The translations under genes and the position numbers were made by a program. From contig CAWCKY010000004.1 in the NCBI GenBank assembly GCA_963796275.1, positions 1,216,001-1,280,000 on the forward strand: a stretch of DNA of 64,000 nucleotides, given 5' to 3'. The notes under the pieces are model-generated. The model was not told the origin of the DNA. It made no database searches and saw nothing but the letters and a program-made list of their open reading frames with translations. This document shows, piece by piece, positions 1-64,000 of the stretch; position 1 is the stretch's first letter; each line of letters begins with the position of its first letter. The stretch comes from an uncultured Acidobacteriota bacterium. Lineage in GTDB: Bacteria > Acidobacteriota > Blastocatellia > RBC074.

Positions 1-1
1 C

Positions 2-2173
2 CATCGCGAACAATTCGGAGCCACATTGGGCGGCCCGATCAGAAAGGACAGGATGTTCTACTTCCTCGCCATTGAGCAGATCACGGGAAATCTGCAGCGC
101 GCCAACCTGAGCGCTCCGATAGGCGATCCCTGCCCCGTCCAATCCCCGACGATCCAGGCAAATGAAGCGATAATCGCAGTCAGCCCGGACTGCCAGAGGC
201 TGGCTCTCATCGATTTCTTCCAGGCGACGCGTAATCAGAACGAAGGAGATCCTGTTCGGCGTCCACTTCATACCAGCGCGGTATTGGGCAAGTGGGACTG
301 GAAGATATCTCCCGCGAACGATCTCGGCTTCTCCTACAATTTCAACCGCTCAAACAAGATCAATGAGACTTTCGATGTGCCCACTTATGGAAATTCGGCC
401 AACGGAATCGAGGGACCATCCCACATTCAGGTCGCCAACCTGAACGTCTTCTCCACCCTCTCACCGACATTGGTGAATGAGTTCCATTTCACGTACGGGC
501 GGGAATCGAGGCCGCGATCTGCGGTGCAGTCCAATGTTCCGGCAGATACTGCCATGGGCGCCAATCCCGCATTCCCGACCTTCCGGTTCGGCAACCCATA
601 CTTCATGCAACCGGGGATTGACGAGCTCTTCTGGCGAACCCAGGTGAGGGACAATATTTCTCTGGTAAAGGGACGACACACGATCAAGTCTGGCTTCGAA
701 TGGATTCACAGCCGCAACTCGCAGGTATTCCGGGGATTCTTCAATGGCAGATACCTGTTCGACAGCGTCGTCGGATTCCTGCATTACGCATCGCCGGCTT
801 CTCTGGGTGCGGGGTTTGGACCCAACGCGGGGCGTTGTGCGAACGGCGCATTCCTCAATCTCGGCACCGCCTGTCCTGATGACGACGGTAGGCCGGCCAC
901 ACCGCCGCCCATGCCGGCCACTCCGCTGATCCTCTACATCCAGGGCGCGGCCCTGACCGGACCGGCGACCGATGCCGCGGGCGCGTCGGACATCAAGAAC
1001 CAGGAGTTCGGCCTCTTCGCTCAGGACAAATGGCAAATCCGGTCGAACTTCACTTTCAACTACGGCCTGCGTTGGGATGCACAGGTATTTCCGGATCCGG
1101 TAGTAGCGCCGGCATTGTCAGCCTATGGGAGATTTCTGAGCGATCCCCGCTTTCCGTCCGACGGCATTCTGCCGAATCAATGGAAGATGTTTCAGCCGCG
1201 CGTGGGTTTCTCGTGGGACATCGCGAGCAACGGAAAATCGATCCTGCGCGCAAGCTGGGGAATCTACTATGCGCGACAAAATATGCTGTCACAGGTCGGT
1301 TCAATCACCACCAATGGCGTCCAGCAACAGACCATCAATGGGGGCGGAACTACGGGAATTTTACCGACATGGCCCAATATTGCACCGGTGATTCCAGTGG
1401 CACCGGGGACATTTCCGCTACTCAGCGGCGTTCGCGTCTTCAGCCGCGATTACGAAAACCCTCGAATCTACACGACCAACGTCGCTTTCGAGCAGCAGAT
1501 CGCGCGCGATTTCTTGTTCTACCTCGACTTGACGCATTCGAAAGGCGTCCATCTGACGCGATTCCTGAATATCAACCGCAATAACTTCTTCAATCCACAG
1601 CTCGGCGAAGTGATGGTGACGAGCAGCGTCGGCAAGGGACTCTATCGCGGCGCAACTTTCGGGGTGCGAAAGCGACTGAGCAGCAGGTTCCAATTCGAAG
1701 GCAATTACACTTTATCGGACGACCAAGACGACGATTCGAACGAACGCGATCCTTTTACGGATCGGTCCTTCGACATCAACAACCTGCAGTTGGATTACGC
1801 GTACTCAGACCGCGACATCCGGCACAAATTCAATTTCTATCTTTTCTCGGAACTACCGGGGGGATTCCAGGTGACCCCGCGCATACAGGCCCGATCGGCT
1901 CAGCCGATCACACCCGGCGCCAGGACGGCCACAAACCGAAACAGCGCGCGTAAGGACAATCAATTTTTCTCCTTCGACTGGCGCGTGGTGCGACCGATCA
2001 GGTTGAGCGAGCGTTTCACGCTGATGCCGATGGTTGAGATGTTCAACACCACCAACAGCGATAATAACGTCAATCCGCTGACGACCCCGGGGCTGTTCAA
2101 TTTCGACGGGTTTCTGCGGCAAGGCGTGGGCGATCCGCGGCAGTTGCAGTTGGCTATGAAGCTGACGTTTTAA
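2..2173 (+). CDS. TonB-dependent receptor, Oar-like (5' partial)
   Basis: Frame is open from base 2 (HREQFGATLGGPIRKDR). Contains FAQDKWQI...NYGLRWD, FQPRVGFSWD and C-terminal PRQLQLAMKLTF with terminal Phe, typical of acidobacterial TBDRs. Confidence 0.9.
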   Translation, partial: HREQFGATLGGPIRKDRMFYFLAIEQITGNLQRANLSAPIGDPCPVQSPTIQANEAIIAVSPDCQRLALIDFFQATRNQNEGDPVRRPLHTSAVLGKWDWKISPANDLGFSYNFNRSNKINETFDVPTYGNSANGIEGPSHIQVANLNVFSTLSPTLVNEFHFTYGRESRPRSAVQSNVPADTAMGANPAFPTFRFGNPYFMQPGIDELFWRTQVRDNISLVKGRHTIKSGFEWIHSRNSQVFRGFFNGRYLFDSVVGFLHYASPASLGAGFGPNAGRCANGAFLNLGTACPDDDGRPATPPPMPATPLILYIQGAALTGPATDAAGASDIKNQEFGLFAQDKWQIRSNFTFNYGLRWDAQVFPDPVVAPALSAYGRFLSDPRFPSDGILPNQWKMFQPRVGFSWDIASNGKSILRASWGIYYARQNMLSQVGSITTNGVQQQTINGGGTTGILPTWPNIAPVIPVAPGTFPLLSGVRVFSRDYENPRIYTTNVAFEQQIARDFLFYLDLTHSKGVHLTRFLNINRNNFFNPQLGEVMVTSSVGKGLYRGATFGVRKRLSSRFQFEGNYTLSDDQDDDSNERDPFTDRSFDINNLQLDYAYSDRDIRHKFNFYLFSELPGGFQVTPRIQARSAQPITPGARTATNRNSARKDNQFFSFDWRVVRPIRLSERFTLMPMVEMFNTTNSDNNVNPLTTPGLFNFDGFLRQGVGDPRQLQLAMKLTF

Positions 2174-2185
2174 AAAAGGCAAATG

Positions 2186-2280
2186 ATTTTACATTTGTCA
2201 TTTTACAATTAACATTTGTGATTGGGTTCGCCACGCCTCTTCAATGACAAATGTTAATTGTAAAATGACAAATGTAAAAT
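2186..2280. repeat. 39-bp inverted repeat with 7-bp periodic arms between convergent genes
   Basis: ATTTTACATTTGTCATTTTACAATTAACATTTGTGATTG, a 17-nt loop, then its reverse complement with one mismatch. Confidence 0.9.
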
Positions 2281-2282
2281 GT

Positions 2283-3073
2283 TTAGAGCATACGCAGGTG
2301 AAACCCGCCATCAACATTGATGACCTCGCCCGTCGAAAACGGCAGGTCTCCGCGCGCGATGGCTGCCACCGCGCGTCCCACATCCTCGGGCTGACCCCAT
2401 CGCTTGATCGGCCAGGCGCCCTGTTCGACGAGCCTGTCGTACTTTTCTTTTACACCTGCGGTCATATCCGTGGCGATAATACCGGGCCGCACTTCATAAA
2501 CATTGATTCCATACTCGGCCAGCCGCGCCGCGAAGAGCGCCGTCATCATCGACAATCCCGCTTTCGAGATACAGTAATCTCCGCGATTCGTAGAAGCCGT
2601 ATAGGCCGAAACCGAAGAGATCGTGATGATGCGGGGAGGGCCAAAAAAACCCACGTCTCCGTTTCTCATCTGCTCGATCATCTGCTTCGCCACCAGTTGA
2701 GTTAAAAAATACGGGCCTTTCAGGTTGATGCCGATGAGGCGGTCGAACGATTCCTCGCTCGCCTCCAGCAAATCAGCGCGCACCTGAGGAGCCACTCCCG
2801 CATTGTTGACAAGGAGATCGATATGCCCGTAGTTGCTTAAAACGCTCTGCACGAGCATCGCTCGGTCCGAAGACGAAGAGATATCGGCTCGGATCGTGAT
2901 GCCGTCGCCTCCCGCTTCGCGCACCAGCCGTAGGCATTCATCGGCCGCGCTCGAATTACCGGCATAATTGATGATGACCGCATGCCCCAGCTTCGCCAGT
3001 TCGAGGGCAACACCTCGTCCGATGCCGCGGCCAGCCCCGTCACTAATGAAACCGGTTTACTGCTCACTGTCAT
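2283..3073 (-). pseudogene. SDR family oxidoreductase (3-ketoacyl-ACP reductase-like), frameshifted at about 3036-3039
   Basis: N-terminus [13 protein letters not shown] continues as (A)[14 protein letters not shown] only if one G is added to a G run. The rest has NNAG, YCISK and VDGG motifs. Confidence 0.85.
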
Positions 3074-4458
3074 TTTCCTTCACTGATGCAGATCAGATGC
3101 GTCTTGCTGCGCAGAACCAGATCGCCGTCCGCAATGATCGGCGATGAGATGAACATCTGATCTTCGAAAGTATTGGTCGCCACCGTCTCAAACTGCTCGC
3201 CCATCTTTACGACAGTCACCACGCCGCTTTCGCTGGCCAGATAGAGCTTGTCGCCTGCGCCCACCGGCGAAGCCTTGAAACTGTCCGCCTGCGGGAGACG
3301 CTTCTGCTGATAATAAGGCACTCCCGTCGTGGCGTTATAACAACTGAGCGTACCGTTGTCTGTGAGCGTGTAATACTTATTGTCGTTAAGCAACGGCGAT
3401 GGCGTATATGATGTGCCGCGCGTATGGCTCCATAAAACGGCGTCAGTCCCTGTCAGATCGCCTTCACGCCCCAGGCGAACTGCCATCAGCTTCGGTTCGC
3501 GGTGGCCGCTCATAACCAGCACCGTGTCGTTGTGTTGGATCGGTTGTGGTATGACATTGCTGCCCAGTCCCGCGCACTCCCAGATAACTTTTCCATCTTC
3601 GGGATTGTATGCCCGCACTTTTTTGCTCGCGCTGATGATGACCTGCTTTTTCCCCTTGTGATCTATCACCAGCGGAGTAGCCCACGAGCTCAGCTCATCG
3701 CGTTTGACGCGCCATACCTCCTTGCCATTGCGTTTGTCGAGTGCGATAGCGAACGAATCGGTCTCCTGATCGAAGTTGTGGATGAGCAGATTGTTATAAA
3801 GCGCCGGAGCTGACCCTTCGCCGAATTGCAGTCGCATACGCAACTGAACGCCAATATCCTTTTTCCAGATAAGCTTCCCATTCAAGTCGTAACAGTAAAT
3901 TCCACGCGATCCGAAAGAGGCATAAAGGAATTTTCCGTCCGTCACCGGCGAATATGAAGCGAAGCTGCCGTAGGTTCGATGATACCCCTCGTGCGGCGTG
4001 GCGACTGTGGCGACGCGTTCCCATATTACTTTACCGGTCTTGCGATCGAGGCACATGACGATGAATTTTTGCTCCTCGTCAGAACCAGCGCCGCTGTTAG
4101 GATTCCCGCGACGTCCTTGCCGCCGCTCGCCCCCTTGTGCTCCCGCTTGTCCAGCCGATCCTTCCGAATCGGTAGTTTCAGCATTCGCGACCTTGCCGGT
4201 TGGGACCGCCGTCGTCAGATAGATCCGATCTTCCCAGATCACCGGTGTCGAAAACCCTCGCCCCGGGATATCGACTTTCCATCTGACATTCTTGGCGTCG
4301 CCAAATTCGACCGGCGCACTGGAACGCGCCATCCCGGTGAAGAATGGGCCGCGCCATTGCGGCCAATGTGCGGGATCAATCTTTGAAGAGCTGGCGACTA
4401 ATTTGCTTCCTGCAAGCGCCAAGGCAAACATCACAACAATGACAAACGATCTTCTCAT
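3070..4458 (-). CDS. PQQ-binding-like beta-propeller repeat protein (BamB-like), secreted
   Basis: Signal peptide, WPQWRGP, STPVIW, repeated ALDKxxGKxxW blades. Start placed at MRRSF after GGAG. Confidence 0.85.
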   Translation of the reverse strand: MRRSFVIVVMFALALAGSKLVASSSKIDPAHWPQWRGPFFTGMARSSAPVEFGDAKNVRWKVDIPGRGFSTPVIWEDRIYLTTAVPTGKVANAETTDSEGSAGQAGAQGGERRQGRRGNPNSGAGSDEEQKFIVMCLDRKTGKVIWERVATVATPHEGYHRTYGSFASYSPVTDGKFLYASFGSRGIYCYDLNGKLIWKKDIGVQLRMRLQFGEGSAPALYNNLLIHNFDQETDSFAIALDKRNGKEVWRVKRDELSSWATPLVIDHKGKKQVIISASKKVRAYNPEDGKVIWECAGLGSNVIPQPIQHNDTVLVMSGHREPKLMAVRLGREGDLTGTDAVLWSHTRGTSYTPSPLLNDNKYYTLTDNGTLSCYNATTGVPYYQQKRLPQADSFKASPVGAGDKLYLASESGVVTVVKMGEQFETVATNTFEDQMFISSPIIADGDLVLRSKTHLICISEGK

Positions 4459-4805
4459 TTCTAGGGTCTCCCTGGAATATACCGCCAACAGAACGCGGCG
4501 GAAATTAAGAATACAGCCTATCAAGTAGGGGCTGTTATATCAAAATACCGTAAAAAATGGTGGACGGATTCAAGAAAATGAGATGAAGTTGGATTGGAGG
4601 GGCGGAGTGAGGGAAATCAAAAGGCAAAAGTGGGGAAGTTACGCCACATTCAACCGTGGAAGGCCGTTTATCGGGTTGGAAAGAGTCTACGCTAAACGAA
4701 AATAAACTAAACCAACGAAAAATCGCCGTTATTTTTGTTTTTTCATGTTCATTTTTGCGAGCGCTCCCCTCACCTTTGCCTATTGTTTTTGGCCTACTCC
4801 CCGAT

Positions 4806-5867
4806 CTACGGTTTAGCCTCATAGATTAAATTGAACGGCGTTTCCGTCGCTCTACGGAAGCGTTTGAAACCGCCCGAGGTAACGACTTCGCGCATTCGCG
4901 CCTCGCCTGCCTGCGCTCCCAATGCCAGTCCGACTTCCTGTGAGAGGGAAGCGGGAGTGCAGATCAGCGTCGAGGCGGAATAGAAAGCCCGTCCTATCGA
5001 ATTCAGGTTGTCCTTGACCTGATCGTGAGCGAATGGCTCAACAATCATCCACGTGCCGTCAGGCGCCAGCGATCCTCGGACGTGAGCCGCCGCGCCCGAC
5101 GGATCGCCCATATCGTGAAGACAATCGAAGAAAGTGACAAAATCGTAGCCGGTTCCGGGATAATCTTTCGCTTTTGCGACCTCAAATTTCACCCGATTGG
5201 CGACGCCCCCCTCGCTGGCTCTCTTACGCGCCGTCTCGATGGACTCGTCGTGATAATCGAATCCGATGAAAGTCGACTCGGGGAATGCCTGAGCCATCAG
5301 GATCGTCGAAGTGCCGAGCCCACAGCCGACATCGGCTACTTTCGCGCCCGTTTTGAGTTTTGCCTCAACCCCGTCCAGCGCGGGAATCCACGAGTTCACC
5401 AGGTAGGCCGCATACCCTGGGCGGAAGAAGAGCTCGGTCCCGCGAAAAAGACGGCGGTAATGTTAATGCCATCCTAACCCTTCGCCGGTACGAAACCTTT
5501 CCGTAAGCTTGGGCACAGCTCCAAGCGCTGCTACAGCCACGAGAAAAGCTCCCGGTATATATGCCGGGCTCATCTCATCTCCCAAAGCGAACGCTTGCTC
5601 TTCGGAAAGATAGTAGCGCTGAGTATCAGAGTCATATTCGATGTAGCCGCCTGCCGCCTGGGCACAGAGCCACTCGCGAATGTAACGTTCGTTTGTGCCA
5701 GTGAGCTGCGCCAACTCGGCTGATGAGAGGTGCCTTCCGGCATCGGCCATTGCTTTGTAAAGACCGAGACTCTCTCCAATAACCACCAGGCCGGCGTGAA
5801 AGGTAGCGCCGAAATCAGAGATAAACTTACCCATCAATTGATTTAACTTCTCTTCGTTTATGGCCAT
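4806..5867 (-). pseudogene. Class I SAM-dependent methyltransferase with N-terminal wHTH (Rv2258c-like), in-frame TAA at 5463-5465
   Basis: Two ORFs in the same frame read GLGWH*HYRRLFRGTELFFRPGY. Contains VADVGCGLG and FFDCLHDMGDP. AAGGAG RBS precedes 5867. Confidence 0.85.
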
Positions 5868-5926
5868 GATAAAACTCCTTAAAATATAGTCGGGAGTGTC
5901 GCCTTCAGCAAAAAGCAGGCCGCCGA

Positions 5927-7696
5927 CTAATTGATTTGCTCTATCACCGATGGCGTTCCACCAAGTCTGGCTATCATATGCTCGGCTCTCCATTCGGCCA
6001 GCGCCGAAATAGTCATAAATGGATTGACGCCGAGCGAGGTGGGTATGGTCGAACCGTCGGTGATATATACGCCGTCGTGCAGGTTTCCCAGAGCATCGTA
6101 AACTTGTCCGAAATGGTTGACGACGCCCGTCGTCTGGCTATCGCTCATCACGCAGCCTCCCAACGGATGCGCGGTAACCAGCGTCTTGAATGGCGTGAAC
6201 CCCCAGAGCGGGTTATTTATGTAAGTCCCCCCCAAAGCCTCGGTGTGCTGCAGTAGCCCGGTGTTCATCTGCTCGAAGATGGCTTGCTTACCAACACCGG
6301 GCCATTTTATACGCGCTTCGTCGGTGAGCGGATCTAGTTCGATCACTCCCCCGTGATCGTCGTGCCCATTTACCAGATAAGCGAGCGAGTGATTGCCGGC
6401 GCCTTTCTCCAGGTCGGAACTTCCGACCAGGTCTAGCAGCCGCCTCCCCGCCTCCGAGATGTTATCGAAGAAATTGTTCGGATCAGTATCCTTGCCTATC
6501 ATAAAAGCCAGAGCGGTCCGCACCGCATTGACGTACATCAGCGGTAGCGAAAATTCTTCGGCTTTGTATCGCTCACGCAGCGGTTTATGAGTATTGTATC
6601 TGACCCTGGAGACGATGGATGGTCCCGGGTGAAGCAATTGTCCGGGGCCGGGCTGCAACCGGCGGGCGCGATCGCTGTCGGGATGAGCGCCCCATCCCAG
6701 CGCATCAGTGCGAAGATCGGTGTTGTACGCGAGTGCGAAGAAATCTCCGTTACCGCCGAAGCCTACGCCCAGGCTATCGGGCAAGCTGAGCCCTGCGCGC
6801 CGCGAACGCAACATGATGCCGTTGGAGCCGAGCGTGCCGGCGGCGACAACGACCAGGCGTTTGGCATTAAGTGTTCCGGCTTCCTCCTTTCCGAACGAAC
6901 TCTCGCGCCGCAAATAATGGATCGAATAACCGCCATTCGCATCAGGGGTGAGATGCCGGACCTCAACCTGAGTGAAGATATCCACGCCTCCCCAATTGGC
7001 GATCGCCAGGTAATTGGTATCCAGCGTGTTTTTGGCGCCGACATTGCAACCGCTCGCGCAGTCACCGCAATTGATGCATCTGCGCTGCTGAACCCCCCAG
7101 TTGTTAAGTCCGTCGAATTGAAAATTTACCGTAATATCGTGAAGATCGAACTGCGCGCCGGTGACTCCCTGCGCGCCCCTCTGTAGGGCTTTGGCTTTAC
7201 TGAGCTGCATCCCATTCGGATGTTTGGCGGCAAATAGCGTCGCGTGTGCGCGATCGTAGTACGGCGCGAGCTGACTGTTTTGACTGAGTGTGCGAACAGC
7301 ATCTGGCCAGGGCGATTGTTCGAAGACCTCGCTGTCCGGTCGAATGGCGCAATTGGCGTTAACCAGCGATGTGCCGCCGAGGCCCGATCCGGCGAGCACG
7401 CCGATGTCTGCGCCGAAAGTGTTGTCGTAGAGCCCAAGCGAATTGAACGGGGATCGCGTCTCGTGAAGCCCGCGTTCCAGATTATCCGGGAATTGTCCCG
7501 GGAGCCATTCTTTACCACGCTCGAGCAGTACAATCGACGGTTTTTCATTAGCGGGCCACTGAGCAGTCGCGAGTCGCGCAGCGATAACCGCCCCGCCGTA
7601 CCCGGAGCCGATGATGACCACATCATAGCCATCCGGACGTCTTTGATTCCAATCTTTTGCCAAGGGAGTTCTGTTGACGGTATACATTTGAGGCAT
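5927..7696 (-). CDS. GMC family oxidoreductase (cholesterol oxidase-like)
   Basis: IIGSGYGG FAD motif, LGGTSLVNAN, CINCGDCASGC, TAHPLGG, GVNPFMTISALAE. Confidence 0.85.
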   Translation of the reverse strand: MPQMYTVNRTPLAKDWNQRRPDGYDVVIIGSGYGGAVIAARLATAQWPANEKPSIVLLERGKEWLPGQFPDNLERGLHETRSPFNSLGLYDNTFGADIGVLAGSGLGGTSLVNANCAIRPDSEVFEQSPWPDAVRTLSQNSQLAPYYDRAHATLFAAKHPNGMQLSKAKALQRGAQGVTGAQFDLHDITVNFQFDGLNNWGVQQRRCINCGDCASGCNVGAKNTLDTNYLAIANWGGVDIFTQVEVRHLTPDANGGYSIHYLRRESSFGKEEAGTLNAKRLVVVAAGTLGSNGIMLRSRRAGLSLPDSLGVGFGGNGDFFALAYNTDLRTDALGWGAHPDSDRARRLQPGPGQLLHPGPSIVSRVRYNTHKPLRERYKAEEFSLPLMYVNAVRTALAFMIGKDTDPNNFFDNISEAGRRLLDLVGSSDLEKGAGNHSLAYLVNGHDDHGGVIELDPLTDEARIKWPGVGKQAIFEQMNTGLLQHTEALGGTYINNPLWGFTPFKTLVTAHPLGGCVMSDSQTTGVVNHFGQVYDALGNLHDGVYITDGSTIPTSLGVNPFMTISALAEWRAEHMIARLGGTPSVIEQIN

Positions 7697-7878
7697 GTCA
7701 GGCTTCTCCAATCGTTGGGAAATTAGATATTTTCGAGCTGAGCGGCCGTGTTTATGGCTGAGGCAGTCTATTCCCCCTCGTTGAGAGATGCAAGAGAAGA
7801 CTTTGAGGCGGTTGGAGAAGGAGAGAACCCCAATGGTTATAGGCCATATGCCCGCTTTCGTCTCCTCTACTGTAGCCT

Positions 7879-8430
7879 TCAGAACTCCGCTTCAAGTATC
7901 TCATCACAGACATCGGCCATCGTGCAGCGGGCGCAACGCGTTGGCTGATTGTGACTGCGGCGAGCGCTTCCTTTAATCAGGAGTTTTCTCATTCGGTCAA
8001 CTACATCGATAAGTCTCACGCGCAGCTCATCTGAATTGTCGACCTGTAGCGTTCGGTCACGGTATCGAATCAGACCGTAGGGCGGAATGCAATCGAGGGC
8101 ATCTTCGACCAGAAGAAAATAGGCCGCCAACTGCATGAGATGAGAATCGTACGGCTCGCCTCCGGCCGGCGCATAACTCGATTTAACCTCGACCGGGATG
8201 AGATTGCCGCTACGATCCTTCAGCAAATAATCGGGCTTGCCGCGAATGTTTAGTTGTTTTGCGTGCAACACATCCCGACCCAGCCCGGAGGTATCGTCAT
8301 AAATCAAATCTCCTGCCGGTAACCCGCCTCGCCTCCTGATATAACGTGAAAGCCCGAGCAACAGGGTCCCCAAGCCAAAGAGAAGAAAAATAGCTAAAAA
8401 AAGTTTCGCCTCGATGTTCATCAAAGTCAT
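7879..8430 (-). CDS. Cas4-family PD-(D/E)xK nuclease, C-terminal part with N-terminal TM helix
   Basis: Hydrophobic N-terminus followed by RRR; GKPDY, PVEVKS, QLAAY; C-terminal CARC-x5-C. Confidence 0.8.
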   Translation of the reverse strand: MTLMNIEAKLFLAIFLLFGLGTLLLGLSRYIRRRGGLPAGDLIYDDTSGLGRDVLHAKQLNIRGKPDYLLKDRSGNLIPVEVKSSYAPAGGEPYDSHLMQLAAYFLLVEDALDCIPPYGLIRYRDRTLQVDNSDELRVRLIDVVDRMRKLLIKGSARRSHNQPTRCARCTMADVCDEILEAEF

Positions 8431-8708
8431 TCAGCGCTCCCGAATAATTGGGAGAAAATGATCAAAATCAGAAGCAGCATCAATGCGGTGAGTGCGAGCG
8501 ACTTCCCTATTCGATCCAGACGTTCGGCGAGTGAAATTCCGGCACCGTGCTTGTGATGAAATACAATGCCTTCATCCAAAGACTCAGACTGCGACTCGGC
8601 GCCGCAGCGCTGGAGGTGCCACGCTTTTGCGCAGTAAACGAATGCGCCGATCTCTGATGCCGTAATGATCGGGTGCCGCTCTATATCTCGCATTTTCTTT
8701 CTCTCCAT
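8427..8708 (-). CDS. Cas4 N-terminal segment-like protein with C-terminal TM helix
   Basis: ITASEIGAFVYCAKAW...EGIVFH resembles the Cas4 N-terminal Cys and G-x3-H motif. Ends in LALTALMLLLILIIF. ATGA overlap with the next gene. Confidence 0.7.
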   Translation of the reverse strand: MERKKMRDIERHPIITASEIGAFVYCAKAWHLQRCGAESQSESLDEGIVFHHKHGAGISLAERLDRIGKSLALTALMLLLILIIFSQLFGSAE

Positions 8709-8797
8709 TTTCTTTCTCTGTTGAATGTGTTTCTATATAGGGTTATTTCCATCAAGCAGATAGAGGAGTCGATGCTCGGAAAAACTGAGGGTTTCCC

Positions 8798-8859
8798 GTA
8801 TTCAGTTTTCAGTCGCCGATCGAGCCCCCGCTGAAAACTAAGCCTGAAAACTGAAAACA
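8798..8859. repeat. Heptamer (CAGTTTT/AAAACTG) inverted repeat
   Basis: GTATTCAGTTTTCAG ... CTGAAAACTAAGCCTGAAAACTGAAAAC. Confidence 0.6.
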
Positions 8860-8881
8860 ATTCCCGAGGAAAAATCAACAT

Positions 8882-9436
8882 ATGGTAACTGACAGCCAGC
8901 TCGCGCAAATAATGCCAAAACTACCGGTTGAAAAACGTGCCCTCTACATACCATTCCTGAATAAGGCGATGGATACTTATGAAATCAATAATCGCTTGCG
9001 TAAAGCGGCATTTCTGGCGCAGGTAGCCCATGAATCAGGCGAACTCAGATACCTGGAAGAGATCTGGGTGCCGACCGAGGCGCAGACACTTTACGAACCG
9101 GAGAGCGAGCTGGCAAGGATTCTGGGCAATACTGAACCGGGTGATGGTCAAAGATTCAAGGGACGCGGCGCAATTCAGATCACCGGGCGGTCCAATTATG
9201 CAAAATACGGTGAGATGTTGGGCATCGACCTGATAACCAACCCGGCGATCGCCACGACGCCGCAGATCGCAGTGTCAACGGCCGCCGCATTCTGGCAGAC
9301 GAATGGCTTGAATGAGCTGGCAGATATCGAAGATTTCGGGGAGATTACCAGGATCATCAATGGCGGTCTGAATGGATATGAAGAGCGTTGTAAATACTAC
9401 CAACGCGCGATGGATGTATTCGGGAACAGGGGTTGA
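8882..9436 (+). CDS. Glycoside hydrolase family 19 (chitinase/endolysin-like)
   Basis: FLAQVAHESG, FKGRGAIQITGRSNY, TRIINGGLNG. Confidence 0.85.
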   Translation: MVTDSQLAQIMPKLPVEKRALYIPFLNKAMDTYEINNRLRKAAFLAQVAHESGELRYLEEIWVPTEAQTLYEPESELARILGNTEPGDGQRFKGRGAIQITGRSNYAKYGEMLGIDLITNPAIATTPQIAVSTAAAFWQTNGLNELADIEDFGEITRIINGGLNGYEERCKYYQRAMDVFGNRG

Positions 9437-9524
9437 TCTCGTGTGTCCGAGGCTGGAGGCACCAGATCGGACTCCGGAAACCAATTTCCCGAACTCGGAT
9501 ATCCCCGAATCCGAACAATTTTGA

Positions 9525-11207
<1,683 letters not shown>

Positions 11208-11266
11208 ATGCAAGAATTTTAGGAAGTGATTTTTTGCGCAGACGCGAAGAAGTGTAAGACAGAAGA

Positions 11267-11310
11267 AAATTTGAAATTTTAGATTTGAAATTTTATATTT
11301 TAGATTTTAG
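11267..11310. repeat. Single-arm heptamer tandem repeat
   Basis: AATTTGA AATTTTA GATTTGA AATTTTA TATTTTA GATTTTA. Confidence 0.75.
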
Positions 11311-11344
11311 GAGATAAACATAAAACCCAAAGCTTTTCGGTTTT

Positions 11345-11716
11345 CGCCGGACACGCAACGGAAGTTAGCCAGCCGTGAAAGCGTCACTCGTATCGACATA
11401 ACTCAATTCCCCGATGGCAGAGTTTATGAATAATGATCGGCATCTGCTAGCTCGGTTTTACCGGGCTTTCCCGCAGGGCCACTAGACCAGCCGTTTGACG
11501 GCTGGTAGCTCGCAGGATGCATCCTTAGCCCGTTTCAACGGGCTTGTTCCTCAGGCTTTAGCCATCTCTAGGTCACTGGGCTTAAGCCAGAACAGTAAGA
11601 ACGCTAAAGCGCCCTCAGAATCACGCTGCCCGAAACACCAGTCCTCAAAGGACTGGACTAATTGCCCTGCGGGAAAGCCGGATGAATCCGGCTGAGGGGA
11701 TGCAATCATTATTTAC
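11345..11716. repeat. REP/BIME-like palindrome cluster
   Basis: Imperfect inverted pair GCCCTGCGGGAAAGCC(C)GG..AA.CCG.GCT...ATCATTATT at about 11426-11481 and 11664-11714. It encloses hairpins CCAGCCGTTTGACGGCTGG, AGCCCGTTTCAACGGGCT and CCAGTCCTCAAAGGACTGG. Confidence 0.7.
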
Positions 11717-12039
11717 CTCCTACCGTTTGGTGGGATTGCGAAATCCCGGATTTGTTTATTATTGACTTCCTGCGTTAAACCCTTGTCAGAACCGATCAGA
11801 TCCTTTCACAGGAGACACGTTATCCTCGTCACTTAGCGACGGCGTGAATGGAAACTCGCGGTAAACACGGTGGATTGCCCAGGTCGCAGACGACACTGGG
11901 GTTTCCGGCTCTCACTCAACCGGTCCCTACAGTACCCGATGTATTTGCGTCTCCCCCAATTAACCGGATTTTCAGGGTTTGCAGGATCGGAGTAAATCCT
12001 GAATAATTCTATGACCCGATCTATTTCCGAGGAGGTAAG

Positions 12040-12858
12040 ATGAGCAGAGCTTCACTGTCTTTTGTCTTATCGATAGTATCTTTGACATTTTCATTGAGCC
12101 TTTCCGCGATCGCACAAACACAGCCTGAGGTGTGGGAGTATAAATTTGCCAGGTTGTGTAAGCAGAATGTTGATGCAGAACTGAATAAATATGGCGAGCA
12201 AGGATGGGAGTTGGTATCCGTTCCAGTGCTATCTGGCGATTGCACGTACTCATACTTCAAACGCCCCAAAAAACAGATATTCACCCCAACACCACCTGCA
12301 CTTGCCAGTCCGCTCACTTGCAACATGACGCCAGCGCAGGCTCCGGTCATTCGCGGTATTCGACTTGGAATGAGTACAGATGAACTATTCGTTCTATTCC
12401 CGAGGAGCAAAGAACAATCCGAGATCATAAATGCACTCAGTTATGCAGAGAGAGACTATGGAGTAGTCTCACTAAATTTTAGATTAGATAAATATCCGGA
12501 AAACAAAGTGATGTTCAGCAACAACATCTACAACTATAACATCGTGTTATTTGATGACCGCGTCGAAAAATTTGATGTGAACTATTCTTTCCCAACTCGG
12601 GATAACAGATATCATGATTGGACATATACAACCTGGATTCCCAAACTTTCGGAAACGTATGACCTGCCTATACTAGAGGATTGGACAGGTTCGGGTCGCA
12701 ACTTTGCGAATATAACTTGCCAAGGTTTTCGAATGATTGTTACTGCTGGCATCAACGACACCACATCGATATCCATAATCGGTCCCCCTTACGAGGAAAA
12801 AATCAAGCAGCGACGAGAAGCGGCATCCGAGAAACTGCGGAGTGAATTTAAACCTTAG
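12040..12858 (+). CDS. Secreted hypothetical protein with N-terminal DUF4177-like domain
   Basis: GGAGG RBS, signal peptide, WEYK...LNKYGEQGWELVSV...YFKRP. Visibly more AT-rich than its neighbours. Confidence 0.7.
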   Translation: MSRASLSFVLSIVSLTFSLSLSAIAQTQPEVWEYKFARLCKQNVDAELNKYGEQGWELVSVPVLSGDCTYSYFKRPKKQIFTPTPPALASPLTCNMTPAQAPVIRGIRLGMSTDELFVLFPRSKEQSEIINALSYAERDYGVVSLNFRLDKYPENKVMFSNNIYNYNIVLFDDRVEKFDVNYSFPTRDNRYHDWTYTTWIPKLSETYDLPILEDWTGSGRNFANITCQGFRMIVTAGINDTTSISIIGPPYEEKIKQRREAASEKLRSEFKP

Positions 12859-12941
12859 AATATTCTTGGAAAGTTTTCGCGGGCGCATCGTTCTTTGAGA
12901 AAAAACCACAAGATTGAGAGACACATAAAGTCACCACGGGG

Positions 12942-13026
12942 AATGGATAATTGATGATGGATAATTGATAATTCGTATGTACTGAGGCAACAATTTATAC
13001 GAATTATCAATTATCCATTATCCATT
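12942..13026. repeat. Heptamer-armed palindrome, copy A
   Basis: (GATAATT/GATGATG)n-CGTAT, 18-nt loop, ATACG-(AATTATC/CATTATC)n. Confidence 0.85.
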
Positions 13027-13055
13027 TTGAAACATCTCTTAGAATTGATTTTGAA

Positions 13056-13886
13056 ATGACGATTACCGATTTTCAGAACAGACAGAAAGCGGGCGATCTC
13101 TTCCTGATTGCAGGCCCGTGTGTGATCGAATCCGAGGATCACGCGCTTACGATGGCCCGTGAGATTACGCGCATCGCATCCCGGCTCGATCTGCCTTACA
13201 TCTTCAAGGCTTCATACGACAAGGCCAATCGCTCGTCCGCGCGATCATTCCGCGGCCTCGGAATGGATGAAGGGCTGCGCATCCTGCAACGCGTGAAAGA
13301 TGAATTCGACGTCCCGGTTCTCACCGACGTCCACGAATCTCACCAGGTTGCCGCGGCTGCCGAGGTCGCTGACGTCCTGCAAATTCCCGCGTTTCTTTGC
13401 CGTCAAACCGATCTGCTGCAAGCGGCCGCCGCCAGCGGGCGGGTGGTCAACGTCAAGAAAGGCCAATTCCTCTCACCCTGGGAGATCGGCAATATTATCG
13501 CAAAGCTTGAGGCCGCGGGCGGGCGCGGGATGATGATCACCGAGCGCGGGACGAGTTTCGGTTATAACAACCTCGTGGTAGACATGCGTTCGTTCCCGAT
13601 CATGCGGCGGTTCGGTCATCCGGTCGTTTTCGATGTCACACACAGCATGCAATTGCCGGGCGCGCTGGGGGATGCGACCGGAGGACAATCTGAATTTATC
13701 GAACATCTGGCGCGCGCGGGCGTCGCTTGTGGAATCGATGGGCTCTTTATGGAAGTCCATGATAATCCGGCGGAAGCATTGAGCGATGCCGCGACTCAAT
13801 TCGCGCTCGACAAGCTGGAGCAACTGCTCGAGACGTTGCTCAATATCCACAAACTCGTCCGAATGGATGTCAGAGTTCTGCAGTGA
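13056..13886 (+). CDS. kdsA: 3-deoxy-8-phosphooctulonate (KDO8P) synthase
   Basis: [37 protein letters not shown]. Confidence 0.97.
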
Positions 13887-13893
13887 GCACGAG

Positions 13894-16299
<2,406 letters not shown>

Positions 16300-16365
16300 C
16301 GCCGACGACAGGTGTCAGGAGTACGATTCTATTAATCAGCTTGATGAAATTTACTTTCCCCGAAT

Positions 16366-16911
16366 ATGCCCTTACCAATCGATGAAGTAATTTCTCGCGC
16401 CCGTAACATACGCCTGCTCCTCACTGACTGCGACGGCGTTTTGACCGATGGCGGCTTATATTACACAGCCGACGGAAAACGGGTTTTTGAAATCACGAAA
16501 GTATTCAATATTCACGACGGCCAGGGATTTCGCCTCGCACAGGATGCCGGATTGAAACTCGGCATCATCAGCGGCCGTGCGTCACCGGCGCTGGCAGCCC
16601 GCGCGCGCGAGCTGCAGATAGATCATCTACATCAAGGCATAGGAAACAAACTCGCAGTTTATGAACAGATCAAAACTGCCGAAAAGATGAGTGACGAAAG
16701 TATCGCCTACATCGGCGATGACCTGCCCGATTTATGCCTGCTGCGCCGGGTCGGATTGTCGATCGCCGTGGCGGACGCTGTGACTGAAATTCGAGAATGC
16801 GCTCATTACCGTACCAGCAAGTGCGGGGGACGTGGGGCGGTCCGCGAAGCGATCGAATTGATCCTGAAGGCTCAGGGTAAGTGGGACGAATTGGTTCAGC
16901 GTTACGAATGA
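16366..16911 (+). CDS. kdsC: KDO8P phosphatase (HAD)
   Basis: LLTDCDGVLTDG, AYIGDDLPD, GGRGAVREAIE; close to kdsA. Confidence 0.92.
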   Translation: MPLPIDEVISRARNIRLLLTDCDGVLTDGGLYYTADGKRVFEITKVFNIHDGQGFRLAQDAGLKLGIISGRASPALAARARELQIDHLHQGIGNKLAVYEQIKTAEKMSDESIAYIGDDLPDLCLLRRVGLSIAVADAVTEIRECAHYRTSKCGGRGAVREAIELILKAQGKWDELVQRYE

Positions 16912-18215
16912 AACCGACACACTCGCGACACACATTGCTTCGGCTGATTTTCGCTCTTACGGTCATTACATACCTCGATCGCCTCTGTATATCGGCCGCC
17001 ATGCCAGCAATGTCAACAGAGTTCAATCTTTCACCCATGCAGAAAGGCTGGATTTTCAGCGCATTCACCTTCGCCTACGCCGCATTTGAAATTCCGAGCG
17101 GGTGGCTCGGCGATCGTTTCGGCGCACGGTTGGCTCTCACGCGGATCGTTCTTTGGTGGTCGGCGTTTACCATACTGACCGGCGCGGTCTTCGGATTCTG
17201 GTCGCTTTTCCTCGTTCGATTTCTGTTCGGTGCGGGCGAAGCGGGGGCGTTCCCCAACATCGCGCGCGCCATTTCGTGCTGGTTCCCTTCTCCGGAACAG
17301 GGTCGCGGATTAAGTGTCGCCTTCATCGGATTGGCTGCCGGTTCGGCGATGACCGCGCCTCTCGTCTTCACGATGCTCGAATTTCAAGGCTGGCGGTGGG
17401 CTTTCGTCGAATTCGGTTTGATCGGAGCACTCTGGTGTGCGGTCTGGCATCGCTGGTTCCGCGATCGCCCCGAAGATCATCCTTCGGTCAACGAAGCCGA
17501 ATTGCGCTTGATTCGATCGGACGAGGCCGACGAAATAATGGTCAGTGGCACGCACATCGTTCCATGGCGAGTATTATTCCGGAGCACCAACCTCGCGTTC
17601 ATCTGTCTGATGTATTTCGCATACGGCTACGGATTGTATTTTTACATCACCTGGCTGCCGACTTATCTGCTCGATGCGCGCGGGTTTTCGATCGCGTCGG
17701 CGAAATGGCTCGCGGCGCTCCCTTGGGCGCTGAGCGCGTTGGGGTTTTGGTTCGGAGGCTGGGCGACTGACTATCTGGTGAAGAGGACCGGAAACCTGAA
17801 GGTCGCCCGCTGCGGTCTCGGCGCGGCCGGATATGCCGCCGGCGCGCTCGCGCTCATCGCAGTCGCACAGGTCGACGACGGCATGCTCGCCGCCTGCCTG
17901 CTTGCGCTCGCGCTCTGTTTCCAAACGATGACGATCAGCGCGGCCTGGGCTGTATGCCTGGATGTCGGTAGACAAAACGCGGGCGTAGTCACCGGCTTTA
18001 TGAATACCGTGGGCAATATCGGTGGAGCCATCGCGCCGATAGTCGTAGGCTATGCTGTGAACGAGTGGCACTCCTGGACTTTACCGTTCTACGTGATGGC
18101 AGGAGTATTCGTGTTCGGAATTTTGATGTGGTTGCTGGTCGATCCGGAACGATCGGTGGTGAGAAACGAGTTACCACGAGCGGCAGCGGGCGATCCATCA
18201 ATGATAAACCATTGA
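16908..18215 (+). CDS. MFS transporter (anion:cation symporter-like)
   Basis: TYLDR, GWLGDRFGAR, RFLFGAGEAGAFP, about 12 hydrophobic segments. ATGA overlap with kdsC. Confidence 0.9.
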   Translation: MKPTHSRHTLLRLIFALTVITYLDRLCISAAMPAMSTEFNLSPMQKGWIFSAFTFAYAAFEIPSGWLGDRFGARLALTRIVLWWSAFTILTGAVFGFWSLFLVRFLFGAGEAGAFPNIARAISCWFPSPEQGRGLSVAFIGLAAGSAMTAPLVFTMLEFQGWRWAFVEFGLIGALWCAVWHRWFRDRPEDHPSVNEAELRLIRSDEADEIMVSGTHIVPWRVLFRSTNLAFICLMYFAYGYGLYFYITWLPTYLLDARGFSIASAKWLAALPWALSALGFWFGGWATDYLVKRTGNLKVARCGLGAAGYAAGALALIAVAQVDDGMLAACLLALALCFQTMTISAAWAVCLDVGRQNAGVVTGFMNTVGNIGGAIAPIVVGYAVNEWHSWTLPFYVMAGVFVFGILMWLLVDPERSVVRNELPRAAAGDPSMINH

Positions 18216-18239
18216 TGGATCATCGCTCGCGGTACATAT

Positions 18240-18800
<561 letters not shown>

Positions 18801-18805
18801 TTTTA

Positions 18806-18906
18806 TAGTTGATAGTTGACAGTTGATAGTTGATAGTTCGTATATACTGTGTCAACAATAGATACGAATTATCAATTATCAACTGTCAACTATCAATTAT
18901 CAACTA
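18806..18906. repeat. Heptamer-armed palindrome, copy B
   Basis: (GATAGTT)n-CGTAT, 18-nt loop, ATACG-(AATTATC/AACTATC)n. The core matches the copy at 12942. Confidence 0.88.
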
Positions 18907-19371
18907 TGCTCCCTCGGCGTGCATGATCGGGAGGTCGTGCTCGGGCGGGAGGTTTAGAGCTTCTTTGGGAAAATGCTCGGCAAAATAGGTGATCAGGTCT
19001 CGAACTGTGACTACGCCGGCAGCCTTTCCCTGGCTGTCGACGAGCGGAATGTTGCGATAATCGCCATCCTCCATCAAGTACATTGCCGAAATCACCGAAT
19101 CTTCCAGGCTCAACTGCTTAGGATCGAGAGTCATAAAATGATCGACCGGTGTCGTATAACTAACCGGCTCGCCGATGACCTTGTTGAGCAGGTCGCGCTC
19201 GGTGAAAATTCCCACCAGTCTGCCTTCATCGCAAATCAGCGCGCAACCAAGATGCTTCGCCTTCATTGCCTCAACCGCCTCTCCAATGCTAGCCCCTAGT
19301 TCGACCATCGCCGGTGACCGCAATGGGAGATGACGGATCTTTATCTCGCTCAGTTTATCAGCGATCGACAT
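18904..19371 (-). CDS. CBS domain-pair protein
   Basis: GRLVGIFTERDLL, YRNIPLVD, GVVTVRDL. Confidence 0.9.
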   Translation of the reverse strand: MSIADKLSEIKIRHLPLRSPAMVELGASIGEAVEAMKAKHLGCALICDEGRLVGIFTERDLLNKVIGEPVSYTTPVDHFMTLDPKQLSLEDSVISAMYLMEDGDYRNIPLVDSQGKAAGVVTVRDLITYFAEHFPKEALNLPPEHDLPIMHAEGA

Positions 19372-19392
19372 AGGCGGATTCCTCCTGCACGG

Positions 19393-19908
19393 CTAAAAAT
19401 CCAGCCCCGCATATTTGAGAAAATAGTTGGCGACCGACTTGGCGGATATGATTCCGACAGGCTGGCCGTCTCTCACAATGGGCACATGACGATGCTCTTT
19501 CACCGCCATTTTGTTGATGACTATACGTATAGGCGATCTCTCATCGATGGCATCAGGATGTGTACTCATCACCGCTCTCACGTGAAGATGGTTGAGGTCC
19601 ACATCGCGGCCCGCAACTTTATTTAACAGGTCACGCTCGGTAAGGATTCCAATCAGTCTCCCTCCCTCGACCACTACCGCCTGCCCGATGCCTATTGTTT
19701 TTATGCGCGATACAGCGTGAGCGACCGAATCGTCCGGGCTGACCAGTACCAGACGATCATAAGGAATGTGGCTGACCTTGTCCTCCATCAAATGCTGTTG
19801 CAATCCACCTGTTGGCGCAGGCACATCGAAGATGCTCAAATCATGCCTGCACTCGTCGCAATGGTCCAACCCATCAAGGTTCTGATGGCTGCAGTAGGGA
19901 CAGATCAT
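19393..19908 (-). CDS. CBS domain-pair protein with N-terminal zinc ribbon
   Basis: MICPYC...CDEC, GILTERDLL, HRHVPIV. Confidence 0.88.
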   Translation of the reverse strand: MICPYCSHQNLDGLDHCDECRHDLSIFDVPAPTGGLQQHLMEDKVSHIPYDRLVLVSPDDSVAHAVSRIKTIGIGQAVVVEGGRLIGILTERDLLNKVAGRDVDLNHLHVRAVMSTHPDAIDERSPIRIVINKMAVKEHRHVPIVRDGQPVGIISAKSVANYFLKYAGLDF

Positions 19909-19971
19909 ATAGACCTCCTCAATTTAGCTCTGAAGAGCCGGATCGGAAGTTGATAGCCTTGATGATAATTT

Positions 19972-20019
19972 CAAACTCCGTAGGAATGACATCCGGTGAG
20001 GCCGCTCCTACGGAGTTTG
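19972..20019. repeat. REP-like hairpin
   Basis: CAAACTCCGTAGGA ... TCCTACGGAGTTTG, a 14-bp perfect stem. Confidence 0.75.
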
Positions 20020-20149
20020 CGAGATGTGAATGATCAAATCCTGCAGAGAATTGGCGTAGGCATTTCGCGCCTACGATGCCTGGTTCCGTAACTTATGATT
20101 TCGCCAGCTTTCGCCGAATCTTAGTTTGTGCGGCCGTTTTATACAGCCG

Positions 20150-21214
<1,065 letters not shown>

Positions 21215-21239
21215 TTAAATCCACCTCTACAGATTCTCT

Positions 21240-23105
21240 TTACAGATACTCTTTGATTTTGTCGACCAACTCTGTAACTTTGAAAGGCTTGCCCTTGACC
21301 TTCGTGAAGCTGACCGCGTCAACCAGGAACTTCGCGCGCACGAGCAGCGCAAGCTGCCCGAGGTTCAGTTCGGGAATGATCACAGTATCGAATCCTTTCA
21401 AAACATCGCCCAGATTCCGCGGAAAGGGATTGAGATATCGCAGATGGGCGCTGGCAACCGATTGGCCTTTCTCCTGTAACTGTTCGACCGCGGTTGTTAT
21501 CGATCCGAATGTAGACCCCCAGCCCAGTACCAGGACTTTACCCGATGGCGGGCCGAAGACTTCGAGGTCCGGAATGTCCTGCTGCATGCGCTGAATCTTC
21601 TCGGCCCGCAGGCGCACCATGAAGTCGTGGTTATCGGGATCATAGCTGACGTTGCCCGTGATGTTCTGTTTCTCCAAACCGCCGATTCGATGCTCGAGAC
21701 CCGGCGTGCCCGGGACCGCCCACGGTCGCGAGAGCGTCCGCTCATCGCGCAGATACGGAAGGTAACCTTCCGGTTCGGTGCGGAATTCGACCTTCATCTC
21801 AGGCAGATCCTCAACTCGCTGTATCTCCCACGGCTCGCTGCCATTGCCCAGATAACCGTCCGAAAGGAAGAAGACCGGCGCCATATACTTGGTCGCCAGT
21901 CGAACCGCCTCGATGGCCATCGTAAAACAATTGGCGGGAGTAGACGGTGCGACGATGCCGACCGGGCATTCGCTGTTGCGTCCGAACATCGCCTGCAGCA
22001 GATCGGCCTGTTCGGTCTTGGTCGGCAGCCCCGTCGAGGGGCCCCCGCGCTGGACATCGATGATGACCAGCGGCAATTCGGTCATTACCGCCAGACCGAT
22101 CGCCTCCGACTTGAGCGCAACGCCGGGCCCGCTCGTTCCCGTCAGTCCAATGTGGCCGGCGAACGCCGAGCCGATCGCCGCGCCGATCGCCGAGATCTCA
22201 TCTTCCGCCTGGAAAGTTTTGACGCCGAAATTCTTATGCTTCGAGAGCTCATGCAGAATATCCGAGGCAGGCGTAATCGGATAGCTACCGTAAAAGAGCG
22301 GGCGGCCTGTCAGCTGCGCCGCGGTGATAAATCCGATGGCTGTCGCTTCGTTGCCCGTGATGTTGCGGTACTTGCCGGGTTTGATCCGGGCGCGGCCGAC
22401 GTGATAGTGGACGGTGAAAATCTCGGTCGTGTCGGCATAGTTATAACCGGCTTTCAGAGCCATGACGTTGGCCTCGGCGATTTCCGGCTTGGCGCCGAAC
22501 TTCTCGTCTATCCACTTGAGCGTGGTCTCCATCGGACGGTCATAGAGCCAGTACATCAATCCGAGCGCATAAAAATTCTTACAGCGCTCTTGTTGCTTGA
22601 ACGGCATTTTCGAACCTTCGAGCGCCTTGAGCGTCAGGGAGGTGAGCGGCACCTTGAACAGCCGGAATCCCGAGAGCGAGCCGTCTTCGAGCGGATTCGC
22701 CGTGTAGCCGGCTTTCTTCAGGTTGTTATCGTTGAATTCATCGGTATTGACGACCAGTATTCCGCCCGGTTCAAGGTCTTTGATGTTGACCTTTAAAGCC
22801 GCCGGATTCATGGCGACCAGCACGTTGGGCTCGTCGCCTGGCGTGCGAATGTCGCGGCTGCTGAAATTGAGCTGATAACCCGATACGCCGGGAAGGCTGC
22901 CGGCCGGGGCGCGAATCTCCGCCGGGAAATCGGGCAGCGTTGAAATGTCATTCCCGATAATCGCCGCAGTCGAGGTGAATTGCGTCCCGGTCACCTGCAT
23001 ACCATCGCCCGAGTCTCCGGCAAATCTTATCGTTACAGTCTCGATGTCCTCGACCGGGGCATGCCGTTTTACCGGTTCTTCTGTTGTTGTGGATGTGACA
23101 GACAT
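21240..23105 (-). CDS. korA: 2-oxoacid:ferredoxin oxidoreductase alpha subunit (gamma-alpha fusion)
   Basis: [37 protein letters not shown]. Confidence 0.93.
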
Positions 23106-23451
23106 TTTGGTTTTAACTCCGTCAGGGCTTAATTATTTAGTTTCTTAGTTTACACTCTCCTCCTCCGTAATGCACCCTTGGCATTGACGGCTCATCCAGG
23201 CCTAATAAGGAACCCATCAGGGCTAACTTGGGGGTGGCCACGTTGAGATAGAGTACGAGGCGGAAGACACAGGGTCGCTCAAACTAGTATAGATCAATAT
23301 AAATTGGTATAGCCAACAAGAGGATAATAGCATGCCCAGAGAAGATTCTCCACAAAACTGCAGAGGTACGGAAGTCGGTAAAAACTCTTTTCTTCCCGCC
23401 TCCCCGCTTTCCGCCTCCCTTTGTGAGCCCCGGTTTGAAGATCGGCACCAT

Positions 23452-23505
23452 AATTTGGTAACCAAAACGTTGACAATATCCAAGCCGCCCCATATCATCG
23501 TTTCA
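23452..23505 (+). promoter_or_regulatory. sigma70 promoter with overlapping SufR-like operator; probably leaderless
   Basis: TTGACA (23470-75), 17 bp, TATCAT (23493-98), then 6 nt to the ATG. TAAC-N6-GTTG at 23459-72 overlaps the -35. Confidence 0.7.
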
Positions 23506-24182
23506 TGTCAGTCGCAGCCGTCGAAAATATATTGAAGGAGTCACGCAGCGCCATCATCGACCTGCTGAAGATAAATGGCGCGATGAGCGTCGAGGAGTTG
23601 GCGGACGAATTAAAAGTATCCAAGGTCTGCATTCGCCGCCACCTGAACTTGCTCAAGAGCGACGGGCTGATAAGTTATGAGGAGGAACATCGCCAACGCG
23701 GCCGTCCCCGCTTCATCTACCGGCTGACCGAAAAAGCGCGCTGCTTCTTTCCGCAGACATACGATGAATTTGCGAAAGAGGTGCTGGTGCAGCTGCAACG
23801 CCAGTTCGGCGATGAGGGGTTGCAGCGGGTGCTCAGCGCGCGCGCGGATGTTCTGATCGCGCAGATCAAGGAAGAGCTGAAGGATATGGGCTTCGACGAT
23901 CGCGTCAAATGCCTGGCCAATTTGATCAGCAAAAAGGGATACCTGGCTGATGTGCGGCGGCTGAAAGATGGCGCCTATCGACTGCGACAGCGCAATTGCC
24001 CGACTGAAAACGTCGCGGTGGCTTACCCTCACGTCTGCGACGAGGAAGTGCGAGTCTACAGTGAGTCTTTGGGATGCGCGGTGGTACGCGAATGCAGAAT
24101 TGCCGATGGAGCGCGCGTGTGTGAATTCAGGATCGCTCCGCCCAGGCTCACGCAGATCTCCCGTAAGTCGAGAAAAGTATAA
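23505..24182 (+). CDS. sufR: SufR-like HTH transcription regulator
   Basis: N-terminal wHTH, RGRPRFIYRLT, FPQTYD, NCP...C...CEF; followed by Fe-S genes. Confidence 0.75.
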   Translation: MSVAAVENILKESRSAIIDLLKINGAMSVEELADELKVSKVCIRRHLNLLKSDGLISYEEEHRQRGRPRFIYRLTEKARCFFPQTYDEFAKEVLVQLQRQFGDEGLQRVLSARADVLIAQIKEELKDMGFDDRVKCLANLISKKGYLADVRRLKDGAYRLRQRNCPTENVAVAYPHVCDEEVRVYSESLGCAVVRECRIADGARVCEFRIAPPRLTQISRKSRKV

Positions 24183-24305
24183 TCACAAATTCATTCTGTT
24201 TTTTGTGAGAATGTTTTTTGAATAAACGGTTGATGACGAGGAACGACTGCGTAATGCAATCAAATTCCCGTTTCAACCCGTAGCGTTACGAGAATATTTT
24301 TTAAA

Positions 24306-25409
24306 ATGAGCGAAACAATCACAACACCAATCACCGAGGATTTGATCCTCAATGCCTTGCGGGCCGTTAAGGACCCGGACCTGCACAAAGATATCGTGTC
24401 CTTGAACATGATCCGCGACGTCAAGATATGCGGTGGCATAGTAAGTTTCCGTTTTGTCCTGACCACTCCGGCCTGCCCCGTCCGCGATCAACTCAAATTT
24501 GAAGCGGAGAAGTCGGTTTATTCGATACCGGGCGTAGAGCGGGTCGAGGTGAAAATGGACGCCGAAGTGCCGAAGGCGCGCGGCGTTCTCGATAAGACCG
24601 AAATAGCCGGCATCAAACACATCATCGCTGTCAGCTCGGGCAAGGGCGGCGTCGGCAAATCAACCGTCGCCGTCAACCTCGCTGTCTCGCTTGCTCTGAT
24701 GGGGGCCAAGACCGGCATTCTTGACACCGACGTATACGGGCCGAACGTGCCGATAATGATGGGCGGGAAGGACATGCCTTTGGCGCGCGGCAATTTCATC
24801 GTTCCTCCGGTTTATCATGGCGTTAAGACTATGTCGATCGGTCTCCTCAATCCGGGAGACAAAGCCATCGTGTGGCGCGGACCGATGCTGCACACCGCGG
24901 TGTCGCAATTCCTGCGCCAGGTTGAATGGGGCGAGCTCGATTACCTGGTCGTCGATATGCCGCCCGGCACCGGAGACGTACAACTTAGTCTGGCACAAAT
25001 GGTATCTCTCGCCGGCGCCGTACTCGTAACGACGCCGCAGGAAGTCGCGCTGGGCGATGTGCGCAAAGCTTACAACATGTTCGACCAACTCCACGTCCCG
25101 GTACTGGGCATCGTCGAGAATATGAGCTATTTCGAATGCCCGAATGACGGGAACAAATACTTCATATTCGGCAATGGCGGAGGAGAGGCGCTGGCGGAGA
25201 GTTACGACCTTCCCTTCCTCGGGGGGATACCTATTGCGATCAACATTCGCGAAGGCGGTGACCTGGGTGTGCCGATCGTCATCGGCCAACCCGATAGTCC
25301 GCAAGCGAAGGCATTCGCTCAGGTCGCGCAGAACATCGCCGCGCAGGTTAGCATTGGGGCAATTAAGGCGAACAAAACCCTGCCCGTGCTCAATCTGCCA
25401 AAGAAATAG
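24306..25409 (+). CDS. apbC: Mrp/ApbC Fe-S cluster carrier ATPase with DUF59 domain
   Basis: LTTPACP, SGKGGVGKST, WRGPM, DMPPGTGD, ENMS. Confidence 0.92.
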   Translation: MSETITTPITEDLILNALRAVKDPDLHKDIVSLNMIRDVKICGGIVSFRFVLTTPACPVRDQLKFEAEKSVYSIPGVERVEVKMDAEVPKARGVLDKTEIAGIKHIIAVSSGKGGVGKSTVAVNLAVSLALMGAKTGILDTDVYGPNVPIMMGGKDMPLARGNFIVPPVYHGVKTMSIGLLNPGDKAIVWRGPMLHTAVSQFLRQVEWGELDYLVVDMPPGTGDVQLSLAQMVSLAGAVLVTTPQEVALGDVRKAYNMFDQLHVPVLGIVENMSYFECPNDGNKYFIFGNGGGEALAESYDLPFLGGIPIAINIREGGDLGVPIVIGQPDSPQAKAFAQVAQNIAAQVSIGAIKANKTLPVLNLPKK

Positions 25410-25489
25410 ATGAAATACGAAGATGCCGATGAGAAATGTTTTTCATCTTCTTCGCTTCTTAGCGTTTTATATTTTCCGAGGGAGGGTTG

Positions 25490-25578
25490 TTGACGACATT
25501 TCTTGAGATCGATATTATCTTAAGCATTCGATATGGGAATTCGATCCAAAAGTTCGATCTGAAAGTTCGATCCGAAAA
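25490..25578 (+). promoter_or_regulatory. sigma70 promoter followed by 4x13-bp direct repeats
   Basis: TTGACG-17-TATTAT, then TTCGATATGGGAA TTCGATCCAAAAG TTCGATCTGAAAG TTCGATCCGAAAA. Confidence 0.6.
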
Positions 25579-25672
25579 GATGGCAACAATTATTACTCGA
25601 AAAGGTAACAGCGGCCGGAAGAATTGCTAGCCGGCGATGGGCAACAATTACACAGAAAAGGAGAATGTGATA

Positions 25673-26002
25673 ATGATTTTAACTATGACAGATATGGCGG
25701 CCACTGAGGTGAAGAAATTCCTCGAAGCAGAAAGCATGGGCAACGATGGCGGTTTGCGCGTCCGCGTCGTCCCCGGTGGTTGTTCCGGTTTCCAGTACGC
25801 GATGAACATCGAGGAGTCGCCACAGACAACTGACGAAATAGTTGAGACCGGCGGCCTCCGTGTCTTCGTCGATATGTTCAGCGCCCAATATCTGGAAAAT
25901 GTGCAGATCGACTATGTCAACAGCGTGATGGGATCGGGCTTCACATTCAATAACCCGAACTCGACCGGCGGTTGCGGTTGCGGCAGCTCTTTCACCGCTT
26001 AA
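25673..26002 (+). CDS. A-type Fe-S carrier (HesB/IscA/ErpA family)
   Basis: GGCSGFQY and CGCGSSF; AAGGAG RBS. Confidence 0.93.
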   Translation: MILTMTDMAATEVKKFLEAESMGNDGGLRVRVVPGGCSGFQYAMNIEESPQTTDEIVETGGLRVFVDMFSAQYLENVQIDYVNSVMGSGFTFNNPNSTGGCGCGSSFTA

Positions 26003-26025
26003 ATCCTCTCGGGCCATCAGAGATA

Positions 26026-26059
26026 CGGCTTCCGCACCGAGAGGGTGGGAGCCGTTTTT
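26026..26059 (+). terminator. Rho-independent terminator
   Basis: ACGGCTTCC...GGGAGCCGT stem followed by a T run. Confidence 0.7.
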
Positions 26060-26075
26060 CTATCCCAAATGCTAA

Positions 26076-26132
26076 TCAGTAATAATTATTGTTATTGAAA
26101 GCTTGACAGTGTGAAAATCAGGTGGCTAAGAT
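26076..26132 (+). promoter_or_regulatory. Fur/Per-box-like palindrome and sigma70 promoter
   Basis: Imperfect palindrome TCAGTAATAATTATTGTTATTGA directly upstream of TTGACA-18-TAAGAT, before a Fur-family gene. Confidence 0.65.
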
Positions 26133-26202
26133 TGGATGAGAGCCAGGTTGCCCTGCTGCCCCACTACCCCGTTGCCCCTATTGCTCATTTAACGCTCACG
26201 CG

Positions 26203-26637
26203 ATGAACCACCGCAATACCAAACAGAGGCGGGTGATCCTTGACACCGTTGAACGCCATGGAGGTCATTTGACGGCTGACGAGATCTATCAACTCGCCAG
26301 GCGGCGCCATCCGCATTTGAGCCTCGGAACGGTCTATCGTAACTTGCGCGTGCTCGCCGCTCAGGGCGCGGTGCGAGAACTCGATTTCGGTATGGCGGTC
26401 ACCTATTTTGAGACTACCAAAGACCCGCACTATCACCTGATCTGCCGCGTTTGCGAGCGGATTGTTGATGTGGAGATGCCGATCGAACGTGGCCTGATGA
26501 AGATGGTGATGCGAACGCCGGGTATCGGCGGCTTTCAGATCGAAGAACATCGTCTTGATTTTATAGGCGTCTGCGCGGCCTGCCGGAATTCCGACAAAAA
26601 GGGCCCTGCGAAACAGCGGACGCTCAAAGCTCGATAA
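26203..26637 (+). CDS. Fur-family regulator (PerR-like)
   Basis: HLTADEIY, SLGTVYRNL, HYHLICRVC, CAAC; upstream of rubrerythrin. Confidence 0.9.
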   Translation: MNHRNTKQRRVILDTVERHGGHLTADEIYQLARRRHPHLSLGTVYRNLRVLAAQGAVRELDFGMAVTYFETTKDPHYHLICRVCERIVDVEMPIERGLMKMVMRTPGIGGFQIEEHRLDFIGVCAACRNSDKKGPAKQRTLKAR

Positions 26638-26661
26638 CAATCACATCCGTAGGAGGAATAA

Positions 26662-27081
26662 ATGCCAGTTCTTGCAGATACCAAAACCCATGCGAATTTA
26701 AAACACGCGTTCGCCGGTGAATCGCAGGCGAATCGCCGTTATCTATACTTCGCGCGCCAGGCGGATATCGAGGGTTATCCCGATCTCGCCGGTTTGTTCC
26801 GCGACACGGCTGAAGGCGAAACGGGTCATGCTCATGGCCATCTGGACATGTTGAAGGAAGTCGGCGATCCGGCGACCGGCGAGCCCATCGGTAACACCTC
26901 GAAGAACCTTAAAGCAGCAATTGCAGGCGAGACCTATGAATACACCGAGATGTATCCGGGATTCGCCCGCACAGCCCGCGAAGAGGGTTTTGAAGAGATC
27001 GCGGAATGGTTCGAGACGCTCGCACGGGCTGAGCGTTCACACGCGGGTCGTTTCCAGAAAGGGCTCGATTCGATTTCATAA
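26662..27081 (+). CDS. Rubrerythrin, short aerobic type without rubredoxin domain
   Basis: [37 protein letters not shown]. Confidence 0.93.
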
Positions 27082-27232
27082 TTGGTTGTCGGATTTGTCG
27101 GATATCGGTTGTCGGTTGTCGGTTGTCGGAAGCAATTCGCGAGTTTGTCAATGCGAACCGGCAACCGATAACCGATAACCGATAACCGATATCCGTCAAC
27201 CGACAACCGATATCCGACAACCGATATCCGAC
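27082..27232. repeat. Heptamer-armed palindrome (CGGTTGT/ACAACCG/ATAACCG)
   Basis: About 6 units on the left arm and about 10 complementary units on the right arm, filling the intergenic space. Confidence 0.9.
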
Positions 27233-27237
27233 TGAAT

Positions 27238-28545
27238 ATGCTCGAACAAGGCGATCTCTCATCTGTTCCGGTCGAGTGGGATAAGACCGAGTATTTGGAC
27301 GGGAAATCTCTCGATAAGGAGTTGCGGCGCCAATACGATGTCTGCAATTCCTGCCGTCTCTGTTTTAACCTCTGCCCCGGCTTCCCGAAACTCTTTGAAC
27401 ATTTCGACAGCGACGAGGTCGATGCCGAAGCGGACAAGCTGACCGGAGCACAACTCTGGGAATTCGTCGACCTCTGTTACAATTGCAAGCTCTGCTTCAT
27501 CAAATGCCCATACACGCCTCCGCATAAATTCCTGATCGATATTCCGAAGCTCGTCATGCGGGCCCGCGCAATCGAAACTAACGAAAATGGGACAGACCTG
27601 CGCGAAAAGATGCTGAGCAGCCCCGATGAAATCGGGCCGCTTGCCAGCAAGGCGGCGCCGCTCGTTAATTTCGGCAATGGAAACAGGGTTAATCGCATCC
27701 TGATGGAGAAGACTATCGGCATCCATCGCGATAAAATCCTGCCCCGTTTTCACACCGAGACATTCGAAAGATGGTTCAAGAAGAACATCGGCAAGGCGAC
27801 TTTCACGCCTAGGACGAAAGTCGCGATCTTTCATACCTGCATCGTCAATTACAACGAGCCGCAGATTGGGAAGGCCACCGTGAAGATTCTCGAGAAGAAC
27901 CTGGTGGGCGTCATAGATCCGCCGGGACAGCGATGCTGCGGAATGCCATACCTGGACAGCGGTCGGATCGATGATGCACTCGAACATTTCCGCGACAACG
28001 TGAAGGCGCTCCTGCCGTATGTACGTCAAGGTTATGACATCGTAGTGCCCGAGCCGACCTGCGGAATGATGCTCAAGAAGGAATACATAAATTATCTTCA
28101 AGGTGAGGAGCATGCGCAGGCGGCTGAGGTTTCAAAACGCGTATATGATGTGTCGGAATACATGGTCAAACTCAACAGCGAGGGCAGGCTCAACCGGGAA
28201 TTTACGGTCAACCCCGGCAAAGTGGCGTATCACCAACCCTGTCATCTGAAATACCAGGCAATCGGGACCAAGACGATTGAACTCTTGCGGCTGGCGGGTG
28301 CAGAAGTAATCTTCATCGACAAAGGCTGCTCGGGACACGACGGAACCTGGTCCATGAAGAGAGAATACTTCAATCTGGCGCAGAAGGTGGCCCGCGGGCT
28401 ACACCGCGGAGTGAACGAATCGGGCGCCGATCAGGTAGTTACGGATTGCTCGCTCGCCGGACTCCAGATAACTCAGGGCACCGGCCGCAAAACAATTCAT
28501 CCGATCGAACTGGTCGCTAAAGCTTATGGAATCGATCCTGAGTAG
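27238..28545 (+). CDS. Rubrerythrin-associated Fe-S oxidoreductase (GlpC-like, CCG domains)
   Basis: [37 protein letters not shown]. Confidence 0.85.
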
Positions 28546-28548
28546 TTT

Positions 28549-29136
28549 ATGAAAAAAGTAGACCGCTCTGAAATTTTAGATATTGCCCACTACGAAAGAG
28601 TCCGCCATGAATTTCGCAGCCGTATTATCGCACTCAAAAAAAAGCGGCGCCTCGGAGTCGGACCGATGATCACACTGCTTTTCGAAAATCACGAGACGGT
28701 GCTCTCGCAGATCCAGGAAATGATGCGAACTGAACGGATCGTCGATGAGAGGGCGATCCAGCACGAGATCGATACTTACAATCAACTTTTGCCCGAACAT
28801 AGCGAACTCGCAGCGACGATGTTTATCGAGCTCAAAGACGAGGGCCGCATCCGCGAACAGATCACGAAATTTCATGGGCTCAATTCCGGCGAAGTGACTT
28901 ACCTAGAAATCGGAGGCGAGCAATTGACCCGTTTGCCGGCCATCTTCGCGGCGGGGCAAAGCGATGATCACCGCATCAGCGCTGTACAATACCTGCGCTT
29001 CCGCTTTACCGACGGCCAGCGCGATGCCTTTGTAAAAGGCGAGGCGGAGGTTAAGCTGATGATCGACCATCCGAACTACAAACATAGAGAGCCGATCGAT
29101 GGCGAGTTGCGCAAGGAATTGGCGGGTGATTTATGA
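28549..29136 (+). CDS. DUF3501 family protein
   Basis: LLFEN.ETV..QIQEMMRTE, YNQLLP, SAVQYLRF, IDHPNY; known partner of rubrerythrin and RFO. Confidence 0.85.
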   Translation: MKKVDRSEILDIAHYERVRHEFRSRIIALKKKRRLGVGPMITLLFENHETVLSQIQEMMRTERIVDERAIQHEIDTYNQLLPEHSELAATMFIELKDEGRIREQITKFHGLNSGEVTYLEIGGEQLTRLPAIFAAGQSDDHRISAVQYLRFRFTDGQRDAFVKGEAEVKLMIDHPNYKHREPIDGELRKELAGDL

Positions 29137-30162
29137 TTGAGCCGAGCGACGATGTCCGCGCCGAATACGACGCCATCCGCCATGGCATTGCGGTAATTGA
29201 TTTTTCGTCGGCCGGTAAATTGCAACTGAGCGGCAAGAATGCGGTTCAGTTTTTAAACGGCCTGGTGAGCAATGACGTGAAGGTGTTGGGGGCAGGCGAC
29301 GGTGCGCTTGCGGCGTTTCCGAATCTGCAGGGAAAACTGGTCGCGCTCTGCCGGATTTACAATACGGGCTCTTTCCTGCTGATCGAACTGGAAGCAGTCA
29401 ATCGCGAGAAAATATTCAAGAACCTGAACCGGTTCGTTGCGGCGGGTGAGTTTTTCGTCGCTGATGTGAGTGAAAAATATGGCTTGATTTCAATGCAAGG
29501 TCCGCGATCGGCAGAATTGATCGAAAGCCTGACCGGACAGACCCCGTATCAAATTCCATACAAGTATCTGGGAGAAGAGCATAGCAGGCTCAAACGCCCT
29601 GATTGCCGCCAACAATCGTTGTGGCGAGATCGGGTTCGATATTTTCATACCTGCCGAGTCAGTTGCGGTGGTCCGGGAGACGATTCTCACACGCGGGAGA
29701 GAATTCGGGCCTATCGAAGCGGCTGGACAGGAGGCATTTGAGATAGCCAGGATTGAAGCGGGTATCCCGCGTGATGGGATCGATGCGGGAGAAAATTACA
29801 TCATACTGGAATCTGAGTTGAACGAAGCGGTGAGTTATACGAAAGGATGCTATCTGGGTCAGGAAGTGATTGCGCGCATTCACTGGCGAGGGCAGCCGGC
29901 GAAGCGATTACGCGGGCTTTTGGTTGACGCAGAACAGGCCCCGCGCCCGGGCGCAATGCTTTTTGCCGGCGATGGGAAAAAGACCGGAGAGATCACCAGC
30001 AGCACTTACAGTATCGGACTGGGCCGCCTCATCGCGCTCGCTTATGTACATCGTTACTATCTCAATCCGGGAACCGAGTTCACGGTGAAAGAGGGCGATC
30101 TGGAGCTGGGCCGCGCCCAGCTGGTCGAACTTCCTTTCGTACACTCGATGATCATGCAGTGA
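29133..30162 (+). pseudogene. YgfZ/GcvT-like folate-binding protein, +1 frameshift at about 29570
   Basis: Removing one G from CTGGGAG joins PYKYL to EKSIAGSNALIAANNRCGEIGFDIF. KGCYLGQE signature is in the downstream frame. Confidence 0.85.
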
Positions 30163-30212
30163 GCTTTAACCGATACGGCTAACCTTTATTATAATTGATT
30201 TCCATAAGCTTC

Positions 30213-30494
30213 ATGGAAGAGCAGTCAAATACAGAGAATGAGAATCCCAAGTGGGCTCTCGAATCGGCCGAGGTTGCCTACGCTGTGATCGCTCGCTACG
30301 TCGATCATGCGCAGGTATCAGGCCTTCTCATCGCAATGCTCGCCAGCGCGCTCGGCGAAGAGCGGCTGAAACCGATTGTGCAGAGCGAATATTGGCAAAA
30401 CTATCTGGCGAGCAAACGATCGATAGCCGAGGCGATGGAAGAGATTGAACGATTGACTGCTATCATCGAAAAAACGAGACAGGAGATACGATGA
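30213..30494 (+). CDS. Hypothetical protein
   Basis: Helical ORF with ATGA coupling to the rhodanese gene. Confidence 0.6.
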   Translation: MEEQSNTENENPKWALESAEVAYAVIARYVDHAQVSGLLIAMLASALGEERLKPIVQSEYWQNYLASKRSIAEAMEEIERLTAIIEKTRQEIR

Positions 30495-30820
30495 ATAACT
30501 ACGGAGCTATTACAGTCGAAGAGCTGAAAGCCAGGCGGGACGCAGGTGAGGGACCGCGTATTATCGATGTGCGCGAGCCCTCGGAGAATCGCGTAGCACG
30601 CATCGAGGGGGCCGAACTCAAACCGCTCGGACAGATCGGGCAGTGGGCACAGGAGCTCATAGACAAGGATGAAGAGATCGTCCTTCATTGTCACCACGGC
30701 ATGCGTTCGGACCGGGCGTGCCAATATCTTGCCAGCCAGGGCTTTACCAACACCAAGAATCTGATCGGAGGAATTGATGAATGGTCCTCGAAGATCGACC
30801 CATCAATTCCACGTTATTAA
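30491..30820 (+). CDS. Rhodanese-like sulfurtransferase
   Basis: IIDVREP, HCHHGMRS, NLIGGIDEW...IPRY. Confidence 0.9.
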   Translation: MNNYGAITVEELKARRDAGEGPRIIDVREPSENRVARIEGAELKPLGQIGQWAQELIDKDEEIVLHCHHGMRSDRACQYLASQGFTNTKNLIGGIDEWSSKIDPSIPRY

Positions 30821-30824
30821 TTCT

Positions 30825-31307
30825 ATGGCTCAGAAAATCCGACTTGCGTTTCTAAGCTTCTGGCTCGGAGCGATGTGCGTCTTCAGCTTCGTCGTCGCGC
30901 CGGCGGCATTCGCCGTTCTTCCCGAACCGCGACTCGCGGGAAGCATGGTCTCCCGGGTGCTCGGAGGCGTCGAGATTATCGGCATAATCTTCGGCGCCAT
31001 CATATTGCTCAATTTGCTCCTCTTCCGTGAAAAACGGGAGAAACCATTTCGTTTTGAGTCGGTGGCCGTCGTATTGATGACATTATCAGCGATTCTCTCG
31101 CGATTTGTTGTTTCCAGCCATTTACACGATCTGCGCGTGAGTTATGGCGATCAACTCGCCAGTCTGGCGAAATCCGATCCTATCCGCGCCGGCTTCGACC
31201 AATGGCACCAATATTCGGTCGGGCTGATGGTCTTCAATATCATCGCCGCGATCGTTTTGATAGCGCTGCTCTCACGGCGCGGTCCCTCATCGCAAGGCAA
31301 TGCTTGA
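30825..31307 (+). CDS. DUF4149/TMEM205-like membrane protein
   Basis: FWLG...FSFVVAPAAF, FDQWHQYS, 4 TM segments. Confidence 0.75.
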   Translation: MAQKIRLAFLSFWLGAMCVFSFVVAPAAFAVLPEPRLAGSMVSRVLGGVEIIGIIFGAIILLNLLLFREKREKPFRFESVAVVLMTLSAILSRFVVSSHLHDLRVSYGDQLASLAKSDPIRAGFDQWHQYSVGLMVFNIIAAIVLIALLSRRGPSSQGNA

Positions 31308-32214
31308 TCCCGATCGCCTGAGCTTCGAGTTCGAGGCGGGCCCGACCAGGCCACGTCTGGACGAGTTTGTGGCCGCGCAACTCCCCAAGGTCAGTTTGAC
31401 TCGCATTCGCCGTCTGATCGCCGAGGGCGATGTCCTCATCAACGGAGAAAAATCGGTCAAAGGTGTGCGCCTCGCGGCGGGCGATCGAGTCTCGGTGAAA
31501 ATCTTTGCGGCCGAAAAATCGTCGACGACGCCCGAACCGATCCCACTCGACATCCTATATGAAGACGACCATTTGATCGCCATCAACAAAAAGGTAGGCT
31601 TGCTCGTCCACCCATCGCGGAGTGAAAAATCGGGGACGCTTACCAACGGACTGGCTTATCATTTCTGGCAAACGACGGGATGCGCCATCCGCCCCGGTCT
31701 CGTTCATCGCCTCGACCGCAACACTTCGGGCGTCATTGTAATTGCCAAAACGCCGCGCGCGCATCGGACACTCTCAAAGCATTTTCGCGAACGCCGGGTG
31801 AAGAAATTCTACCTGGCGCTCGTCAGCGGTAGAGTTGAACAGGATCGTGGAGAGATCGAGGCTCCAATCGGTTATGACCCGAAGGTCTGGCCGCACTGGT
31901 GCGTTATGAGCGACGGAAGAGAAGCGCAGACGCGTTACATGGTGAAGAGAAGATTTAGCGCATACACTCTGCTCGAATTGGAGCCGCTCACCGGCCGCAC
32001 GCATCAATTGCGAATTCACTGCAATCTGATCGGCTATCCGATCATCGGTGATCCGATCTATTCTTCCCGGCTCGATCCGCTCGCAGCAACGCACCATTTG
32101 AAACATCACCTTCTGCATGCTTCCCGCCTGATCTTCCGTCACCCGGCAACCAATGCGGAGATGGATTTTGAAGCGCCCATGCCGCAAACTATGCTGGCGC
32201 TGATGGAAAAATGA
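31300..32214 (+). CDS. RluA-family pseudouridine synthase with S4 domain
   Basis: GLVHRLDRNTSG, TGRTHQLRIH, PIIGDPIY. Confidence 0.93.
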   Translation: MLDPDRLSFEFEAGPTRPRLDEFVAAQLPKVSLTRIRRLIAEGDVLINGEKSVKGVRLAAGDRVSVKIFAAEKSSTTPEPIPLDILYEDDHLIAINKKVGLLVHPSRSEKSGTLTNGLAYHFWQTTGCAIRPGLVHRLDRNTSGVIVIAKTPRAHRTLSKHFRERRVKKFYLALVSGRVEQDRGEIEAPIGYDPKVWPHWCVMSDGREAQTRYMVKRRFSAYTLLELEPLTGRTHQLRIHCNLIGYPIIGDPIYSSRLDPLAATHHLKHHLLHASRLIFRHPATNAEMDFEAPMPQTMLALMEK

Positions 32215-32275
32215 ATTCTCGGTTTTCCGTCGCCGCATTATGCTCGCAACTGAACCTATAACTGGAACCTTTTGA

Positions 32276-33193
32276 ATGAACGATTATGACGTGATCATCA
32301 TCGGCGGCGGGCCCGCGGGAATGAGCGCGCTGATCTGGTGCCAATCGCTCAATCTGAAAGCAGTCTTGCTCGAACAGGCGGCGGAGCTCGGCGGGCAGAT
32401 GCTGCAGATGTTCCACCGCATCATCGATTACCCTGGTCTGATCGCCGAGGACGGTCGTGATCTGCGCGAGCACTTCCTCGCTCAATTGAAAGAGCTGAAG
32501 CTCGAGTATCGCACCGGCGTCCGGTTGGGCGAGCTAGATTTGCGAGAGAGGCGGCTTCTGTGCGATGGCATGATGATAACCGGCGGCGCAATCATCATCG
32601 CGACCGGGGCGCGTAAGCGCAGGCTCGGCATTCCGGGCGAATCGAGATTTGAGTCTCACGGCGTCAGTTACTCCGCGACGCGCGATCACTCGCTTTACGC
32701 GGGCAAAAAAGTATGCGTCATCGGCGGCGGCGACTCCGCCGTCCAAAATAGTCTGATACTCTCGCGCATCTGTCCCCAGGTCACGCTCATTCATCGTTCC
32801 GACAGTTTCCGTGCGCGCGACCGCTGGCTCAAAGAGGCGCAAGCGAGCCCGCGTATCTCGATCATCCCGCACGCGCTGGTCAGGGCAATCGAGGGCGATC
32901 AAAAAGTTGAACGATTGATCATCGAAGATTGCCGCTCCGGTGCAACAAAAATAATTCAAACAGAAGGAGTCTTCGTCAGAATCGGCATCGCACCGAATTC
33001 GGAAGCCTTTCGCGGCCAGATCGAGCTCGATGAAATCGGGTATATCAAGATCGACCGGCGCCAGCGAACATCAATGAGAATGATCTACGCGGCTGGCGAT
33101 GTGTGCCGGCCGGTATGTTTGAGCGTGGCGACTGCGGCAGGACAGGGAGCGACCGCGGCGAAGGCTATTTCCCGGAGTCTGAAAAGGCTATAG
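32276..33193 (+). CDS. TrxB-fold NAD(P)/FAD oxidoreductase lacking CxxC
   Basis: IIGGGPAG, IIATGA, VIGGGDSA, IHRSDSFR, YAAGDV. The active-site position reads YSATRD. Confidence 0.85.
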   Translation: MNDYDVIIIGGGPAGMSALIWCQSLNLKAVLLEQAAELGGQMLQMFHRIIDYPGLIAEDGRDLREHFLAQLKELKLEYRTGVRLGELDLRERRLLCDGMMITGGAIIIATGARKRRLGIPGESRFESHGVSYSATRDHSLYAGKKVCVIGGGDSAVQNSLILSRICPQVTLIHRSDSFRARDRWLKEAQASPRISIIPHALVRAIEGDQKVERLIIEDCRSGATKIIQTEGVFVRIGIAPNSEAFRGQIELDEIGYIKIDRRQRTSMRMIYAAGDVCRPVCLSVATAAGQGATAAKAISRSLKRL

Positions 33194-33361
33194 GAAATAA
33201 ACGAAAAGAAGAGAAGGAACGAATGAATCGAAAAAATCTTAAACTCTTCGTTATCGCTTCGGGCGTCAGGATGCGGCTCAAGGCAATCTCTCGGGTTTTG
33301 TTGTGTATATATTCGTCTGTAATTCGTTTTCTCTATTCCGACCTGGGACGGCTATCTGCGG

Positions 33362-34144
33362 CTAAAAACCGGAATTAGTTATATCGTTCAGAAACGGAAG
33401 CTCCCGCCGATATTTGACCAATTCTTCCCTGCTCAGTTCGGCTCTGATCACACATTCCTCTCTTCCACCATCAGCCAACACATTTCCGCTCGGATGCACA
33501 ATCAAGCTGCGGCCCGGATGAAAGAATTTCGGATCGCTGCCGAACCGATTGACGCCTATAACGTAAGCCTGATTCTCAATCGCGCGGGCCCTGAGCAAGG
33601 TGGTCCAGTGCTCCTCCCTCGCCACCGGCCAGCTCGCGATCACCGTATAAAGGTCTGCTCCGCGTTTAACCGCCGCGCGGAATATTTCGGGGAACCGCAG
33701 GTCATAGCAGATGAACGATGCAACTTTGAATCCCTCGAGATCGAATAGGCACAAGCTGTCACCCGCCGCGTAATGATCGGATTCCCCGCCCAAGGTGAAG
33801 GGGTGAAGCTTGGAATAACGCGCTACCTCACGACCATCGGTCGAATACACGACACATTGATTAATACCGCGACCATTCGGATGTTTGGTGACCACACCCC
33901 CAAGAAGATAAATCCGATATTCTGCCGCGGTCTGCGCGAGGAAGGCTTGTGTCTCGCGCGTATCGCTATCCTGGATTGCAGCGACATTCATGGAGAAACC
34001 GGTCGCGAACATCTCGGGCAATACCACCAGAGTGCCAGGCTGCGGCTCGGCCTTTTCTATCATCGAACGGATATTCGCGTGATTAGCAGGTTTGTCCTCC
34101 CAAACGACATCGGGTTGTATGCCGATCACTTTCATTTTTTTCAT
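33362..34144 (-). CDS. Carbon-nitrogen hydrolase (omega-amidase-like)
   Basis: LPEMF, YSKLH and ICYDLRFPE form the E-K-C triad. Confidence 0.9.
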   Translation of the reverse strand: MKKMKVIGIQPDVVWEDKPANHANIRSMIEKAEPQPGTLVVLPEMFATGFSMNVAAIQDSDTRETQAFLAQTAAEYRIYLLGGVVTKHPNGRGINQCVVYSTDGREVARYSKLHPFTLGGESDHYAAGDSLCLFDLEGFKVASFICYDLRFPEIFRAAVKRGADLYTVIASWPVAREEHWTTLLRARAIENQAYVIGVNRFGSDPKFFHPGRSLIVHPSGNVLADGGREECVIRAELSREELVKYRRELPFLNDITNSGF

Positions 34145-35310
34145 GCTCCCATAATGGTTTTGATACCATTAACCAGACGGCCAATGCCTTCCGCAACGGT
34201 ATCTTTCTGCAGCGCTCCATAAGCGACGCGCAAATAACACCCATCATCCATCCCGAATGCATCGCCGGGAATCACCGCTACTCCGTGTTCACGCACCAGT
34301 CTCTCTACCAGGGCGAGCGGCTTTATCCCCGTGTCGAGTTTGATCAGAAAATAGAATGCCCCATCCGCCGGAGGAACCTGACAGCAATGCCTGATCCGAT
34401 CCAGTTCGTTTAAAACCAGTTCGCGGACTTCCGTCAATTGCATCAGCCTATCAAGGCAATAATCTTTTCCAACCCGCATGGCGCCGATTGCGGCGAACTG
34501 CGAGATTACCGGCGGGCAGATCAACACCGTATCCTGAATTTTGTTGATCGCTTCAAATAGATGATCGGGGATCACCATAAAGCCGATTCGCCAGCTGGCA
34601 AATCCGTACGCTTTCGAGAGGGAATAGAGCGATATCGTATGCGAGTTACTGCCGGCGAGCGACCCTGGCGAAAAGTGGCGCTTATCGCCATAGGTGAAAT
34701 ATTCGTATGCCTCGTCGCTGATGTGGTATATGCCGGCCTGGCGGCAGATATCATTCACTTCGCTGAGCGCGGATTTGGAATAGACTGCGCCGGTCGGGTT
34801 GTTGGGAGAAATTGTCACCACTGCGCGAGTCTTGTCCGTTATGGCGGCGGCGATGAGCCCGGGTCGCAGCTGATAATTCTCGTCAGTCTGTACGAGCACT
34901 GGCTTACAATTGGCCATCGAGATCGCCATCTCGTGATTGAAATAATATGGCAGGTTGAGGATGATTTCATCGCCCGGGTCGGTGATCGCGAGGAGCGCAT
35001 TGACGAAGGCCATATTGCCGCCTGCAGTAACGATTATCCGGCTTCCTGGTTCCACGGTAATCCCGTTCTCGGAAACGAGCTTCGACTCGATCAGTTGTAG
35101 AAGCAGCGGTATGCCGTAGACAGCCTGGTATTTATGATAATCCGGATTATCGAGGAAAGTATGAATCTGATCGATCGCCTCCGGCGGCGGTCCATAAGAT
35201 ACGACGCCCTGGCCGAGAGAGATTGTTCCGGGTCTACGGCGGATCATCTCACCGACTACAGGAATGACCGGCGATTGCACCAGCTGAATTCTCCGCGCTT
35301 CCCTTCTCAT
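34141..35310 (-). CDS. PLP-dependent aminotransferase class I/II
   Basis: SPNNPTG, SDEAYE, SLSKAYGFASWRIG. ATGA coupling to the hydrolase. Confidence 0.92.
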   Translation of the reverse strand: MRREARRIQLVQSPVIPVVGEMIRRRPGTISLGQGVVSYGPPPEAIDQIHTFLDNPDYHKYQAVYGIPLLLQLIESKLVSENGITVEPGSRIIVTAGGNMAFVNALLAITDPGDEIILNLPYYFNHEMAISMANCKPVLVQTDENYQLRPGLIAAAITDKTRAVVTISPNNPTGAVYSKSALSEVNDICRQAGIYHISDEAYEYFTYGDKRHFSPGSLAGSNSHTISLYSLSKAYGFASWRIGFMVIPDHLFEAINKIQDTVLICPPVISQFAAIGAMRVGKDYCLDRLMQLTEVRELVLNELDRIRHCCQVPPADGAFYFLIKLDTGIKPLALVERLVREHGVAVIPGDAFGMDDGCYLRVAYGALQKDTVAEGIGRLVNGIKTIMGA

Positions 35311-35352
35311 AAATCTATAACCCTTTGCCCCCTTCCTCTATTCTTCACTAAA

Positions 35353-36438
35353 TCAATTCCCATTTTTATTTTGCAGCGCTTTCCACGCTTTCACATACTC
35401 CTCCGTCTTCGGATTCGCGGTATTCCATTTGGGCGCTACCCGATTATTCGCAATATTGATGAGCGCGAGAGCGATCATTCGATCGACGCGCGCCATATTT
35501 TCATAATCGATTCTATCCCAGTGGTCGGAGGGGCGATGATAATCCGGATATTCGAATGCGACGCAGAGCGTGTGCGCCGGCACGCCGGCATCGGCGAGCG
35601 CCTGATTATCGCTGCGAGCGAAGAAAAGATCGCTGTTCTTCTCGTCTTTGTAAACCCTGATGCCGGTCATAGTTCCCGCCGCTTTGAAAATCCCACCAAG
35701 ATCTGTGAAATCGAATCCGGTCATCGATACGCTATTGATTTGCGCACCTTCGGGGCTATCGGTTCTTCCAACCAGTTCGAGATTGACCATGGCCACGGTC
35801 TTCTCGAGAGGAAAGACCGGATGCTGGCCGTAGTAGACGGAACCGTGAAGCCCTTGCTCCTCTCCCGACCAGGCGATAAACACAATGCTGCGTTTCGGTT
35901 TCCGCTTCATGGTCGATAATGCCGAAGCAATTTCGATCACCGAGACTGTCCCGCTGCCATCATCGTTCGCCCCGTTGTAGATCGAATCGCCGTCGACCGC
36001 TTCGTCGATGCCCATGTGATCGTAATGGGCTGAGATAATGACATAACTCTCTTTTAATACCGGATCCGATCCGCGCAGAAGTCCAATCACATTCTTCTGT
36101 CCGCTGGAAATCTGAAAGTAGCTTTTCCCCATCTCGCCCGCCGGTTCCAAACCCGCCCGGCGGAATTGGGAAGCGATGTATTCAGCCGCCAGGTCTAACC
36201 CGCGCGATGGAGTTTTCCGGCCTTCGAGAAGGTCCGAGGCGATGAAAGACAGATGCCCACGCAGGGAATCGGCCGTAATTCGATCGAGCACGGGGCGCAA
36301 AGCGGCCGGGATGCGTCGTTTCGATCCCTGAGTCGCCGCAGGGCGTTGGACGGTCTGTTGCGATAAGGCATGACCGATCGAGGAAAAACTTAGAATTATG
36401 CAAAGTGAGAAACTGTACGTGGTATTACGTTTTTTCAT
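35353..36438 (-). CDS. M28 family peptidase, secreted
   Basis: SAHYDH, NGANDDGSG, GEEQGL, RSDN, DYHRPSD. Confidence 0.9.
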   Translation of the reverse strand: MKKRNTTYSFSLCIILSFSSIGHALSQQTVQRPAATQGSKRRIPAALRPVLDRITADSLRGHLSFIASDLLEGRKTPSRGLDLAAEYIASQFRRAGLEPAGEMGKSYFQISSGQKNVIGLLRGSDPVLKESYVIISAHYDHMGIDEAVDGDSIYNGANDDGSGTVSVIEIASALSTMKRKPKRSIVFIAWSGEEQGLHGSVYYGQHPVFPLEKTVAMVNLELVGRTDSPEGAQINSVSMTGFDFTDLGGIFKAAGTMTGIRVYKDEKNSDLFFARSDNQALADAGVPAHTLCVAFEYPDYHRPSDHWDRIDYENMARVDRMIALALINIANNRVAPKWNTANPKTEEYVKAWKALQNKNGN

Positions 36439-36662
36439 TTATAAAAATATGATCGACACAAAATAGAAAAGAGCGCACTAAAAATTGATACTGATGAAGA
36501 ACTGCTTTGAACCAATGCAATCGTCACAGAACTTCAAAGTAAGCCCCAAAATTCAAATATACCGTAAATATTTACAATAGCCCATATATTCTCACGGCCC
36601 TGCATTTTAGCCCACATTGAACTACAAGCGTCCGGCTTGAATAAACATTTAGGAGCTGATCA

Positions 36663-39128
36663 ATGAAACGTCTGGTCATTAATCTGAGCTTGATGGCTAT
36701 AGCTGTGTTCCTGGCGAGCGCAGATGCGCTGATGCAAGGCATCTACCGCCAACAGCTCGGCAATCGAGATACTCTCACGCAAAGTCAAGAACCAACAAAT
36801 GCTCTTCCACAAAGTCACCTTAATCGCAATAAAACGCATAAACTGATCATCAATAAAGATGATCCGGAACAAACTAAAGTCTATAACGAACTGGTCGGGC
36901 GCAACGCCATCAGCAGATCAATCGATTACGGCGGTTTCACACTCGTCGTTGTTGACCAGGATGCCGTGGGCGGACCCGAAGCGCTAAAGAACATGCCGGG
37001 GGTGGTCTGGCGCGACGACTTGAGCCAGATAGCATTCAACGGTTTTGTGGTCGATACGAGCGACCCACAGCCGCTCTCTCAGGAAGTTCCAGTCGATTTG
37101 CGTCAACAAAAAATGGCTGATGCAGTCAAAAGCGGCATCGCCCCCAATTCAGGATTATTCACCGTGCAATTTGTGGGGCCGATCAAGGAAGAATGGCGCG
37201 CGGCTATCGAGAAAACAGGAGCGCGAATTATCACATACATTCCGAATAATGCTTATATCGTCCGCGCCGACAGCCGGGCGGCATTCGGAGTATGGCAATT
37301 GAAAGACCAGCATCCATTTGTGCAATATGTCGGTGACTATGAACCGGCTTTCCGTATGGCGCCCGAGCTGCGCGCCGCTCGCCAACAAGACGGTTCGGCA
37401 TATGTCAATGTTACAGTGCAGTACATCGACGGGCCCGATAGCGCAATGAAGATTGACGCATTGAAACGCAATGCGGTTCAGTTCATCGGCGAAACTCGGG
37501 TGCTGAACTATCACAACGTCTCGGTTATGATCCCGGCCTCGCGATTGACCGAACTTGCCAGCGACGACGATGTCTTTGCCATCGAAGCATACAAAAAGTT
37601 CGCCCGGTTCGATGAAGCGCAGGGCCAGATTGTCGCCGCCAATCTGACGGGAAATTCACCGACAGGACCAGGCTACCTGGCATGGCTCGCCAGCAAAGGA
37701 TTCAATAGCTCGCAGTTCGGGTCCTTCTCAGTCAATGTCGTTGATGATGCCTATTCGCTGACAGGTCACCCCGATCTGCCATCCGGTCGCATCGTGTTTC
37801 ATAACAACCCGACCAATCAAACCGGCCCGCTGAGCGGACACGGCTTCTTGAACGCAAATATCATTGCAGGTTTCAACAGCGGTACGGGATCAGCATTTGA
37901 AGATTCGAGGGGGTTTAACTACGGTTTGGGTATCGCACCTTGGGCGCGCGTCGGCGCAACCGCAATCTTCGGCCCGGTCGTAGCGGACCCGTCCGCATGG
38001 GAAAGCACGGCTTATGGACGGGGTGCGCGTATCTCTTCGTTATCCGTTGGTCTGGCTGACCCCGTCACGGGAGGCCCACTCGCACGCTACGAGGCAACAG
38101 CGCAGTTATATGACAGCATCGTGCGCGATGCACGGAGCGGCGTAGCCGGGCTGCAACAATTGACAGTCGTCTTCGCAGCCGGCAATTTCGGCACAGGATC
38201 GAACACCGTCGCCTCTCCCGCGACAGCCAAGAACGTCATCAGCGTCGGAGCGAGCGAGAACGTCCGTCAAACCATCGCGACTGATGGCTGTGGCATCACC
38301 AATAGCGGGGCCGATAGCGCCAACGATATGGCCGGATTTTCAAGCCGGGGACCCGTCAATGCTGCCGGCGGCGATGGCCGGGTCAAACCCGATATCGTTG
38401 CTCCCGGAACTCGTATTCAAGCCGGCGTTCCACAATCCAACTATGATGGAAGCGGACTCTGCGGCGGTCAATTCTTCCCGCCGGGACAGACTCTCTATAG
38501 CTGGAATTCAGGTACTTCGCACGCGACTCCGGCCGTTTCAGGGGGAGCAGCTCTGGTCTACCAGGACTTCCTCAACAAGGGTCTGGGAGCACCCACTCCA
38601 GCCATGGTCAAAGCGTTCCTCATGAACTCCGCATCCTATCTAACCGGCACCGGTGCGGGCGGCAATCTGCCCTCCAACAGCCAGGGGATGGGACGGATGA
38701 ATCTTGGCCGCGCATTCGACGGCGCTAACCGAATCCTCGTCAATCAAACGCAACTATTAAACACGACCGGACAGGTCTATCAGATCAGCGGCCGCATATG
38801 CTCAAGCACGCAGCCATTCCGCGTCACGCTGGCGTGGACTGACGCGCCCGGCCCGATTACAGGGGCCCCATGGGTCAATAACCTCGATCTCGTGGTAACG
38901 ATCGGCGGACAGACCTACAGAGGCAACGTATTCTCGGGGGGCAACTCAACGACCGGCGGAGCAGCCGATGTCAGGAACAATGTCGAGTCGGTCTTCCTTC
39001 CTCCTGGGGTATCGGGCAACTTCACCATCACAGTGAGGGCGACCAATCTCGCCGGCGACGGCGTACCAGGCAACAACAACACGACCGATCAAGACTTCGC
39101 GCTCGTCATCTATAACGGGAGAAGATAG
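36663..39128 (+). CDS. S8 subtilase (KP-43-like), secreted
   Basis: FAAGN, SPATAKNVISVGA, KPDIVAPG, SGTSHATP, VTLAWTD, NNVE. Confidence 0.9.
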   Translation: MKRLVINLSLMAIAVFLASADALMQGIYRQQLGNRDTLTQSQEPTNALPQSHLNRNKTHKLIINKDDPEQTKVYNELVGRNAISRSIDYGGFTLVVVDQDAVGGPEALKNMPGVVWRDDLSQIAFNGFVVDTSDPQPLSQEVPVDLRQQKMADAVKSGIAPNSGLFTVQFVGPIKEEWRAAIEKTGARIITYIPNNAYIVRADSRAAFGVWQLKDQHPFVQYVGDYEPAFRMAPELRAARQQDGSAYVNVTVQYIDGPDSAMKIDALKRNAVQFIGETRVLNYHNVSVMIPASRLTELASDDDVFAIEAYKKFARFDEAQGQIVAANLTGNSPTGPGYLAWLASKGFNSSQFGSFSVNVVDDAYSLTGHPDLPSGRIVFHNNPTNQTGPLSGHGFLNANIIAGFNSGTGSAFEDSRGFNYGLGIAPWARVGATAIFGPVVADPSAWESTAYGRGARISSLSVGLADPVTGGPLARYEATAQLYDSIVRDARSGVAGLQQLTVVFAAGNFGTGSNTVASPATAKNVISVGASENVRQTIATDGCGITNSGADSANDMAGFSSRGPVNAAGGDGRVKPDIVAPGTRIQAGVPQSNYDGSGLCGGQFFPPGQTLYSWNSGTSHATPAVSGGAALVYQDFLNKGLGAPTPAMVKAFLMNSASYLTGTGAGGNLPSNSQGMGRMNLGRAFDGANRILVNQTQLLNTTGQVYQISGRICSSTQPFRVTLAWTDAPGPITGAPWVNNLDLVVTIGGQTYRGNVFSGGNSTTGGAADVRNNVESVFLPPGVSGNFTITVRATNLAGDGVPGNNNTTDQDFALVIYNGRR

Positions 39129-39132
39129 ACCG

Positions 39133-39246
39133 AGCATCGGGGCATCGGGCGATGGAGCATCGGGGCAACAGGTATGGAAGTTAAGGCTCACTGCGAATCT
39201 TCGCAATGAGCAATCCATCTCTGTTACCCTGTTGCCCTATCGCTCG
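39133..39246. repeat. Octamer-armed imperfect palindrome
   Basis: GAGCATCG GGGCATCG ... GGGCAACA on the left; CTCTGTTA CCCTGTTG CCCTATCG on the right. Confidence 0.6.
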
Positions 39247-39479
39247 AACTTATAAATTTAATGAATATAATGATAAATATTTATTGCGGATATCTTTGAT
39301 CTCCGCTATTCTCCGCTATTCTCCTTCCTTTTTAGTCTTCTAGATTTAATCGACAGAAAAACTACTGAATCGCGATAACCGTGTCAGACTGAAGTCTGCG
39401 CTGAGCGGGCAAATTCCATTCAGGTCAACCCGTAAACACGCAAGCTCCCCGCTTGCTCTTTCTATCAGGAGCTGAACCT

Positions 39480-42400
39480 ATGAAACGCTCGATCATTTTC
39501 TTGATCCTGCCTGCTATCGTTGTGTTCCTTGCTACTGCCAGCGCGTTGATGCAAGGAAACATTCGCCCATGGCTAGGGGACCGCGAAAGTCTCAACCAAA
39601 ATATCGATGAACCTATCGCTCTTCCACAGAGTCAGCTCAATCAAAGCAGAACTCACAAATTGCTCATCGATAAAGAGGATGCTGCCCTCTACCAGGATCT
39701 CACTCTACGCAATGCAATCGTTAAAGAGGTCGATTACGGCAGCTTCAAACTCGTCATCGTTGACGAAGCCTTGGTCACCGGCGGACGCGAAGCGATGCGT
39801 AACATGCCGGCGGTCTGGCGCGACGACATGAACCAGATTTACTTAAATGGCTATGTGGTCGATACGAGCGACCCACAGCCGCTCGGGCAGGAGCTTCCGG
39901 TCGAGTTGCGCCAGCAAAAAATGGCCGATGCGCTCAAGGGGAGCTATGCTCCTGCCGCGGGTCTTTACACTGTGCAATTTGCCGGGCCGATCAAAGAAGA
40001 ATGGTTTGCAGCGCTAGAGGGAACCGGCGTCGAGGTCGTCTCCTATATTTCGAACAACGCTTATATCGTCCGCGCCGACAACCGGGCAGCATTCGGACTG
40101 TGGCAACTGAAAACCCAGCATCCATTCGTGCAATATCTCGGCGACTACCAACCTGCCTTCCGATTGTCGTCGGAGTTGCGCGCGACTCTCGCACTCGGTA
40201 ATTCGGGATATATCCGGGTGACCGTGCAATTTTTGAACGGCCAGGACGCCCAACCGGCGATCGAGTTTTTGAAAAACAACGCGCTTCAGTTTATTGGCGA
40301 AAGCAGAGTGATGCACTATCACAACGTCTCGGTCACGATTCCGGTTTCGCAATTGGCTGAACTCGCGAGTAATGAAAATGTTATCGGCATCGAACCATAT
40401 GCCGAACGCAGGCGATTGGATGAAGCGCAGGGTCAGATCGTGGCTGGAAATCTGACGGGCAATTCGCCGAGCGCACCGGGCTACCTGACCTGGCTGGGTG
40501 GCAGGGGGTTCAACAGCTCGCAGTTCACGACTTTTTCGGTCAACGTCGCAGATGACGCCTATTCGCTGACGGGCCATCCTGATCTGCCCACCGGCCGCAT
40601 CGCATTCCAGAACAATGCGACCAGTCAGACAGGAGCGCAGGGGGGACATGGATTCCTCAATGCGCATATCGTCGGCGGATTCAATAGCGGAACGGGATCA
40701 GCCTTGGAAGATGCGAACGGTTTCAACTATGGCCTTGGTATTGCCCCCTGGGCACGTGTTGGCGTTACGGCTATCTTCGGCAATGGGGCATCCTCCCCAA
40801 CCTCATGGGAGAATACTGCATATAGTCAGGGCGCACGCATCTCATCCAACTCCTGGGGATTCATCAATCTTTTCCGTTACGACGCCAATGCCCAGGAATT
40901 TGATCGCATTGTACGCGATGCGCAGAGCGGTGCAGCAGGGCTGCAGCAACTGGCGGTCGTCTTTGCGGCGGGCAATGATGGCTCAGGGTCAAACACGGTC
41001 AGCTCTCCCGGCACCGCCAAGAATGTCATTACGGTCGGCGCCAGCGAGAACGTGCGAACGACCGGAAGCGATGGCTGCGGCATCGGCAATACCGGGGCGG
41101 ATAGCGCGAACGACATCATAAGCTTCTCCAGCAGAGGGCCAGTCAACTCCTCTGGTGGTGATGGAAGAGTGAAACCCGACATCGTCGCTCCTGGCACCCA
41201 TATTGAAGCAGGCATTCCGCAATCCAACTACAACGGGAGCAGCGTCTGCAACCAATTCTTCCCGCCAGGCCAGAGTTTGTACGGCTGGTCGTCAGGCACA
41301 TCACACTCAACGCCCGCCGTTGCTGGCGGAGCCGCGCTGGTCTACCAGGACTTCATCAACAAAGGTCTGGGGACGCCCTCCCCTGCCATGGTCAAAGCGG
41401 TACTGATGAACTCTGCGACCTATATGACCGGCACCGGCGCAGGCGGCAACTTGCCTTCGAACAGTCAGGGAATGGGGCGGATGAACCTCGGCCGCACCTT
41501 CGATACCACGCCGCGGATGCTCGTTAACCAGACGCAGCTCTTAACCGCGACCGGGCAGACTTATCAGGCCACCGGCACAGTCGTATCGAGCTCGCAACCA
41601 TTCCGCGTTACGCTGGCGTGGACTGACGCGCCTGGACCGATCACCGGCGCTCCCTGGGTAAATAACCTCGATCTCGAGGTGACGATCGGAGGCCAGACCT
41701 ATCGAGGCAACGTCTTCTCGGGGGCGAACTCAGCTATCGGCGGAACAGCCGATATCCGGAATAATGCCGAGTCGGTCTTCCTTCCAGCCGGAGTATCGGG
41801 CAACTTCACAGCGACAGTGAGGGCGACGAATATCGCCGGGGATGGCGTGCCGGGTAATGGCGATACGACCGATCAGGACTTCGCCCTCGTCGTCTATAAT
41901 GCGAATGCCGGAGGCTCGGCTTCACCGGCCATCGGAGTCAATCCTTCCAGCCTGAGTTTCACCGCGACCGCCGGCGGCGCGAATCCCTCCAACCAGACGA
42001 TCAGCATCATGAATACGGGGGCGGGTACGCTCAATTGGACGGCCACTGAGAACGGAAGCTGGCTAACCATCAACCCGACGAGCGGCACCGCGCCGTCGAC
42101 GATGACGGCATCCGTTAGCATCAGCGGTCTCGCAGCCGGCACATACAACGCGTCGATTACGATCAGCTCCTCCGGAGCGACCAACTCGCCGGTCATCGTG
42201 CCGGTAACGCTTACGGTAAATGCAACAGGTGGAAACGAGTTGATCGTCGACGGCGGATTCGAAGGCACGTCGAATCCGTGGGTCCTGTCCGGCCAGGCAT
42301 TACGTTCGACCGGAGCCTTTCCGCGCAGCGGAATCGGCTATCTCATTTTGAATGGAACGGACAGCTCCAGCGGGTCGGCCTATCAGACGATCGCTATCCC

Positions 42401-42695
42401 GAGCGGAACATCACCCAACCTGACGTTCTGGTTGAATATCACGACGAGTGAAACAACCACGACCACGATATTCGACAGATTCTTCGTGGAAGTGCGCAAC
42501 ACATCGGGTACGTTGCTTGCGACGCTGGCTACGTTCAGCAATTTGAACCGATCGTCGGCATCAGGCGTCTACACGTTGCGTGGAGGATATAATCTGGCGA
42601 GTTTCGCGGGACAAACGGTGAGGATCCAGATCCGCGGGACGACTGATTCATCATTGATCACATCATTCCGCGTGGATGATATATCGGTAAGGTAG
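39480..42695 (+). CDS. S8 subtilase paralog with BACON-like and C-terminal beta-sandwich domains
   Basis: Same motifs as the upstream paralog (SNSWG, SGTSHSTP), plus a PSSLSF...TLNW BACON-like segment and a DGGFE...FRVDDISVR domain. Confidence 0.9.
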   Translation: MKRSIIFLILPAIVVFLATASALMQGNIRPWLGDRESLNQNIDEPIALPQSQLNQSRTHKLLIDKEDAALYQDLTLRNAIVKEVDYGSFKLVIVDEALVTGGREAMRNMPAVWRDDMNQIYLNGYVVDTSDPQPLGQELPVELRQQKMADALKGSYAPAAGLYTVQFAGPIKEEWFAALEGTGVEVVSYISNNAYIVRADNRAAFGLWQLKTQHPFVQYLGDYQPAFRLSSELRATLALGNSGYIRVTVQFLNGQDAQPAIEFLKNNALQFIGESRVMHYHNVSVTIPVSQLAELASNENVIGIEPYAERRRLDEAQGQIVAGNLTGNSPSAPGYLTWLGGRGFNSSQFTTFSVNVADDAYSLTGHPDLPTGRIAFQNNATSQTGAQGGHGFLNAHIVGGFNSGTGSALEDANGFNYGLGIAPWARVGVTAIFGNGASSPTSWENTAYSQGARISSNSWGFINLFRYDANAQEFDRIVRDAQSGAAGLQQLAVVFAAGNDGSGSNTVSSPGTAKNVITVGASENVRTTGSDGCGIGNTGADSANDIISFSSRGPVNSSGGDGRVKPDIVAPGTHIEAGIPQSNYNGSSVCNQFFPPGQSLYGWSSGTSHSTPAVAGGAALVYQDFINKGLGTPSPAMVKAVLMNSATYMTGTGAGGNLPSNSQGMGRMNLGRTFDTTPRMLVNQTQLLTATGQTYQATGTVVSSSQPFRVTLAWTDAPGPITGAPWVNNLDLEVTIGGQTYRGNVFSGANSAIGGTADIRNNAESVFLPAGVSGNFTATVRATNIAGDGVPGNGDTTDQDFALVVYNANAGGSASPAIGVNPSSLSFTATAGGANPSNQTISIMNTGAGTLNWTATENGSWLTINPTSGTAPSTMTASVSISGLAAGTYNASITISSSGATNSPVIVPVTLTVNATGGNELIVDGGFEGTSNPWVLSGQALRSTGAFPRSGIGYLILNGTDSSSGSAYQTIAIPSGTSPNLTFWLNITTSETTTTTIFDRFFVEVRNTSGTLLATLATFSNLNRSSASGVYTLRGGYNLASFAGQTVRIQIRGTTDSSLITSFRVDDISVR

Positions 42696-42762
42696 GTAGT
42701 ATCGGGAAAATGAAAAGGCAAAAAGGGCAAAATTTAGTTTGTTCTTTTTGCCTTTTTGTCCC

Positions 42763-43023
42763 CTAACCTCCGCTCAATGCCTGAAGAATATGCACTTCGT
42801 CCGACGATTGCAGCGGCGCGTCTAAACTCCACACCTGTTCGCCGTTGATGAAGATCCGCATGTGCGGTCGAACATGATCCTGCTCGTCTATCATGCGAAA
42901 TCGGATTCCGGGAAACTGCCGGTTCAGGTCATCGAGCATCTCCGAGACAGTAGTACCTCCCGCATCGACCTCTTTGAGCTGATTCGTGTAAGAGAGCAAA
43001 GGACTGGGAATATTCACTTTCAT
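42763..43023 (-). CDS. MoaD/ThiS ubiquitin-like protein
   Basis: 86 aa, IFING, C-terminal ALSGG. Confidence 0.9.
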   Translation of the reverse strand: MKVNIPSPLLSYTNQLKEVDAGGTTVSEMLDDLNRQFPGIRFRMIDEQDHVRPHMRIFINGEQVWSLDAPLQSSDEVHILQALSGG

Positions 43024-44171
43024 TTTCCAAGTTCAGCGGCCTCCACCGCATAGATCTGCGGGAGATGGCGAGCTATGCAGCCCCACTTCTCGCCTTCATT
43101 CGTGCTCGCCCAGACCTCTCCACACGTTGTTCCAAAGTAGATTCCCACGGGCTCATGAGCATCGGCTGTCATCGCCTGGCGGAAGACCGTGAACCAGGAC
43201 TCGCCGGCCGGTAGACCGTTGTCCTGGCGCTGCCACTTCTTGCCAGAATTTCGCGTAACGTAAGCCGCCGGCTTCCCTCCCGGACTCGTGCGCGGCCAGA
43301 CCTGCGTACCATCCATCGGAAAGACCCAAACCGTTTTCGGGTCGCGCGGATGCAGGACGATCGGGAACCCGATATCGCCTACAGCTTTCGGCATCTTTTC
43401 GCCGATCCGTTCCCAACGCCCTTCGGCGCGATCCATGCGATAGATGCCACAATGATTCTGCTGATACAAAACGTCCGGCTCAAGCGGGTGCAATCGCATG
43501 CAATGCGGATCGTGGCCGTATTCGGTATCGGGCGTCGGCAAAAAGTCCGCCTGACAACCGGCGTTGAGCGGTCTCCAATCAGCGCCTCTGTTCGTGCTTT
43601 CAAATACTCCGCCGCTCGACATGCCGATATAGATGTGTTCCGGATCGCGCGGATCGATATTGATCGAGTGCATCTTCGGCCCGTCAGGAGTGCCATCCTG
43701 CTCTCCTCCCGTCCAGGCGCCCCGCATCGGATGGTCGTTAAATCCGTTCACCGACTCCCAGCTATCTCCACCGTCCTCTGTCCGAAATAATCCTTGTGGA
43801 GATGTTCCCGCGTACCAGACTTTCGGTTCGCGCGCATGCCCCGGCGTGAGCCAGAAAACGTGATCCACTACACGCCCCTTCTCTCCCTCCGGCGCTTTGG
43901 CAAACGCGGGCGGTTTTGCCGCCTCCTTCCATGTTTTTCCGAGATTGGTGGAACGAAACACAGTCGGCCCTAGATGACCCGTTTTGGCCGCCATCAGCAT
44001 CGTGCGCCGGTCACGCGTATCGAGGACGACATGATGAATCATGTTTCCGAGAAAAATCGGACTGCTGACCTCCCAATTGCGCCGTTTGGTGTCAGACTTA
44101 AGTATGAATGCGCCCTTCTTGCTGGCTATGAGTAAGGCAACTACCCCAGTTTCGGGCCCGGTCAATGACAT
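43020..44171 (-). CDS. BNR/sialidase-like beta-propeller protein
   Basis: Repeated S-x-D/N-x-G-x-x-W Asp-box motifs; HDPHC, QQNHCG. Confidence 0.85.
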   Translation of the reverse strand: MSLTGPETGVVALLIASKKGAFILKSDTKRRNWEVSSPIFLGNMIHHVVLDTRDRRTMLMAAKTGHLGPTVFRSTNLGKTWKEAAKPPAFAKAPEGEKGRVVDHVFWLTPGHAREPKVWYAGTSPQGLFRTEDGGDSWESVNGFNDHPMRGAWTGGEQDGTPDGPKMHSINIDPRDPEHIYIGMSSGGVFESTNRGADWRPLNAGCQADFLPTPDTEYGHDPHCMRLHPLEPDVLYQQNHCGIYRMDRAEGRWERIGEKMPKAVGDIGFPIVLHPRDPKTVWVFPMDGTQVWPRTSPGGKPAAYVTRNSGKKWQRQDNGLPAGESWFTVFRQAMTADAHEPVGIYFGTTCGEVWASTNEGEKWGCIARHLPQIYAVEAAELGK

Positions 44172-44393
44172 AACATACTCCTTTTATTGATATATTCATT
44201 GATTGATTGCTATCCCTGAAAGGCTGTTTTGCGAAAGGCTGTTTTGCATTGTGACTTTCATGGCCGGCAGTATAACACAAGCGACGGCGTTTCGGATATG
44301 AAATTCATAAGTATTGCGCAAATGAGAATAAGTAATTTGATTGGCGCGGAAAAGCTGCTGGTAAAGTCGCAGGAGAGGTGGAATGGGAAACAG

Positions 44394-44597
44394 TTATTTT
44401 GCCGAGGCTGCAATGAGCATCAATCCGGCGAGCAGTCCGATGAGGAATAACCCCCACAGAGTAGTCATTCCCGGGCCCTGAGCGAGGCTGTCGTTTTTTC
44501 CGATCGCGCGGATGAAGAGCGCAACGCCGGAAGCACCGCCCAAAAGAAGCAACCCGATGCCAACCCAATAAAGGACAAAAGCGACAGTAGTATTCAT
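44394..44597 (-). CDS. Small two-TM membrane protein
   Basis: AGGAG RBS and two hydrophobic segments. Confidence 0.6.
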   Translation of the reverse strand: MNTTVAFVLYWVGIGLLLLGGASGVALFIRAIGKNDSLAQGPGMTTLWGLFLIGLLAGLMLIAASAK

Positions 44598-44894
44598 CGA
44601 ATCTCCTGTGGAAATAGTGGGTAGCAGGCAGTGGCCGAGGGCTAAATATTCGGCAACGATCTCAAATAATTATCAATAAACCGCTACACACTTTGGTTTG
44701 TTTACGGGTGCCGTCGAGAGACAAGGACGCCCATTTATTTTGTTTGATGTAGACACAAAGGGCCAAAGTAGCAAAGGGACAAAGTCGCTTAATTTGTCTG
44801 CCTTGACCCTTTGATTCTTTGACCCCTAGTATTGAACCCGTTAAATAATCGGCTGTTTTTGTGAACCTTGCAAAAAAATTTAAGCCCTTCTCTT

Positions 44895-45512
44895 TCAGCT
44901 CTGATGCTCAGGATGCGTGCAGCCTTTAAACTCTTTCAGGTAGGTGTTGCCTTTATATTGCAGTTCCTTTTTGATGCCGATCTCGGACGTGTAGTACCCG
45001 TCGATAGTCATGTTCTTAATCGCCCTGAAGAAACGCTCTTCCAACGTCTGAGGTTTCATCTCGTTTTTGCTGATCTCGGTCAGCATGGCGATCTGCTGTT
45101 CATTGGACGCCTTGTTGAACGAAAGCTGGTATTTCTCGTTACTGAGCTTATCCATCGCAGCGAGACCGTTAGTCCAGAGATTTTTCGTTTCGGCCGGGGA
45201 CTCGCTCACCATTAGGTCGGTGAATTCGGGTACTTCGGCGGCTACGGCACCCGGAGAATGATCGTCGGTTGGAATGATCAGATCGGAGATTGTGGCAATC
45301 ATGGCCATCTGCTCTGGTTTGAAGAATTTCGCCTTTGTTGCGGATTGCTTCTTCTGCGCAGACTTGGCGGATGTCTGAGCGTGGCCTTCATGCCCGCTTT
45401 CTCCCTTCTGTGCGAGGACGTTGGTATTAAGCACCGGGAGACTTGTGCCCAATCCTACGGCGATCCCCTTCAAGGCGTCGCGGCGAGAAACATTGTTATT
45501 ATCTTCTGACAT
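44895..45512 (-). CDS. Gluconate 2-dehydrogenase subunit 3 family protein (Tat)
   Basis: SRRDALK Tat motif, IIPTDDHSPGA, GYYTSEIG. Confidence 0.88.
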   Translation of the reverse strand: MSEDNNNVSRRDALKGIAVGLGTSLPVLNTNVLAQKGESGHEGHAQTSAKSAQKKQSATKAKFFKPEQMAMIATISDLIIPTDDHSPGAVAAEVPEFTDLMVSESPAETKNLWTNGLAAMDKLSNEKYQLSFNKASNEQQIAMLTEISKNEMKPQTLEERFFRAIKNMTIDGYYTSEIGIKKELQYKGNTYLKEFKGCTHPEHQS

Positions 45513-45543
45513 GATTTTGCCTCACTCTGATTTAAATTCGGTC

Positions 45544-46365
45544 TTACTGGTTAGGTTTATCCTTCTTTTCAAGCTTTTCCGGCTCTTGTTTTTCCTGGCC
45601 TTTGTCTGACGGGCCTTTATTTTTCTTTGACGAACCTTTCTTCTTCAGATCTTCTTTCTTCTCTTCCTTCTTCGGTTCATCCTTCTTCACCTCGTGCTCA
45701 TCATGATGATGCTCTTCAGCTTTTGCCTCACCAGTCTTCAGCTCTCCCTTTTTCTCCTTATCATCCTCACCTTTTTTGCCGGAGTTATCATGATCGCTTT
45801 TGTTTTCGTCGTGATGATGCTTCTCATCTTCTACTTTTGCGTCTTTAGCCGCCTTCTCGTCCTTTTCTACTTTTGCGTCTTTAGCGGCCTTCTCGTCCTT
45901 TTCTACTTTTGCGTCCTTAGCGGCCTTCTCGTCCTTTTCTACTTTTGCGTCCTTAACGGTGTTCTCGTCTACATGCTCATCCTTAGCGGGTTTCTCGTCA
46001 GCGGATTTCTCGTCTTTTGCAGCTGTATTCGCGTCCTTGGCTTCGGTCTCGGTCTTTTCATCTGTTTTAGGTTTCTCGTCCGCAACTACATCTTTCTTTT
46101 CGCCCTCTTTGTACTCGGCCAGCCACGCGACGTCAATAGCATCTGCGCTGCGTCGCTCTTTTTCCTTAATCAGCCAATTCCCACGATCGTTCCAGCCTTC
46201 ACCGCCGGTGGGTTGTGTGTGACAGAACGTGCAATTTTTCGCCCCGAACTTCGCCGACTGGCGCAGATAGGCGGGATACGCCTTCGTCTTGATCGACGCT
46301 CCCAGCAACCCGCCCAACAATAGAATTGCAATCGAAACTTTGATCAGGTCTTTATATTTAGCCAT
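45544..46365 (-). CDS. Monoheme c-type cytochrome with a long charged repeat tail
   Basis: Signal peptide, CTFCH, then K/D/E-rich repeats and HHH tracts. Confidence 0.75.
   Translation of the reverse strand: MAKYKDLIKVSIAILLLGGLLGASIKTKAYPAYLRQSAKFGAKNCTFCHTQPTGGEGWNDRGNWLIKEKERRSADAIDVAWLAEYKEGEKKDVVADEKPKTDEKTETEAKDANTAAKDEKSADEKPAKDEHVDENTVKDAKVEKDEKAAKDAKVEKDEKAAKDAKVEKDEKAAKDAKVEDEKHHHDENKSDHDNSGKKGEDDKEKKGELKTGEAKAEEHHHDEHEVKKDEPKKEEKKEDLKKKGSSKKNKGPSDKGQEKQEPEKLEKKDKPNQ
45829..45954. repeat. 36-bp coding tandem repeat (KDAKVEKDEKAA), about 3.5 copies
   Basis: TTCTACTTTTGCGTC(T/C)TTAGC(C/G)GCCTTCTCGTCCTT repeated. Confidence 0.9.
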
Positions 46366-46403
46366 TCGAATAAATTTCCCTCGGTTTATATTTGCCGTTT
46401 ATC

Positions 46404-46655
46404 TTACTCGTCGCGCGCCAGAAGCCTGCGGAAAAGTTGGCGACGACCAGGGTCCTGCGGCGCGAGCAGCACCTGTGAAAAGCATTGCGCAGCGACTCGC
46501 TGCAGATCATCAAGCCATTCTTGTCCGATGAGATGGAACCTCCCCTCCTCAGGCTCGAGCTTGCGATCCGGGAATTGATACTCCCACTCAACGAATACGG
46601 CATCGCGCCAGAATTCGTTACGTCCAATGATCTCGACCCGAATGCGGCGTTCCAT
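46404..46655 (-). CDS. Hypothetical protein
   Basis: 83-aa ORF in the same orientation as the cytochrome; TATAAT just upstream. Confidence 0.5.
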   Translation of the reverse strand: MERRIRVEIIGRNEFWRDAVFVEWEYQFPDRKLEPEEGRFHLIGQEWLDDLQRVAAQCFSQVLLAPQDPGRRQLFRRLLARDE

Positions 46656-46812
46656 CTATCAAAATTATTATATTGGATGATAAGCGTTTCGTTTCATAGC
46701 CCGCAAGGGATTCGGCTATCTCCAGCGAACGTGAATCTTAATCGCGCTCCCCGTTACATACAAGTAAACAAGTCTGAGAGAGATTCGCCATAAATTTTGT
46801 GGCGCATCCCAT

Positions 46813-46919
46813 CGTCCGTTTCCGGACAGACCGCTGTTCACACGCGCACAATCTCTTCATATTAATAATCCTAAAAAGTAGGTTTCACAGCCATTTTAGG
46901 CTATTGGCCCGCCATTTGC
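46813..46919 (+). promoter_or_regulatory. sigma54 promoter with upstream activator sites
   Basis: TTGGCCCGCCATTTGC (GG-N10-GC) at 46904-19. CGTCCGTTTCCGGACA and TGTTCACACGCGCACA (TGT-N10-ACA-like) lie upstream, and an NtrC-type activator is in the same operon. Confidence 0.75.
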
Positions 46920-46942
46920 CACTCAAACATGGGGGATTGAAG

Positions 46943-48190
46943 ATGGATCGCGAAATCGAAATTTCATTCCGAAGAAGACGGATGCTGCGGCGTATGGCTT
47001 CGGCCACAGGTCTCGCGGCCGCGGCCGCTGCCGCCTTTATCTGGGGGCCGCGTCTTATCGAGCCTTCAATCGCACGCGCCCGTATACGCACGGCCCGCGT
47101 CGATGCCGGCCGAATCGAGGCGACTATCACGGCATCTGGGATTGTGCTGCCCGAGTTCGAGCAGGTGATCTCTTCGCCGGTCAACGCGCGTGTGCTTAAG
47201 ATACGCGAACGCCCAGGCGCGATCCTCTCAAAAGGCGAAGCGATCATCCAACTCGATCTCAACGAATCGATTCTGGCCATTGAAAAACTGAATAAACAAG
47301 TAGAGCTCAAAGGAAACGAGCAGGCGCGGGAGAAGCTGGCTCTCGAAAATACGCTGATCGATCTGCAGGGCCGTTGGGACATCAAGAACCTCGAATATAG
47401 ATCTGCGAAAGCCTCCGCTTCGCGCAACCGCACGCTGTTCCGACAAGGATTGTTGTCGGAAGAGCGCCTGCGTGAGTTCGAATTGATTGAAGAGAAGGCC
47501 GCCTTCGAGCTCAAGCAACTCGAGGAAACGAAGCGCAACGCACAGCAGTCAACCAGGACGCAACTCGAGGGTTTAGCGCTCGAAATGAAGACTCTGGAAG
47601 GAGAGCGTAATGAAGCGCGGCGGCAGTTGGAACTTGCCACGACCAAATCGGACCGCGATGGCGTCCTGACGTGGGTCATCAGCGAAGAGGGCTCGACGGT
47701 GCAAAAGGGCGCGTTGCTCGCACGCATCGCGGACCTCGGCTCATTTCGGGTCGAAGCCACAGTCTCGGATGTCCATGCGAGCCGTCTGTCCGCCGGCCTT
47801 CCGGTGAAAGTGAAGCTCAATGATGCGATATCGCTCGCCGGCTCGGTCGCGCGCGTCAACCCGACCGTGACCAACGGGGTGATGACACTGGTCGTCAATC
47901 TAGATGACAAATCGAACCCGCAATTGCGTGCGAACCTGCGCGTCGACGTCTTGATCGAGACTGACCGCAAAGAGAGAGCCCTGCGCATAAAGAGAGGGCC
48001 GTTCGCTAACGGCGAAGGGTCGACCGATGTCTTTGTGATTCGCGGCGATGCAGCGATCAGGACACAAGCGCGCTTCGGCATCTCAAGCGCCGATCACTTC
48101 GAGGTTATTCAGGGATTGCTGGAAGGCGATGAAGTAGTCATCTCCGATATGACCGACTTCATGCACGTCAAGGAAGTGAGGTTGAGATGA
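46943..48190 (+). CDS. Efflux membrane-fusion (MacA-like) protein
   Basis: N-terminal TM, lipoyl halves flanking a coiled coil, GLLEGDEVVIS. Confidence 0.88.
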   Translation: MDREIEISFRRRRMLRRMASATGLAAAAAAAFIWGPRLIEPSIARARIRTARVDAGRIEATITASGIVLPEFEQVISSPVNARVLKIRERPGAILSKGEAIIQLDLNESILAIEKLNKQVELKGNEQAREKLALENTLIDLQGRWDIKNLEYRSAKASASRNRTLFRQGLLSEERLREFELIEEKAAFELKQLEETKRNAQQSTRTQLEGLALEMKTLEGERNEARRQLELATTKSDRDGVLTWVISEEGSTVQKGALLARIADLGSFRVEATVSDVHASRLSAGLPVKVKLNDAISLAGSVARVNPTVTNGVMTLVVNLDDKSNPQLRANLRVDVLIETDRKERALRIKRGPFANGEGSTDVFVIRGDAAIRTQARFGISSADHFEVIQGLLEGDEVVISDMTDFMHVKEVRLR

Positions 48191-48302
48191 CCGGGGAATC
48201 AGTGCCGCGTGCATAAATTCAACATACAAGCGAGCGAGGCTTCATCAACGGCCGATCGATAACTACTCGCTCGCTTGCGGTACTGATTCCCCGGTCATCT
48301 CA
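48183..48302. repeat. Nested inverted-repeat (REP/MITE-like) element
   Basis: 26-bp outer arms TGAGATGACCGGGGAATCAGT(G/A)CCGC and 12-bp inner arms CAAGCGAGCGAG. Confidence 0.85.
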
Positions 48303-48323
48303 GCTCTCAAAGAAGGACCAATT

Positions 48324-49058
48324 ATGATCCACCACACAAGAACACAAACTGCAATTCAACCGACAGACGTGCAACAGGGGATAACAAACATGATCCACCT
48401 AGAAGGAGTCGAAAAAGTCTACCGCACGGACAAGATCGAGACCGTAGCTCTTACCAACCTCAATCTATCGGTTCGGGCGGGCGAGTTCATCTCGATCATG
48501 GGGCCGTCAGGATCGGGGAAAAGTACACTGCTAAATGTCATCGGCCTGCTCGATGTGCCTACGGGCGGTAAAGTACGCATCAACGACCAGCCGGTAACTT
48601 CGTATAGCGACCGGCATCTATCACATATCCGTAACGAAAGCATAGGGTTCATCTTTCAAACTTTCCACCTGATCAATGATCTGAGCGTCGTCGACAATGT
48701 AGATATCCCGCTCCTCTACCGCCGCGGGCTGTCGGGATCGGAACGCCGCAAGCTCGCGCTGCGCGCGCTCGACCGGGTGGGACTGCATGCGCGCGTGCAT
48801 CACTATCCATCCCAACTCTCCGGAGGGCAGCAACAGCGCGTCGCCATTGCCCGCGCCATCGCCGGCAATCCGCGCATCCTGCTCGCCGATGAGCCGACCG
48901 GCAACCTCGACAGCCAGATGGGTGATGAAATCATGGAAGTGCTGAAAGGTCTCAACAGAGACGAAGGGACGACCATCGTGATGGTGACTCACGATCCGCG
49001 CCTGTCGCAGCAGACCGAACGGATCGTGCGGTTGTTCGACGGCCGGCAGGTCAATTGA
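48324..49058 (+). CDS. ABC transporter ATP-binding protein (MacB/LolD-like)
   Basis: [33 protein letters not shown]. Confidence 0.95.
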
Positions 49059-49081
49059 TTATCGGTTATCGGTCTACGGCT

Positions 49082-50341
49082 ATGCTCAAAAACTATCTCA
49101 AAATCGCCTTCAAAGTTTTTTTGCGCAGAAAATTCTTCACTTTCGTCAGCCTGTTCGGCATCAGTTTCACGCTGATGGTGCTGATGGTTGCGGCAGCATT
49201 CTTCGACCATATCTTTGGAGAGCACCCACCGGAGAGGAAACAGAGCCGCACAATCGGCGTTCTCCACATGCAGATGGAAGGTCCTGATGGCAGAACGACT
49301 GGCCAGCCTGGTTACGGATTCCTCGACCGCTACGTACGGACGCTACCGAACGTTGAAAAGGTATCCTTGTCTACCGAGCCAGAAATGGTCCATTCATACA
49401 AGACCGGCGAGAAGATCCCTTTGTACATCAAACGCACAGATGGCGAGTTCTGGCAGATTATGGAATTCAGTTTCCTCGAAGGCGGCCCCTTCACCGCGGA
49501 TGACGACAGGAATGCGAACTTCGTCGCCGTGATCAACGACGCGACACGGAAGAAGTTCTTCGGCGACGAATCGGCAATCGGCAAAACCATCGAAGCCGAC
49601 GGTCAAAACTTCCGCGTCACCGGTGTGGTACCCAATGTGCCATTTTTGCGTCATGTTCCTTTCGCTGACATCTGGGTTCCGATCAACACGATCAAGAACG
49701 ATAACTACAAGAAGTACCTGATGGGCAACTTTATTGGCTTGATCCTGGCCCGATCGGCCGCCGACTTTCCGGCAATCAGGGAGGAGTTCCAGGCGAGACT
49801 GCAGCAGATCGAATTTCCCGATCCCAGGGAGTATAACCGCATGCGCGGCACGCCCGAGACCTTCTTTGATTCAGTGGCGCGCGAAATGTTCCGCGGGTAT
49901 CGAGATCCTTCAAAGATATATTCCGGAAGACTGTGGGCAGCGATCGCCATAGCGACGCTGCTGTTTATGCTGCTGCCGACGGTGAACCTGATCAACATCA
50001 ACGTCAGCCGCATTATGGAGCGGGCGAGCGAAATCGGCGTTCGCAAAGCTTTCGGCGCCTCTTCCTGGACACTGGTCGGACAATTCGTCATTGAAAACGT
50101 ACTGCTGACGCTGGCCGGTGGAGTCCTCGGGTTTATCCTCTCGCTTTTCGTGTTGCACGCGATCTCGTTCAGTGACTGGATTCCACACGCAGAATTTCGC
50201 GTGAACTACCGCATATTTCTCTATGGGTTGGGACTGGCAATTTTCTTTGGATTATTTTCGGGCGTCTATCCGGCCTGGAAGATGTCGCGGTTGCATCCGG
50301 TACAGGCATTGAAGGGCGCGATGTCAGGAGGTATGCGATGA
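49082..50341 (+). CDS. ABC permease (MacB/FtsX family)
   Basis: ERASEIGVRKAFGA, YPAWKMSRLHPVQAL. Confidence 0.92.
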   Translation: MLKNYLKIAFKVFLRRKFFTFVSLFGISFTLMVLMVAAAFFDHIFGEHPPERKQSRTIGVLHMQMEGPDGRTTGQPGYGFLDRYVRTLPNVEKVSLSTEPEMVHSYKTGEKIPLYIKRTDGEFWQIMEFSFLEGGPFTADDDRNANFVAVINDATRKKFFGDESAIGKTIEADGQNFRVTGVVPNVPFLRHVPFADIWVPINTIKNDNYKKYLMGNFIGLILARSAADFPAIREEFQARLQQIEFPDPREYNRMRGTPETFFDSVAREMFRGYRDPSKIYSGRLWAAIAIATLLFMLLPTVNLININVSRIMERASEIGVRKAFGASSWTLVGQFVIENVLLTLAGGVLGFILSLFVLHAISFSDWIPHAEFRVNYRIFLYGLGLAIFFGLFSGVYPAWKMSRLHPVQALKGAMSGGMR

Positions 50342-51552
50342 TCATGCATCTCTGCAAATTGGTTTGGAATCGCCGGCGAATCAACATGCTCATAACGCTT
50401 GAAATATTTATCTCGTTTCTCGTGGTTTTTGCGGTCATCGTGATGACTGTCTATTACATGAACAATTACATACAGCCGCTGGGCTTCGATTATCAAAACG
50501 TCTGGACTGTTGGAATAGGTGTTATCGAACGCTCCGGCGGTGACCGAATGGAGGAACGGCGGCAGTTATTGGATGTTGCGCGCCGCGTACTGGCCGCGGT
50601 GCATGAATTCAGCGAAGTGGAATCGGTTGCGGGTGCGGCAGACACACCGTATGCGGGAGGCAGGTCGCAAGGCTGCACTGACAGAAAAGGGCGGGAGCTC
50701 TGCTATTACAGAAATAGGGTCACGGACGACTTCAGAGAGACGATGAAGATCAACGTGGTGCGCGGCAGGTGGTTTGGTAAAGAAGACGACGGGGCGAGCT
50801 ACCGACCGGTAGTCATCAACCGGAAAATGGCGCGTGACTTCTTCGGCGATGAAGATCCCATAGGTAAGAGACTCTTTGAGCCAGGGCCAAATGACAAAGA
50901 TTTTATCGAAGACCGCGTCGTAGGTATAATCGATGATTTCCGAAAGGAAGGCGAGTTCGACGCATTATGGGGCTATCTCTTCACCCGCAATCCATTGGCG
51001 ATGCCGCACGGAGGCCGGTTCGATAAACTGGTAATTCGCGTGCGCCCAGGCGTTGCCGCTGCGTTTGAAGAAAAGCTCCTGAGCCGTCTGCAGTCTGAAG
51101 CCAGAGACTGGTCTTTCAAGATCAAGCCCATCGCACAAATGCGTGAAGAGAATTTGCAGGAGACCATCGTGCCGATGGTAGCCTTTGCTATCGTCGCTTT
51201 ATTTCTGATGATTATGGTCGGCCTCGGTTTGACCGGCGTGCTGTGGCAGAGCGTCACACAGAGAACGAAAGAGATCGGGCTGCGCAGAGCGAAGGGGGCA
51301 ACAAAGCGCAGAATCTACCACCAGATTCTCGGTGAGCTGTTCATCATCACAACCTTCGGATCACTCGCCGGGGTATTGGTCGTCGTGCAGTTTCCATTGC
51401 TCAATTTTCTGGGCTTTGCGGATTCGAAGGTTTATGCTGTAAGTGTCATTATCTCTCTGGCATTTGTCTATCTCCTCACCGCCCTCTGCGGTTTGTATCC
51501 GAGCCGGTTAGCAACTAAAGTTCAGCCGGCGGAAGCGTTGCACTATGAATGA
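50338..51552 (+). CDS. ABC permease (MacB/FtsX family)
   Basis: QRTKEIGLRRAKGA, YPSRLATKVQPAEALHYE. Confidence 0.92.
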   Translation: MIMHLCKLVWNRRRINMLITLEIFISFLVVFAVIVMTVYYMNNYIQPLGFDYQNVWTVGIGVIERSGGDRMEERRQLLDVARRVLAAVHEFSEVESVAGAADTPYAGGRSQGCTDRKGRELCYYRNRVTDDFRETMKINVVRGRWFGKEDDGASYRPVVINRKMARDFFGDEDPIGKRLFEPGPNDKDFIEDRVVGIIDDFRKEGEFDALWGYLFTRNPLAMPHGGRFDKLVIRVRPGVAAAFEEKLLSRLQSEARDWSFKIKPIAQMREENLQETIVPMVAFAIVALFLMIMVGLGLTGVLWQSVTQRTKEIGLRRAKGATKRRIYHQILGELFIITTFGSLAGVLVVVQFPLLNFLGFADSKVYAVSVIISLAFVYLLTALCGLYPSRLATKVQPAEALHYE

Positions 51553-51585
51553 GCGAAGTAAGATTCACCACAAAAAAACCTTTCC

Positions 51586-52980
51586 ATGCGGAATCATCGC
51601 AATGAAATGATATTGATCGTCGATGACGATCCATCCGTCACGACCTCGCTCGCACTGCTCCTCAAACAAGCGGGCTATCGCTCGCAGTCCGTCTCATCAC
51701 CAGAAGAAGCCCTTGCGCAAATCAAGAACGGAAATATCGATCTCGTGCTGCAGGATATGAACTTCTCGCGCCAGACGAGCGGCGAAGAGGGCATCCAACT
51801 GCTGAATCAAATCAAGTCATCTAGACCCGATCTTCCGGTCATTCTCATCACGGCATGGGGTTCGATCAGTCTCGCCGTCCAGGGGATTCGCGCGGGCGCC
51901 TCGGACTTCATCACCAAACCGTGGACTCACCAGCAGATCATCCAGGCCGTCGACACAGCGCTTGGTTTGGCGGCGGCCACTTCGTCACAAAGCGGCGGTC
52001 ACCCGCCGACGCGCGCTCAACTCGATGCGCGCTACGTTTTCAAAGGGATCATAGGGCAGGAACCGAGATTCCTTCGAATGCTCGAACTTATCTCGCGCGT
52101 CGCGGCCACAGATGCCTCTGTCTTAATCACCGGCGAGAGCGGCACGGGTAAAGAGCTCATCGCCGATGCCATCCATCGCAACAGCAATCGCAGAGATGCG
52201 CCTTTTGTTAAAGTGAACCTCGGAGGCATTCCGACTTCGCTGTTCGAAAGCGAGATGTTCGGCCACGTCAAAGGGGCATTCACCGATGCTCGCTCGGACC
52301 GCAAAGGCCGCTTTGAAATGGCTGACGGCGGGACGATCTTTCTCGATGAGATCGGCGACCTGGACGCGAGCTCACAGGTCAAACTGCTGCGCGTGCTGCA
52401 AGACCGGACTTACGAAGCGCTGGGATCGAGCACGACGCGGACAGTCGATGTGCGCGTCATCTCCGCGACCAATCGCAAGCTGACCGAGTTGGTCGCCTCC
52501 GGGCAATTCCGCGAAGACTTGCTCTACCGTCTGAACCTGATTGCGGTCCATCTGCCGCCGTTGCGTGAGAGAACCGAGGACATACGGCTAATCGCCGATG
52601 ACCTTCTCGAAAACCTGGCAAAGGTCTATCGCCGCGAGGGTCTGTCAATCGACGAGTCAGCCGTGCGCTGGCTGCAAAATCAGCGCTGGCCCGGAAATAT
52701 TCGCCAGCTCAGACATCTCATCGAGCGCGCGATGCTCGTCAGCGGCAAAGACATTCTTCAGGTGGAAGATTTCGAGCTGACAATGGAGATGGACGCAAGA
52801 GATGAAGGCCGGGACGCGCTGCCACAAGTCGGCAGCATGACGATCGATGATTTGGAGAAGGCCATGATCGTTAAGGCGATGAAGCATTACAGAGGAAATA
52901 TCAGTAAGGTTGCTGACGCATTGGGACTGAGCCGAGCGGCGCTCTATCGCAGGTTTGAGAAGTATGGGATCAAGACTTGA
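51586..52980 (+). CDS. sigma54-dependent response regulator (NtrC family)
   Basis: REC domain, GESGTGKE, GAFTDA, FLDEIGD, FREDLLYRL, WPGNIRQL, Fis HTH. Confidence 0.95.
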   Translation: MRNHRNEMILIVDDDPSVTTSLALLLKQAGYRSQSVSSPEEALAQIKNGNIDLVLQDMNFSRQTSGEEGIQLLNQIKSSRPDLPVILITAWGSISLAVQGIRAGASDFITKPWTHQQIIQAVDTALGLAAATSSQSGGHPPTRAQLDARYVFKGIIGQEPRFLRMLELISRVAATDASVLITGESGTGKELIADAIHRNSNRRDAPFVKVNLGGIPTSLFESEMFGHVKGAFTDARSDRKGRFEMADGGTIFLDEIGDLDASSQVKLLRVLQDRTYEALGSSTTRTVDVRVISATNRKLTELVASGQFREDLLYRLNLIAVHLPPLRERTEDIRLIADDLLENLAKVYRREGLSIDESAVRWLQNQRWPGNIRQLRHLIERAMLVSGKDILQVEDFELTMEMDARDEGRDALPQVGSMTIDDLEKAMIVKAMKHYRGNISKVADALGLSRAALYRRFEKYGIKT

Positions 52981-53016
52981 TTTACAGTGGTCTAACCAGT
53001 CTGCTGAGGTCTTCGC

Positions 53017-54345
53017 ATGAAACCGAATCTGCACATCAGCCTTCGCCTCAAATTCATCCTATACCTCATCTTCGTCCACCTCCTCTTCGCCGGAGTCGCG
53101 ATCTACCTTCTCGCAAAACACCGCATCTGGCTGCTCGCCGTAGAGGCCATCTTTATCGCCTCGATCGCCATCGGATTGAAACTGATTCGCGGCCTCTTCG
53201 GCACGATCGAGCTGATCAACACCGGCGCGCAGTTCATTCAGGACAGCGATTTCACTTCGCGTTTCCGCGAGATCGGGCAGCCCGAGATGGATCAGCTCGT
53301 GAGAGTCTATAATCGAATGGCCGATAACCTGCGGGAAGAACGCACGCGAATGCAAGAGCAGAATTACTTCCTCGACAAAATCCTCACCGCATCTCCGTCC
53401 GGCGTAGTAACGCTCGATTTCGATGGCCGCATCGCCATGGTCAATCCCACGGCTGAAAGAATGCTGCAGGCTTACAACAGCAGCTTGATCGGCAAAAAGT
53501 TCAATGAATTGGATTCGCCTTTTGCAGGCGCGCTGAACGATCTTAACCCCGGAGAAGCGCAGATCGTCCCTCTGCTCGGACGGCGGCGCGTCAAGTGCCT
53601 GCGCGCGCAGTTCATCGACCGCGGTTTCACGCGCGATTTCGTATTGATGGACGAATTGACCGAGGAATTACGGCAGATCGAGAAGACAGCGTATGAAAAG
53701 GTGATACGGATGATGTCGCACGAGGTGAACAACTCCATCGGCTCAGCCAATTCCCTGCTCCACTCCTGCCTGCATTACTCGGGCCAATTGCGGGACTTAG
53801 ATCGCGATGATTTTGAGAACGCGTTGTTGGTGATCATCAAACGCACCGACCAGCTCAATAATTTCATGCGCAATTTCGCCGATGTCTTCCGATTGCCGCC
53901 GCCGTCCCTGCAAGCGTTCGATCTCCGGAATCTGCTTGATGACATCGTACTGCTGTGGAAAACCGAATTCGCCCGGAGAAGTATCGAATTGAGATGGGAC
54001 CTGCAAATGAATCTCCGCCCGGCGCAGATCGACCGGAGCCAGATGGAACTGGTGCTCGTCAACATCCTGAAGAACGCCATCGAAGCGATCGGTGAAGATG
54101 GCGTGATCACAATTCGCATCGGCAGTCAGGCAGGCAAGAGCTTCGTGACAATTGAGGATACGGGATGCGGCATCTCATCCGCCGTGCGACCGCATCTCTT
54201 TACGCCTTTTTACAGTACAAAAGAGAATGGCCAGGGAATAGGATTGACCCTGGTTCAAGAGATCCTGGATGCGCACGGTTTCGAGTTTTCGCTCGAGAGC
54301 CGGCCCGGACAGGCGACACAGTTTACGATCTTTATTTCCCACTGA
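53017..54345 (+). CDS. PAS sensor histidine kinase
   Basis: 2 TM segments, MSHEVNN, NILKNAIEA, DTGCG, GQGIGL. Confidence 0.92.
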   Translation: MKPNLHISLRLKFILYLIFVHLLFAGVAIYLLAKHRIWLLAVEAIFIASIAIGLKLIRGLFGTIELINTGAQFIQDSDFTSRFREIGQPEMDQLVRVYNRMADNLREERTRMQEQNYFLDKILTASPSGVVTLDFDGRIAMVNPTAERMLQAYNSSLIGKKFNELDSPFAGALNDLNPGEAQIVPLLGRRRVKCLRAQFIDRGFTRDFVLMDELTEELRQIEKTAYEKVIRMMSHEVNNSIGSANSLLHSCLHYSGQLRDLDRDDFENALLVIIKRTDQLNNFMRNFADVFRLPPPSLQAFDLRNLLDDIVLLWKTEFARRSIELRWDLQMNLRPAQIDRSQMELVLVNILKNAIEAIGEDGVITIRIGSQAGKSFVTIEDTGCGISSAVRPHLFTPFYSTKENGQGIGLTLVQEILDAHGFEFSLESRPGQATQFTIFISH

Positions 54346-54371
54346 TGCCATCTTCGCCTACAATTAGGGCG

Positions 54372-55280
54372 ATGCGTTTTCAGAGTCATCGGAAATCGAT
54401 CTACTACTTCACCGCGCTCGGAGTCCTTCTGGTGGCGGTGGCGGTCGCGCTAAATATCGGATGGATAGTCCTCAACTGGCGGGAGGTCGCGCTGCTCGTT
54501 CTGGGTGTGATCTTTTTCGTCCTGCTCATCGCCGGCCTGGTGCTCAACACGATCTTCCTTATCCGCGAAATCCGCCGCAGCGAACAGCACGACAGCTTCA
54601 TCAACGCCGTCACGCACGAGCTCAAGACTCCCATTGCCTCGATCCGACTTTATCTAGAGACTCTGCAAACGCGCGAGGTGGACGAGACCCGCCGGAACGA
54701 ATTCTACCGAGTTATGCTCGAAGACAACGATCGATTGCTCTATACGGTCGAGCAGATACTGCGGGCGAGCCGGGCCGGACATCCCCATCGCCCTATTCAG
54801 AAATCGGTGATCGATCTCAGCGGTCTCGTGCACGAATGTCTGGACCTTGCGCGAAAACGTACTCATATGGATGAAACCTCGCTGCGGTATATCGATATGC
54901 TCGACGACGGCGAACGGGCGCTAGTATATGGAGATTCGGATGAGCTGCGGGCCGCCGTTTCAAACCTCATCGATAACGCAATCAAGTATTCGCACGAAGA
55001 GGTCAATATATCCGTCGAAGTCGCTGCGATCGATCAAAAACAGGTGGTCGTGCGCGTAACCGACCAGGGCATCGGAATCCCGCGCGGCGACCTGAAACAG
55101 ATATTTAAAAGATTTTATCGCGTGCCGCGGCGAGTCGCATTCAAAGTTAAAGGGACCGGTCTGGGACTTTTTATCGTCCGCTCGGTCGTGAGCAAACACG
55201 GCGGCAAGACTTTCGCCGACAGCCCGGGCGAAGGTTTTGGCAGCACCTTCACCATTCTCCTCCCCAGAGTCTTTGAATAA
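54372..55280 (+). CDS. Sensor histidine kinase
   Basis: 2 TM segments, THELKTP, NLIDNAIKYS, GTGLGL. Confidence 0.92.
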   Translation: MRFQSHRKSIYYFTALGVLLVAVAVALNIGWIVLNWREVALLVLGVIFFVLLIAGLVLNTIFLIREIRRSEQHDSFINAVTHELKTPIASIRLYLETLQTREVDETRRNEFYRVMLEDNDRLLYTVEQILRASRAGHPHRPIQKSVIDLSGLVHECLDLARKRTHMDETSLRYIDMLDDGERALVYGDSDELRAAVSNLIDNAIKYSHEEVNISVEVAAIDQKQVVVRVTDQGIGIPRGDLKQIFKRFYRVPRRVAFKVKGTGLGLFIVRSVVSKHGGKTFADSPGEGFGSTFTILLPRVFE

Positions 55281-55284
55281 ACCC

Positions 55285-56022
55285 ATGAGCGCTGTACTGA
55301 TCGTCGAAGACGAACAACATCTCGCCGATGGCTTGCGTTTTAACCTCGAAGCTGAAGGTTACGAGGTACAAATCGTCCCCAACGGTGAAACCGCGCTGAA
55401 ACTGCTGGAACAGTATCCTGAGCGATTCGACGCCGTCGTACTAGACGTTATGCTGCCCGGCATAGATGGATTCGAGGTGGTATCGCAACTGCGAGCCTCG
55501 GGGCAATTCGTTCCTACACTAATGCTCACCGCGCGCAGCAGGCCTGAAGACGTCTTGCTGGGCTTTGAAGCCGGCGCGGACGATTACTTGCCAAAACCGT
55601 TCGAACTATCTATCCTGATCGCCCGTTTGAGAGGGTTATTGAGAAGGCGCGAGTGGTTTCACCGTTCCCAGAGTGCAAATGAACATTATCTACAGGAACA
55701 GGATAGGTCGTTCACTTTTTCTGGTAAAACTCTCGATTTCGACTCGCTCGAATTGCGTGCGGGAGGGAAAAAAGTTAGGCTGACGCTGATGGAAGCCGAA
55801 CTTCTGCGTTACCTGGTCAAGCATGAAGGCGAAGCGGTTTCGCGGCGCAACGTTCTGGAAAACGTCTGGGGCTTACGTGAAGATACGGACACGCGAGCAA
55901 TCGATAATTTCATCGTTCGATTGCGAAAATATATCGAAGACGATCCGACTAAACCACGCCATCTTTTGACTGTGCGAGGCGTGGGCTATCGGTTCGTTGC
56001 AGAGCCGGAATCCAGGCAGTAG
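55285..56022 (+). CDS. OmpR-family response regulator
   Basis: LDVMLP, GADDYLPKPF, TVRGVGYRF. Confidence 0.94.
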   Translation: MSAVLIVEDEQHLADGLRFNLEAEGYEVQIVPNGETALKLLEQYPERFDAVVLDVMLPGIDGFEVVSQLRASGQFVPTLMLTARSRPEDVLLGFEAGADDYLPKPFELSILIARLRGLLRRREWFHRSQSANEHYLQEQDRSFTFSGKTLDFDSLELRAGGKKVRLTLMEAELLRYLVKHEGEAVSRRNVLENVWGLREDTDTRAIDNFIVRLRKYIEDDPTKPRHLLTVRGVGYRFVAEPESRQ

Positions 56023-56190
56023 CCCCTATCTCAAAGTTTCGAAAAATCGAAAATTTGAGAATCTGTCCCACTGTCGGCTACTGCCTGGCCGACGTAACAA
56101 ACAGAACGCCTTGAGTTTGTTACGTCATATTAACCCGTCAACTATAGATTTTCTCTGCTATAGTTTTATTCACTATAGCCTATCTATAGG

Positions 56191-59100
56191 TTATCTCAAT
56201 CTCTTGATCATACGACGGTTACCATAGTCTGCGGGTGAGAAGGGCGTTCTGATGCTCCAGATCGAACTCTTAGCCGCAGGCGACCCCTCTTCAGCCGAAA
56301 AAATCCCCTCATCAGCCAAACCGCGCCCCGTCCTGGTCAGCGAAAGCGTGTAGCTTCCTGAAGTAAATTGGCTGCCTGATGGTGTCGCATACACAAAATA
56401 TGTGCCCGTGTATGGTAATGTCGCCGAGATCATTGCATCGATCCCTTTTGCCCCTCCGCCGCTATTGTTATCAAAAGCTAAGCGAGAGCCATCCGTCAGT
56501 TTGAGCTCGAGGAACGAATCGATCAATTCAGAGCTCATTCTTATCTGCACCTGATCGCCCGCCGCTCCCTGGAACCGGTAAACATCGAAGGATGCGCCGG
56601 CAGAGGTTTGCCTGTCACCCGGGCTGATGCTCTCCCGGATGTTCGCGCCATAACTGGCTACCGGAAGAGGAGCGTCAAATATGTTCAGTGAATATGGCCC
56701 CGTAGCGCTCGGATCGGCGTTTGCGCTGGTAACATTGACAATATAATCGCCGCTCACCGGGAGCGACGTCGTCAATAAGGAATCGAAATTAACCGGATTA
56801 CCATCGACACCAAGTTGACCGCTGGAGTTATCGTCTGAGGCAATCATCGTGAGCATCTCATTACTATTACCATCGAGGGTTACCTGAAAAAGCGTAACCG
56901 CTGTATCGAAACTTGGCGATCTCATATCGATGGTGATGTTTGAGTTGGCAGATGCTGAAAAGCGATACGAGTCATATAAGTATGGCCTCCTGCTGATATC
57001 GCCCGGCAGAACCTGGGCACCATCAGTGGGCGCCAGACTTCCGTTTATCGGTTGCCCGACTGCTACTCGCTGCGCTGCGGGTGGTGGGGGAGTACCTCCG
57101 AGAGGCGGGGCAATGGTGAAGGTGACGACGTTCGAAACCTGGCCATTGGCGGAAAATTGCAGCGTGACTTGCAGCCGTCCGGTATCGGCCGGAATTAACT
57201 GCGCTAAAGCTTGTGGGATGACGAAATTGGTCTGATCAATACCGATGAGGCTAGTCGCACCCGAGAAACGGATATTCGCTTCCACACCCTGAACCAGCAC
57301 TGTGAGCATGTCTGCACCACGACTTCCGGTCGATAAAACAGCCACAATGTTTGGCCGGCCGTTTGCATCGGCGATAGGAACAGGTTTTTCGGAACCATCC
57401 GGATTGGTGATGGTGTCGTAAGTTAATCCGTCATAAGTCGTGTAGGCGAAGGCGGTTCCTCTGCCCGACCCATTTCTTGAAAATATGCCCGGTGAGGCGT
57501 CCGCAATCTCCACCAATCTGGTTTGCGTGGATCCATTGGCATTGGTCAACTCGACTAACACCGTACCGCCCCCTGAGAATGCGTCCGGCACAACCACATT
57601 GATTTGTCCGGTCGTTGCATAGGAGACGGCTGCAGGAATGGCGTTAAACCTCACGCTTATGCCGCCGAGCGTCGTAGGCGGAGGAGTCGTTGAGGCAATG
57701 AAAGTCTGACTGCCTTGAGTCTGGAAAGCGCCGAATAGCGAAGCCAGAGAATTGGGAGCTACCGGTCCCATATTGAAACTCGCGGAGTTCACGAGTACAA
57801 AGCCGGAATCCAATTTCGAGGGAGTGAAGTTTGTTTGGACCGCGATATCAGTGATCACCGAGCTGGCAGCAATGGAATTGTTGGCGCTCACTGCCGTCGC
57901 CACGCCGGTGCGCAGATTGACCCGGAAAAGCTGGGATTGCGTGGCGCCGGGTGGCGTAAACGATGCGTAACCGGTGCCGCTGGAATCGGAGATGTCAAAT
58001 CCGACCTGATTGCCTGCAACCACGCCGAGCGGCCCGATGGTTGAAACCTGGCCGCCATTGGGCGAAACAGGCGCGCCACCAGCTGAGCCCAGCCGCGCCA
58101 GTACATTCCTGGAAGAATCGATCACGAAGAGCGTGGTCGGGGTGGGCGGTGTGGTCCCAGTAAAGTTATTAGTGTAAGCCGCCGCAGTTCCGACCGGAAT
58201 TTGGCCCGCGAAAATATCGCCGACCGCGTAAACCAGGCTCCCATCTGTTGCCGCCAGCGCTCCGTTGTTCGGATTGAGCCGGAGATTCTGACCTTGTTGA
58301 TCACTTATGACGCGAATACGGTCAACCGTCGGATTGAAATCGAAACCGAAAGAGGTGCCCGTAAGTGCGGGACTGAACGGCACAGCGCTGACCAGGAAAG
58401 CCAGGCCAAAATTCGTGTCGATCGTATAAATATTGCTCCGGTTCGTCATACCGAAGAGCTGCCCGGTAGCTGGCCTGAAATCGATTCCGACGATCGTTTC
58501 ACCCGATTGCAGCCCGTTGATCGGCACCGAACGAGTGATTATGCCGGGAGTCCGGCTATTAAAGGTGGCGAGAGTATTGCCGGACGTCACCGCATATACT
58601 CGCTCCACACGTAAGCCGATCGCAATGTCCCGAATAACATCACCACCCGCAATCGTCCCTATTGGAGTTGCAACACCACTGGCCAGATTGAGAGTAAAGA
58701 GAGTAGAAGTGGTCGGTGTATCTTGAAGCGTTAATGAGGCAAATGCCGCTCCGGTATCTCCCGCGATATCGAGGCCCACGTCATCGGTCACATTCAGCGG
58801 CATCCCCCCTGCAGTGAGCCCGCGTATTGTGAAAAGCCGGCCCGTATTCGGAGAAACGGAGGGGGATACATCCATGAGCGTGCCCTGACTCACGAGAATA
58901 TCTAGATTGGAATCAATACCATATAAAGTCGTCGCATTCGTATTGGGAACATTGGGCGCCGCGCCCGCGACATTATTAGAGTAAGCCGACGCGACCACAT
59001 TCGGGTCTATGCCCACATTCGAATCAGTGGAATCATATGCAAGGTTTGAGTCAACCCCATTAAGCGCCAATGTACCATTGTTAGGATTGATACGAAGGTT

Positions 59101-60330
59101 TTGATCATTGCCGTTCGTCAGACGAATCAGATCCGGCACCGGATTGAAATCGAATCCGAGCTGTGGGTTGTTGCTCGCCGACGTAACAAAAGCCTGGGAA
59201 ACAGCGGTCGCCAGCCCCGAAGCAGTATTGAGCGTGTAAATACGACCTGAAATTCCGATCGAGTAAAGCTCTCCCGTCGCCGGACGGAAATCGAGAGCCA
59301 CCAGACTCTCGCTCATAGGAATCCCGGTTATCGGAAGTGTGCTGATCGGAGTTCCCGGTGTGCCGCTGTTGAAGGTCACCAGGCTATTGCTCTGGGTGAG
59401 CGCGAAAATGGTCTCGACGCGGGTTACGATCGCTATGTCTCTGATCGGCTCGCCACCGCCGATCTGCGAGATGATCGTCGCCGTGCCGGTAGGCAAATCA
59501 ATCCAGTATAAAGAAGATGAAGTGGGAGCGCTCGGCGACGTCAATGAAGCCAGAGCCATATTTCCCGGCGCGGAAATGTCGAATCCGACCATTTCATTCG
59601 TGTCCACGCCCAGGCCTTGACCAACAGTGTTAAGTTGACCGCCGTTGGGCGAAGGGTCGCCGTTCGGACCTCCTTGCATCACGAGAGTGTCCAGATCGGA
59701 ATCGATGCCAAATAAGGTCGTCGTCGTCGCACCGGAGAAACTATTAGCATAGGCAGAGCCGACTATATTCGGGTCTGCGCCCGCATTCGCATCGGTTGGA
59801 GCAAACGCCAGGGTCACGTCGACACCGGCCATCACGCCAGTGTTGGGATTAACGCGCAAATTTTGGTCATCCAGATTCGTCACAACACGAATAAGATCCG
59901 GCACAGGGTTGAAATCGACGCCATAGGCGCCCCCCGTCACTCCTGGAGTGAATGGCGCGGTTCCTACCTGCGCCACCGCGCCAGTCAATGTATCGATCGT
60001 GTAGACCCGGCTCTGGTTAGTCACACCGAAAAGCTGCCCCGTGCGCGGGCGAAAATCGACACCAACAACCAGCTCGCCAGCTTGTAAGCCGGTGATGTTG
60101 ACTGTGTTATTAATCGAGCTCGGTGTAACTAAATTGAAATTGATCAGTTTTCCGCTCGCCGTTACCGCATAAACCATTCCTTCCCTTTCGGGAACAGGGG
60201 ATAGGCCGTAAGCGCTGACTTTCGTTGGTAGTACTTCGATTTGGAGATACGGGATTGCTGAATAGCTTAGCATCCCAATGGTGAGGAACATCAATACTAT
60301 CAGATTTTTATATCTTTTTTTTAATCTCAT
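56191..60330 (-). CDS. Large secreted protein: 3x DUF4394-like, TIGR03437-like and 2 PPC-like domains
   Basis: Three DFRPxTG...DFNP..D.IR units; VNSASF...VAPNSLASLFG; F.GAAGD.V.I.MSS...D.FL.L. Confidence 0.75.
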   Translation of the reverse strand: MRLKKRYKNLIVLMFLTIGMLSYSAIPYLQIEVLPTKVSAYGLSPVPEREGMVYAVTASGKLINFNLVTPSSINNTVNITGLQAGELVVGVDFRPRTGQLFGVTNQSRVYTIDTLTGAVAQVGTAPFTPGVTGGAYGVDFNPVPDLIRVVTNLDDQNLRVNPNTGVMAGVDVTLAFAPTDANAGADPNIVGSAYANSFSGATTTTLFGIDSDLDTLVMQGGPNGDPSPNGGQLNTVGQGLGVDTNEMVGFDISAPGNMALASLTSPSAPTSSSLYWIDLPTGTATIISQIGGGEPIRDIAIVTRVETIFALTQSNSLVTFNSGTPGTPISTLPITGIPMSESLVALDFRPATGELYSIGISGRIYTLNTASGLATAVSQAFVTSASNNPQLGFDFNPVPDLIRLTNGNDQNLRINPNNGTLALNGVDSNLAYDSTDSNVGIDPNVVASAYSNNVAGAAPNVPNTNATTLYGIDSNLDILVSQGTLMDVSPSVSPNTGRLFTIRGLTAGGMPLNVTDDVGLDIAGDTGAAFASLTLQDTPTTSTLFTLNLASGVATPIGTIAGGDVIRDIAIGLRVERVYAVTSGNTLATFNSRTPGIITRSVPINGLQSGETIVGIDFRPATGQLFGMTNRSNIYTIDTNFGLAFLVSAVPFSPALTGTSFGFDFNPTVDRIRVISDQQGQNLRLNPNNGALAATDGSLVYAVGDIFAGQIPVGTAAAYTNNFTGTTPPTPTTLFVIDSSRNVLARLGSAGGAPVSPNGGQVSTIGPLGVVAGNQVGFDISDSSGTGYASFTPPGATQSQLFRVNLRTGVATAVSANNSIAASSVITDIAVQTNFTPSKLDSGFVLVNSASFNMGPVAPNSLASLFGAFQTQGSQTFIASTTPPPTTLGGISVRFNAIPAAVSYATTGQINVVVPDAFSGGGTVLVELTNANGSTQTRLVEIADASPGIFSRNGSGRGTAFAYTTYDGLTYDTITNPDGSEKPVPIADANGRPNIVAVLSTGSRGADMLTVLVQGVEANIRFSGATSLIGIDQTNFVIPQALAQLIPADTGRLQVTLQFSANGQVSNVVTFTIAPPLGGTPPPPAAQRVAVGQPINGSLAPTDGAQVLPGDISRRPYLYDSYRFSASANSNITIDMRSPSFDTAVTLFQVTLDGNSNEMLTMIASDDNSSGQLGVDGNPVNFDSLLTTSLPVSGDYIVNVTSANADPSATGPYSLNIFDAPLPVASYGANIRESISPGDRQTSAGASFDVYRFQGAAGDQVQIRMSSELIDSFLELKLTDGSRLAFDNNSGGGAKGIDAMISATLPYTGTYFVYATPSGSQFTSGSYTLSLTRTGRGLADEGIFSAEEGSPAAKSSIWSIRTPFSPADYGNRRMIKRLR

Positions 60331-60682
60331 TTCAGAGGACCTCCTGTCAGGTCGCTGGGCTTCGAAGCATCAACAGTTTAGGTTGTCAAATAGTAGGTGT
60401 TGGGGGCAATGAAATTTTAACGCGACAAGCATTCGTGAGTACGCAAATCCGGATAGGAATGGATTTACATTCCGGGATAGATTTGATGGAAAAAGGTGGT
60501 TTATTTTCGACGGATGTAGTACGCCATCCCAGCAAGAGGTGGACTAGTTCACATGAACACAAAACCCCGTCATTACGTGTAATTGTAACAACGGGGATAT
60601 TGCCAGAGTGTCGGATACACTACTACTGCTTAATCAGAGGTCATCTTTTGTCGTCTTTTATTGACGGCGCATCGCCGCTACT

Positions 60683-61693
60683 TCAGATTTTTATTTCTGA
60701 ACCCTGCTCGGTAAACCTCTTCAGCTTCATATTCAAAGTCTGAACACGCAGCCCGAGCATCGCCGAAGCCTTCGTTTGATTGCCATTCGTCTGGCGCAGA
60801 GCGGTTTCGATCAGGCTCCGTTCAAAATTGTCAACCATTTGCGGCAGATCGATCCCGCTGGTCGGAATCGCCTTGAGCGAAGAGTACCGAATCCTCGAGG
60901 GAAGATGCGATTCGTCAATCGGCTGCGGAGGAGTGTTCGCGATCGCGCTCTCGAGAGCCGCATCGAGTTCGTCGATGTTCCCCTCCCAGGCATAATCGGC
61001 GAGCATCTTCATCGCTCCCGGCGTAATCTCGTGCGGCCCTTTGTTCAGCCGTTTGACTATCCGTTCAACGAGATGCCGGACGAGATACGGCAGGTCTTCA
61101 CTTCGTTCGCGCAACGGTTTAATGGTGAAGCTCATCGGGCGCAAGAGCTCGACCAACCCATAGGCGATCCGATTATCGGCCTTCAGGTCCAATGGATTCC
61201 ATTCCGTCGCAAAGATCAATCGCGGCCCACCCCGCTTGCCGGAATGCGCGCGCCATCGTTGCTCCTCGATATGCGCCGCGAATCGCTGCTGCAGGAGCGC
61301 AGGCAGTCGCGTCAGTTCGTTTACGAATATCGTTCCGCGTTCACATGTCTCGATCATCCCACGAGTCCCGAAGAGCAGGGAATGAAGCGCCTCGCTTTCC
61401 AGACTGTGCGCGTTGACCGCGAAAAATGGCTGCGACCAGTTTCCGCTCGCCTGATGTAATACGCGCGCTACCTGATCCTGCCGCAAACCGCGCTCACCGA
61501 TTAACAAGGTAGGCTGAAGCTGCACTGCCTGCACGCTGATAAATTCCTTGAGCGCGCTGACGTTCGTGCTTACTCCAATAAAACATTCGTACTGGTCGAG
61601 AGTTAATGCCCTCGATCCACCCACCAGTGTAAGTGCCGGACGCGGCTGCATTGCCGGACGAACCTCCCTTTGCTCTACTGCTTCCGTTGCCAT
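60683..61693 (-). CDS. Degenerate sigma54 activator-like AAA+/Fis-HTH protein
   Basis: Retains PLRER and the HTH, but Walker A/B, GAFTGA and the Arg motifs are lost. GGAGG RBS. Confidence 0.8.
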   Translation of the reverse strand: MATEAVEQREVRPAMQPRPALTLVGGSRALTLDQYECFIGVSTNVSALKEFISVQAVQLQPTLLIGERGLRQDQVARVLHQASGNWSQPFFAVNAHSLESEALHSLLFGTRGMIETCERGTIFVNELTRLPALLQQRFAAHIEEQRWRAHSGKRGGPRLIFATEWNPLDLKADNRIAYGLVELLRPMSFTIKPLRERSEDLPYLVRHLVERIVKRLNKGPHEITPGAMKMLADYAWEGNIDELDAALESAIANTPPQPIDESHLPSRIRYSSLKAIPTSGIDLPQMVDNFERSLIETALRQTNGNQTKASAMLGLRVQTLNMKLKRFTEQGSEIKI

Positions 61694-61837
61694 ACTAATT
61701 TACCTCCTTACTCTTGCAAGGCCATCTCCAGGCTCCGGCCCATATTCCAATTGATAAACTGATTATACTTATATACTTCTTGCTACCAAAAATTTAATAG
61801 TTTAAAGTCAACCTGTATAACTTCTTATTGTCATTGA

Positions 61838-61853
61838 ACAATTGCTGTGCCAA
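61838..61853 (-). promoter_or_regulatory. Candidate sigma54 promoter
   Basis: TTGGCACAGCAATTGT on the minus strand: consensus -24 TGGCAC, with -12 TTGT instead of TTGC. Confidence 0.5.
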
Positions 61854-62087
61854 TCTGGTCCATTATTATAAGTTCATCAAATCATTGGACTTGAACGGGA
61901 GATGCTGAAGGAGAAGATCGGGCTGGGTGTTCGGTTATGGGATGTGATAGTTTCAAAAACGAACTTTTTGGGCTCATAACCTGTTACTCAGTAAGGAAAT
62001 ATCAGCAATTGTTTAATTCCAACAACGCTTCTAACGTGAAGAGCCAGAGAAAGTTCCAGTAAAATTATAAATAGCCACATTTATGGA

Positions 62088-62222
62088 CGGTTGGCGGTTG
62101 GCGGTTATAGTTGGTAATCGGTAGTTGGTAGGCGGTAGTCGGTATTATCATTTACCGCGAACCGCGAACCCGACAACCGTCTACCGACAACCGCCAACCG
62201 CCAACCGCCTACCGACAACCGG
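62088..62222. repeat. Heptamer-armed palindrome (CGGTTGG/CCAACCG)
   Basis: About 8 units on the left arm and about 7 complementary units on the right arm. Confidence 0.88.
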
Positions 62223-62223
62223 C

Positions 62224-63003
62224 TCAATTTCTCCGCAGCTGAACTCTCCCATTAATGCCGGAGATGGTGATACGAGCTCCTCCGGAGCCAATGGTTCCCT
62301 TCAACTGGCCTCGCTTAAGTTCGCCCAGGAGGGTGATCGGCAAATCGGAATCGACGGAGCCGTTCACCGAAGACACATCCACATCGGCATTGATCGATTC
62401 GGGGAACCCAATTTCGACGGCGCCGTTGATCCCGTTGACGCGCAGCCCGCCCTCGCCCAGGCGCGCCAATGAAATCCGGATCCCCCCATTAATACCATTG
62501 ATATTGGTAGCGGTCCCAGCCTGGGCGACATCGACTCGTCCATTGATTCCATTAACGACGATCTCGCCCTCTATCGGGCCGACATCGACCGCTCCATTTA
62601 TGCCCGATATATTCATATTGATACTGCGCGGCAATATCAGGCGAACCACATGTTTCACGCCATCTCGATCTCTTCCCCTGCCCTCCTTATTTTCGATCGT
62701 ACGGATCGTCAGGCTGTTCGGCGTGTTTTCGACAGTCAACGGACGGCGCTCGATCGCCTCCCGGCTGGCAGCCTTGATCCTGATATCGATCTCAGCCCTA
62801 TCTCCTTCTCCCGTTTCGATTGTGACAGGACCATTGATGCCGCTGACTCTGACATTCGAGCCAGCAGCCAGAGTTACCGTCTTATTAATCTGTTCGGTCA
62901 CCTCCTGTCCTGCAACAGGATACGAAATGCCCGATGCTCCCGGCATCAACCGATAACAAAATCCGATTATCAGGATTATTAATAGCGAGGTTGTTATTTT
63001 CAT
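62224..63003 (-). CDS. DUF4097 family beta-strand repeat protein
   Basis: Signal peptide, repeated SGING.V motifs. Confidence 0.8.
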   Translation of the reverse strand: MKITTSLLIILIIGFCYRLMPGASGISYPVAGQEVTEQINKTVTLAAGSNVRVSGINGPVTIETGEGDRAEIDIRIKAASREAIERRPLTVENTPNSLTIRTIENKEGRGRDRDGVKHVVRLILPRSINMNISGINGAVDVGPIEGEIVVNGINGRVDVAQAGTATNINGINGGIRISLARLGEGGLRVNGINGAVEIGFPESINADVDVSSVNGSVDSDLPITLLGELKRGQLKGTIGSGGARITISGINGRVQLRRN

Positions 63004-63028
63004 AGTTTTTCGACCCTTCCGCCGCTCA

Positions 63029-64000
63029 TCACTTGATGCTTTTCTTGATCTGTACGCTGCCGCTGAAGCTCGACGCCCGGACCTCAGCGCCGCCTTTGCC
63101 GACCGTGCATCGAATCTCCCTCGAAGATACGCTCGAACTGAGCTGGCAGGGAAAATCGGTATTGATTGATCCATTATTGCTCCTGGCAGTTAACCTGAAG
63201 CTGCTATCGGATGGCAGGGTCAGGACCACTTCGCCGCTATGGCTACTAAAATTATAGACCCCTTCACTGGATAATTTACCGCCGAAGCGCACGCTGCCGC
63301 TGACACAGCTCGCTACCACGCCCTGGCTGTCGACGTTGCTAAGATTGACCGAATCACTGACGCTGTTGGCTTCGATACGCCCTTTGGCATCGCTGATATC
63401 TACTCTGCCGCTCACCGTGGTCGCTCGAACGCCCTCATCTGCTTTCCGAACGACAATGTTTCCGCTGACGGTATTGGCTGTGACCAGCCCGCGCGCATTG
63501 GTGACGGTGATATTATCGCTGATGCTCCCGGCCTCGACATCTCCGCCGGCGTCGTTGACCAGTACCGAACCATTTTGCGAACGAGCGATCGCGCGGCCGC
63601 CTATGCTCTCGAGCCGTACGCTTCCATTGTTAGTGCCGGCCGTTGCGTTATTCTTGATTTGAATCGCGGTGACCGTGCCGTTGACGCTCTGGCCATTGAG
63701 AAGCGTGGCGGCATCGTTGACGTTCACGTCACCGTTGGTTGTATTTGCCCGCAACTCGCCTCCGATTTTTGTTGCTTTGATCGACCCGTTCGTAGAGGCG
63801 AGCGTCGCCATCTCGTTCACTTCATTCACCGTGATACTTCCGTTGGTCGAGCGTGCGCTGACGCGCGCCAGCGGTCCCGTTACCGTTATGTCCCCATTCG
63901 TCAGGTTCAGTGAATTGAGGTCAGCCGTTCGCGGAACTTTCAGGTCGTAGTCGACCGAAACATCGGTCGATCTGCCGCGCGGATAGACGGTGCGGATCTC
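63029..64000 (-). CDS. DUF4097 family beta-strand repeat protein (5' partial)
   Basis: Frame is open to the window end; repeated TTNG/SVSG units; ends SFSGSVQIKK. Confidence 0.8.
   Translation of the reverse strand, partial: EIRTVYPRGRSTDVSVDYDLKVPRTADLNSLNLTNGDITVTGPLARVSARSTNGSITVNEVNEMATLASTNGSIKATKIGGELRANTTNGDVNVNDAATLLNGQSVNGTVTAIQIKNNATAGTNNGSVRLESIGGRAIARSQNGSVLVNDAGGDVEAGSISDNITVTNARGLVTANTVSGNIVVRKADEGVRATTVSGRVDISDAKGRIEANSVSDSVNLSNVDSQGVVASCVSGSVRFGGKLSSEGVYNFSSHSGEVVLTLPSDSSFRLTARSNNGSINTDFPCQLSSSVSSREIRCTVGKGGAEVRASSFSGSVQIKKSIK

Follow-up and report, generated by a model that had tools for sequence, protein, structure and literature searches.

A candidate two-subunit, membrane-anchored Cas4-family nuclease encoded outside CRISPR-cas loci in an uncultured Acidobacteriota bacterium

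Two small overlapping genes on the minus strand of a 64,000-nucleotide stretch of Acidobacteriota DNA (hereafter referred to as the window) raise the question of whether a Cas4-family nuclease can be divided between two membrane proteins. A first-pass annotation had placed gene A at 8427-8708 and gene B at 7879-8430, coupled by an ATGA overlap, and had proposed that they encode the two parts of such an enzyme. These reading frames and their coordinates were confirmed, and all the motifs quoted for the two proteins were found in their translations. We suggest that A and B are quite probably two subunits of a single membrane-anchored, CRISPR-independent Cas4-family nuclease. This proposal was computed from the homology of the two halves, the conservation of the split, a topology signal, the co-retention of the two genes and a model of the heterodimer. 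The nuclease activity, the bound cluster, the insertion into the membrane and the pairing of A with B are thus predictions.

Gene B (7879..8430, minus strand, stop codon at 7879-7881) encodes a protein of 183 aa that has a transmembrane (TM) helix at its N-terminus and the Cas4 catalytic core after it. With hhalign, this Cas4/PD-(D/E)XK core (residues 52-175; 7906..8277, minus strand) aligned with columns 57-177 of the Cas4 profile (99.6%, E 2e-24), consistent with the earlier claim that B carries the rest of Cas4. The protein scored above the threshold of Pfam Cas_Cas4 (27.3 bits vs a cut-off of 22.7) and also reached that of PDDEXK_1, for which it is the sole match in this genome; its score with TIGR00372 (NCBIfam cas4) lay below the cut-off (56.1 vs 65), with model positions 61-178 covered. 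Cas4 models of PADLOC also matched B (down to 1e-16), the DruK matches being weak, and the B profile matched the solved Cas4 structures 8d3l and 7mi4. In every Cas4 model matched, the first 55-60 positions were missing from B. The motifs of the protein read RRR, GKPD, PVEVK, QLAAY and CARCTMADVC (CxxCx5C), and D67 (8230-8232), E81-x-K83 (8182-8190), Q100-Y104 (8119-8133) and C166-x2-C169-x5-C175 (7906-7935), all on the minus strand, are invariant in 8/8 sequences. The D, ExK and QxxxY residues and the three C-terminal cysteines were found in all 120 of the 120 B-family proteins, and D67, E81 and K83 align onto the D, E and K of 4ic1. Of these structures, 8d3l is a type I-C Cas4, 7mi4 contains the Cas4 domain of a Cas4/Cas1 fusion from G. 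sulfurreducens and 4ic1 is SSO0001.

Gene A has two possible start codons. A 15-nt tandem duplication (2.2 copies, 8686..8719) spans its start region and gives rise to two in-frame ATGs, at 8708 and 8693. The upstream one would yield a gene at 8427-8708 encoding 93 aa; the second is preceded by GGAGA 7 nt upstream and its 88-aa product is the protein-collection entry, so that we use this likelier start (gene A at 8427..8693, minus strand, stop codon at 8427-8429). The protein consists of an N-terminal Cas4 segment, with the motifs ITASEIGAFVYCAKAW and EGIVFH, followed by a C-terminal TM helix. Its profile was aligned by hhalign with a profile of 28 canonical Cas4 proteins (82% probability, E 1e-5), residues 10-48 (8550..8666, minus strand) falling on columns 1-40, and the Cas4 homology of A thus comprises this one profile-profile match over 39 columns together with motifs and models. 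The first-pass assignment of A as the Cas4 N-terminal segment is upheld on this basis. Within residues 10-48, Cys21 (8631-8633) and His46 (8556-8558), both on the minus strand, are invariant in 8/8 sequences; in a larger alignment (A4), the cysteine was present in 66/66 rows and the histidine in 65/66. Searched alone, gene A gave no significant match in Pfam, NCBIfam, PADLOC, PHROGs or PDB sequences, and its best non-significant library matches were phrog_69 exonuclease (E 0.19) and an unrelated oxidoreductase (E 2.5). The A profile retrieved 1081 cluster representatives (E<=0.001) from 1.84 billion proteins searched, and a search with B found 466 proteins; recurrence on this scale speaks against a chance pattern. 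The family is a large one, with 498 species-level loci counted for B.

The predicted membrane topology was consistent across both families. TM helix 1 of A (residues 66-84; 8442..8498, minus strand) has a Kyte-Doolittle 19-residue mean of 2.63 and is followed by a tail of four residues (GSAE), with its N-terminus inside and its C-terminus outside. TM helix 2 of B (residues 10-28; 8347..8403, minus strand) has a mean of 2.43, with its N-terminus outside and its C-terminus inside, and the positive patch RYIRRR (8329-8346, minus strand) comes directly after it. The usual threshold for a TM helix is a mean of about 1.6, and this value was reached by 145/147 members of the A family and 119/120 members of the B family. 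The mean number of K+R residues was 3.35 before and 0.39 after the helix in the A family, and 0.03 before and 3.70 after it in the B family. By this charge bias, the soluble parts of A and B are both predicted to be cytoplasmic, in agreement with the topology drawn from positive-inside charges in the first-pass annotation. The break between the genes falls between the two helices, as had been suggested.

The four-cysteine pattern of Cas4 is complete but spread over two chains, with C21 in A and C166, C169 and C175 in B. These three are the only invariant cysteines of B, and the set of cluster ligands would thus need both genes, as previously claimed. By analogy with the Cas4 family, A and B together would bind a 4Fe-4S cluster and would be expected to cut single-stranded DNA ends in a Mn/Mg-dependent manner. 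The Mn ligands given for SSO0001 in PMC12501428 are His62, Asp99 and Glu113, and this Asp and Glu are the alignment partners of D67 and E81 of gene B.

A division of this kind might also arise from a lesion in a single-chain gene. It has therefore to be considered whether the split is unreal at the protein level: A and B might be a single-chain gene that has decayed to a pseudogene or appears broken through a frameshift error, or they might be fused by ribosomal frameshifting at the ATGA. B is read in the -1 frame with respect to A, the window contains at least one other apparently broken gene (a Rv2258c-like methyltransferase, 4806-5993), and natural single-chain forms do exist. However, a gene A homolog lies upstream of B in 8/8 related genomes, and the ATGA overlap of the A stop and B start (8427..8430, minus strand) recurs in all 8/8 related loci, a count that includes one locus of an unpublished genome (L002, genome G004) and becomes 7/7 without it; the bases flanking this junction differ and there is no common slippery heptamer. 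A was also found upstream of B on the same strand in 75/80 species-representative GTDB loci from Acidobacteriota and Chloroflexota (two of the five loci without it being at contig edges), with no fused A-B form among the 80, and 76/80 metagenome loci, many of them archaeal, were split with A upstream of B, although the query had been a fused protein. Elsewhere, A and B either overlap or lie up to tens of bases apart, an extra gene separates them in about 10 Anaerolineae loci, and three genomes without A beside B have an A homolog elsewhere, so that both genes are retained but unlinked. The dN/dS values for the closest pair, which includes L002, were well below 1 (A 0.196, B 0.144), indicating on this comparison that both genes are under purifying selection, and 147 of the best 150 A-family representatives are 72-138 aa long. 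An unreal split is thus scarcely credible, and the caveat attached to the original observation, that indel lesions seen elsewhere in the window might account for it, is refuted by the conservation of the split in these three sets of loci. The check proposed in the first-pass annotation, co-occurrence of the two genes as separate frames in other genomes, gave a positive outcome, the arrangement being recurrent in Acidobacteriota, Chloroflexota and Archaea. The sequences therefore suggest that a two-piece, membrane-tethered Cas4 design recurs across many bacteria and archaea.

The single chain with a TM hairpin, which had been raised as an alternative for this locus, exists in nature, but only as a rare variant: three of the best 150 A representatives (P0149, P0184 and P0254) and 4/80 metagenome loci (L124-L127). 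A word-index search for longer proteins yielded none with the A profile and one weak match of 326 aa with B; the fused forms surfaced in an exhaustive search of cluster representatives. A B-domain tree of 57 rows was built from every third or fourth locus, all six fused forms and ten of the 28 canonical Cas4 proteins. In it, nine of these ten canonical rows were set apart from the TM-hairpin forms with a support of 99/100. The tenth canonical Cas4 had a very long branch (7.4) and stood alone at the midpoint root. The fused rows require four changes on this tree, at least two of which are forced by supported branches, with the root not established.

The model of the fused natural homolog P0254 (pLDDT 93.2, pTM 0.87) is a Cas4 domain with a long helical hairpin inserted (helices 37-87 and 90-124). 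It matched the Cas4 chain 7mi4_A with a Z of 21.2 (rmsd 2.4 over 178 residues, model residues 5-265) and 8d3l_I with a Z of 20.2, this fold comparison having been made on the fused relative in place of the two chains of the window. As anticipated from the first reading of the locus, co-folding of A and B gave a confident heterodimer model, with a score of 0.80 vs 0.02 for the best control. The mark used was reached by 116/157 solved complexes and 2/215 mismatched pairs, and the A+B model included custom 8-row alignments and a ligand, unlike the calibration runs. At least 92% of the contacts were common to the model runs, with a partner pLDDT of at least 77. The interface is formed by A residues 7-28 and 45-46 against B residues 60-68, 94-104, 140-160 and 165-175, and the TM helices pair; from this list of contacts, the four cysteines of the two chains would converge. 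Since A and B are halves of a split gene, the high score of the complex may arise because the predictor remembers Cas4 structures that were solved as single chains.

These models bear on whether A is needed at all. B might work without A, which would then be a small membrane protein with no relation to Cas4, for instance a regulator or an aid to insertion; alternatively, A and B might be a non-nuclease, DNA-binding membrane tether. The lack of a match for A in curated families would fit such readings, and cluster-free activity is reported for both the solo-Cas4 of M. mazei (PMC13621843) and LinCas4 (PMC8610317). However, the invariant residues of A are exactly the N-terminal Cys and the GxxxH His of Cas4, the stretch that A would supply is the one missing from B in the Cas4 models, and the A part is integral to the Cas4 fold in the fused relatives. 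An inactive tether is also difficult to reconcile with catalytic residues that are invariant throughout the B family. We therefore consider these readings very improbable.

Under the preferred two-subunit reading, A and B would form a PD-(D/E)XK fold held together by a 4Fe-4S cluster. Between the N-terminal Cys/His helices of Cas4 and its catalytic sheet, there would be a long inserted hairpin of helices, whose tip is made up of the two TM helices. In most family members, including that of the window, the gene would have been cut at the short outer turn of this hairpin. A would be a tail-anchored protein of 88 aa that contributes Cys21 as the first ligand of the cluster and His46 as a metal ligand, and B, with its N-terminus outside, would provide Asp67, Glu81-x-Lys83, Gln100/Tyr104 and Cys 166, 169 and 175. 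The TM helices would pair in the membrane and the N-terminal helices of A would dock on the B core, so that the cluster and catalytic metal sites would be formed only in the A-B heterodimer, at the cytoplasmic face of the membrane.

The genomic context of the pair argues against a role in CRISPR adaptation. The first-pass annotation had noted that the window has no cas1, cas2 or array; we found no CRISPR-like array in the window, and no match to Cas1 (PF01867) or Cas2 (PF09827) anywhere in the genome (94.7% complete). No cas genes were present among the recurrent neighbours of A/B loci, and the neighbours in the window are metabolic or housekeeping genes. A scan of positions 7600-9000 revealed no terminator and a single promoter-like site, which lies on the strand opposite to the genes, and shuffled sequences gave as many; there was no Rfam match within 7000-9600. 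Part of the stretch was present in two of the four sequencing runs listed (Logan contig shares 0.17 and 0.07), and no RNA run was listed as containing it.

Chloroflexi-like loci frequently carry NAD kinase (46/53), a B-box membrane protein (43/53) and RecN (42/53) genes 3' of B on the same strand, and the Anaerolineae A/B loci have these nadK-recN neighbours. RecN was considered as a general partner of A/B and rejected, as it is a neighbour in Chloroflexi-like loci only (0/27 Acidobacteria-like and 0/80 metagenome loci); the NAD kinase and B-box neighbours are likewise restricted to Chloroflexi-like loci in the same comparison. The recN gene of this genome is on another contig, unlinked to A/B. 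With the link confined to one lineage and recN unlinked here, the association may therefore be inherited synteny. Other recurrent neighbours are ABCE1 with an eRF1-like gene and saccharopine dehydrogenase. Endonuclease V was found downstream of B in 7/27 Acidobacteria-like loci, which we read as subclade synteny. An open frame of at least 700 aa with PDDEXK_1 was present in 3/8 relatives with the A/B pair vs 22/33 without it, but these genomes are related and few, and the tally is only a lead as a sign of AddAB replacement.

From this context, a housekeeping role in which DNA ends are processed close to the membrane during repair or recombination, as opposed to CRISPR adaptation, is a fair possibility, although we would not go so far as to call it the expected one. 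More speculative, and in our opinion doubtful as a whole, is the fuller version of this reading, in which A/B would be an obligate heterodimeric membrane Fe-S nuclease from a large, overlooked and vertically inherited family, processing DNA ends at the membrane as a housekeeping function, for example in break repair with RecN, and may replace AddAB/RecBCD-type resection in genomes which, like the present one, have B as the sole RecB/AddB-type nuclease domain found.

The functions suggested in the first-pass annotation were DNA uptake, defence, or gating by dimerisation or redox state; the gene neighbourhoods resemble housekeeping surroundings more than defence ones. The same two-subunit membrane nuclease might instead act in defence against, or control of, incoming phage, plasmid or transforming DNA at the inner membrane face. 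The tether would place the active site at the entry point of foreign DNA. Interference with invading DNA is reported for other CRISPR-independent proteins of the Cas4 family: a Cas4-like gene lowered RSF1010 transfer or maintenance in Synechococcus elongatus (PMC10653904), the Cas4-family protein ACE1 works with Argonautes (PMC12094033), and Hudaiberdiev et al. suggested uncharacterised defence or repair roles for solo-Cas4 (PMC5704561). However, no defence island was seen around the window locus, the recurrent neighbours elsewhere are those listed above, and there is no apparent self/non-self discriminator gene. With PADLOC, B matched nothing but Cas4 and, weakly, DruK, and A had no match; the lineage-stable synteny looks like vertical inheritance. 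A defence role is therefore unlikely.

The nucleases known from Cas4 and its iron-staple relatives are soluble, and are either single chains or domains of larger proteins. The A+B pair resembles CRISPR-associated Cas4 (PF01930/TIGR00372; 8d3l, 7mi4, 4ic1) in its fold, as judged from the fused relative, and in having D, ExK, QxxxY, one N-terminal cysteine with CxxCx5C, and the metal-ligand positions. It differs in consisting of two polypeptides predicted to be membrane-bound, in the family's insertion behind the His helix, a hairpin of helices about 85 residues long that includes both TM segments, and in the absence of cas1 and cas2 from the genome and of an array from the window. The PD-(D/E)XK core and the cluster, or an equivalent staple, joining N- and C-terminal segments are also shared with AddB, AdnAB, Dna2, Exo5 and MGME1, which are DNA-end resection enzymes, and fold matches included Dna2 (Z 12), AdnA (Z 14.7), Exo5 (Z 14) and AddB (Z 10.3). 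Unlike A/B, these are soluble, either as parts of large helicase-nucleases or as enzymes in their own right, and to our knowledge no member of this group has a break at TM helices or uses them as an anchor.

Closer parallels are found among Cas4 proteins outside CRISPR-cas systems. A/B lies outside CRISPR-cas and mobile-element contexts, which is how a solo-Cas4 gene is defined, and, like the solo-Cas4 genes of Hudaiberdiev et al. 2017 (PMC5704561), as far as the main text describes them, it has a lineage-stable context and is apparently inherited vertically. A solo-Cas4 clade was noted there in 'many Chloroflexi', and it probably includes the B-type proteins of Anaerolineae. The main text contains no mention of 'transmembrane', 'split' or 'N-terminal', and 'membrane' occurs in it once, within the name of a gene; neither a partner like gene A nor a membrane anchor is described in that text. 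The solo-Cas4 of M. mazei (PMC12501428) and ACE1 (9iab, 9iac) are, like A/B, CRISPR-independent Cas4-family proteins with an iron-staple cluster, that of A+B being predicted, and ACE1 chains were among the fold matches of P0254 (Z 10.6-11.3). Unlike A/B, both are single soluble chains; the paper on the M. mazei protein contains neither 'membrane' nor 'transmembrane', and that protein lacks the RecB motif, which gene B keeps (PMC12501428). No description of a TM-anchored or split Cas4 was found in the literature searched, subscription journals being outside its coverage.

The A/B family is thus predicted to put Cas4 iron-staple chemistry on the membrane and, in most members, to place one cluster ligand and one metal ligand on a small partner (88 aa here). 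The A-type proteins are carried in databases as hypothetical proteins. With the enzyme divided in this way, annotation therefore labels a half-enzyme 'CRISPR-associated Cas4' and misses its partner, and this label falls on B in organisms without CRISPR. The carriers include the cultured Pelolinea submarina MO-CFX1 (L081), for which a complete genome is available, and the prediction is therefore directly testable. If the heterodimer is real, it would be a natural Fe-S nuclease assembled from two membrane proteins and a case study of gene fission at the turn of a membrane hairpin, and it would provide a handle on the role of CRISPR-independent Cas4 proteins.

Gene B (7879–8430, minus strand, 183 aa) lies downstream of gene A on the same strand, and the stop codon of A overlaps the start codon of B in an ATGA sequence. 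Read from its upstream ATG, A extends over 8427–8708 (minus strand, 93 aa). The two in-frame ATG codons of A (8708 and 8693) arise from a tandem duplication of a 15-nt unit (2.2 copies, 8686–8719) lying over the start of the gene. The ATG at 8693 has GGAGA 7 nt upstream and yields a product of 88 aa, which is the usual homolog length and the version present in the public protein collection; we favor this start because of the homolog lengths and the database entry. Every motif quoted in the first-pass annotation, which had proposed a split, doubly membrane-anchored and CRISPR-independent Cas4, was found in the two ORFs.

B exceeded the Pfam thresholds for Cas_Cas4 and PDDEXK_1, with coverage confined to the final two thirds of each model. 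It also matched twelve PADLOC Cas4 models, starting at about model position 55, and the NCBIfam cas4 model at positions 61–178 of 180 (56 bits, cut-off 65), and its profile matched the solved Cas4 structures 8d3l (type I-C, E 2.9e-5) and 7mi4 (the Cas4/Cas1 fusion of G. sulfurreducens, E 8e-5). A alone had no match in Pfam, NCBIfam, PADLOC, PHROGs or PDB sequences. We built a canonical Cas4 profile from 28 sequences of Acidobacteriota genomes, leaving out one partial locus, one unpublished-genome locus and lower-ranked matches. In profile–profile alignments, residues 10–48 of the A profile aligned with canonical columns 1–40 (82% probability, E 1e-5), and residues 52–175 of the B profile with columns 57–177 (99.6%, E 2e-24). 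A and B together therefore span a single Cas4 domain that is interrupted at columns 41–56, and the assignment of the Cas4 N-terminal segment to A and of the remainder to B is borne out.

The indel lesions that the first-pass annotation had seen elsewhere in the window, and that had cast doubt on the split, do not account for it. An A homolog was found directly upstream of B, with the ATGA overlap, in all eight loci drawn from the window's genome and those of seven relatives (7/7 without L002, a locus from the unpublished genome G004), and the bases flanking ATGA varied among these loci. The dN/dS values for the closest pair, of which L002 is one member, were 0.196 (A) and 0.144 (B), both well under 1. 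L002 is also one row of eight in alignments A1 and A2; every conclusion stands without it, on the other rows and 160 public loci. A scan in which each species was represented by one genome identified 498 stretches coding for a relative of B; the best 80 came from Acidobacteriota, chiefly Blastocatellia, and from Chloroflexota, chiefly Anaerolineae (among them Pelolinea submarina MO-CFX1). In 75 of these 80 loci, the A-family HMM detected A on the strand of B and upstream of it. Two misses were at contig edges, the three remaining genomes carried an A homolog elsewhere (one of the three matches being partial), and none of the best 80 loci had a fused A–B gene; A and B thus co-occur as separate ORFs, a check suggested earlier. 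The A profile retrieved 1081 cluster representatives at E ≤ 0.001, and 147 of the best 150 were 72–138 aa long. The A/B split is therefore old and conserved, and is no lesion.

In some Anaerolineae loci, about ten in all, A and B are separated by another gene. L072, L075, L086, L089, L091, L096, L099, L100, L105 and L117 carry at this place a conserved gene for a 210-aa helical-repeat protein, the sole family match of which was a weak, sub-threshold one to PDS5/HEAT, and an SdrD_B-like 140-aa gene took its place in L083 and L102. Either gene could encode a third component. In three MAG records with the title 'uncultured Heliobacteriaceae' (L055, L062 and L063), the A/B pairs are near those of Acidobacteriota in identity, and L063 also groups with Acidobacteriota pairs in the tree; these labels may be wrong.

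The C-terminal end of A and the N-terminal start of B are hydrophobic (Kyte–Doolittle 19-residue means of 2.63 and 2.43), as are the same stretches in seven relatives (2.2–3.5). The Kyte–Doolittle mark of 1.6 was reached by 145 of 147 short A representatives and by 119 of 120 members of the B family, with median outer tails of 3 and 5 residues, respectively. Mean K+R counts in the 15 residues either side of the predicted TM helix were 3.35 before and 0.39 after it in A, and 0.03 before and 3.70 after it in B. Topology can be read from such a bias by the positive-inside rule; both predicted soluble parts would therefore be cytoplasmic, as originally proposed and in agreement across the family, and the cut would fall on the outer turn of a hairpin formed by the two TM helices.

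The alternative of a single chain with a TM hairpin does exist in nature, as a minority form. Three of the 150 best A representatives (265–301 aa) combine A, both TM helices and B, including a cluster annotated as Cas4 in the archaeon Methermicoccus shengliensis, and of the 80 loci recovered by a metagenome scan seeded with fused forms, 4 were fused and the other 76 split. ABCE1, eRF1-like and saccharopine-dehydrogenase genes were found near many of these 80 loci, and identify them as archaeal, ABCE1 being a protein of archaea and eukaryotes. The model of P0254, a natural single-chain homolog (105-row alignment, pLDDT 93.2, pTM 0.87), contains a hairpin of two very long helices (37–87 and 90–124). 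Over residues 5–265, it matched the Cas4 of 7mi4 (Z 21.2, rmsd 2.4, 178 residues), followed by 8d3l (Z 20.2) and then AdnA, Exo5, SSO0001 (the solved Cas4 4ic1), Dna2 and ACE1. The modeled fold therefore indicates that the A/B family is a Cas4 in which the His helix is followed by an inserted helical hairpin of about 85 residues, its predicted tip in the membrane. In a B-domain tree of 57 rows (a sample of the loci, every one of the six fused rows and ten canonical Cas4 sequences), the hairpin forms were separated from 9 of the 10 canonical rows (support 99/100), and at least two changes, in one direction or the other, are needed between fused and split forms. L136, on a 1027-nt metagenome contig, was the only split locus nested within a well-supported fused clade; because its A and B frames share about 114 nt, it may be a sequencing frameshift of a fused gene.

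In A, the YCxxAW helix has an invariant Cys and GxxxH an invariant His; in B, D67, E81-x-K83, Q100/Y104 and C166-x2-C169-x5-C175 are likewise invariant. D67, E81 and K83 align with the D, E and K of SSO0001, the Mn ligands of which are given as His62, Asp99 and Glu113 in two reports (PMC12501428; PMC13621843). From the profile alignment, H46 of A would be the counterpart of the His ligand, and the predicted cluster and metal sites would both be divided between the two chains. Modeling of the complex, with two alignments (A and B), a 4Fe-4S cluster and three controls, predicted the proposed pairing, with a score of 0.80 versus 0.02 for the best control. In the calibration set, which was unlike our run in alignments and ligand, 116 of 157 solved complexes attained this mark, as did 2 of 215 mismatched pairs. 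At least 92% of contacts were common to the runs, and partner pLDDT was at least 77. The predicted interface joins A 7–28 and 45–46 to B 60–68, 82/84, 94–104, 140–160 and 165–175, and TM helix to TM helix (A 59–81 with B 7–32); it includes C21 and H46. This result may reflect likeness to solved single-chain relatives, A and B being halves of that fold.

By motifs and fold, the pair belongs to the Cas4 superfamily, and it would act in the manner of Cas4. Canonical Cas4 is a single soluble chain associated with CRISPR, whereas A/B consists of two chains, each with a predicted TM helix, without such an association, and qualifies as solo-Cas4. A solo-Cas4 clade in many Chloroflexi was noted by Hudaiberdiev et al. 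(PMC5704561), but their main text mentions no TM helices, split or partner gene; the proteins in the other Cas4 papers compared (PMC12501428, PMC13621843 and PMC10653904) are soluble. In the literature outside subscription journals, our searches turned up no account of a Cas4 that is split or anchored by TM helices. In databases, B is named 'CRISPR-associated Cas4' and A 'hypothetical protein'.

No CRISPR array was found in the window, and the reported lack of cas1 and cas2 there extends to the whole genome (94.7% complete). Neighboring genes encode a GMC oxidoreductase, a GH19 protein, CTP synthase, a DAHP_synth_1-family protein (KdsA size), a TonB-type receptor and similar products. An Rv2258c-like methyltransferase (4806–5993, minus strand) is present as two ORFs, a winged-HTH part (5463–5993) and a methyltransferase part (4806–5399). 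Such parts usually belong to a single polypeptide, and the gene therefore looks frameshifted or broken. A 36-nt unit (3.9 copies, 95% identity) is repeated at 45829–45969, within a wider repetitive stretch (45607–46014).

Chloroflexi-like loci carry, downstream of B and in the same orientation, genes for NAD kinase (46/53), a B-box membrane protein (43/53) and RecN (42/53), all three absent from the 27 Acidobacteria-like and 80 metagenome loci; in the window's genome, recN is unlinked to A/B. In 7 of the 27 Acidobacteria-like loci (L046, L050, L053, L055, L060 and two others), B has an endonuclease V gene downstream of it in the same orientation, and in L055 the two genes abut directly. With the PDDEXK_1 model (PF12705), the window's genome (9.46 Mb) yielded B as its sole match, and no AddB-, RecB- or AdnAB-type nuclease domain was detected. 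AddB-size matches were rarer in relatives with the pair (3/8) than in those without it (22/33), which is only a lead, the genomes being few and related. Defense against entering DNA, the main rival to a housekeeping role, appears unlikely; tentatively, A and B may constitute a housekeeping, membrane-proximal DNA-end nuclease.
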